UHGV virus genome: UHGV-0118820
Direction: 5' to 3' (one strand)
DNA from: a virus
Length of the DNA: 11,711 bases
Shown: positions 1 through 11,711 of the stretch, piece after piece
How the letters are laid out: every line of letters starts with the position of its first letter
Numbering within the stretch: position 1 is the stretch's first letter
The notes under the pieces: model-generated
Seen by the model: the letters and a program-made list of their open reading frames with translations, nothing else
Told to the model about the DNA's origin: nothing
Databases searched by the model: none
Made by a program: the position numbers and the translations under genes

Positions 1-108
1 TCCATCACCGAAGGTCTTCCGCGTGAAATCGAGTTGCGCCAGAAACAATACGAATACTACCGTGATTTACTGTTCAGTTTCCCGAAACCTGAAACTGTCA
101 GTAATTAA
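1..108 (+). CDS. hsdS: Type I restriction-modification specificity subunit, 3' end only (gene continues upstream of window)
   Basis: Frame 1 is open from base 1 to TAA at 106-108 and translates to [35 protein letters not shown], which resembles the conserved C-terminal tail of type I S subunits. Same orientation as hsdR, 121 bp upstream of it. Confidence 0.6.
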
Positions 109-229
109 TTGACCATTGCTACCGATCGGGCCACCTTAACACCCGGTCAGTATATAGACTATTTTTTACACGCTGGAAGTCACCATTAACGCCCTTCCGG
201 CCCTTGCCAGACGGCACAAAGGATGCGCT
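109..229 (+). promoter_or_regulatory. hsdS-hsdR intergenic region with ribosome-binding site for hsdR; probable hsdR promoter not precisely located
   Basis: AAGGA at 218-222, 7 nt upstream of the ATG at 230. TTGACC at 109-114 and TATATA at 151-156 are present but their spacing does not fit a canonical sigma70 promoter, so no -35/-10 pair is called. Confidence 0.35.
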
Positions 230-3200
230 ATGACTCATCAAACACACACCATTGCTGAATCCAATAACTTTATCGTTCTTGATAAGTACATCAAAGCTGA
301 GCCAACAGGCGACAGCTACCAGAGCGAATCGGACCTGGAACGAGAACTGATTCAGGACCTGCGGAATCAGGGCTATGAATTTATATCCGTAAAATCACAG
401 TCGGCGATGCTGGCCAATGTTCGGGAACAGCTTCAGAACCTCAATGGTGTGGTGTTTAATGACAGCGAGTGGCGGCGTTTCACGGAGCAGTATCTGGATA
501 ACCCGAGCGATGGCATTCTGGATAAGACCCGTAAAATCCATATCGACTATATTTGCGACTTTATTTTTGATGACGAGCGTCTTGAGAACATCTATTTGAT
601 AGATAAAAAGAATCTCATGCGCAATAAGGTGCAGATTATCCAGCAGTTTGAACAGACGGGTTCTCATGCTAACCGTTATGACGTCACGATCCTGGTTAAT
701 GGCTTACCGCTGGTGCAAATCGAACTGAAAAAACGCGGCGTGGCGATTCGTGAGGCTTTCAACCAGATACATCGTTACAGTAAAGAGAGTTTTAACAGCG
801 AAAATTCCCTGTTTAAGTATCTGCAACTGTTTGTCATTTCTAACGGCACCGATACCCGTTATTTTGCCAACACGACAAAGCGCGATAAAAACAGTTTTGA
901 CTTCACCATGAATTGGGCGAAATCAGACAACACGCTGATTAAAGACCTCAAAGATTTTACCGCTACCTTTTTCCAGAAACATACTCTGCTTAATGTTCTG
1001 GTGAACTACAGCGTTTTTGACAGCAGTCAGACGCTACTGGTGATGCGACCGTACCAGATTGCTGCCACCGAGCGCATTCTGTGGAAAATTAAGAGTTCCT
1101 TTACAGCGAAGAACTGGTCAAAACCGGAAAGCGGTGGGTATATCTGGCACACTACCGGTTCTGGTAAAACCCTCACCAGCTTTAAAGCCGCGCGTCTGGC
1201 AACAGAGCTGGACTTTATTGATAAAGTCTTCTTCGTGGTCGACAGGAAAGACCTCGATTACCAGACCATGAAGGAATATCAGCGTTTTTCGCCAGACAGC
1301 GTCAACGGCTCGGAAAATACCGCAGGCCTTAAACGAAATCTGGATAAGGACGATAACAAAATTATCGTCACTACTATTCAGAAACTCAATAACCTGATGA
1401 AAGCAGAAAGCGACCTGCCTGTATACAATCAGCAAGTGGTGTTTATATTTGATGAATGCCACCGCAGCCAGTTTGGAGAAGCGCAGAAAAACCTGAAGAA
1501 GAAATTCAAACGCTATTATCAGTTTGGTTTTACCGGTACCCCTATTTTCCCGGAAAACGCCTTAGGCTCAGAAACGACCGCCAGCGTATTTGGTCGTGAA
1601 TTGCATTCGTATGTAATTACCGATGCGATTCGTGATGAAAAAGTGCTCAAATTCAAGGTGGACTACAACGATGTGCGGCCACAGTTTAAGTCTTTAGAGA
1701 CAGAAACTGACGAGAAAAAACTAAGTGCGGCTGAAAATCAGCAGGCGTTTCTTCATCCCATGCGTATTCAGGAAATCACGCAATATATTCTGAATAATTT
1801 CCGCCAGAAAACTCACCGTACCTTCCCTGGCTCAAAAGGTTTTAATGCTATGTTGGCAGTGAGCAGCGTGGATGCCGCGAAAGCCTATTACGCGACGTTT
1901 AAACGGTTACAAGAGGAAGCAGCTAATAAATCGGCTACCTATAAACCGCTGCGTGTTGCGACAATCTTCTCCTTTGCTGCCAATGAAGAACAAAATGCCA
2001 TTGGTGAAATTTCCGATGAAACTTTTGATACCAGCGCAATGGACAGCAGTGCTAAAGAGTTTCTTGACGCTGCAATTCGTGAGTATAACAGCTATTTTAA
2101 AACTAACTTCAGCACCGACAGTAACGGTTTTCAGAACTACTATCGTGATTTAGCCCAACGGGTTAAAAATCAGGATATCGATCTGTTAATTGTCGTGGGG
2201 ATGTTTTTAACTGGCTTCGATGCTCCAACATTGAACACGCTATTCGTCGATAAAAACTTGCGTTTTCACGGCCTGATGCAGGCATTTTCCCGCACCAACC
2301 GTATTTATGATGCAACTAAAACCTTCGGTAATATCGTCACTTTCCGGGATCTGGAACGCTCAACTATTGATGCCATAACGCTGTTTGGTGACAAAAACAC
2401 CAAAAATGTGGTTTTAGAAAAGAGTTATGCAGAGTATATGGAAGGCTTTACTGATGCTGCCACTGGTGAAGCTAAGCGCGGCTTTATGGCAGTAGTTTCA
2501 GAACTGGAACAACGGTTCCCTGACCCTGCCAGTATTGAAAGTGAAAAAGAGAAGAAAGACTTCGTTAAACTGTTTGGTGAATACCTGCGTGCCGAGAACA
2601 TCCTGCAAAACTATGATGAATTTGCCACGCTGAAAGCCCTGCAACAAATCGATCTTAGCGATCCTGTTGCGGTAGAAAAATTCAAAGCAGAACATTATGT
2701 GGATGATGAAAAGCTCGCTGAATTGCAAACAATTCGTCTCCCTGCTGATCGCAAGATTCAGGATTATCGTTCTGCCTATAACGATATTCGCGACTGGCAG
2801 CGCCGTGAGAAAGAAGCTGAGAAAAAAGAGAAATCAACCACTGACTGGGATGACGTAGTTTTTGAGGTCGATTTGCTGAAGTCTCAGGAAATAAACCTGG
2901 ATTATATCCTTGGACTGATTTTCGAACACAACAGACAAAATAAAGGCAAGGGCGAAATGATCGAAGAGGTCAAACGCTTAATTCGTTCAAGCCTAGGGAA
3001 CCGTGCTAAAGAGGGCCTGGTGGTCGATTTTATTCAGCAAACGAACCTGGATGATTTACCAGACAAAGCCAGTATCATTGAGGCATTCTTTACGTTTGCT
3101 CAACGCGAACAGCAACGTGAAGCAGAAGCATTGATAAAAGAAGAAAATCTCAATGAAGATGCAGCAAAACGCTATATTCGCACGTCTTTAAAACGCGAAT

Positions 3201-3346
3201 ACGCCACCGAAAATGGCACAGAATTAAACGAAACATTACCAAAACTTAGTCCGTTAAATCCGCAATATAAAACGAAAAAACAGGCAGTTTTCCAGAAAAT
3301 CGTCTCGTTTATTGAGAAGTTTAAAGACGTAGGCGGAAAAATATAG
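230..3346 (+). CDS. hsdR: Type I restriction enzyme R subunit (HsdR), intact, 1038 aa; EcoR124-like (type IC) by recollection
   Basis: Single uninterrupted 3117-nt ORF with SD AAGGA. Contains helicase motif I (WHTTGSGKT), DEAD-box-like motif II (FIFDECH), an N-terminal PD-(D/E)xK nuclease region (VQIELKK) and motif VI (QAFSRTNR). Length and N-terminal sequence match my recollection of EcoR124I HsdR. Confidence 0.95.
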
Positions 3347-3362
3347 CCCAATTCGTGTTTTT

Positions 3363-3391
3363 CTTGCGGGTTCTTAATTAAACCCGCAAGA
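3363..3391. other. Perfect 10-bp inverted repeat (CTTGCGGGTT / AACCCGCAAG) with 8-nt loop, 17 nt downstream of hsdR stop
   Basis: Read directly from sequence. A T-run precedes the stem on the plus strand and no U-run follows it on either strand, so it is not a canonical intrinsic terminator. Confidence 0.5.
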
Positions 3392-3429
3392 GACCGTGGG
3401 GTTCCAAATGGCTAATATACTCCCCTTAC

Positions 3430-3513
3430 CTATGCGCGACAATGCTGCCAAAAGTGATAGAGAACAGCCAGAAATAGATCGCGGCCATAATGATTTTGAA
3501 TGCCGTGTTCATA
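3430..3513 (-). CDS. Candidate small hydrophobic peptide (27 aa, MNTAFKIIMAADLFLAVLYHFWQHCRA)
   Basis: ATG at 3513-3511 preceded by AGGAG (3526-3522) with 8-nt spacer; TAG stop at 3432-3430. Below the size cutoff of the ORF track. Predicted single membrane-spanning segment. No homolog recalled. Confidence 0.25.
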   Translation of the reverse strand, partial: YEHGIQNHYGRDLFLAVLYHFWQHCRA

Positions 3514-3540
3514 TTTTCAGCTCCTGTGATTGATTGGATA

Positions 3541-3570
3541 CATGCCGCGCCTTGCGGCATGTTTTTATTT
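3541..3570 (+). terminator. Rho-independent terminator (plus strand), probable hsdR transcript end
   Basis: GC-rich hairpin CATGCCGC-gcctt-GCGGCATG (3541-3561) followed by TTTTTATTTT. Confidence 0.6.
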
Positions 3571-3581
3571 TCCCTTTCTCT

Positions 3582-3621
3582 GTTTTAAAAATCAATATTT
3601 ATTAGAGCAATTATTGCTGAT
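3582..3621. repeat. Copy A of ~40-bp imperfect direct repeat (GTTTTAAAAAT-N6-TTATTAGAGCAAT-TATTGCTGAT), overlapping the stop codon of the HAD gene
   Basis: Matches 5723..5763 by eye: identical 11-mer and identical 13-mer, similar 3' tail. The 13-mer core also occurs inverted at 5687..5699. Confidence 0.55.
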
Positions 3622-4117
3622 GAAGAAGCGCGTTTTCATACTCCCTGACCATTAACGTAAGCACGCCGTGCCTCCTGAAAACACGCGCCACTTCAATCTT
3701 ATCTTCCAGCGCGAACGCAATTTTACTTAGACCAATTTTCTTAAGGAGATCAATCTTTGCTGGACCGTCATTTCTGTCATCGGTGGCGGGACGCATAGAT
3801 AGCAAAGGCTCTGCCCCATTTGTTACGTGCTTACGCAACCAGGCTCGTGTTTTATCCCTGGCTATCTCACAGCGCCCGGTTACAAACCAGAGCGTGTAAA
3901 TGCTGGACAACTGGCGCACCATATCAATAACTGGAGTGATGGGAGCATCAGTGTCACAGGCAAGGTTAAACTCGTTCCAGTGCTCTGTTAATGCACCGTT
4001 GCCAGGCGGTGGAAGTAAATGCAGCCTGTCTTCCGTTGCCTCTGATATCGTCCCATCAATATCTACTATGACGATATACGGACGTTCCTGGTGTGCGTGT
4101 TTATTGAAAATACTCAA
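3611..4117 (-). CDS. HAD-superfamily phosphatase, resembling the 3'-phosphatase domain of T4 polynucleotide kinase-phosphatase (stand-alone, no kinase domain)
   Basis: 168-aa ORF with TTG start preceded by GAGGAGG. HAD motif I IVDIDGT near the N-terminus; C-terminal LEDKIEVARVFRRHGV resembles my recollection of the T4 Pnkp tail IDDRTQVVEMWRRIGV. No P-loop. Confidence 0.65.
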   Translation of the reverse strand: MSIFNKHAHQERPYIVIVDIDGTISEATEDRLHLLPPPGNGALTEHWNEFNLACDTDAPITPVIDMVRQLSSIYTLWFVTGRCEIARDKTRAWLRKHVTNGAEPLLSMRPATDDRNDGPAKIDLLKKIGLSKIAFALEDKIEVARVFRRHGVLTLMVREYENALLHQQ

Positions 4118-4136
4118 ATGCCCTCCTCATTGGACG

Positions 4137-4170
4137 AAAAAAATGCTGGTGGGAGCACTCCACCAGCATT
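4137..4170 (-). terminator. Rho-independent terminator for the 420-aa gene (minus strand), directly upstream of the HAD gene RBS
   Basis: 11-bp stem AATGCTGGTGG / CCACCAGCATT (4142-4152 / 4160-4170) with 7-nt loop. On the minus strand it is followed by a U-run (plus-strand A-run ending at 4143). Confidence 0.55.
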
Positions 4171-4189
4171 AAAAGTGACACTGTAACTA

Positions 4190-5452
4190 TCAGCGAACGT
4201 AAATAGTGCCGCCGTTCTCTTTTTCCCATGCATCGCTACGTGCATAGCAAACATCGAGAAGTCTTCTTGCCGCAGTTTCCTCTAAACCCAATTCGACAAC
4301 CAACTGCTCATGACGGCGGGTAACCACATCAAACAGGGTATGCAGCCCTTTAGTTGCCAGATCATCAATGAATTCCGGTTCGAACGGCAGCTCTGCATCT
4401 GCCAACATAACCTCTTGCGCCCACTCAACTCGACGGACCAGTTCCGGGCGGCGGCTTTCCATCTCTTTACAGATCAATTCATGGAAGAACTCTACCCAAC
4501 CTTCCGGCTGGAACTCGCGGAAAATTGCCAACGGCTGGAAGTTTGGCATCAACCATTCGTTGATTCGGATATCAATGGCATAGCCCATGTCGCAGCAGAA
4601 CTGATAAGCAAAGTCCAGCTTAGAAACGATATAAGGACGCTCGTTATTGAACTCTTTAGGCGATGAGATCCCATAAGCCAGGAGGCGCGGGAAGAAGGAG
4701 ATTTGCCCTAACGTCGGATGAAGTTTGCTTGCAGGGAAACGTCGCTCAGTAATGCCATACATTTCCTTCTTGAGCGTCGCAAATTTGGCATTCTCATTAA
4801 CCAGCGCGGTAACCTCTGCTTTTTTATTAGCAAATGCCACGCGCGCCTCGCTTGCATCTTTAATAGTTTTTTTGAGCTGTTGGTTAAGGTCGGCGACCTG
4901 CTTACGCAGTTCCTGTCGCTCGCTTTTAGCTTTGTTATAGCGTTTCTCAAGGTTAAAAGGATCAAGTTTCATGATCTCTTTATATTGAGATTTTAGCGTT
5001 GAAATCTGTGAGTTCCGCAGTTCAACCATCGCGGTCATTTCATTGAGTTTTGTTTCCAGCTCAATGCTTATACGTTCGGCATTATCAGCACGCTGGTTGG
5101 CGTCATGCGTCGCATCGTCGATCGCGTCCTGTTGCTGGCGTTTCAAATGTTCAATTTGCAGCTGAAGCTCTTCAATTTCTTTACCCTTCAGACCGAGATC
5201 CAACTGCATATTTTCAGCTGCATCTACCAGGGAGTTATGGCTATCAGCTTCTGCGTTATAAACATCAATAAGCTGTGCGTGAAGCATCTCCGCTGACTGA
5301 ACCGCATTATCAAAAAAACGTGCTGTGAGGTCATCACAACTAACGCGGCGTTGCGCGGCCCGGATGTTCTGGATAATGGCCGGGATACCGGCATTCAGGA
5401 CGTCAGGGATAGATACATTTTCGATTGATTGGTTTTGTGCTGAAGTGCTCAT
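4190..5452 (-). CDS. Hypothetical protein, 420 aa: N-terminal ~230 aa predicted coiled coil, C-terminal ~190 aa globular domain of unknown family
   Basis: Long uninterrupted ORF. Start ATG 5452-5450 is 1 nt downstream of the stop of the 72-aa ORF. No P-loop or nuclease motif seen. Heptad-like Q/E/K/L-rich N-terminal half. Confidence 0.8.
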   Translation of the reverse strand: MSTSAQNQSIENVSIPDVLNAGIPAIIQNIRAAQRRVSCDDLTARFFDNAVQSAEMLHAQLIDVYNAEADSHNSLVDAAENMQLDLGLKGKEIEELQLQIEHLKRQQQDAIDDATHDANQRADNAERISIELETKLNEMTAMVELRNSQISTLKSQYKEIMKLDPFNLEKRYNKAKSERQELRKQVADLNQQLKKTIKDASEARVAFANKKAEVTALVNENAKFATLKKEMYGITERRFPASKLHPTLGQISFFPRLLAYGISSPKEFNNERPYIVSKLDFAYQFCCDMGYAIDIRINEWLMPNFQPLAIFREFQPEGWVEFFHELICKEMESRRPELVRRVEWAQEVMLADAELPFEPEFIDDLATKGLHTLFDVVTRRHEQLVVELGLEETAARRLLDVCYARSDAWEKENGGTIYVR

Positions 5453-5453
5453 T

Positions 5454-5672
5454 TCAAAGTTCCGTATTAGCTTGTGCTTCGGTCATTTTTCCTAAGTATG
5501 AAGGAGGAAGGACTACGCAATTTGTATCCAGTCCCTCACCTATGGCAGCCTGTAAAATTCTGGCTAAGGTGAGTCTCTTGTTGCGATACCTGGTGATGAC
5601 ATGCCTGATACCGCCGGTCGGCGTAACAAAGGCGATCAGCCAGTAGTGATATTTCCGTCGGAATGGCCACAT
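5454..5672 (-). CDS. Hypothetical small protein (72 aa), translationally coupled to the 420-aa gene
   Basis: ATG 5672-5670 preceded by AAGGTG. Stop TGA 5456-5454, then 1 nt, then the ATG of the downstream gene. No family recognised. Confidence 0.5.
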   Translation of the reverse strand: MWPFRRKYHYWLIAFVTPTGGIRHVITRYRNKRLTLARILQAAIGEGLDTNCVVLPPSYLGKMTEAQANTEL

Positions 5673-5686
5673 AGTGCACCTTATGG

Positions 5687-5752
5687 ATTGCTCTAATAAA
5701 AAACGTGATGAGTGTACATCACGTTTTAAAAATATGGAATTATTAGAGCAAT
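5687..5752. repeat. Perfect 13-bp inverted repeat (ATTGCTCTAATAA at 5687-5699 / TTATTAGAGCAAT at 5740-5752) bracketing a terminator hairpin
   Basis: Read directly from sequence. The arms are the same 13-mer that forms the core of the direct repeat at 3599-3611. Confidence 0.6.
5698..5727 (-). terminator. Bidirectional Rho-independent terminator ending the minus-strand operon 8768..5754
   Basis: Stem CGTGATG / CATCACG (5704-5710 / 5717-5723) with 6-nt loop, flanked by A6 on the left and T4 on the right. Reads as hairpin plus U6 on the minus strand. Confidence 0.55.
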
Positions 5753-5763
5753 ATTATTCTGAT
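5723..5763. repeat. Copy B of ~40-bp imperfect direct repeat, overlapping the stop codon of the glycosyltransferase-like gene
   Basis: See copy A (3582..3621). Both copies lie directly 3' of the stop codon of a minus-strand gene. Confidence 0.55.
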
Positions 5764-6455
5764 TCTTGCTCAAAAAACGAGCTGGTAAGGGGAAGCCAAT
5801 CCTCTGACACTTCGCGAGGCCGCGGTTTGCCGTGGAAAAAGATTATTCGGCAGTCTTTTGGTAATGCCCCATTCCCCCTGGAGTAACGCGCGCTCGCATA
5901 TTTTGAACCAGGTTCCACAACATCGGCCTTGTAACTTACAAACCATCCTGGATACAGATCCTGAAATGCTGGTGTATCATCGCCCATAACCTTTCGTAAG
6001 AACCCCTGGTCACCCCAGCACTCAGTAGTGACACAACGAGAAATCCAACCTTCCGGATCTTGCCAGAATGAACTCCAGATATGCGCTTTAACACTATTTG
6101 GTATCCACAGGGCACCGCTGCCACGATATTGTGGATGGTAAAAATCCCTAAGCATGGTGAAGCTGGTTGGTGGATGCTCTAGGATTGGGCGTATATCACC
6201 GGCAATAACCGTGTCCAAATCCAGATAGAACAGATCATCGGTTATATCCGGTCGGAACAACTCGATTTTCGCCCACCAGCCACGGCACTTTTGCCACTGG
6301 TTGATCAATGGGACAACTTTGACGCCAGGTACATGTAAACGCTTCAGGTCTGTCAGGCAAATAATTTCATAGCCTTTTGGCAGTTGATTAACCAGCCACT
6401 GCACATCGGAAGCGTTATAGTCACCACCAGAGCGAAAAACTAAAGCAATCTTCAT
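5754..6455 (-). CDS. Putative GT-A fold glycosyltransferase (DxD-type), 233 aa
   Basis: [13 protein letters not shown] matches the DxD nucleotide-sugar/metal motif context. C-terminal FHGKPRP resembles the H-x-G-x-KPW motif of GT8/GT32-like enzymes. ATG overlaps the stop of the upstream phosphatase ORF as ATGA. Confidence 0.55.
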
Positions 6456-7107
6456 GCTGCACCATCACCTTTCACTTTCATCAATGTCAGGTTTCCGCAA
6501 AATACGGCACCAGTGTCGATATACTGCTGATTCCAGAATGTCTTCGGGCTTTTCACCGGAGTGTGACCAAAGATAAAACGATCTGCGCCCGAAATTTCGC
6601 CACCAATATCATCCATCGAATCACTGATACGCTCGCGCGCCCAGACAACGTTGAAAAGCGGCACCTCCTTACCGAATTGGTATTCATTATCCGGATAGTC
6701 GGCATGGGCTATAACGATAGTTTCTTGCCCGGTGTTCAACTCAATGATATAGGGCAGACGTCTTACCAGCTCCACCAGCGCCCTGGCTAATATTTCCTGA
6801 TCAGTGTCCAGCATGAAGAACCATTGTCCGCCATTCATTAGCCAGTTATTCACGTTATCATCAGCCGCTCATGGTTCCCCATCACTGCCCTGAACCAGGG
6901 CATCTGCAATAGTTCCAGACATTCGACATTTTCAGTACCGCGATCGATAAGGTCGCCGACCGATATCAGTAAATCCTGCGCCGGGTCAAAATCCACACGA
7001 TGGAGTTCGGACATCAGTCTGGTGTAGCAACCATGCAGATCACCAACAACCCAGACATTCCTGTATTTGGTACCGTCGATACGGTGATAAATTGTGGGTG
7101 CCATCAT
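6452..7107 (-). pseudogene. Lambda-type Ser/Thr protein phosphatase (calcineurin-like metallophosphoesterase), interrupted by a frameshift
   Basis: Two adjacent ORFs (7107..6850 and 6853..6452) in different frames. Together they carry GDLHGC, GDLIDRG, GNHE, then WLMNGG and [13 protein letters not shown], closely matching my recollection of lambda phosphatase. The frame breaks right after GNHERLMIT, where about 7 residues expected before NVNNW are missing. Confidence 0.75.
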
Positions 7108-7730
7108 GTATTCTTCAGCCATTCTTTAAGAGTCATCTGCGGAATACCTCCCATTTTCCCGCATGAAACAACGTCAATCCGTTCACGCGCAGACTGGAAT
7201 AACAAAGGCAGGTGACTTAGATTTTTTGGCGTGCCGCCGGAGTGAACGCGTGGTTCTTGTGTAGCGTCAACGCCCACCAGGGCGACATGTTTGAATCCGA
7301 TATGGAAAGCCAGGTTCAGAGCGCCATATGCACTATTGCCGCTGGCAATTTCATTCTCATCTTCGCAAAGTCCGAAATGTGCGGACCAGCGCCACGCCCA
7401 CCACTCGGGAGAATTCGTATTTTTTGGCTCCATGCCACGTTCAGCCACACGACGGAAGCACAGAACGCCGTCTCTGACTTCACGTTCTTTAACATCGGGT
7501 AGTGCCATGCAATAACAAACACCACGGCGACGGCGGCCACGACCAACGCGCCGCATATTGTCTGGCGATGGATCAAGGGTGAAAAAATAAGAAGCGCGGT
7601 TCAGCCAGTCGATGGCCCCATTGACCGCTATAATCGGCACTCCGCGCGGCGCAACAAAGTTTGCGGCGCTTGGGCCACTGCCGACGATAATAACGCGATC
7701 ACTGCCTCTAAATTTATTCTTGGGAAACAT
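7104..7730 (-). CDS. GT42 sialyltransferase-like / DUF115 (MptE-like) Rossmann-fold protein, paralog B (208 aa)
   Basis: N-terminal [10 protein letters not shown] and IIAVNG, later [12 protein letters not shown] and VALVGVD. This pattern resembles Cst-II-type sialyltransferases (IIAGNGPSL, FRCNQ) from memory. Stop overlaps the phosphatase start as ATGA. Start preceded by AGGAG. Confidence 0.55.
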
Positions 7731-8257
7731 TGAATTGCACTGCTCCTACTTGCATTCAAAATATGTAAATCTGCGTGTTTTTTGCGGGTATCCAGGAACT
7801 GCTGTTGCCATTTTGAAATAGACACCTGCGTTGGATTCCGTAGGGCTTGAGGGTGCGCGCCATGCCAATGAAGGCCGTTTTGCAGAGAACAGTCATAGCC
7901 GACTAATACCACTACTTCAGCCCCTGATTCAGCAGCCAGACTGATAGCCTGCGCGCCGCTATTTACCCCTTCCGCCGGTCCACAATATCGCCTGTACTCC
8001 AACGAAAATGATTTCGCCGCCGCCAGGTTGGCTGTCACTTTGCGGAATCTCCCTCCCGGTATGGTGGATCCGTATTGCTTCCACCATGACAAATCACCGG
8101 CGTATAAGGCATAAATGTCATCGAACATCTGCCAGGAATTGTTAACCGCGATGATTGAACAGCCAGTTTTTTCTATAGCAGCACAGTCCTCACGAGTGAG
8201 TGACGGACCGCTACCGACACAAAAAACAGTCCTAGTCGCCCTGGGTGGTATGTTCAT
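7628..8257 (-). CDS. GT42 sialyltransferase-like / DUF115 (MptE-like) Rossmann-fold protein, paralog A (start placed at MNIPP)
   Basis: VFCVGSGPSL, IIAVNNS, NSGAQAISLA and VVVLVGYD parallel the motifs of paralog B. The ORF could begin 11 codons earlier at 8290. Its 3' end overlaps the start of paralog B by about 100 nt. Confidence 0.55.
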   Translation of the reverse strand: MNIPPRATRTVFCVGSGPSLTREDCAAIEKTGCSIIAVNNSWQMFDDIYALYAGDLSWWKQYGSTIPGGRFRKVTANLAAAKSFSLEYRRYCGPAEGVNSGAQAISLAAESGAEVVVLVGYDCSLQNGLHWHGAHPQALRNPTQVSISKWQQQFLDTRKKHADLHILNASRSSAIQCFPRINLEAVIALLSSAVAQAPQTLLRRAECRL

Positions 8258-8429
8258 TCTCAGCTGCAAATTCAGCCTCCAGGCGAGCATTCATTTCAGC
8301 GATTACCGGGTCCACTACAGCATCTGCTTCCTGTTCATTACGCGGCATGATCGATGCCAGCGATTCATAATTAGCCTTGAATGACACGATTATTCTCCCG
8401 ATGTTAATGTGCGCTATATCAAAGAGCAC
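8232..8429 (-). CDS. Possible small acidic protein (at most 65 aa; GTG-initiated in the ORF track)
   Basis: ORF-track entry only. No convincing RBS. Overlaps the start of paralog A. AT-rich upstream region. Confidence 0.2.
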   Translation of the reverse strand: MLFDIAHINIGRIIVSFKANYESLASIMPRNEQEADAVVDPVIAEMNARLEAEFAAENEHTTQGD

Positions 8430-8453
8430 ATATGCACTAATTAATTTATTATT

Positions 8454-8768
8454 TTAAGCAGCATACAACCACTTATCGCCGTTCAATACATGCTCAATAG
8501 CCTCACCCTTTTTAAGGCTTATGTATTCCAGGATGGCGGTAATCGCTTGTTCTGCACCATACGCAAGAACGACGTAGTAACCTTCCTCTCTAAGCCTGCG
8601 CATCCAGGCGATCTGCTCTTTCGTCGGGGCTTTACCATTTGGTTCTTTAAGCTCAATTCGCATGCCGTGATAAATACCGCATGCTTTATCGAGACTCATG
8701 TCCGGATAACCTTTTTTCTGCCCTTCAGCCTTCATTTTCCCGGCGGTTGCTTTTGAACGTTTCCCTCT
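8454..8768 (-). pseudogene. VRR-NUC domain (PD-(D/E)xK) nuclease gene, 5' end truncated by IS insertion
   Basis: GYPDMSL and IELKEPNGKAPTKEQIAWMRRLREEGYYVV match the VRR-NUC core. The N-terminal part of the domain is absent. The ORF-track N-terminus ([24 protein letters not shown], 8769-8840) is encoded by the IS inverted repeat, so it is a chimeric artefact. Confidence 0.7.
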
Positions 8769-8839
8769 GAAGTGGTTTACTGAATTTGGCCACCTGAACA
8801 GAGGTGATATGCTCACCTCAGAACAACACAGGTGCTCCA

Positions 8840-9102
8840 ATGAAAAAAAGAAATTTCAGCGCAGAGTTTAAACGCGAATCCGCTCAACTGGTTGTTGACC
8901 AGAACTACACGGTGGCAGATGCCGCCAAAGCTATGGATGTTGGCCTTTCCACAATGACAAGATGGGTCAAACAACTGCGTGATGAGCGTCAGGGCAAAAC
9001 ACCAAAAGCCTCTCCGATAACACCAGAACAAATCGAAATACGTGAGCTGAGGAAAAAGCTACAACGCATTGAAATGGAGAATGAAATATTAAAAAAGGCT
9101 AC
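8840..9102 (+). pseudogene. IS3-family OrfA (HTH transposase N-terminal protein), 3' end interrupted by IS30
   Basis: [16 protein letters not shown]...[12 protein letters not shown], then the reading frame runs into the IS30 terminal repeat. The ORF-track start at 8804 is an upstream extension; ATG at 8840 is the likely true start. Confidence 0.8.
9091..9097 (+). promoter_or_regulatory. A-AAA-AAG programmed -1 frameshift heptamer of the IS3-family element
   Basis: AAAAAAG in the X-XXY-YYZ register of the orfA frame (codons tta-aaa-aag). Known frameshift signal of IS911-type elements. IS30 is inserted 5 nt downstream. Confidence 0.6.
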
Positions 9103-10323
9103 TGTAGATTCAATCTGTCAATGCAACACCCCTTTCAATTATCTCTTTCGGTGTTTTGAACTTCAGTGTCTTTCTCGGTCTGTTGTTTAGCTGAGCAGCA
9201 ACCAGATCTAGTTCATGTTGAGTATATTGGGCAAGACATGTCTTTTTAGGAAAGTACTGCCGAATTAGCCCATTTGTGTTCTCATTTGTTCCCCGCTGCC
9301 AAGGACTCTGAGGATCGCAGAAGTAAACTTTAACGCCGGTGCTGACAGTAAATTCTAGATGTCTGGCCAGTTCCATTCCTCTGTCCCATGTCAGTGATTT
9401 TCTGAGTTCTGACGGTAAACTCAGGAATTTGTCGGTAAGAGCCTGATTTACTGAGACAGAATCTTTGCCCCTGAGTCTAAGGATGATCGTATAACGTGAT
9501 TTTCGGTCTACAAGTGTGGCTATATGAGAGTTTTTTGTACCTGAGACTAAATCGCCCTCCCAATGCCCCAGAGAGCGTCTGTTATCGATATTTCGGGAAC
9601 GTTCGTGAATTGGTGTTCCGTTCACTATGTTAATCGTACCTCTTTCGCCTTTGCGGGTATGACGCCTGCCATGGCGAAGGCTATGCGACCGTCGCAGATG
9701 CTGTATATTCAGGTGGTGTAGCGCTTCACGGCTACGAAAGTACAGCGTTTTATAAATTGTCTCAGGTGATATTCGCAGCGTTTTTTGACGTGGTTTTGTT
9801 CGCCTTAACCATCCTGATATTTGCTCTGGAGACCATTTCATCTCCAGCTTTTCCAGAACAAGCTTTCGCAATGGTAAATTTTGATCCAGTAAGCACGGTT
9901 TTGGCCTTTTCGCCATTCTGTTGGCTCGGTTATTAGCATCAACAGCTTTGTAATAGCGTCTGCCCCGATTACGCTGAACTTCACGTGAGATCGTCGAAGG
10001 ACTGCGATTCAGCGCAGTAGCTATCGCACGAATGCTCATTTTGGCTGACAAACCAGCTCGTATCTCCTCGCGCTCAGACAGTGTCAGGTGAGCTACAGCC
10101 CGCTTACGCTCATGGGGTTTTATGCCGCCAGTATCCCTTAACATAGTGAAGATCGTTCCGGGTTTTGAACCCAGGATATTCGCTATTTCACTGAAGCCTG
10201 TTCCGTTCTTCCATAGTTCAAAAACAGAGGCTTTTTCCTCTGCTGTAAATGTTCGTCTCATTCAAAAAACCTCCGCAACCCCATGTTTTCACATAACTGT
10301 TGCGTTGACCAATTGAATCTACA
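9103..10323 (-). mobile_element. IS30, complete (1221 bp) with 26-bp terminal inverted repeats
   Basis: Terminal repeats TGTAGATTCAATCTGTCAATGCAACA (9103-9128) and TGTTGCGTTGACCAATTGAATCTACA (10298-10323). Length and ends match my recollection of IS30. Confidence 0.9.
9110..10261 (-). CDS. insI: IS30 transposase (383 aa)
   Basis: Intact 383-aa ORF with an N-terminal HTH region and a DDE integrase core (HWEGDLV). Size is as expected for the IS30 transposase. Confidence 0.92.
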
Positions 10324-10325
10324 GC

Positions 10326-11211
10326 GGCGTACTTCGCAAAGCTGTCCGACTGAGGTACGCCTTTATCCGTGACAACTCCTGTTGCTGGCCTGTTCGCCTG
10401 CTCTGTCGGGTGCTGGATGTTCATCCCAGTGGTTTTTACGCCTGGCTTCAGCAGCCGCATTCACAACGCCATCAGGCAGACCTGAGACTGACAGGACAGA
10501 TTAAACAGTTCTGGCTGGAATCGGGATGCGTCTATGGTTATCGCAAAATCCATCTGGATCTGCGTGACAGCGGGCAACAGTGCGGAGTAAACAGAGTCTG
10601 GAGACTGATGAAACGTGTCGGAATAAAGGCTCAGGTCGGATACCGAAGCCCGCGGGCACGTAAAGGCGAGGCCAGTATCGTGTCGCCCAACAGGCTTCAG
10701 CGACAGTTCAATCCGGATGCTCCGGATGAGCGTTGGGTAACGGATATAACCTACATCAGGACCCACGAAGGCTGGCTGTATCTTGCCGTGGTTGTTGATC
10801 TGTTCTCACGCAAAATTATCGGCTGGTCCATGCAATCCCGGATGACAAAGGACATTGTCCTGAACGCACTGCTGATGGCTGTATGGCGGCGTAATCCCCA
10901 AAAACAGGTGCTGGTTCATTCGGATCAGGGCAGTCAATGAATGGCAGTCGTTCCTGAAATCACACGGCCTGGAGGGCAGCATGAGCCGTCGCGGTAACTG
11001 CCATGATAATGCGGTTGCAGAAAGCTTTTTCCAGTTGTTGAAACGCGAACGGATAAAGAAAAAGATCTACGGAACGCGGGAAGAAGCCCGCAGCGATATT
11101 TTTGATTACATCGAAATGTTTTATAACAGTAAGCGTCGGCATGGTTCCAGCGATCAGATGTCACCGACAGAATATGAAAACCAGTATTATCAACGGCTCG
11201 GAAGTGTCTAA
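10326..11211 (+). pseudogene. IS3-family OrfB (DDE transposase/integrase), frameshifted
   Basis: The frame is open from 10326 (…CRVLDVHPSGFYAW…) through WVTDITYI and LVHSDQGSQ to a stop at 10938-10940. The remaining C-terminus (SMSRRGNCHDNAVAESFF…) continues in another frame to TAA 11209-11211. A 1-nt-class indel lies near 10935-10945. Confidence 0.75.
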
Positions 11212-11496
11212 ATTATCCGTGGCGATTCATTGTTAACCAGCTAAGAAACTCAGCTTTCTGGTTCACCAGCTAAAACTGCGGTTCACGTTCCCTGATTCTT
11301 TGCTCGGGGAGGGGAGAGCAGTCCGAGTCACAGGCTGTTTCCTCCTCACCTTTTTCAACCAGGTCAACAACGGCTATTTTAGAGGATAATCACGTTGGGG
11401 GCGTTTGAACTCAGTCATCGTCACGTTCTCCGGATTTAAGTCAGGAACATGTCAACGATATTCAGGGCGGGTTACTTTCTTACTAAGTGAAAAATC

Positions 11497-11553
11497 ATGT
11501 TAACTATAAAATATATTCTATTTGTTTGTGTTGTTAATTCGATTTTTTCTACC
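11497..11553 (+). pseudogene. Possible 5' fragment of a gene for a signal-peptide-bearing protein, truncated by IS1
   Basis: ATG at 11497 opens MLTIKYILFVCVVNSIFST (charged n-region plus hydrophobic core), and the frame runs straight into the IS1 terminal repeat at 11554. Weak RBS. Only 19 native codons are visible. Confidence 0.25.
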
Positions 11554-11711
11554 GGTAATGCTGCCAACTTACTGATTTAGTGTATGATGGTGATTTTAAG
11601 GTGCTTGCGTGGCTTCCATTTCCATCAGATGTCCTTCCTGCTCCGCTACTGAAGGCGTGGTGCGTAACGGCAAAAGCACTGCCGGACATCAGCGCTATCT
11701 CTGCTCTCACT
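11554..11711 (+). mobile_element. IS1 family element, left end (continues beyond window); sequence variant of canonical IS1
   Basis: GGTAATGCTGCCAACTTACTGATTTAGTGTATGATGG matches the IS1 terminal inverted repeat from memory, with a few substitutions. Followed by the start of insA. Confidence 0.85.
11609..11711 (+). CDS. insA: IS1 InsA, N-terminal part (truncated by window end)
   Basis: GTG start, then [33 protein letters not shown]: the zinc-finger-like N-terminus of IS1 InsA. Confidence 0.8.

Follow-up and report, generated by a model that had tools for sequence, protein, structure and literature searches.

Introduction

The closest described relatives of the gene studied here are the 3'-phosphatase domains of polynucleotide kinase-phosphatases. 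In the enzyme of bacteriophage T4 (Pnkp, or PseT; PDB 1LTQ and 5UJ0), the phosphoryl group is accepted by D165, with D167 serving as general acid/base; the phosphate is coordinated by S211 and K258 and Mg by D165 and D278, and 3'-dTMP is turned over at 24 per second (PMC3592404). T4 Pnkp, which was shown to counter the PrrC anticodon nuclease (PMC3592404), also has a kinase domain and a partner RNA ligase. The bacterial Pnkp1 of the Pnkp1-Rnl-Hen1 system (PDB 4XRP and 4XRU) is a kinase-phosphatase of 312 aa that forms a heterohexamer with the ligase and Hen1. The class B/C acid phosphatases (AphA, e(P4), PF03767) are secreted proteins or lipoproteins that act on mononucleotides.

A gene of this kind is already on record in bacteriophage P1, in which pap has been annotated since 2004; the gene is labelled "putative P1 acid phosphatase" in the P1 record AF234172, and the NCBI name of its product is "3'-phosphatase". 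PMC10695390 gives it as non-essential both by CRISPRi and on the basis of a knockout survey. That survey describes 24 non-essential P1 knockouts with unchanged plaquing and antirestriction (PMC9024508). The juxtaposition of P1 DNA and type IC restriction loci is likewise already known, as a 1997 paper reported that P1 DNA flanks such hsd loci (Tyndall et al., Mol Microbiol 23:729, cited as reference 364 in PMC12707154). The P1 GenBank record itself notes an identity of 96-98% between 84-220 bp of the DNA between pap and pmgT and the DNA that follows the hsdR genes of EcoDXXI and R124/3.

The pap Gene of the P1 Backbone

The window analyzed here is the whole 11,711-nt stretch of the virus genome UHGV-0118820. 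Its 168-codon, TTG-initiated open reading frame (ORF) at 3611..4117 on the minus strand is pap, a P1 backbone gene in its native synteny. The ORF differs from P1 pap, which has the same length of 507 bp, at 25 bases (95.1% DNA identity), and the two proteins differ at 8 of their 168 residues (160 identical, 95% aa identity); 16 codon changes are synonymous and 8 non-synonymous, none of them at a conserved site. P1 Pap (AAQ14064.1; P1 83787-84293) is likewise a 168-aa protein with a TTG start, pmgS upstream and the operator Op88 overlapping the stop codon. When the region 3400-8900 was compared with phage genomes by megablast, P1 and its relatives P7, RCS47 and SJ46 matched 97% of the query at ~98% identity. 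The window gene thus combines high identity with the pmgR-pmgS-pap-Op88 order of P1, and its flanks are collinear with P1, as expected of an orthologue. The first-pass annotation was therefore right in calling a real gene here: matches to Pfam PF25109 and to PHROG families and the presence of 2975 relatives, together with the P1 identity, show that this ORF did not arise by chance.

In P1 (AF234172), the order of transcription is pmgM, pmgN, pmgO, pmgP, ppp, pmgQ, pmgR, pmgS, pap, and pap is the final gene of this conserved block, bordering a variable region. P1 has pmgT-humD downstream of pap, whereas a type IC hsdMSR cassette is found there in the window (Table 1). Homology to P1 ends at about position 3420 in a pairwise alignment, which is the start of pmgT in P1, and the megablast match begins at 3422. 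The pmgT promoters are located just beyond OpmgT/Op88. A 44-codon version of the small hydrophobic ORF in this region (MNTAFKIIMAAIYFWLFSITFGSIVAHR) is annotated as Orf75 in phage phi456, and the ORF is unannotated in P1 AF234172.

Table 1. Features of the window around pap. Positions are those of the 11,711-nt window; the basis of each assignment is given in the last column.
Feature	Position	Strand	Context and basis
Type IC hsdR, 1038 aa	230..3346	+	Convergent with pap; EcoR124_C, T1R_D3-like, SWI2_SNF2 and HSDR_N (Pfam)
Breakpoint of P1 homology	3415..3425	.	P1 backbone to the right, tail of the hsd cassette to the left; alignment
Hydrophobic ORF, 28 codons, MNTAFKIIMAAIYFWLFSITFGSIVAHR, with AGGAG site	3426..3512	-	In P1 just upstream of pmgT
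Hairpin followed by T run	3540..3562	+	~200 nt past the hsdR stop, within P1-derived sequence; pattern scan
C1-repressor operator OpmgT/Op88, ATTGCTCTAATAAATAT	3595..3611	-	1-nt overlap with the pap stop codon; transferred from the P1 annotation by alignment
pap	3611..4117	-	Predicted stand-alone HAD_PNKP-type phosphatase, 168 aa; ORF, Pfam, PHROG, P1 identity
Shine-Dalgarno-like sequence, GAGGAGGG	4121..4128	-	3 nt upstream of the pap TTG; read from the sequence
Intrinsic-terminator-like hairpin, 11-bp stem then T run	4142..4170	-	Between the pmgS stop and the pap start; pattern scan, consensus match only
pmgS, 420 aa, coiled coil, P1 backbone	4190..5452	-	Upstream of pap; PHROG 1660, E 1e-195; P1 annotation
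pmgR, 72 aa, P1 backbone	5454..5672	-	PHROG 3177; P1 annotation

The element in the window has decayed relative to P1. Its ppp is a frameshifted pseudogene, split into two ORFs by a 22-bp deletion, and pmgM has lost ~64 N-terminal codons to an IS911-like element that is itself interrupted by IS30. Within this decayed element pap is intact. The gene is transcribed during P1vir infection, and the terminator-like hairpin between pmgS and pap makes its expression from the decayed element uncertain.

Pap as a Predicted Stand-Alone Phosphatase of the T4 Pnkp Type

Pap matched the Pfam family PF25109 (HAD_PNKP) with 45.9 bits, above the cut-off of 27.6 (E 8.4e-12), and three PHROG families named "polynucleotide kinase" (best E 4.9e-56, another 1e-16). 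No NCBIfam model matched, and neither did PF03767 (class B/C acid phosphatase) at E<=0.01. Searched exhaustively with HMMER, 1.84 billion cluster representatives yielded 2975 relatives at E<=1e-3. A search of the PDB with the single sequence placed spurious matches to de novo TIM barrels above Pnkp1, and the ranking was settled with a profile of 60 family sequences: the closest solved structures were polynucleotide 3'-phosphatase domains, namely Pnkp1 (3.5e-28), the T4 3'-phosphatase domain (1.3e-23) and full-length T4 Pnkp (1.8e-22), and the next structure was a class C acid phosphatase (2.8e-4), with an E-value ~20 orders of magnitude weaker. The class B/C acid phosphatases, which have the HAD core in common with Pap, are weak neighbours in both sequence and structure.

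The motif DIDGT is found at residues 19-23 of Pap, where D19-I-D21-G-T23 aligns with D165-V-D167-G-T169 of T4 Pnkp and is invariant in 57-60 family members. In the HMMER alignment, T4 residues D165, D167, R176, D187, S211, R213, R246, D254, K258 and D277-D278 correspond to Pap D19, D21, R31, D57, T80, R82, R109, D117, K121 and E138-D139, respectively. Pap D19, D21, T80, K121 and D139 are all invariant or nearly so across the family. The clade-specific residues R31, R82, R109 and D117, which lie outside the HAD core, are invariant in a family alignment; mutagenesis in the Shuman laboratory reportedly found their T4 counterparts R176, R213, R246 and D254 to be essential. The predicted catalytic residues of Pap are thus D19 as nucleophile, D21 as acid/base, T80, R82, K121, E138 and D139.

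Pap is 22-26% identical to the T4 phosphatase domain and differs from it in several respects. Motif IV is ED in Pap and DD in T4 Pnkp, and Pap has ~13 extra residues after motif I, including a conserved Trp (W47). Being at the cap-insertion position, these residues could narrow the active site. The insertion was considered as a mark of a stand-alone clade acting on small molecules, but this was rejected because the five nearest relatives fused to a P-loop kinase have it too. Unlike T4 Pnkp, Pap has no kinase domain: the Walker A motif (GxxxxGK[ST]) is absent from its 168 aa, and with motif I already at residue 19 there is no N-terminal P-loop kinase domain as in a bifunctional Pnkp. Unlike Pnkp1, it is a lone domain, without the partners of Pnkp1 nearby. 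No signal peptide was seen on inspection of the N-terminus of Pap (MSIFNKHAHQERPY), in contrast to the class B/C acid phosphatases.

Together, these comparisons place Pap, as a stand-alone protein with its set of catalytic residues intact, in the T4-Pnkp-type branch of the HAD (DxDxT) phosphatases. The first-pass annotation had proposed a Pnkp-like HAD phosphatase without a kinase, and the DIDGT motif, the HAD_PNKP match and the lack of a P-loop motif agree with this proposal. Its expectation that Pap would resemble T4 Pnkp more than small-molecule HAD phosphatases was also borne out, as the best matches in both sequence and structure comparisons were polynucleotide phosphatases.

The enzymes that accompany the phosphatase in T4 were also searched for. 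An HMM built from the kinase of the fused relatives found no polynucleotide kinase at E<=1, either in the window or in a complete genome of P1, and a phmmer search with two phage RNA ligases, which is of limited sensitivity, found no RNA ligase in either at the same threshold; neither enzyme is annotated in P1. Whereas T4 has a partner RNA ligase, none was thus detected in P1 for a bifunctional Pnkp pathway, and with neither kinase nor ligase detected, a T4-style repair pathway would be incomplete in P1.

Relatives of Pap and Their Neighbours

Stand-alone Pnkp-type phosphatases are abundant, with thousands of clusters, mostly phage-borne. The best 150 of the 2975 representatives are mostly stand-alone proteins, 130-180 aa long, with about five fusions of a kinase and a phosphatase among them. 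In a sample of 17 distant viral homologues, the commonest Pfam families encoded nearby were RNase_T exonucleases (five proteins) and the RNA ligase families PF09414 (three) and PF09511 (two). The RNA ligases trace to three confirmed loci: in one (L086), the ligase gene is directly adjacent to the phosphatase homologue; in another (L082), a T4 Rnl1-type ligase is found 1.4 kb from it; in the third (L084), the homologue is itself fused to a kinase, and a ligase is encoded 1 kb from it. In a P1-like relative, a gene for an Rv2179c-like 3'-5' exoribonuclease is located directly upstream of pap. Other homologues are found beside thymidylate synthase or, on a bacterial chromosome, between ndh and ftsY/ribD. 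Some homologues adjoin NAD-salvage or housekeeping genes. The family is nucleic-acid-oriented and not uniformly tied to RNA repair. In the searchable literature, we found no biochemical work on P1 Pap or on any stand-alone Pnkp-type phosphatase.

Separate Distributions of pap and the hsd Cassette

The first-pass annotation had placed the phosphatase gene downstream of a type IC restriction locus. Both the adjacency and the type IC assignment were confirmed, the latter by the Pfam match of HsdR to EcoR124_C (E 1.8e-71), but the orientation has to be corrected: hsdR and pap are on opposite strands and their 3' ends face each other across 264 bp, which rules out a common transcript.

A plasmid collection was searched with a 261-bp probe spanning the hsdR/pap junction, and 870 records matched. 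The whole junction was present in 262 of them. Even sampling of the ranking gave estimates of ~283 records with hsdR and only 84 bp of P1 DNA, and of ~305 records with the P1 flank and no hsdR. The complete P1-type pmgT/pap junction was found in 255 plasmid records. An example of hsd without pap is the IncF plasmid pA0140, with the order phd-doc-hsdMSR-IS1. Among P1-like IMG/VR contigs, pap is followed downstream by hsdR in 16, by pmgT in 23 and by other mosaics in ~20, and pmgS is located upstream of pap in every contig that reaches that far. In P1-like relatives with Pap proteins 60% and 79% identical, the upstream synteny is kept (genes for VRR-NUC, MptE-like and Metallophos proteins and genes of the size of pmgQ, pmgR and pmgS) and the downstream genes are unrelated. 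As each of pap and hsd occurs without the other in several hundred plasmids, a functional link between them is unsupported by their distribution, and the co-occurrence and co-orientation of a PrrC-type defence module were not observed.

No prrC-like gene was found in the window or in related hsd loci. In the window, prrC is missing between the end of hsdS (at about position 108 of the window) and the start of hsdR (230), where a gap of ~120 bp contains no ORF; EcoprrI, in contrast, carries prrC. Two extra ORFs in the hsd locus of phi456 were considered as prrC-like candidates and rejected, since they correspond to an IS5-type transposase that splits hsdS. PADLOC returned no match for Pap. Weak PADLOC matches of PmgS to LmuB were discounted as compositional, PmgS being a coiled-coil protein. 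Among the variants without hsd downstream of pap, no recognizable defence system was seen. These variants consist of small mosaic accessory genes, including one with a PmgT-like N-terminal domain; some translations, judged by eye, were Ead/Ea22-like, and one was PAPS-reductase-like. The idea that the variable region is a defence island was rejected, as its occupants other than hsd are ordinary mosaic accessory genes.

The IncY P1-like plasmid pCE1537-E and phage phi456 have the gene order phd-doc, hsdM-hsdS-hsdR, pap-pmgS. The type IC loci EcoR124, EcoDXXI and EcoprrI have the same junction of hsdR to P1 DNA as the window, but IncF-type plasmids retain no more than 84 bp of P1 DNA and lack pap, whereas the full P1 backbone continues in the window. 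The hsd cassette is thus the inserted element and pap the native P1 gene. In this lineage, the type IC hsdMSR cassette has taken the place of pmgT-humD between pap and phd-doc, and the tail-to-tail layout of hsdR and pap is a by-product of this insertion.

Three further proposals of the first-pass annotation do not hold in view of these results. A functional link of pap with type IC or PrrC-based defence is at odds with its native P1 synteny, its separable distribution and the lack of prrC. To see pap as a phage counter-defence gene that had been captured is to turn the direction around, since it was the hsd cassette that entered the P1 backbone. The neighbouring two-gene module that had been taken for a candidate defence system is pmgR-pmgS, and pmgR is described as a head-completion gene in PMC9024508.

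Possible Roles of Pap

The reading that we favour, with a probability of roughly 0.7, is that Pap is a native P1 phosphatase of the T4 Pnkp type that hydrolyses 3'-phosphates, acts alone and is functionally unrelated to hsd. Judging from its homology, Pap is most likely a Mg-dependent 3'-phosphomonoesterase, with nucleic-acid 3' ends or 3'-nucleotides as its substrates. By analogy with the T4 enzyme, an aspartyl-phosphate would be formed on D19, with D21 as the general acid/base; the phosphate would be bound by T80 and K121, and Mg2+ by D19, D139 and the carbonyl of D21. The 3'-phosphate would be removed from DNA or RNA ends and probably also from 3'-dNMPs, as by T4 Pnkp. With neither a polynucleotide kinase nor an RNA ligase detected in P1, Pap probably works by itself to unblock 3' ends; those that carry a 3'-phosphate may in this way be made usable for host polymerases, ligase, exonucleases or tailing enzymes. 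This function would be accessory, dispensable in laboratory conditions and unrelated to that of the adjoining restriction enzyme.

A partnership with the type IC locus, whether in immunity, in repair or as a captured end-healing gene directed against PrrC, would fit the action of T4 Pnkp on PrrC damage (PMC3592404), the resemblance of Pap to the T4 phosphatase and the recurrence of the hsdR/pap junction in 262 plasmids. The recurrence is explained by the common descent of P1-like plasmids, and several observations speak against a partnership: pap belongs natively to P1, where this site carries no type IC system, hsd is found without pap (~283 plasmids) and pap without hsd (~305), the two genes are convergent, no prrC was found and the extra genes of phi456 belong to an IS5-type transposase, PADLOC did not recognize Pap, and no kinase or RNA ligase was detected that could complete a T4-type pathway. 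The partnership is largely refuted by the distribution data and has very little chance of being correct. The possibility that Pap is a small-molecule nucleotidase, active on 3'-(d)NMPs or another phosphorylated metabolite in nucleotide salvage, deserves more weight, although we consider it unlikely. It agrees with the original P1 label of putative acid phosphatase, with the hydrolysis of 3'-dTMP by T4 Pnkp itself (24 per second; PMC3592404), with the class B/C nucleotide acid phosphatases being the weaker matches of Pap, with the extra insertion in the cap region, and with the homologues beside thymidylate synthase, NAD-salvage or housekeeping genes. The similarity of Pap to polynucleotide phosphatases is nevertheless ~20 orders of magnitude stronger than that to acid phosphatases, the insertion is common to the kinase-fused relatives, RNA ligases and 3'-5' exonucleases recur near Pap homologues, and Pap, by inspection, has no signal peptide, unlike the class B/C enzymes.

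Pap could also act with Ppp in a split system of RNA end healing, as a counter-defence against ribotoxins of the host or of competitors, in which the repair would be completed by enzymes of the host. In such a system, 2',3'-cyclic phosphates would first be opened by Ppp, a lambda-type phosphatase, and Pap would then take off the phosphate that is left. Pap, conserved with Ppp across P1-like phage-plasmids, would be a kinase-less and ligase-less healer of 3'-phosphate or 2',3'-cyclic phosphate ends left by ribotoxins or DNA-damaging effectors. A 2',3'-cyclic phosphodiesterase activity of the lambda phosphatase is reported in PMC2190708, and the annotation of P1 Ppp gives an identity of 64% to this phosphatase. 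In addition, ppp and pap stay in one conserved block down to relatives with a 60% identical Pap, an Rv2179c-like exoribonuclease gene adjoins pap in one such relative, and P1 carries its own tRNAs. However, the searches of P1 detected neither a kinase nor a ligase. RtcB, a ligase of E. coli, requires a 3'-phosphate, which Pap would remove. Both pap and ppp are non-essential, and the 24 non-essential knockouts, from a survey that a later table cites for pap, showed no change in antirestriction (PMC9024508). Moreover, since ppp is a pseudogene in the window (22-bp deletion), the Ppp/Pap pair cannot act in this element. We therefore regard this reading as improbable, more so than the nucleotidase. 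If it were true, the counter-defence by Ppp and Pap would work on a different principle from the pathway of T4 Pnkp and Rnl1.

We also considered whether Pap could be the "phage phosphatase" described against RES NAD+ depletion in a 2026 preprint. This was rejected, the enzyme of the preprint being a Macro-domain ADPR-1''-phosphatase unrelated to HAD.

Implications

These results are above all a correction: the adjacency of pap to a defence locus reflects the insertion of a cassette into a variable region of a phage-plasmid and not a functional module. As a predicted 3'-phosphatase, P1 Pap would also be an easy model for what such an enzyme does without a kinase or a ligase.

Expression and divergence of pap

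Strong terminator-like hairpins were found on both sides of pap (see the table). Because one of them lies between pmgS and pap, expression of the phosphatase gene would need either read-through or an unrecognised promoter. The other, on the opposite strand, is a predicted site at which hsdR transcripts could now terminate.

In the P1-like IMG/VR contigs L011-L073, where pap is located at about 5001-5507, the gene shares 92-98% DNA identity with that of the window and falls into two apparent allele groups, whereas the adjoining pmgS is less divergent (mostly ~99%). In three contigs (L070-L072), the match is limited to the first 130-180 nt of pap. The greater divergence of pap relative to pmgS, together with these partial matches, suggests that recombination breakpoints occurred inside pap, which borders the variable region.

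Features in the vicinity of pap and in related phages
Feature	Location	Strand	Remarks
Strong terminator-like hairpin	window 4142-4170	-	between pmgS and pap
Strong terminator-like hairpin	window 3540-3562	+	within P1-derived DNA, ~200 nt past hsdR stop
28-codon hydrophobic ORF	window 3426-3512	-	AGGAG ribosome-binding site
pmgO, pmgP, pmgQ	window 5754-8290	-	P1 "putative morphogenetic" genes
ppp pseudogene	window 6452-7122	-	lambda-type Ser/Thr phosphatase; 22-bp deletion vs P1
pmgM (VRR-NUC nuclease) and insertion elements	window 8454-11211
IS5-type transposase	L003 (phage phi456) 3272-4539		splits hsdS of type IC cassette
Rv2179c-like 3'-5' exoribonuclease gene and 101-aa ORF	L009 (P1-like relative) 7135-8489		inserted between pmgS and pap

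Neighbouring genes and insertion elements

The 28-codon ORF MNTAFKIIMAAIYFWLFSITFGSIVAHR has the C1-controlled pmgT promoters on one side and the start point of P1 pmgT on the other, and was retained in the window despite the replacement of pmgT by hsd. It is absent from the P1 annotation (AF234172), but a longer version is annotated in phi456 as Orf75. The transposase in the phi456 hsd locus was labelled by its depositors as a "putative baseplate hub protein".

Comparison with P1 showed that two ORFs of 90 and 133 aa are the remnants of ppp, split by the deletion. An IS3-family element, whose OrfA we take to be IS911-like, cost pmgM about 64 N-terminal codons, and an IS30 element encoding a 383-aa transposase (9110-10261) sits inside it.

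Weak MptE-like or sialyltransferase-like matches were obtained for pmgO and pmgP, and pmgQ matched a PHROG "glycosyltransferase" family. Since all three genes are listed as non-essential in a P1 gene table (PMC10695390), they may encode glycosylation or modification enzymes instead of morphogenetic proteins.

Finally, the P1-like relative with the exoribonuclease gene inserted beside pap (see the table) has 60% Pap identity, and RNase_T-type exonucleases are likewise found repeatedly near distant stand-alone homologues; a functional pairing of phosphatase and exonuclease is possible.

What the first reader, a model, noticed from the sequence alone, without database searches (positions are those of the whole stretch)
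5687..5752. Nested palindrome: 13-bp perfect inverted repeat arms around a bidirectional terminator hairpin
ATTGCTCTAATAA (5687-5699) and TTATTAGAGCAAT (5740-5752) are perfect inverse copies separated by 40 bp, and the 40 bp itself contains the terminator hairpin with A6/T4 flanks. The same 13-mer recurs at 3599-3611 next to a small palindrome GCAAT-T-ATTGC. This may be an operator for a dimeric regulator, a recombinase site, or a compound RNA structure separating the two gene blocks.
Basis: seen in the sequence. Interest (0 to 1): 0.45.

Follow-up and report, generated by a model that had tools for sequence, protein, structure and literature searches.

The report
Phage P1 C1 repressor operators Op86a/b
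The "nested palindrome" is the already catalogued pair of C1-repressor binding sites (Op86a and Op86b) that flank the promoter of the phage P1 gene pmgR, with a small terminator hairpin between them, so it is a real but ordinary and known phage regulatory region.

Summary
ATTGCTCTAATAA lies at 5687-5699, its perfect inverse copy at 5740-5752, and a third copy at 3599-3611. A stable hairpin lies between the first two. The window holds a 5.3-kb piece of a phage P1-like plasmid (pmgM'-pap, about 98% identical to P1), and the 66-bp element is base-for-base identical to P1 and P7. The P1 and P7 GenBank records annotate these positions as binding sites of the phage repressor C1: OpmgRb/Op86b (5687-5703, +), OpmgRa/Op86a (5736-5752, -) and OpmgT/Op88 (3595-3611, -). 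Op86a overlaps the -35 of the predicted promoter PpmgR. The 13-mer is the core of the asymmetric 17-bp C1 operator consensus ATTGCTCTAATAAATTT. In P1 it occurs 12 times with at most one mismatch (0.25 expected), mostly just upstream of annotated genes. The inner hairpin is most likely a one-way intrinsic terminator ending the pmgQ transcript. Diverged relatives keep it through two compensatory base-pair changes and through G·U pairs on the gene-sense strand only. The predicted -10 and transcription start of PpmgR lie inside the hairpin. No evidence supports a recombination site, a regulator role for the 72-aa PmgR, or a functional outer RNA stem. Verdict: already known, low interest.

The parts
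5687..5703 (+). C1 operator OpmgRb (former Op86b), ATTGCTCTAATAAAAAA. It lies between the predicted PpmgR start site and the pmgR start codon, antisense to the genes.
   Evidence: 14/17 match to the consensus. Identical to P1 and P7. Annotated protein_bind 'phage repressor C1' at the homologous position in AF234172 and AF503408.
5736..5752 (-). C1 operator OpmgRa (former Op86a), ATTGCTCTAATAATTCC. It starts 2 nt after the pmgQ stop codon and contains the -35 of PpmgR.
   Evidence: The P1 record's note reads 'controls expression of pmgR and pmgS'.
5746..5751 (-). Predicted -35 hexamer TTGCTC of sigma-70 promoter PpmgR, inside Op86a.
   Evidence: P1 annotation mapped onto the window. This is a prediction by the P1 annotators, not a mapped start site.
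5723..5728 (-). Predicted -10 hexamer TAAAAC of PpmgR (17-bp spacer). It overlaps the 5' arm of the hairpin.
   Evidence: It is not listed by the generic promoter scan, which requires T at position 6 of the hexamer; TAAAAC ends in C.
5694..5727 (-). Hairpin AAAACGUGAUG-UACACU-CAUCACGUUUU followed by UUAUUA. Likely an intrinsic terminator for transcripts coming from pmgQ.
   Evidence: -13.4 kcal/mol, z = -5.7. Two compensatory pair changes and G·U pairs only on this strand among relatives.
3595..3611 (-). C1 operator OpmgT (former Op88), ATTGCTCTAATAAATAT. It overlaps the pap stop codon by 1 nt and contains the -35 of predicted P2pmgT (-35 at 3605-3610, -10 at 3582-3587).
   Evidence: 16/17 match to the consensus. 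P1 and P7 annotation. The 30-nt direct repeat D1 with the Op86a region reflects the same operator-plus-promoter layout.
8431..8447 (+). Homologue of C1 operator Oppp (former Op83), TATGCACTAATTAATTT, between pmgM' and pmgN.
   Evidence: 13/17 match. The homologous P1 site is annotated as a C1 operator.
5454..5672 (-). pmgR (72 aa), first gene downstream of the element.
   Evidence: [quoted passage not shown]
5754..6455 (-). pmgQ (233 aa), last gene upstream of the element. Its stop codon is at 5756-5754.
4190..5452 (-). pmgS (420 aa, coiled-coil), transcribed with pmgR.
3611..4117 (-). pap (168 aa, PNKP-type phosphatase domain).

Best explanation
The element is the pmgQ-pmgR intergenic control region of a phage P1-type replicon. 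The two 13-bp arms are the conserved cores of two separate, oppositely oriented 17-bp binding sites for the P1 lysogeny repressor C1. Read along the minus (gene-sense) strand, the order is as follows: pmgQ stop codon; Op86a, which contains the -35 TTGCTC of promoter PpmgR; a 17-bp spacer; the -10 TAAAAC; a hairpin with a U6 tail; Op86b; the ribosome-binding site AAGGTG; the pmgR ATG. In a lysogen, C1 on Op86a would block RNA polymerase from the -35. C1 on Op86b, about +14 to +30 from the predicted start, would add a downstream block or stabilise the first repressor. Together they would keep pmgR-pmgS(-pap) off until C1 is inactivated. The hairpin most likely terminates transcripts arriving from the upstream pmgN-pmgQ genes. 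The -10 and predicted start site (about 5716) lie inside the hairpin, so transcripts started at PpmgR lack its 5' arm and are not terminated. The third copy (Op88) is the same kind of operator-plus-promoter module. In P1 it drives pmgT; in this window it faces the 3' end of a type IC hsdR gene. What is shown: sequence identity with the annotated P1 and P7 operators, the dispersed motif, and conservation and covariation of the hairpin. What is inferred: the mechanism of repression at each site, termination activity, and the position of the start site.
For: The window at 3422-8767 is 97.9% identical to P1, and the 66-bp element is identical in P1 and P7. Both records annotate the three sites as 'phage repressor C1' operators, and the P1 record places PpmgR over Op86a. 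The published 17-bp asymmetric consensus is ATTGCTCTAATAAATTT, with 22 operators reported in P1 (PMC8546580). In P1 the 13-mer has 7 exact copies and 12 with at most 1 mismatch, against 0.25 in shuffles. Most of these copies lie just upstream of annotated genes (ssb, kilA, uhr, pmgR, pmgT) or in the region upstream of coi. A closely related plasmid with the same hsdR-pap junction encodes C1 about 10 kb away. In 119 IMG/VR contigs, 91 carry exactly this 66-mer, while the few bases just downstream of it vary freely. A Salmonella plasmid and Cronobacter phage JK004, whose PmgS is only about 69% identical, keep both operators, the 40-bp spacing, the hairpin and the U6 tail, but with a different stem sequence. 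Two pairs change on both sides (GC to AU and AU to GC). All 12 one-sided changes that keep a pair are G·U on the gene-sense strand. RNA from the predicted start onward (5716-5694) has no structure, at 0 kcal/mol.
Against: No c1 gene lies in the window, so the repressor's presence on this replicon is inferred from relatives. The P1 segment here is truncated by insertion sequences and ppp is frameshifted, so the region may sit in a decaying prophage where the sites are relics. PpmgR is only a predicted, weak promoter: 3/6 match at -35 and 4/6 at -10. The generic scan does not list it, and its -10 is degraded in JK004 (TGAAGC). The same scan did not list the hairpin as terminator-like. The stem core has only 4 G-C pairs. 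Six of the 220 stem cells in the variant alignment are unpaired, all in single contigs. The compensatory changes may represent only one or two evolutionary events. I could not read the primary P1 genome paper, so the experimental status of Op86a and Op86b rests on the GenBank notes and on my recollection of 1980s-90s C1 footprinting work.
Confidence: 0.9

Rival explanations
1. The whole nested palindrome acts as one compound RNA structure, with the outer 13-bp stem stacked on the inner hairpin. It could serve, for example, as an RNase III processing site or a stabiliser between the two gene blocks.
For: The minus-strand RNA folds into exactly this shape at -26.9 kcal/mol, z = -8.7.
Against: Two inverted C1 operators fully account for the outer arms. 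The same 13-mer occurs singly at many other P1 sites. Transcripts that end at the U6 tail never contain the 3' arm, and transcripts started at PpmgR never contain the 5' arm. Only read-through RNA could form the outer stem. The one outer position that varies among relatives (column 1/66) is not compensated: 3 of 20 variants are unpaired there.
Confidence: 0.04
2. The arms form a palindromic operator for a dimeric regulator other than C1, such as the adjacent 72-aa protein PmgR.
For: Perfect 13-bp inverted repeats next to a small gene resemble an autoregulatory layout.
Against: PmgR has no Pfam match at all, so no DNA-binding domain. It is described as a morphogenesis protein. A 40-bp gap between half-sites is far beyond typical dimer operators. 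The motif works as isolated asymmetric sites elsewhere in P1 and is annotated as C1-bound.
Confidence: 0.02
3. The arms are a site-specific recombination or inversion site, or the ends of a small mobile unit. The direct copies at 3599 and 5740 would bracket pap-pmgS-pmgR.
For: There are perfect 13-bp inverted arms, and a 30-nt imperfect direct repeat joins 3582-3611 and 5723-5752.
Against: The 420-aa protein between the repeats is PmgS, not an integrase. The spacer is 40 bp. All 118 related contigs carry the inner segment in the same orientation relative to its flanks. Gene order is the same in P1, P7, JK004 and the Salmonella plasmid. A shared operator-plus-promoter module explains the direct repeat.
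Confidence: 0.01
4. The sites are intact in sequence but are non-functional relics here. The window would come from a degraded P1-derived plasmid that no longer makes C1 or no longer needs these genes.
For: The P1 homology is only 5.3 kb. It is bounded by a type IC hsd locus and by IS3-family, IS30 and IS1 debris, and ppp is frameshifted. Many matches lie on 120-200 kb plasmids loaded with cargo genes.
Against: The element is identical to functional P1. pmgR, pmgS and pap are intact. A relative with the same junction still encodes C1, Phd/Doc and an antirepressor-like protein.
Confidence: 0.15

Closest known systems
Phage P1/P7 C1-controlled operators OpmgRa/OpmgRb (Op86a/Op86b; called Op(sht[a]) and Op(sht[b]) in P7) with promoter PpmgR
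   Same: Identical 66-bp sequence, the same position between pmgQ and pmgR, and the same flanking genes.
   Different: The element itself does not differ. The surrounding replicon does: pmgT onward is replaced by a type IC hsd locus, and the upstream pmgL/pmgM region is cut by insertion sequences.
P1 operator OpmgT (Op88) next to type IC hsd loci (EcoR124 and EcoDXXI context)
   Same: The third 13-mer copy is this operator. The P1 record itself notes that the homologous DNA is 96-98% identical to sequence downstream of the EcoDXXI hsd locus and of hsdR on plasmid R124/3. The window shows the same junction with an EcoR124-type HsdR.
   Different: In P1 the operator controls pmgT. Here the predicted promoter points into the hsdR 3' flank, and no pmgT follows.
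Bivalent P1 operators (two overlapping inverted C1 sites, as in the site pair at 64716-64743 of P1 record OP279344)
   Same: Two C1 sites in inverted orientation at one locus (sites at 64716 and 64727 overlap).
   Different: Op86a and Op86b do not overlap. They are 32 bp apart (49 bp centre to centre) and are annotated as two monovalent operators, with a hairpin between them.
Rho-independent (intrinsic) terminators
   Same: A stem-loop followed by a U-rich tail immediately after the last gene of a transcription unit, with the stem preserved by compensatory changes.
   Different: The stem is short and A/U-rich, with 4 G-C pairs. It overlaps the -10 and start site of the next promoter, and the U-tail is part of an operator. 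The P1 record does not annotate it as a terminator in the stretch I read.

Membership tests
P1-type C1 repressor operator | Match to the asymmetric 17-bp consensus ATTGCTCTAATAAATTT | tested here: met
   Matches are 14/17 (5687-5703), 14/17 (5736-5752) and 16/17 (3595-3611). There are 3 hits against 0.07 expected. The consensus is taken from PMC8546580.
P1-type C1 repressor operator | Homologous in position to an operator catalogued in P1 or P7 | tested here: met
   The sequence is identical to P1 and P7. The sites are annotated as OpmgRb/Op86b, OpmgRa/Op86a and OpmgT/Op88.
P1-type C1 repressor operator | The motif is dispersed over the genome near gene starts, and its TTGCTC often serves as a -35 | tested here: met
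   P1 has 12 copies with at most 1 mismatch against 0.25 expected. Most lie just upstream of annotated genes, and each is followed by a T/A-rich -10-like stretch.
P1-type C1 repressor operator | The cognate C1 repressor is encoded on the same replicon | not testable with these tools
   The 11.7-kb window has no c1 gene. The related plasmid pPK8568-122kb, which has the same hsdR-pap junction, encodes 'phage repressor protein C1'.
P1-type C1 repressor operator | Physical binding by C1 and C1-dependent repression | not testable with these tools
   This rests on the depositors' notes in the P1 and P7 records. The primary paper was not available.
Intrinsic (Rho-independent) terminator | A stable stem-loop directly followed by a U-rich tract on the transcribed strand | tested here: met
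   The minus-strand RNA has an 8-bp core (4 G-C pairs), extended by A-U pairs to 11 bp, then UUUUUUAUUA, at -13.4 kcal/mol. Caveat: the generic scan did not list it. I think this is because the stem extends into the T-run, but that is my inference.
Intrinsic (Rho-independent) terminator | Location just downstream of the last gene of a transcription unit | tested here: met
   The pmgQ stop codon is at 5756-5754 and the hairpin at 5727-5700.
Intrinsic (Rho-independent) terminator | The structure is conserved by covariation | tested here: met
   Two pairs change on both sides. The 12 one-sided changes are all G·U on the sense strand, and 97.3% of cells are paired. This represents few independent events.
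Intrinsic (Rho-independent) terminator | Transcripts end there in vivo | not testable with these tools
   The session held no 3'-end data.
Site-specific recombination site (lox- or cix-like) | Inverted arms around a short (6-8 bp) crossover spacer, with evidence of inversion or excision | tested here: not met
   The spacer is 40 bp. None of 118 contigs carries the core inverted. The window has no adjacent recombinase gene.

The most novel reading that the evidence does not exclude
The one feature that the P1 record does not annotate is the overlap of three functions within 66 bp: a terminator whose 5' stem contains the -10 and start site of the next promoter, and whose U-tail is the start of a second, downstream repressor site. 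If this is real, it is a compact insulator. Upstream transcripts would stop, locally started transcripts would escape because they lack half the hairpin, and C1 on Op86b would catch any read-through.
Probability: 0.4. Interest if true: 0.2.

Novelty: already known. Interest (0 to 1): 0.07.

Why it matters
It matters little beyond correct annotation. Recognising the 13-mer as the C1 operator core identifies the window as P1-derived DNA. It also explains all three copies, plus a fourth degenerate one at 8431-8447, and removes the need for a new regulator or recombination system. The small new point is evidence from diverged relatives that the hairpin between Op86a and Op86b is under selection as an RNA structure on the gene-sense strand. 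That gives a testable picture of how P1 separates the pmgN-pmgQ and pmgR-pap transcription units.

Tried and rejected
- **Integrase island.** My first guess was that the 420-aa and 72-aa genes were an integrase and excisionase bracketed by att-like direct repeats. I rejected it: the proteins are PmgS and PmgR and have no integrase domain.
- **tRNA and Rfam scans.** The window gave no hits.
- **Generic promoter and terminator scan.** It listed neither PpmgR nor the hairpin, so both rest on other evidence.
- **The P1 genome paper.** I tried to read Lobocka et al. 2004 by PMC id and by DOI, and neither is held. Literature searches for Op86 or Op88 returned no P1 paper. One search call failed on term length.
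- **Diverged relatives.** The genome-contig scan with PmgS found only two near-identical loci. The useful relatives came from tblastn against phages and plasmids.
- **Inversion polymorphism.** I tested for it among the IMG/VR contigs and found none.
- **GCAAT-T-ATTGC at 3607-3617.** This is the last 5 nt of Op88 next to a 5-nt match. I treat it as chance.

Full report
**Observation**

ATTGCTCTAATAA lies at 5687-5699 and its exact reverse complement at 5740-5752, 40 bp apart. A third copy, in the same orientation as the second, lies at 3599-3611 and is followed by GCAAT-T-ATTGC. Allowing up to two mismatches, the 13-mer has three matches in the window against 0.32 expected. The 40-bp core contains the hairpin ACGTGATG-N6-CATCACGT, flanked by A6 and T4 on the plus strand. 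The minus-strand RNA of 5680-5760 folds into the full nested structure at -26.9 kcal/mol, z = -8.7.

**Source of the DNA**

All genes from 3611 to 8840 lie on the minus strand. The 2.6 kb around the finding is 98% identical to phage P1, P7 and hundreds of 90-100 kb P1-like E. coli and Salmonella plasmids.

Window 3422-8767 aligns with P1 as one block at 97.9% identity. It covers a truncated pmgM, pmgN-P, ppp, pmgQ, pmgR, pmgS and pap.

To the left lies a 1038-aa EcoR124-type (type IC) HsdR. To the right lies an IS3-family element interrupted by an IS30 copy (9102-10324, 27-bp inverted ends), and then an IS1 fragment.

**Identity of the arms**

The 66-bp element is identical base for base in P1 (AF234172) and P7 (AF503408). 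Both records annotate the homologous positions as protein_bind 'phage repressor C1':

| Window position | Strand | P1 name | Former name |
|---|---|---|---|
| 5687-5703 | + | OpmgRb | Op86b |
| 5736-5752 | - | OpmgRa | Op86a |
| 3595-3611 | - | OpmgT | Op88 |

The record describes Op86a as 'monovalent' and notes that it 'controls expression of pmgR and pmgS'. The 13-mer is the first 13 bases of the asymmetric 17-bp C1 operator consensus ATTGCTCTAATAAATTT. P1 is reported to have 22 such operators (PMC8546580). The three window sites match the consensus at 14, 14 and 16 of 17 positions. There are three hits where 0.07 are expected, and 0 of 200 shuffles reach three.

A fourth, weaker site at 8431-8447 (TATGCACTAATTAATTT) is the homologue of P1's Op83.

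I scanned a complete P1 genome (OP279344). It has 7 exact copies of the 13-mer and 12 with at most one mismatch, against 0.25 in shuffles. Most lie just upstream of annotated genes (ssb, kilA, uhr, pmgR, pmgT) or in the region upstream of coi. Most of these are single sites, so the motif is not a half-palindrome.

**Layout on the gene-sense (minus) strand**

| Feature | Window coordinates |
|---|---|
| pmgQ stop codon | 5756-5754 |
| Op86a | 5752-5736 |
| Predicted -35 TTGCTC (inside Op86a) | 5751-5746 |
| Predicted -10 TAAAAC (17-bp spacer) | 5728-5723 |
| Hairpin | 5727-5700 |
| T6 run | 5703-5698 |
| Op86b | 5703-5687 |
| Shine-Dalgarno AAGGTG | 5682-5677 |
| pmgR ATG | 5672 |

The 30-nt direct repeat between 3582-3611 and 5723-5752 arises because Op88 with P2pmgT and Op86a with PpmgR share one module. 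Each has an operator containing the -35, followed by TTTTTAAAAC as the -10. Variants of this module follow most P1 operators.

**The hairpin**

The minus-strand RNA gives AAAACGUGAUG-UACACU-CAUCACGUUUU followed by UUAUUA, at -13.4 kcal/mol, z = -5.7. The plus strand has only a U4 tail, and no plus-strand gene runs into it. I therefore read it as a one-way terminator for transcripts leaving pmgQ.

Among 119 IMG/VR contigs retrieved by the arm pattern, 91 carry exactly the window's 66-mer. The few bases between Op86b and the ribosome-binding site vary freely.

Three sources of more distant sequence were compared: a Salmonella Newport plasmid, Cronobacter phage JK004 (PmgS about 69% identical to the window's), and a few IMG/VR contigs. 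They keep both operators, the 40-bp spacing, the six-base loop length and the U6 tail. Their stem reads (A/G)CATGGTG...CACCATGT, with CGCCATGT on the 3' side in JK004.

On the alignment of 20 distinct variants, two stem pairs change on both sides (G-C to A-U and A-U to G-C). All 12 one-sided changes that keep a pair are G·U on the gene-sense strand, which would be C·A mismatches on the other strand. Overall 97.3% of stem cells are paired.

This supports selection on the sense-strand RNA structure, not on a protein-binding DNA sequence. It rests on few independent events, and six single-contig variants do break a pair.

The predicted -10 overlaps the 5' stem. A transcript started about 7 nt downstream (near 5716) would therefore lack the 5' arm, and RNA 5716-5694 has no predicted structure. 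So transcripts from PpmgR would escape the terminator while incoming ones stop. This is inference: the start site has not been mapped in anything I could read.

**How it most likely works**

In a lysogen, C1 occupies Op86a and hides the -35 of PpmgR. C1 on Op86b, downstream of the start, adds a second block. pmgR-pmgS(-pap) are then silent until C1 is inactivated. From memory, not verified here, C1 binds each asymmetric site as a monomer, and Lxc (Bof) strengthens binding. [quoted passage not shown]

**Rivals**

- **Functional outer RNA stem.** This is unlikely. Terminated transcripts lack its 3' arm, PpmgR transcripts lack its 5' arm, and the only variable outer position is uncompensated.
- **Dimeric regulator such as PmgR.** PmgR has no Pfam match, and the 40-bp gap is too long for a dimer operator.
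- **Recombination site.** The long spacer, the absence of a recombinase gene and the absence of any inverted core in 118 contigs all argue against it.
- **Relic sites.** This caveat is real. The window has no c1 gene, its P1 segment is cut by insertion sequences, and ppp is frameshifted. The sites could be relics on a decaying P1-derived plasmid. A relative with the same hsdR-pap junction still encodes C1.

**Comparison with what is known, and verdict**

The element is a member of the P1 C1 operator set, not merely similar to it. Every sequence-level criterion was met. C1 binding itself and the presence of c1 on this replicon could not be tested.

The junction of Op88 DNA with a type IC hsdR is also already recorded in the P1 annotation, for EcoDXXI and R124/3. 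It falls in a region reported as highly variable among P1-like phage-plasmids (PMC9603915).

The finding is real, well above chance and already known. The only modest addition is comparative support for a terminator that shares sequence with the promoter and with Op86b.

Noticed in passing
window 230-3346 (+) and 3346-3422: An EcoR124-type (type IC) HsdR of 1038 aa ends 76 bp before the P1 homology begins at 3422, which is where pmgT would start in P1. The hsd locus therefore replaces pmgT and the genes downstream of it. The P1 GenBank record itself notes 96-98% identity of this flank to DNA downstream of EcoDXXI hsd and of R124/3 hsdR.
   Followed up: partly
window 6452-7144 (-): The ppp gene (lambda-like Ser/Thr phosphatase) is split into ORFs of 133 aa and 90 aa by a frameshift or deletion near codon 95, relative to P1. 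A related plasmid also has ppp flagged as a pseudogene.
   Followed up: partly
window 9102-10324: An IS30-like element (383-aa transposase, 27-nt inverted ends 89% complementary) is inserted into an IS3-family element. That element's orfA starts at 8804, and its orfB pieces lie at 10410-11211. It in turn truncates pmgM at 8767. An IS1-like fragment (90% identical to P1's IS1) lies at 11554-11711.
   Followed up: partly
window 3540-3562 (+) and 3510-3512 (-): A strong hairpin (ACATGCCGCG-CCT-TGCGGCATGT followed by TTTTATTTT) reads as a plus-strand terminator. It lies between Op88 and a minus-strand ATG at 3512 that has a good ribosome-binding site (AGGAGC). In this window it is positioned to end hsdR transcripts. 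In P1 the same hairpin lies in the pmgT leader. The small ORF starting at 3512 is not annotated in the P1 stretch I read.
   Followed up: no
window 5313-5337 versus 5698-5722: A 25-nt stretch inside the 5' part of pmgS is 80% identical to the Op86 hairpin region (AAAAAACGTGCTGTGAGGTCATCAC). The scan scores it as a minus-strand terminator-like hairpin with a T7 tail (5340-5322). It could be an internal attenuator or chance.
   Followed up: no
window 4142-4170 (-): A strong terminator-like hairpin (11 pairs, 6 G-C, T5 tail) lies between pmgS and pap. It suggests that pap may not be simply co-transcribed with pmgR-pmgS, although the P1 note mentions control of only pmgR and pmgS by Op86a.
   Followed up: no
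L006 2201-2266 and 4339-4355; L007 2204-2269: Cronobacter phage JK004 and a Salmonella Newport plasmid carry unannotated homologues of the Op86a/b element, and JK004 also carries one of Op88. Their PmgS is about 69% identical to the window's. The C1-type operator core is therefore conserved well beyond P1 and P7.
   Followed up: partly

Follow-up and report, generated by a model that had tools for sequence, protein, structure and literature searches.

The pmgO-pmgQ block and its surroundings

The window, the entire 11,711-nucleotide stretch of the UHGV virus genome UHGV-0118820 analysed here, contains four minus-strand genes that are 98% identical to pmgO, pmgP, ppp and pmgQ of bacteriophage P1 (Table 1), known as hdmB, hdmC, ppp and hdmD in P7. 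Positions 3400–8900 of the window match P1, P7, RCS47, SJ46 and phi456 with 97.7–98.4% identity over 97–100% of this segment (megablast). The near-identical sequence is accompanied by the gene order of P1 and P7 (pmgM-pmgN-pmgO-pmgP-ppp-pmgQ-pmgR-pmgS-pap), and the gene overlaps and C1 operators are also the same. Based on these sequence comparisons, we regard it as virtually certain that region 5754–8290 (minus strand) corresponds to the pmgO-pmgP-ppp-pmgQ block of P1 and that its carrier is a degenerate E. coli plasmid derived from P1. At least 80% of the stretch is present in 545 of 5426 E. coli genomes.

The initial annotation did not recognise this combination of genes, which is an annotated block of P1 and P7. 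The locus and its predicted enzyme classes are already known from public annotation, where the products are labelled “alpha-2,3-sialyltransferase”, “metallophosphoesterase” and “glycosyltransferase”, and the genes have carried the label “putative morphogenetic function” since the annotation of the P1 genome (GenBank AF234172). As a sequence feature the locus is of little weight, being a catalogued P1 block, and P1-derived plasmids of this kind number in the hundreds in E. coli. None of the four genes is required for lytic growth of P1 on K-12, as determined by CRISPRi and deletion (PMC10695390). A role in defence or anti-defence was dropped, as PADLOC defence-system models gave no matches for PmgO, PmgP, Ppp, PmgQ, PmgM, PmgR or Pap.

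Table 1. Features of the pmg region, in window coordinates
Feature	Position	Strand	Description
C1 operator pair	5687–5752	.	OpmgRb (5687–5703) and OpmgRa (5736–5752), just downstream of pmgQ
pmgQ (P7 hdmD)	5754–6455	-	Intact, 233 aa; predicted retaining-type glycosyltransferase, GT8 fold, DxD (D79-L-D81-T)
ppp pseudogene	6452–7122	-	Lambda/NinI-type Mn-phosphoesterase; fragments 6850–7122 and 6452–6853, 22-bp deletion at 6857/6856
pmgP (P7 hdmC)	7104–7730	-	Intact, 208 aa; predicted GT42-like transferase, DUF115/MptE-like
pmgO (P7 hdmB)	7628–8290	-	Intact, 220 aa; predicted DUF115/GT42-like transferase, distant homolog of pmgP
pmgN	8232–8387	-	ORF of 51 aa, part of the same operon in P1, phrog_2350; coordinates transferred from the P1 annotation
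C1 operator Oppp (Op83)	8431–8447	+	Upstream of pmgN-pmgQ; from the P1 annotation and pairwise alignment
pmgM remnant	8454–8767	-	C-terminal VRR-NUC part (P1 residues 90–192); Pfam VRR_NUC E 9e-5

The close coupling of the genes described in the initial annotation is borne out by the sequence. The ATGA at 7107–7104 joins the TGA stop of pmgP to an in-frame ATG of ppp, the start of which is placed 15 nt further upstream (7122) in the P1 annotation. The ATGA at 6455–6452 combines the ppp stop with the pmgQ start, and pmgO overlaps pmgP by 103 nt (7628–7730), as in the P1 annotation. The pmgO start at 8257 assigned earlier is the second in-frame ATG of the reading frame and may be the true start, since homologs begin near codons 12–25. 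pmgP is in the -1 frame relative to pmgO, and two heptamers, T TTC CCA and A AAT TTA, lie in their overlap. As natural fusions of the two proteins also occur, a programmed -1 frameshift joining PmgO to PmgP was considered; it was rejected, as the corresponding overlaps at other loci range from 4 to 133 nt and the 94-nt overlap in phage phiNP contains no slippery heptamer.

Three matches to the C1 operator pattern were found in the window, compared to 0.07 expected. In pairwise alignment, the retained Oppp differs from its P1 counterpart by one substitution, and the OpmgRb/OpmgRa pair separates the block from the P1 operon that follows, pmgR-pmgS. The window differs from P1 in several respects. 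The 22-bp deletion in ppp, defined by alignment with P1, P7 and plasmid pHFQ1, creates a TGA at 6852–6850. The nuclease gene pmgM, which had been noted as truncated, is cut off at codon 90 by an insertion element of the IS3 family, itself interrupted by IS30. P1 homology stops at 8767 and the element ends at ∼8768; its insertion removed the N-terminus of pmgM, pmgL and the late promoter LPpmgL. Downstream of pap, a type I hsd locus occupies the place of pmgT-humD, and a type I restriction system adjoins the block in the window.

Predicted enzyme classes of PmgO, PmgP and PmgQ

PmgO and PmgP were initially described as paralogs. They are indeed homologous, with a profile-profile (hhalign) probability of 97.7% between the two families (E = 2.4e-12 over 160 columns), but they are only distant relatives, with a BLASTP alignment limited to 36 residues (E = 0.04). 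Pfam and profile matches and fold comparison support the earlier assignment of both Rossmann-like proteins to the DUF115/MptE-like/GT42 fold, and they share the three-dimensional fold of the DUF115/MptE-like (Maf) superfamily (PF01973). The window proteins themselves score under the PF01973 gathering threshold of 34.6 bits (23.4 bits for PmgO and 21.0 bits for PmgP); their relatives P0212 and P0259 exceed it (44.6 and 44.1 bits), and 38 of the 45 members of the two families match PF01973 at E < 0.01. PmgO also matches phrog_4603 (E 4e-74). At about 190–210 residues, PmgO and PmgP are minimal in size and lack the flanking domains of Maf.

Similarity to the GT42 enzymes Cst-I and Cst-II is found at the profile level. 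The PDB match to Cst-II (E 1.4e-4, compared to only 0.68 for MptE) required the PmgO and PmgP families to be merged into one profile; the PmgO family alone reached Cst-II at E ∼0.3, and a sequence-only search of the PDB with the PmgP family alone found nothing. Both nucleotide-binding motifs, GSGPSL and NSG..GYD in PmgO, align with those of Cst-II, and invariant histidines, possible counterparts of Cst-II His188, are located downstream of the G.D motif (His141 and His143 in PmgO, His173 in PmgP). The only Pfam family matched bears the name MptE-like, which would suit a reading of PmgO and PmgP as diphosphokinases resembling MptE or thiamin pyrophosphokinase, or as other nucleotide-dependent enzymes, that modify a small molecule for subsequent glycosylation by PmgQ. 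The preference of the profile for Cst-II over MptE and the alignment of both motifs make such a role quite improbable, as do the fusion partners and neighbours of these proteins in other phages (TylF and FkbM O-methyltransferases and further glycosyltransferases), which are typical of glycan assembly.

PmgQ, previously assigned as a GT-A enzyme with a DxD motif, can be described more specifically as GT8-like, based on its predicted GT-A fold and the alignment of its DxD with that of GT8 enzymes. The resemblance is distant, with identities of only 13–18% to Gat1, GlyE, glycogenin and LgtC. PmgQ of P1 has no PF01501 match; that of the window does not reach the PF01501 gathering score and has no Pfam match, and PF01501 is matched weakly by only 7 of 28 PmgQ relatives (best E 0.026). 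Additionally, the PmgQ family differs from GT8 in its own invariant motifs, WW.K, GDQ, SYK and FHGxPRP. A DUF115/GT42-like pair combined with a GT8-like DxD enzyme is in keeping with the glycosylation pathway proposed in the initial annotation.

The cassette in other phages and the place of Ppp

Homologs of PmgO, PmgP and PmgQ (O, P and Q below) recur without the phosphatase or the VRR-NUC nuclease in lambdoid, HK97-type, large lytic and jumbo phages. They are arranged as O-P-Q between Rz and terS in Citrobacter phage phiNP, as O-P-GT-B-Q in E. coli phage IME392, and as O-P followed by a TylF-type O-methyltransferase fused to Q in jumbo phage XacN1. The order is P-methyltransferase-Q-O in Alloalcanivorax, MCP-O-P-methyltransferase-Q-connector in Zhongshania, O-Q-P-FkbM methyltransferase in Sinomicrobium, and P-Q, between connector and head-completion genes, in Ochrobactrum. 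Further cassettes lacking Ppp are present in Methylophilaceae, Pseudomonas and one metagenomic HK97-type phage. Natural single-chain fusions include O+P, P+Q, Q+P, Q+P+methyltransferase and methyltransferase+P, and methyltransferases accompany the genes at five loci besides these fusions. The slot between PmgP and PmgQ, or its immediate flank, often holds a sugar-type O-methyltransferase or an additional GT-B transferase; only in P1-like elements is the slot occupied by the lambda-type phosphatase Ppp.

Thus, judged by gene content and order, O/P/Q is a conserved and horizontally mobile cassette of many phage types, with O-P-(variable slot)-Q as the usual order. We consider it very likely that these three genes form a glycan-building cassette in which Ppp is a passenger. 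The comparison turns genes labelled as putatively morphogenetic into a defined three-enzyme cassette with fusions and methyltransferase partners. In an all-versus-all comparison of the flanks of 18 loci, the only shared genes were head-module genes, methyltransferases and a GT-B transferase; none encoded a conserved non-enzymatic partner, and the idea of such an acceptor protein was dropped.

The assignment of the middle gene as a lambda-type phosphatase is sound. Its N-terminal fragment matches Pfam Metallophos (48.6 bits), and an intact ortholog matches phrog_246 (E 1.6e-112) and NCBIfam PRK11439 (E 3.5e-83). Ppp is closely related to the lambda phosphatase NinI, with 64% identity stated in the P1 annotation. 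NinI is encoded in the nin region of lambda, whereas ppp lies inside a transferase cassette and is inactivated in the window. The GDxHG, GDxxDRG, GNHE and C-terminal His motifs are all present there, but in a split rather than a full-length reading frame. The reported frameshift is correct in that the gene is broken, the lesion being more exactly the 22-bp deletion. ppp is intact in P1 and pHFQ1, and a second, independent loss is seen in p07D18002, where ppp carries a nonsense mutation and O, P and Q are still intact. Among the cassette loci, an HMM scan detected Ppp in P1-like loci only. In phage D6, a ppp gene with 86% nucleotide identity stands alone among unrelated early genes; with this isolated context, ppp is an independently mobile gene, inserted into the cassette slot only in P1-like elements.

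These observations bear on the proposal that the four genes and the upstream VRR-NUC gene form one integrated pathway, in which the phosphatase would be obligatory, for example by dephosphorylating the acceptor or a sugar-phosphate intermediate. ppp does overlap both neighbours in P1-like elements, is conserved at this position both in P1 of E. coli and in a P1-like plasmid of Pantoea whose PmgP is only 72% identical, and fills the slot used by glycan-tailoring enzymes in other phages. Such a pathway is nevertheless improbable given the solitary ppp of D6, the two independent losses beside intact O, P and Q, and the absence of Ppp from every non-P1 cassette; VRR-NUC is likewise never beside the cassette elsewhere in the 18 loci whose flanks were compared. 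As O/P/Q occurs without either protein in all ∼20 non-P1 loci examined, their inclusion in the module is not upheld. The alternative raised in the initial annotation, that these are scattered, non-syntenic phage genes, holds for ppp and VRR-NUC and fails for the strongly syntenic O/P/Q.

The suspected decay of the module is similarly confined to ppp and pmgM in this plasmid lineage, as O/P/Q is intact in the window and in almost all of the 87 P1-like loci surveyed. In a tblastn census of these loci, pmgP was intact in 87, pmgO in 86 and pmgQ in 80, a pattern that suggests purifying maintenance of all three genes. A scan of viral contigs with the PmgP alignment returned P1-like contigs only (80 of 80 at 99–100%), which were used for the decay census and not as a measure of diversity. 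pmgN, which does not belong to the conserved cassette, is intact in 86 of the 87 loci.

Candidate acceptors of the proposed glycan

The cassette is probably expressed in the lytic phase, since in P1 its operon has C1 operators along with a late promoter, and since in HK97-type prophages it overlaps or abuts structural genes, leaving no room for a promoter of its own. In six HK97-type prophages it lies within the head/neck gene block. Because these phages are related, their portal and capsid proteins clustering in BLAST comparisons, the six contexts do not represent six independent events. The closest structural relatives of the enzymes act on proteins, namely Maf (flagellin), Gat1 (the Skp1 glycan), GlyE (PsrP) and glycogenin. 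The most likely function is thus a lytic-phase glycan-building cassette, probably acting on virion proteins. A virion structural protein as the acceptor, suggested by this genomic and structural context, has by itself somewhat less than an even chance of being correct. We give about even chances to the overall explanation, which comprises the P1 block, the glycan-building cassette with Ppp as a passenger, and a likely virion-protein acceptor. Counting against a virion target, the cassette of large lytic phages adjoins genes of nucleotide metabolism, ribonucleotide reductase among them, rather than structural ones; the P1 virion proteome paper mentions neither these genes nor glycans.

The main rival to virion glycosylation is masking of the receptor in the LPS core. 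In this reading, PmgQ would act as a GT8 enzyme of the LgtC/WaaO/WaaJ type and PmgO and PmgP as LOS transferases of the Cst type, adding to the LPS core or capping it in the lytic phase. The phage would thereby mask its own receptor, and superinfection, or the loss of progeny to cell debris, would be reduced. P1 uses an outer-core glucose of LPS as its receptor. The receptor of phiNP is the outer-core GlcII (PMC6456863). Both are compatible with LPS as the target. Among PDB entries, PmgO and PmgP come closest in sequence to Cst-II and Cst-I, which are LOS sialyltransferases, and the enterobacterial cassettes are located beside lysis genes, a classic site for accessory genes. We nonetheless consider an LPS target unlikely. 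The C1 operators repress expression in lysogens and the cassette is coupled to late or structural operons, and LPS synthesised only minutes before the end of infection would hardly alter the cell surface. The cassette is also present in jumbo and strictly lytic phages and within head gene blocks, and the flank comparison of 18 loci revealed no accompanying component for membrane association or export.

Glycosylation of phage DNA, as a base hypermodification against restriction, was also considered. Three or four of the large lytic phages carry ribonucleotide reductase genes near the cassette, which at locus L115 is also close to Thy1-like and dNMP-kinase-like genes, and the window has the neighbouring restriction system, although this last adjacency reflects the secondary replacement of P1 pmgT-humD. 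To our knowledge, P1 DNA does not bear glycosylated bases. Known phage DNA-glycosylating enzymes are JGT/TarP-like GT-A or T4 BGT-like GT-B proteins tied to genes forming 5hmC or 5hmU, and Maf, DUF115 and GT8 enzymes are not mentioned in the phage DNA-glycosylation papers checked. Based on published criteria for DNA sugar-hypermodification clusters (bioRxiv 2023.12.21.572611), no 5hmC- or 5hmU-forming enzymes (ThyS-like, 5mYOX, C5-MT) were found in the window, P1, phiNP or the HK97-type loci; a hydroxymethyl-pyrimidine pathway is likewise absent beside the cassette in P1, phiNP and the HK97-type prophages. With the precursor-base genes absent and the enzyme families unlike the known ones, this explanation was dropped as highly improbable.

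Returning to virion glycosylation, we propose that PmgO, PmgP and PmgQ would build a short oligosaccharide from host nucleotide sugars during lytic growth, and that in some phages this would be O-methylated. The donors would come from the host because no sugar-activation genes accompany the cassette. PmgQ would use a UDP-hexose, and PmgO and PmgP a CMP-activated ulosonic acid. K-12 has no nonulosonic-acid pathway, so the donor of PmgO and PmgP should differ from that of GT42 enzymes or be CMP-Kdo; we speculate that in K-12 it could only be CMP-Kdo. The acceptor would most likely be a structural protein of the capsid or neck, resulting in a non-essential glycan coat similar to that shown for mycobacteriophages.

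The mycobacteriophage clusters (Che8, cluster O; Freeman et al. 2023), as they are described in PMC11600133 and PMC11256854, consist of tandem phage glycosyltransferases, often with an O-methyltransferase, that are not needed for plaques to form and that draw on host sugar donors, and the O/P/Q cassette resembles them on these points. In those accounts virion glycosylation is demonstrated, whereas for O/P/Q it is deduced from the genes. The two systems also differ in that O/P/Q carriers infect Gram-negative hosts and in the O/P/Q enzyme set of two DUF115/GT42-like proteins and one GT8-like protein. We therefore raise only tentatively, as a rather unlikely generalization, that O/P/Q is a widespread, undescribed virion-glycosylation system of Gram-negative phages including P1, with the slot as a tailoring hotspot and Ppp gaining a clear pathway context for the first time. 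If true, it would bear on phage stability and on the immune recognition of therapeutic phages, as in the mycobacteriophage case. In the window the cassette may be a silent relic, since pmgL and the late promoter are gone and IS elements are present in what is a defective element.

The P1 block and its state in the window

The window is enterobacterial, and its run of minus-strand genes is 97.7–98.4% identical to P1, P7, RCS47, SJ46 and phi456 (97–100% of window 3400–8900). The run is present in 545 of 5426 complete E. coli genomes, the best matches being plasmids with P1 c1, lpa, pdcB, doc/phd, repA and parAB. This match and the gene names in the P1 and P7 records identify the locus as the phage P1 pmgO-pmgP-ppp-pmgQ block. 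What the initial annotation took for an unrecognised combination is thus a known feature, ordinary for a P1-derived plasmid; RefSeq NC_005856 already lists an 'alpha-2;3-sialyltransferase', a 'metallophosphoesterase' and a 'glycosyltransferase' for it. Three C1 repressor operators lie at their P1 positions (0.07 expected by chance), and the divergent operator Oppp upstream of pmgN is kept. Among the neighbouring genes, Pap, named 'P1 acid phosphatase', gives a match to PF25109, the HAD-type 3'-phosphatase domain of polynucleotide kinase-phosphatase (E = 8e-12), and PmgS is a coiled-coil, SMC/Rad50-like protein of 420 aa with weak LmuB matches in PADLOC; both genes are non-essential in P1. With PmgM (VRR-NUC) and Ppp, these two give a group of putative enzymes for nucleic-acid ends or phosphoesters.

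The ATGA stop/start junctions linking pmgP, ppp and pmgQ were found, on reading the sequence, where the initial annotation had placed them, and the overlap it noted between the paralogs pmgO and pmgP measures 103 nt (7628–7730), as in the P1 annotation. Within it, pmgP is in the -1 frame relative to pmgO; two X XXY YYZ heptamers (T TTC CCA and A AAT TTA) stand at its start, and natural PmgO-PmgP fusion proteins are known (the family relative P0212). Programmed frameshifting from PmgO into PmgP is unlikely, because in other carriers of the O/P/Q transferase trio (the cassette) the heptamers are not conserved and nor is the long overlap. The annotation of pmgO is inconsistent: 220 aa in P1, and 166 aa or no gene by PGAP, the 166-aa version lacking the N-terminal GSGPSL nucleotide-binding motif (the other loci concerned are L001, 13251–13751, and L002). 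Aligned homologs point to a start around codon 12–25, at 8257 or slightly after. Databases now widely carry a misspelt product name, 'norphogenetic protein'.

The phosphatase gene, a close homolog of that of lambda, is indeed broken, but the lesion described as a frameshift is, by alignment with P1, P7 and plasmid pHFQ1, a 22-bp deletion. It is a pseudogene, despite an N-terminal fragment retaining the GDLHG, GDLIDRG and GNHE motifs. Plasmid p07D18002 carries an independent TTA-to-TGA nonsense change, so that ppp has been inactivated at least twice in P1-derived plasmids, with the flanking transferase genes intact in both. The VRR-NUC gene pmgM is truncated as reported, being cut at codon 90 by an IS3 element; since five other loci (three IMG/VR contigs, pHFQ1 and p07D18002) have the identical junction, it is the mark of a single plasmid lineage. 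The proposed decay of the module therefore holds for ppp and pmgM in this lineage and not for the cassette, which is maintained among the 87 P1-like loci of our census. The IS3 insertion removed pmgL and the late promoter LPpmgL, and the plasmid is rearranged elsewhere too, with hsdMSR in place of P1 pmgT-humD, so that this element may gain nothing from the cassette. The type I locus occupies, between phd/doc and pap, the place of the P1 genes from pmgT to humD. According to the P1 GenBank record, the DNA flanking this spot is 96–98% identical to the EcoDXXI and R124 hsd flanks, and it seems to be a place where P1-like plasmids repeatedly exchange cargo.

Features in the window and at other compared loci (L handles); names from pap to pmgM follow the P1 records (P7 names in brackets), and the last column refers to the census of 87 P1-like loci
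Feature	Locus	Coordinates	Strand	Census
hsdR, type I restriction subunit	window	230-3346	plus
hsdM-hsdS-hsdR locus	window (hsdR only)	230-3422
hsdM-hsdS-hsdR locus	L001/L002	2912-8947
Minus-strand gene run	window	3611-8840	minus
pap (pap)	window	3611-4117	minus
pmgS (shtB)	window	4190-5452	minus
pmgR (shtA)	window	5454-5672	minus
pmgQ (hdmD)	window	5754-6455	minus	intact 80/87; three failures are contig ends
ppp (ppp)	window	6452-7122	minus	intact 84/87
pmgP (hdmC)	window	7104-7730	minus	intact 87/87
pmgO (hdmB)	window	7628-8290	minus	intact 86/87
pmgN (hdmA)	window	8232-8387	minus
pmgM 3' part (upf81.2)	window	8454-8767	minus	broken 8/87
IS3-family element, split by IS30	window	8768-11250
IS3 orfA	window	from about 8840
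IS3 orfB pieces	window	10410-10940; 10981-11211
Complete IS30, transposase	window	9110-10261	minus
ppp, second inactivated copy	L002	12053-12730
GT-B (Glycos_transf_1) gene near cassette	L005	12498-13526
GT-B gene near cassette	L107	10515-11501
GT-B gene near cassette	L112	5602-6570
Solitary PmgQ-like gene	L007/L008	9001-9633
Cassette near ribonucleotide reductase genes	L109 (Sinomicrobium)	8415-11095
Cassette near ribonucleotide reductase genes	L113 (XacN1)	66-3650
Cassette near ribonucleotide reductase genes	L115 (metagenomic phage)	1-3146

Predicted classes of the three transferases

Profile-profile comparison establishes homology between the PmgO and PmgP families (97.7%, E = 2.4e-12), a relationship that BLAST barely shows. 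Their merged profile matches Cst-II (E = 1.4e-4) and Cst-I (4e-3), with MptE and Maf near E = 1, and PF01973 is matched by 38 of 45 members, two relatives passing the gathering score. PmgP has 328 relatives and a model with a pLDDT of 94, whose structural matches include thiamin pyrophosphokinases (about 9). PmgQ alone has no Pfam match. Its family (41 database relatives) conserves WW.K, D-L-D-T, GDQ, SYK and FHGxPRP, and the family profile matches GT8 enzymes in the PDB, with the Skp1 alpha-galactosyltransferase Gat1 first (E = 1.8e-7), GlyE and glycogenin next, and the DxD aligned; its AlphaFold model is confident (pLDDT 94). The initial assignments of GT42/DUF115-like paralogs and a DxD-containing GT-A enzyme were thus correct. 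PmgO, PmgP, Ppp and PmgQ match no known model in a defence-system scan.

The cassette in other phages

Contiguous O/P/Q-like cassettes occur in several phage types. Lambdoid Citrobacter phage phiNP carries O-P-Q between Rz and terminase, and an Alloalcanivorax prophage has P-methyltransferase-Q-O between lysis genes and terminase. Six HK97-type prophages (Ochrobactrum, Zhongshania, a Methylophilaceae MAG, Microbulbifer, Pseudomonas and a metagenome) carry the cassette within the head/neck block, where it follows a major capsid, connector or head-completion gene and abuts its neighbours with zero intergenic space. The order is O-Q-P followed by an FkbM methyltransferase in a Sinomicrobium (Bacteroidota) phage region, O-P-GT-B transferase-Q in E. 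coli phage IME392, and O-P followed by a TylF-type O-methyltransferase fused to a PmgQ domain in jumbo phage XacN1. Single-chain fusions O+P, P+Q, Q+P, Q+P+methyltransferase and methyltransferase+P were found (649 family representatives in 1.84 billion proteins), and large MptE-like/PmgQ-like fusions are also among predicted viral structures.

A Ppp homolog is absent from all non-P1-like cassette loci compared, and no VRR-NUC gene accompanies the cassette at the other loci; in phage D6, a ppp copy (86% nucleotide identity) lies alone amid unrelated early genes. The joining of phosphatase and nuclease to the transferases is thus P1 mosaicism rather than a conserved pathway. On comparative evidence, O, P and Q are predicted to be one functional unit, and the P-Q position a slot gathering glycan-tailoring enzymes, filled in the P1 lineage by a mobile phosphatase gene.

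Serratia and Buttiauxella chromosomal prophage remnants encode, ∼3 kb from the cassette, a GT-B protein homologous to that in the P-Q slot of IME392, a hint that the pathway has a fourth transferase as an option. On the Candidatus Pantoea floridensis chromosome, a lone PmgQ-like gene (49% identity) between lpdA and acnB, with no phage genes nearby, is apparently a domesticated or orphan copy.

Candidate glycan and acceptor

CRISPRi and deletion have found pmgO, pmgP, ppp and pmgQ all non-essential for P1 plaques on K-12 (PMC10695390); thus, the 'putative morphogenetic function' is unsupported as an essential assembly role. The P1 annotation puts C1 operators at the block and a late promoter upstream of it; given also the embedding in the structural operon in HK97-type prophages, expression only in lytic growth is most likely. 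The enzyme set, with its frequent sugar-type O-methyltransferases, suggests that two GT42/Maf-like enzymes and one GT8 enzyme would assemble a short glycan. In the loci compared, the cassette has no accompanying genes for nucleotide-sugar synthesis, so donors would be host-derived. We speculate that CMP-Kdo could serve PmgO and PmgP, because K-12 is not known to have any other CMP-activated ulosonic acid and every identified cassette host is diderm.

A virion protein is the likeliest acceptor, because of the head-module placement and because the closest characterised relatives modify proteins (Maf flagellin, Gat1 Skp1, GlyE PsrP, and glycogenin itself). Counting against this are the P1 virion proteome paper, which makes no mention of cassette genes or glycans, and the mutual relatedness of the six HK97-type carriers. 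So does the situation in three large or lytic phages, whose cassettes have ribonucleotide reductase genes, not structural genes, within a few kb. The main alternative is a possible LPS-core target: two relatives of the cassette enzymes, LgtC and Cst-II, are LOS enzymes, and P1, whose receptor is LPS core glucose, adsorbs like phiNP to outer-core glucose. A virion acceptor has a precedent in mycobacteriophages, where, according to two reports (PMC11600133, PMC11256854), tandem transferases and an O-methyltransferase glycosylate capsid and tail tube, a modification described there as not needed for growth; virion glycosylation is shown in that system and predicted for the present cassette. Our literature search returned no paper treating pmgO/pmgP/pmgQ as a glycosylation unit and no report of virion glycosylation in phages of Gram-negative hosts. 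The locus, its gene names and its predicted classes are public already; the functional hypothesis built on them is easy to test.

Follow-up and report, generated by a model that had tools for sequence, protein, structure and literature searches.

A 3′ remnant of the phage P1 nuclease gene pmgM at an IS911-type end in P1-derived DNA adjoining a type I restriction gene

The locus described here, which we call the window, is the whole 11,711-nt stretch analyzed from the viral genome UHGV-0118820. When it was compared with phage P1 (NC_005856) by blastn, a single collinear alignment of 5.35 kb was obtained between positions 3422..8767 of the window and positions 84482..79115 of P1, with 97.95% identity. 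A per-gene comparison with P1 placed the following genes in this fragment, all on the minus strand: pap (3611..4117), pmgS (4190..5452), pmgR (5454..5672), pmgQ (5754..6455), a frameshifted and disrupted ppp (6452..7122), pmgP (7104..7730), pmgO (7628..8290), pmgN (8232..8387), and the 3′ part of pmgM, hereafter ‘pmgM. The first intact gene downstream of the pmgM remnant is pmgN, which has 6 mismatches in 156 nt relative to P1 and corresponds to PHROG 2350. The P1 fragment is abutted by hsdR (230..3346, plus strand), which encodes a type I restriction subunit of the EcoR124 family (PADLOC REase_I, E = 0); its close relatives are annotated in RefSeq as HsdR or as EcoR124-family subunit R, and a relative carries the Pfam domain EcoR124_C.

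Several features of the genes located downstream of pmgM were also observed. The ppp gene (lambda-like Ser/Thr phosphatase, metallophosphoesterase) carries a 22-bp deletion at approximately position 6865, corresponding to P1 81018-81039, that splits it into two ORFs (6850..7122 and 6452..6853). This deletion was present in 0 of 655 matching E. coli records, and it is either private to the source of the window or a sequencing error. PmgO and PmgP showed sub-threshold Pfam matches to MptE-like, and their relatives are labelled as sialyltransferase or motility-associated glycosyltransferase in RefSeq and PHROGs. Together with PmgQ, for which PHROG assigns a glycosyltransferase, these similarities make the retained P1 cassette look like a sugar-modification module. 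The PADLOC scan gave no defence-system match for the remnant, pmgN, pmgO, pmgP, pmgQ, pmgR or pap; a match of PmgS to LmuB (E about 1e-4) was disregarded as a weak, coiled-coil-type similarity.

The remnant of pmgM occupies positions 8454..8767 on the minus strand, starting with the last 2 nt of codon 89 and continuing through codons 90-192 to the stop codon. Given that full-length P1 pmgM is annotated as a gene of 579 bp encoding 192 aa, 88 codons and the first base of codon 89 are missing. The remaining DNA differs from P1 79115-79428 by 2 mismatches in 314 nt (312/314 identical), it includes no stop codon or frameshift, and its two substitutions leave the protein unchanged; accordingly, a tblastn search with the 104 native residues against phage records showed 100% identity with P1 PmgM (103/103 aa). 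In the same way, residues 25-128 of the ORF aligned to positions 89-192 of the 192-position profile of PHROG 2363 (E = 1.7e-66). Near-identity to P1 and synteny with pmgN-pap thus identify the sequence as pmgM, but a full-length CDS (~192 aa) is absent. RefSeq (PGAP) labels the remnant as “VRR-NUC domain-containing protein” or “PDDEXK family nuclease”, with the remark “incomplete; missing N-terminus”, so its pseudogene status is already on record. In P1, pmgM is dispensable for lytic growth and plaque formation, according to a CRISPRi essentiality screen (PMC10695390).

In the six-frame ORF list, the remnant appears within a 128-aa ORF of the minus strand (8454..8840) that starts with TTG. The homology with P1 ends exactly at 8767, which is the IS boundary; the IS terminus TGAAGTGGTTTACTGAATTTGGCC starts at 8768, from where the DNA reads rightwards as TGAAGTGGTTTACTGAATTTGGCCACC..., and over its first 60 bases this DNA shows no difference from the left end of what is annotated in E. 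coli K-12 as IS911A. In the ORF, codons 1-24 (8769..8840) consist purely of IS sequence, and codon 25 (AGA, R) spans the junction. The whole IS-derived head, of 24 codons and 1 nt (8768..8840, minus strand), is antisense to the IS911 left inverted repeat and the orfA leader, matches the left end of K-12 IS911A, and is not part of a gene. A previous examination, based on the letters of the window and their translations (the sequence-only reading), had proposed that a VRR-NUC gene lost its 5′ part at an IS911-like element, and that the resulting ORF is a chimera whose first 24 codons begin within the left inverted repeat of the IS. The coordinates, the P1 alignment and the identity with K-12 IS911A all agree with this description. 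The chimeric head, however, shows no sign of being a fusion gene and is best seen as an ORF-calling artefact, since a run of 24 random codons lacks a stop in about 1 of 3 cases and no Shine-Dalgarno-like element is present in the 18 nt preceding the TTG (TGAAATTTCTTTTTTTCA). The 24 IS codons and the TTG start are therefore a by-product of six-frame ORF calling. An in-frame internal ATG is located at residue 36 of the ORF (M36, MKAEG...), with a weak GGGAAA just 5′ of it, and low-level translation may occur from the TTG or from M36.

Regarding the expression of the genes in the P1 fragment, the sequence-only reading had stated that the promoter and the genes upstream of the operon were removed, and that the block would now be either silent or driven from an outward-reading IS promoter. 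The first part holds for the pmgL-pmgM unit, which in the P1 annotation has its own promoters (LPpmgL, late; P1pmgL and P2pmgL, sigma-70) and a C1 operator (O26): pmgL and all of these elements are lost from the window. It does not hold from pmgN onwards. The annotation of P1 places PpmgN within the last 33 bp of pmgM, followed by Oppp, serving pmgN and the genes that follow, and a second promoter, PpmgR, with operators OpmgRa/b, precedes pmgR-pmgS. In the window, PpmgN, a sigma-70 promoter (TTGAAC, 15 nt, TATGCT) that was predicted by the P1 annotators and that, with its 15-nt spacer, is not called by a stricter consensus scan, lies inside the 3′ end of the remnant (8460..8486, minus strand) and is identical to P1 79396-79422 in 27/27 positions. 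Oppp, the C1-repressor operator formerly called Op83 (8431..8447, plus strand), is identical to P1 79435-79451 in 16/17 positions, and PpmgR with the C1 operators OpmgRa and OpmgRb (5687..5752, minus strand) is 100% identical to P1. A consensus promoter scan of both strands from 8150 to 9000 detected no promoter-like site, including any reading outwards in the IS end. The proposal of a silent or IS-driven block thus fails: because PpmgN/Oppp and PpmgR/OpmgRa/b are retained, the downstream genes should be transcribable from P1 promoters, and judging from the P1 annotation, pmgN-pmgQ and pmgR-pmgS are most likely transcribed from them. On the same grounds, these promoters would be derepressed wherever the P1 C1 repressor is not present. 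The promoters P1pmgT and P2pmgT and the C1 operator OpmgT are also retained, at 3567..3611 (minus strand) with 1-2 mismatches; since pmgT has been replaced by the hsd cassette, these promoters now face the 3′ end of hsdR, in antisense.

To estimate how common the junction between the IS and ‘pmgM is, complete E. coli records were searched with 80-nt probes centred on the junction, and PLSDB with a 160-nt probe. Of the complete E. coli records, 50 carry the junction of the window, as do 52 PLSDB records, among them one E. fergusonii plasmid. A further 42 complete E. coli records have the same breakpoint, reading ...CACTTCA followed by GAGGGAAACG, joined instead to the opposite, orfB-proximal IS911-type end, TGAAGTGGTCAACAAAAACTGGCC. 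This persistence, together with an ORF that is open for 128 codons and a remnant devoid of disabling mutations, would agree with the idea that the chimeric ORF is expressed through an outward IS911 promoter or by read-through, and that the truncated fragment has acquired a new role, for example, as a dominant-negative or DNA-binding protein. We consider this very unlikely. The scan described above revealed no promoter-like site on either strand of 8150-9000, and no ribosome-binding site precedes the TTG; moreover, the IS911 promoter pIRL reads inwards, away from the remnant. The encoded fragment would also lack the first helix (α1) and the first strand (β1) of the modelled nuclease fold (see below), and the persistence of the junction can be explained by hitch-hiking with the retained neighbouring genes and their promoter.

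The region bordering the remnant is a mosaic of insertion sequences. It starts with an IS911-type left end of 335 bp (8768..9102, plus strand), composed of IRL and the 5′ part of orfA, which is 91.7% identical to K-12 IS911A (270206-270540). There, orfA is cut by an IS30 of 1221 bp (9103..10323, minus strand) with an intact transposase of 383 aa (ORF 9110..10261) and inverted repeats of 26-27 bp, 99.8% identical to K-12 IS30A. Next to it, at 10324..11229 (plus strand), another element of the IS3 family is represented by its 3′ part, which shows 97% identity with a copy of this family in NCTC11129. This segment gave no match with K-12 IS911A-1, and it is not the continuation of IS911. Its orfB is broken into ORFs 10410..10940 and 10981..11211, and the related copy in plasmid pDX6A is annotated as frameshifted; positions 10373..11711 are 99% identical to pDX6A, where the element has the left end TGAATCGCCACAGG... 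and adjoins hokD. Beyond this element there are ~322 bp of unrelated DNA (11230-11552), followed by IS1. The IS1-type end (11553..11711) was the source of thousands of partial matches in E. coli genomes.

The position of IS30 within this mosaic deserves a separate comment. It is inserted after the 335th base of IS911, just past the A-AAA-AAG slippery motif, as in the K-12 arrangement IS911A::IS30A (270541..271761), but in inverted orientation, and the 2-bp target duplication is absent (AC vs GC). The identity of the site suggests either that this position is a hot spot for IS30 or that recombination between IS30 copies took place.

One account of the boundary would be the insertion of a single IS911 into a locus that was otherwise whole, with the 5′ half of pmgM located on the far side of the element; the sequence-only reading had also spoken of an insertion. 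It is true that the breakpoint coincides exactly with the IS terminus, and that the left inverted repeat and the likeness to orfA were confirmed; nevertheless, a matching right inverted repeat, a contiguous orfA/orfB and a 3-bp duplication were all absent. The left flank ends in ...CCCTC (CTC) and the right flank starts with TTGTT... (TTG), the search for inverted repeats did not pair 8768... with ...11229, and the right end ...CCGTGGCGATTCA of the right-hand element does not pair with the IS911 IRL. Each end comes from a different member of the IS3 family, with IS30 joining them, and the DNA flanking the element on the right is unrelated; in pDX6A this DNA is found beside an IS3-family element next to hokD. 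The missing duplication, the unpaired ends and the mixture of IS parts indicate that the 5′ half of pmgM is not across the element, which makes a simple insertion extremely unlikely. We conclude that deletion or recombination mediated by IS elements within this mosaic produced the boundary of pmgM.

The junction with the opposite IS911 end was located at position 40/41 of locus L006 and at 7040/7041 of locus L009, and its counterpart in the window is 8760..8775. The IS911 of this lineage is in addition interrupted by IS30 and by a group II intron, an arrangement also present in K-12 CP4-6. The plasmids of this type carry a 2.2-kb stretch (L009 3828..6046) that is 98.8% identical to K-12 271737..273955 (IS30 end, IS911A-1, eyeA, ykfC) and that includes a reverse transcriptase gene of the group II intron type. 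As this intron lies between two fragments of IS911, its insertion site appears to be the orfB of IS911. If two IS copies had merely recombined, the terminal repeat next to the flank would be expected to stay the same; by this reasoning, it is conceivable that a transposase acted at the end of a resident IS. The paired opposite ends could then record an end-targeted insertion or the in situ replacement of an IS911 copy, and the pmgM stub would naturally mark the place of such a reaction. In a second, weaker reading, the stub would have been kept because it supplies PpmgN: it could drive a C1-free, constitutive P1 glycosyltransferase/phosphatase cassette that travels with type I restriction. We regard this set of ideas as speculative and assign it a low probability.

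To define what the truncation means for the protein, we examined the nuclease domain. The catalytic motif D...(D/E)xK is retained: D47 (8700-8702), E63 (8652-8654) and K65 (8646-8648) of the ORF correspond to D111 (in GYPD), E127 and K129 (in ELK) of PmgM, which are invariant in a family alignment of 56 sequences. The Pfam domain VRR_NUC (PF08774) matched the ORF only at profile positions 47-115 of 116, with 22.9 bits, under the gathering cut-off of 23.8 bits; full-length P1 PmgM also scored under the cut-off (21.2 bits). Since both scores are below the threshold, the membership of PmgM in the VRR-NUC family is based on its match to the solved VRR-NUC protein in PDB 4QBL, which aligns to residues 77-180 of PmgM (E = 3.5e-17), and on its fold. 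An AlphaFold model of PmgM, with the 56-member alignment as input, had a mean pLDDT of 90.8 and superimposed best on 4QBL (target-normalised TM-score, 0.83), with 4QBN, 4QBO and FAN1 as the next matches. In this model, helix α1 (60-75) and strand β1 (83-85) precede the breakpoint, and after it come a helix (94-102), two strands (112-114 and 124-129), a helix (138-149), a strand (153-158) and a last helix (160-171). The invariant positions of the alignment are E61, H62, Q65, P87, G89, G90, R92, A102, E103, G104, D111, E127, K129, Q140, L147, G151 and Y170, and the first five of these are upstream of or at the breakpoint (codon 89).

A complete α-β-β-β-α-β core is therefore lacking in the remnant, because helix α1, with its conserved Glu, and strand β1 are upstream of the breakpoint. 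These data bear out the view of the sequence-only reading that the gene keeps its PD and ExK core but has lost the N-terminal part of the VRR-NUC domain, given that the Pfam match starts at position 47 and the PHROG 2363 match at position 89; the comparison with 4QBL and the 56-sequence alignment, which are independent of these two, point to the same loss. No published nuclease assay of PmgM was found in the literature. Judging from the alignment and the modelled structure, a protein without α1 (E61, H62, Q65) and β1 would almost certainly be inactive, as it would be unable to fold into an active nuclease.

We also considered the length of the PmgM relatives. Among 103 homologues, those with 42-77% identity are 182-204 residues long and extend over 93-100% of PmgM, and most relatives have ~185-200 aa. 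The shortest complete homologues (~112-126 aa) start at the invariant E61-H62, which precedes the breakpoint by 29 residues, and none of the 103 starts at the MKAEG methionine or near residue 100. The possibility that the gene is intact, encoding ~93 aa from the MKAEG methionine with the IS merely upstream (the sequence-only reading had contemplated homologues of ~95 aa), has in its favour the in-frame ATG with its weak GGGAAA and the location of the three motif residues D, E and K downstream of it, yet its probability is close to negligible given that P1 PmgM has 192 aa, that identity with P1 DNA continues for 98 nt upstream of this ATG up to the IS end, that E61, H62, Q65, P87 and G89 are absent, that 4QBL aligns from residue 77, and that no homologue has such a start.

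To obtain evidence about the source of the fragment, we searched for the uninterrupted locus with a 6745-nt query, consisting of window positions 2622..8767 extended with the 5′ part of P1 pmgM, pmgL and the promoter region. The locus was found uninterrupted in at least 40 E. coli records, the best 40 of which showed 100% coverage and 98.0-98.6% identity; most of them are plasmids of 90-100 kb. One of these, NZ_CP122882.1 (93.6 kb), has the order doc-phd-hsdM-hsdS-hsdR-pap-pmgS-pmgQ-ppp-pmgP-pmgN-pmgM-pmgL, in which pmgM is intact (579 bp). Beyond pmgL there are seven genes matching P1 26, 25, 7, 24, 6, 5 and dbn, and then a replicative helicase (P1 ban); the P1 gene names were given by synteny with the P1 annotation. 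NZ_CP122882.1 is thus a P1-like phage-plasmid with a type I restriction-modification cassette in the pmgT-humD region, which is one of the eight variable regions described for P1-like phage-plasmids (PMC9603915). The existence of such intact hsdMSR-bearing versions with the same gene order supports the idea that the window is a fragment of a P1-like phage-plasmid. The junction-bearing plasmids that were checked type as IncFIB/IncHI1B, unlike P1-like elements, whose replicons are IncY/p0111 (PMC9603915). The association between P1 DNA and type I hsd genes is itself old knowledge: the GenBank record of P1 indicates that P1 84263-84482 is 96% identical to the DNA downstream of the EcoDXXI hsd locus, and that P1 84399-84482 is 98% identical to the DNA downstream of R124/3 hsdR. 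The P1 homology of the window stops exactly at P1 84482.

Taken together, these results make it highly probable that the ORF is a pmgM pseudogene at an IS911 end, lying in a piece of a P1-like phage-plasmid whose downstream genes have their own P1 promoters. The source would have been a P1-like phage-plasmid in which a type I hsdMSR cassette separates phd/doc from pap. Part of this element, from hsd and pap to ‘pmgM, would have moved into a non-P1 plasmid backbone, with the IS end as the boundary on the pmgM side, and the 88 codons of pmgM, pmgL, the pmgL promoters, O26 and the rest of P1 upstream of the boundary would have been lost. An IS911-type terminus would thereby have been fused inside codon 89, leaving the 3′ 103 codons of a PD-(D/E)xK nuclease gene. 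The 3′ end of this remnant would still bring PpmgN and Oppp to pmgN and the genes that follow.

In practical terms, the ORF should be annotated as a pmgM pseudogene and not as a chimeric gene; it is an ordinary case of an IS-generated truncation, and mostly an annotation matter. The 5.35-kb segment is to be read as a fragment of a P1-like phage-plasmid that probably carried a type I restriction system into IncFIB/IncHI1B-type plasmids, a further instance in which IS elements mediate the passage of genes from phage-plasmids to plasmids. It would be wrong to take the downstream P1 genes for silent, as their C1-controlled promoters are intact and, as far as the P1 annotation indicates, would be unrepressed without P1.

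Among the closest known systems is P1 PmgM itself (P1_gp086, YP_006552.1; formerly orf83b), with which the window shares residues 90-192, the neighbouring genes pmgN-pap, and the promoter and operator at the 3′ end. The window copy differs from it in the absence of codons 1-88, the first base of codon 89, pmgL, LPpmgL, P1pmgL, P2pmgL and operator O26, and in being joined to an IS911 end. With respect to the VRR-NUC proteins (PF08774; 4QBL, 4QBN, 4QBO; the nuclease domain of FAN1), the fold and the D...ExK motif are both present in full-length PmgM; in the remnant the motif persists, but the first helix and first strand are gone and the Pfam score is below the cut-off. The IS911 left end and the position of IS30 are common to the window and E. 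coli K-12 CP4-6 IS911A::IS30A (insN-insI1-insO), whereas in the window IS30 is inverted, and beyond it there is another IS3-family element and not the rest of IS911. Finally, the P1-like phage-plasmids with hsdMSR between phd/doc and pap, such as NZ_CP122882.1, have the same hsdR-pap junction and gene order as the window, with 98-99% identity; these elements are complete and their pmgM is intact, whereas the window is a fragment that ends at the IS.

Follow-up and report, generated by a model that had tools for sequence, protein, structure and literature searches.

IS30 prefers "nearly palindromic" hot spots and makes 2-bp duplications on insertion, as described by Olasz, Kiss and co-workers (PMC9333248). 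Exchange of its flanks through deletions, inversions, or cointegrates has been reported, and the LHS region of lambda has been named in the context of its hot spots (PMC9333248). Interruption of an IS3-family element by IS30 is also on record, because IS911A of K-12 has been noted to carry IS30A (PMC9333248; PMC4924310). IS911 belongs to the IS3 group of the IS3 family. ISEhe3 has been assigned to the IS51 group of the same family (PMC10425158). Here, we analyzed a stretch of 11,711 nucleotides from the virus genome UHGV-0118820 (the window), in which IS30 occupies exactly the position that it has in K-12 IS911A::IS30A (insN/insI1, CP4-6 prophage), where the left junction reads AAAAAAGGCTAC/TGTAG (a slash marks a junction). 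The K-12 arrangement differs, however, in the opposite orientation of IS30, in a proper AC duplication, and in a cognate right flank (ACCGCGCTCTTG...); whereas the K-12 right flank belongs to the same host element as the left one, that of the window is ISEhe3. The K-12 host element was nearer to ISEc52 (96.8%) than to IS911 (91.7%). Compared with the IS30-mediated rearrangements studied by Olasz and Kiss, the hot spot in the present case is the frameshift window of the IS3 family.

The block at 8768-11229 consisted of three parts: an IS911-type left end with orfA, an intact IS30, and an ISEhe3 portion with hairpin, orfB, and right end. The left arm (8768-9102, plus strand) was 98.2% identical to a copy labeled "IS911 family" by PGAP and 91.9% identical to ISEc52. 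It contains the left inverted repeat (8768-8803), orfA from position 8840, and the slippery heptamer AAAAAAG (A-AAA-AAG) at 9091-9097, which is followed by exactly 5 nt, GCTAC (9098-9102), and then by IS30. GCTAC is IS911 specific, and its final AC (9101-9102) is one copy of an IS30 target duplication, that of the IS911 side; the junction GGCTAC/IS30 was identical in the window, in K-12 IS911A::IS30A, and in P1-like plasmids. Owing to the interruption, orfA is truncated to a fusion ORF of 116 codons (8840-9190, plus strand), in which 87 residues of IS911 OrfA are followed by read-through into the IS30 end. Compared with IS911, the left 335 bp are alike in inverted repeat, orfA, heptamer, and GCTAC, but both the IS911 orfB and the IS911 right end are missing: the IS911 right inverted repeat TGAAGTGGTCAACAAAAACTGGCC was absent from the window, whose own right inverted repeat reads TGAATCGCCACGGATAATTTAGACAC. 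The left arm is itself a mosaic according to the alignments, with a left-repeat tip (GGTTTACTG) of the ISEc52/P1-plasmid type and IS911-type sequence from about nt 67.

IS30 is complete at 9103-10323 (1221 bp, minus strand), being identical at 1219 of 1221 positions to K-12 IS30A and lying in reverse orientation. Its imperfect terminal repeats of about 26 bp begin with TGTAGATTCAAT and are found at 9103-9128 (IRR) and 10298-10323 (IRL), and its transposase is encoded by an intact single ORF of 383 codons (9110-10261, minus strand). It therefore equals IS30 of E. coli (IS30 family) in length, termini, and its 383-aa transposase; in relatives, the copy of this same IS30 carries the PGAP label "IS30-like element IS30 family transposase." Judged by its sequence, this IS30 looks intact and potentially active.

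The right arm (10324-11229, plus strand), which corresponds to the right 906 bp of ISEhe3 with hairpin, orfB, and a right inverted repeat ending at 11229, was 98.5% identical to natural ISEhe3 (L008; copies of 1229 bp) and 64% identical to IS911 orfB. Its first two nucleotides, GC (10324-10325), are one copy of an IS30 target duplication, that of the ISEhe3 side; natural ISEhe3 reads AAAAAAAGCC GC GGCGTAC across this point. The name ISEhe3 was taken from the UniRef entry "ISEhe3 transposase A" for an identical OrfA and from PMC4924310 and PMC10425158; protein searches (PGAP, nr) of this element gave only "IS3 family transposase." The orfA of natural ISEhe3, as seen in E. coli, Klebsiella, Pantoea, Scandinavium, and others, is particular to that element and shows no similarity at the DNA level to the left arm of the window. 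Compared with these 1229-bp copies, the window is without the ISEhe3 left end and orfA, as neither the left inverted repeat (TGAATCGCCACGGGTTTAAC...) nor the OrfA start MSGKRYPEEFK... was present in it, and its orfB bears an 11-bp deletion. From the boundary with IS30, the orfB frame stays open up to 10940, where the deletion (GTACACAAGCC missing between 10936 and 10937; 10936-10940, plus strand) yields a TGA stop at 10938-10940, and the C-terminal part continues in another frame to 11211. This deletion allele had an exact full-length match in 12 of the 12 plasmid records listed, and 109 records matched at an identity of at least 99%.

Near the start of the right arm, at 10327-10360 (plus strand), lies a putative −1 frameshift-stimulating hairpin of ISEhe3, which IS30 has severed from any slippery run. 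Folding of the single sequence gave a z score of only −1.5. Across 19 relatives, 3 of the 10 base pairs showed compensatory double changes and almost none were broken. An Rfam search of the window and of natural ISEhe3 returned no matching frameshift family.

A preliminary description had placed IS30 at 9103-10323, 5 nt past the heptamer at 9091-9097, and had proposed that it parts the heptamer from a frameshift-stimulating structure and that orfB holds a further indel near 10935-10945. The positions were confirmed from the sequence, the structure corresponds to the covarying hairpin, and the indel is the 11-bp deletion; the outer ends, given there as 8769 and 11239, are in fact 8768 and 11229. 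The same description had assumed a single IS911-like host split by IS30 and had pointed to 9101-9102 and 10324-10325 for its 2-bp duplication. The dinucleotides at these positions are AC on the left and GC on the right. Because they differ, and a simple IS30 insertion would be bracketed by a 2-bp direct repeat, the two flanks stem from two separate insertion events, whereas the identity of IS30 is unaffected. Furthermore, the outer terminal repeats of 8768-11229 matched at 16 of 36 positions, compared with 24-26 of 36 in natural IS911 and ISEhe3. When IS30 and one duplication copy were removed, the flanks rebuilt only the uninterrupted sequence that we call ISX, which differs at the junction by lacking the 5 nt GCTAC, and not a natural element with cognate ends. 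Hence, the flanks belong to two different insertion sequences instead of one IS copy, and the block is very probably a chimera of two IS3-family elements joined via a common IS30 rather than a nested insertion. The idea of a doubly inactivated IS3-family element thus holds for the IS30 interruption and the second lesion in the integrase gene, but not for there being one single element.

The parental molecules were inferred from relatives, of which the best matched at 97.8%. The IS911-side parent type occurs at this very site in related P1-like plasmids, as in pECTOK-001_2, which has the same P1 flank and the same IS30 orientation and reads GGCTAC/IS30/ACCGCGCTC with a clean target-site duplication (TSD) of AC. 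The ISEhe3-side type is found in ABWA45 and others, where IS30 has the same orientation and is bracketed by a clean GC duplication (AAAAAAAGCCGC/IS30/GCGGCGTAC); such ISEhe3::IS30 elements occur in E. coli chromosomes. These relatives show that IS30 entered the two parents in separate events, both at the homologous dinucleotide and each with its own 2-bp duplication. The insertion point is the 5-6 nt spacer that leads from the slippery A-run to the hairpin, namely AAG GCT (AC)C in IS911 and AAA GCC (GC)G in ISEhe3, with the target dinucleotide in parentheses. We infer that the two IS30-bearing elements swapped flanks through the 1.2 kb of IS30 that they had in common; homologous recombination between two like-oriented IS30 copies is the most likely route. 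Such an exchange would have joined a P1-like backbone (pmgM'-IS911 left-IS30) to a segment comprising IS30, the ISEhe3 right part with the 11-bp deletion, the spacer, and IS1, the probable source of which is another plasmid locus. A further IS911-family copy may, in addition, have recombined with the left arm and patched it. The IS30 copies differ from one another by 2-4 SNPs each, which is uninformative for placing a crossover within IS30. Junction-class counts from short BLAST queries were partly confounded, as noncognate flanks still align across the shared A-run.

The right flank of IS30 in the window matched another type of plasmid. The spacer at 11230-11553 is part of the native ISEhe3 locus, not of P1, and is followed on the plus strand by a left end cut by the window end (11554-11711), which starts with GGTAATGCTGCCAACTTACTGATTTAGTGTATGATGGTG and which we take, from this terminus, to be IS1; the annotation of pLKSZ04 has an "IS1 family transposase" at the corresponding position. 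Window positions 10495-11711 were 98.9% identical to pLKSZ04 (L094, 3106-4322), in which ISEhe3 retains its own left end. The native ISEhe3 locus of pLKSZ04/p1-H9 matches the right arm, including the 11-bp deletion, as well as the spacer and IS1, and a remnant of IS30 persists there at the same site. The host replicon of this pile-up is a P1-like plasmid (phage-plasmid), and the closest database relatives of the window were P1-like plasmids and phages, 97.7-98% identical. The two arms trace to two different plasmid loci. Sister P1-like plasmids had the identical left junction and other partners beyond IS30, such as an inverted ISEhe3 left end (L089) or, again inverted, the left end of a third IS3 element (L090), and the reciprocal chimera, ISEhe3-left/IS30/IS911-right, was found on a metagenome contig (L165). 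With IS911-type sequence, IS30, ISEhe3, and then IS1 from 11554 in succession, the earlier portrayal of the 8.7-11.7 kb region as an IS graveyard and recombination hotspot was borne out, and recombination has clearly used this pile-up as a substrate.

The same chimera could have been made by the IS30 transposase instead of homologous recombination, although we regard this as rather unlikely. By this route, IS30 residing in an IS911-type element, or an (IS30)2 or IR-IR junction, would attack the ISEhe3 hot spot on the same molecule, and the resulting adjacent deletion or inversion would leave IS30 between its former flank and the newly attacked target, without a duplication. In support, intramolecular targeting of hot spots by IS30, with a stagger of 2 bp, is documented to give rise to deletions, inversions, and cointegrates (PMC9333248), the right flank of the window starts exactly at the ISEhe3 target dinucleotide, and the inverted-partner variants (L089, L090, L121, and L156) resemble inversion products. 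However, the native ISEhe3 locus with the 11-bp-deletion allele already has an IS30 remnant at the site, and full ISEhe3::IS30 with the GC duplication and the right orientation is common. Two IS30 copies were available beforehand, and therefore plain RecA recombination suffices. The structure of the product is identical under the two mechanisms, so that sequence cannot discriminate between them.

A single IS911-like IS3-family host, equivalent to uninterrupted ISX, that was hit by IS30 and frameshifted later is highly improbable. Uninterrupted copies with both halves (AAAAAAG/GCGGCG) do occur at 97% identity in about 187 E. coli genomes, where their annotation includes a programmed frameshift, and removing IS30 plus 2 nt restores the orfA frame. 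Nevertheless, insertion of IS30 into ISX predicts GGC/IS30/GCGGCG, whereas GGCTAC/IS30/GCGGCG was observed, and the extra TAC is the exact native IS911 sequence; the lack of a TSD around IS30 likewise argues against one host. ISX was essentially confined to one chromosomal locus, shared with the CFT073 composite (188 records with ISX and 191 with ISX plus flanks), showed no sign of transposition, and has noncognate inverted repeats. For each of its halves, a natural cognate partner exists elsewhere. A single host would need mobile, multicopy ISX-like elements reading ...GGCTACGGCG... or ...GGCTGCGGCG.... Junction arithmetic and the single-locus distribution ruled out ISX as the ancestral host, and ISX is more readily accounted for as the composite without TAC, IS30, and GC. 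A nested insertion with a mutated duplication was ruled out as well, because the flanks agree exactly with native IS911 on the left, up to the IS30 boundary (GCTAC), and with native ISEhe3 on the right (GCGGCG). A crossover within the ATATTAAAAAA(A)G run common to both was rejected, since it predicts AAAAAAGCCGCGGCG and AAAAAAGGCGGCG was observed.

Returning to the chimera joined through IS30, we found IS30-like elements at the same spot, the spacer between slippery run and hairpin, across at least 17 different elements of the IS3 family. The 5-6 nt spacer of the IS3 family may be a conserved and strong landing site of the IS30 family, reading ..ILKKA.. (AAAAAAG GCN NN/), that drives the exchange of IS halves, a proposal for which we consider the balance even. 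If it is true, each landing of IS30 would abolish OrfAB production, and many unrelated elements of the IS3 family would come to share 1.2 kb of portable homology; the halves exchanged in this way would be exemplified by the window, the reciprocal chimera, and head-to-head arrangements. Subsequent loss of IS30 could leave a seamless in-frame hybrid such as ISX, with an IS911 front and an ISEhe3 back, fixed at one locus. The proposal would also account for the frequency of IS911/IS30 and ISEhe3/IS30 junctions in E. coli, and it would offer a hot spot for IS30 that is natural and defined by its sequence, together with a route to hybrid insertion sequences. No statement that the IS3-family frameshift window is an IS30 hot spot was found in the literature covered; if previously undescribed, this would amount to a general relationship across Proteobacteria in which one kind of IS targets another.

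In the window, the layout of a functional IS3-family element, with a slippery site, a structure at 5-6 nt, and an intact −1 frame orfB with the DDE core, was not found in 8768-11229: the heptamer and the hairpin lie 1.2 kb apart, and orfB is cut by the 11-bp deletion. Production of the OrfAB transposase from the chimera is impossible. The outer element is dead because its two outer inverted repeats are noncognate, and the block is ordinary mobile-element debris. Little is therefore at stake for the window itself, which holds dead IS3-family debris around a live-looking IS30 on a P1-like phage-plasmid. For annotation, the target duplication and the cognate ends should be checked before "IS3 family transposase" fragments flanking IS30 are merged. 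The composite of the window was also present in many sequenced E. coli, where it is annotated as pseudogene fragments.

IS30 occupied 9103-10323 as a 1221-bp block that started with TGTAGATTCAATCTGTCAATGC and ended with GCGTTGACCAATTGAATCTACA, as determined by reading the sequence from 8400 to 11711 and by string checks. In reverse orientation, this block was identical to K-12 IS30A at 1219 of 1221 positions, and its transposase ORF of 383 codons (9110-10261, minus strand) was uninterrupted; the IS30 copy in the window appears intact. As the preliminary description held, it begins five bases (GCTAC) past the slippery heptamer AAAAAAG (9091-9097). The layout of the outer block was also as described there, with its limits at 8768 and 11229 rather than at 8769 and 11239. 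An OrfA fusion ORF of 116 codons (8840-9190) is still present, and, starting at the IS30 boundary, the integrase frame stays open until a TGA at 10938-10940, with another frame continuing to 11211. Alignment with intact relatives attributed this break to a loss of 11 bp (GTACACAAGCC) between 10936 and 10937, which is the indel that had been suspected in orfB near 10935-10945. The heptamer now lies 1.2 kb from the predicted frameshift-stimulating hairpin (10327-10360); with a truncated orfB and non-cognate ends as well, the outer IS3-family element is dead. The dinucleotides bordering IS30 differed (AC at 9101-9102 and GC at 10324-10325), so the 2-bp target duplication (TSD) expected at these positions is absent.

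The two arms flanking IS30 were then compared with annotated E. coli copies. The left arm (8768-9102) shared 98.2% identity with a copy named 'IS911 family' by PGAP and 91.9% with ISEc52, and the IS911 similarity collapsed directly past AAAAAAG. When the right arm (10324-11229) was forced into a global alignment with IS911 orfB, identity reached only 64%. Its natural owner, identified by a protein-guided scan that took one genome from each species, is a 1229-bp IS3-family element, hosted by E. coli, Klebsiella, Pantoea, Scandinavium, Serratia, and others. The ends of this element are cognate (TGAATCGCCACGG..., 26/36 match), its orfA (MSGKRYPEEFK...) is its own gene with no DNA similarity to the left arm of the window, and its frameshift window reads TTA AAA AAA GCC GCG GCG TAC TTC. 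UniRef names the exact 92-aa OrfA 'ISEhe3 transposase A'; ISEhe3 belongs to the IS51 group of the IS3 family, and a 92-aa 'ISEhe3 orfA' is known in Shigella (PMC10425158, PMC4924310). The right arm shared 98.5% identity with the corresponding part of ISEhe3, and the outer repeats, an IS911-type IRL and an ISEhe3-type IRR, matched at only 16 of 36 positions. Sequence comparison thus indicates that the arms come from two distinct insertion sequences, and, with no TSD either, the earlier view of a single IS911-like element split by IS30 was not borne out.

The left arm is in turn a mosaic. Its IRL tip (TGAAGTGGTTTACTG) is of the type found in sister P1-like plasmids, ISEc52, and K-12, and from about nt 67 (8836-9102 vs 8768-8835) it follows the IS911 type present in the CFT073 composite; its history thus requires two or more recombination events. 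K-12 'IS911A' (MG1655 270206-272190; L004 8207-10191) was 96.8-97% identical to PGAP ISEc52 copies and about 91.7% to PGAP IS911 copies. In the PGAP 'IS911 family' copy that served as reference (L006, about 1220-1230), the slippery run is one A shorter than in other copies (TTAAAAAGG), and a programmed frameshift is annotated all the same.

The window backbone (1-8767) is that of a P1-like phage-plasmid, of which 3422-8767 was 98% identical to phage P1 pmgS-pap; the type I restriction gene hsdR (230-3346) lies upstream of this match, and the IS left end truncates pmgM, a VRR-NUC gene, at P1 position 79114/79115. No record in three collections exceeded 98% identity over the window. Related P1-like plasmids carried the same backbone/IRL junction, the same GGCTAC/IS30 junction, and the same IS30 orientation, and their right flanks of IS30 varied. 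IS30 was followed by ACCGCGCTCTTG... in pECTOK-001_2, a clean insertion in an IS911-family element with TSD AC; by GCGGCTTTTTTTAATATGTCCCG, an inverted ISEhe3 left end, in pF829-1; and, in pLR-06-2, by GTAGCCTTTTTTAATATCG, where a third IS3-family element, cut at that same position, contributes its left end in inverted orientation. In K-12, the dinucleotide targeted by IS30 is the same as in the window and the TSD is AC, but IS30 lies in the opposite orientation; the K-12 IS911 with IS30 inside is a textbook annotation also mentioned in papers (PMC9333248, PMC4924310). In pECTOK-001_2 (L088 2001-5170), a group II intron (ltrA) also interrupts the IS911-family right part past IS30.

Many E. coli carried the predicted junction of the ISEhe3 left part with IS30 (...AAAAAAAGCCGC/IS30) at 100% identity. 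This junction lay exactly 1221 bp from IS30/GCGGCGTAC in ABWA45, among others, a clean ISEhe3::IS30 insertion with TSD GC and with IS30 oriented as in the window; the IS30/ISEhe3-right junction occurred in 902 records and 874 of 5426 genomes. Read in codon register, AAG GCT [AC]C of IS911 and AAA GCC [GC]G of ISEhe3 are homologous sites, and the window combines the IS911-side AC on the left with the ISEhe3-side GC on the right. These data demonstrate two independent IS30 insertions at homologous sites, of which the present junction retains one flank each.

The 11-bp-deletion allele of the right arm was not private to the window: 109 records fell in the band of at least 99% identity, and the exact full-length matches were plasmid records (12/12 among the matches listed). 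In p1-H9 and pLKSZ04, this allele resides, adjoining hok, inside an ISEhe3 whose left end is its own and in which 139 nt of IS30 persist at the same position; pLKSZ04 was 98.9% identical to 10495-11711 of the window, including the 324-bp spacer and IS1. Going by these matches, the left arm derives from a P1-plasmid locus and the right arm from another plasmid locus, and IS30 is the sole sequence that they share. At the hok-adjacent loci (L093 2835-2993, L094 1522-1795), an internal deletion in ISEhe3::IS30 extends between IS30 nt 139 and roughly nt 50 of the right part of ISEhe3 (...GAGTATATTGGGCAA/CACCTGTTGCTGG), and PGAP annotates what is left as a single 'frameshifted IS3 family transposase'; an IS1203 copy is inserted in L094 as well. 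In the spacer before IS1, 11397-11440 (GGGGGCGTTTGAACTCAGTCATCGTCACGTTCTCCGGATTTAAG) has GGGG at its start and TAAG at its end, resembling a Tn3-family terminal inverted repeat, and may be another transposon remnant.

The flanks would have been exchanged through IS30, and homologous recombination between two IS30 copies in the same orientation is the favoured route because the ISEhe3 locus demonstrably held IS30 already. Intramolecular hot-spot targeting by the IS30 transposase, documented to yield deletions and inversions (PMC9333248), is also possible; the product is identical under both routes, and IS30 SNPs are too few to tell them apart. Both the hot-spot preference of IS30 and its flank-shuffling rearrangements are well described (PMC9333248), as is the K-12 IS911/IS30 arrangement, and thus the window is a further case of an IS-mediated mosaic already known in kind. 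The early portrayal of this region as an IS graveyard and recombination hotspot was supported.

Uninterrupted 1249-bp copies with both halves (ISX) were found in 188 records from about 187 E. coli genomes, e.g., AREA_504 (L002 1501-2749) and HH97 (L003), and were annotated by PGAP as an IS3 transposase with programmed frameshift. ISX joins the IS911 left end and orfA in frame (AAAAAAG/GCGGCG) to ISEhe3 orfB and right end; it equals the composite minus GCTAC and IS30 or, equivalently, a deletion between two GC dinucleotides (TAC, IS30, and GC lost). Its chromosomal site is that of the CFT073 composite (L001 4001-6475). A query of ISX with 350-bp flanks changed the count from 188 to 191 records only, and a spread sample contained no flank-less class; ISX therefore lies essentially at one locus. 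IS30 insertion into ISX cannot give the observed GGCTAC left junction, so we infer that ISX is a composite derivative after IS30 loss. IEE is known to stimulate the excision of IS30.

Diverged IS30-like elements occupied the same dinucleotide in two distant ISEhe3 relatives, from a Methylophaga MAG (OrfB 74% identical) and Pseudidiomarina (71%); the Methylophaga element, likewise 1221 bp and with TSD GC, shares 70% identity with IS30. Insertions of this kind lie at L034 1254-2474 and L038 1-227. Furthermore, a metagenome scan for AAAAAAG-N4-5-TGTAGATTCAA returned 82 matches, 45 with an IS30-like terminal repeat; their constant position is partly by construction because the pattern fixed the geometry. 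An IS3-family OrfA tail (...ILKKA) stood on the left in 45/45 IS30-type junctions vs 2/37 chance matches. The junctions (metagenome contigs L098-L177; gut, marine, and soil samples) formed 18 OrfA-tail clusters, 17 IS3-family-like and one doubtful (L100, ...QLIKKG), including IS911, ISEc52, ISEhe3, and many from environmental samples; one is presumably IS600-like. They comprised 18 distinct IS30-like termini in both orientations, and the TSD was clean, AC or GC, wherever a contig included both ends. The landing site lies between the slippery run and the hairpin, which covaries in 19 ISEhe3 relatives (10 pairs, 3 compensatory). The papers covered by a literature search contained no statement presenting the frameshift window of IS3-family elements as a general hot spot for the IS30 family, and the novelty of this generalization is uncertain. 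The 45 junctions included a reciprocal chimera and head-to-head arrangements (L121, L156). The former (L165, contig OHAY01004613.1) reads ISEhe3 left end ...AAAAAAAGCCGT/IS30/ACCGCGCTCTTGATG, the last being an IS911-family right part. In L090 (3631-5422), L121, and L156, a single IS30-like element separates two IS3-family orfA ends that point toward each other, and the flanks are mutually reverse-complementary, e.g., GGCTAC/IS30/GTAGCC; such an arrangement is expected after an inversion or after recombination between IS30 insertions of opposite orientation.
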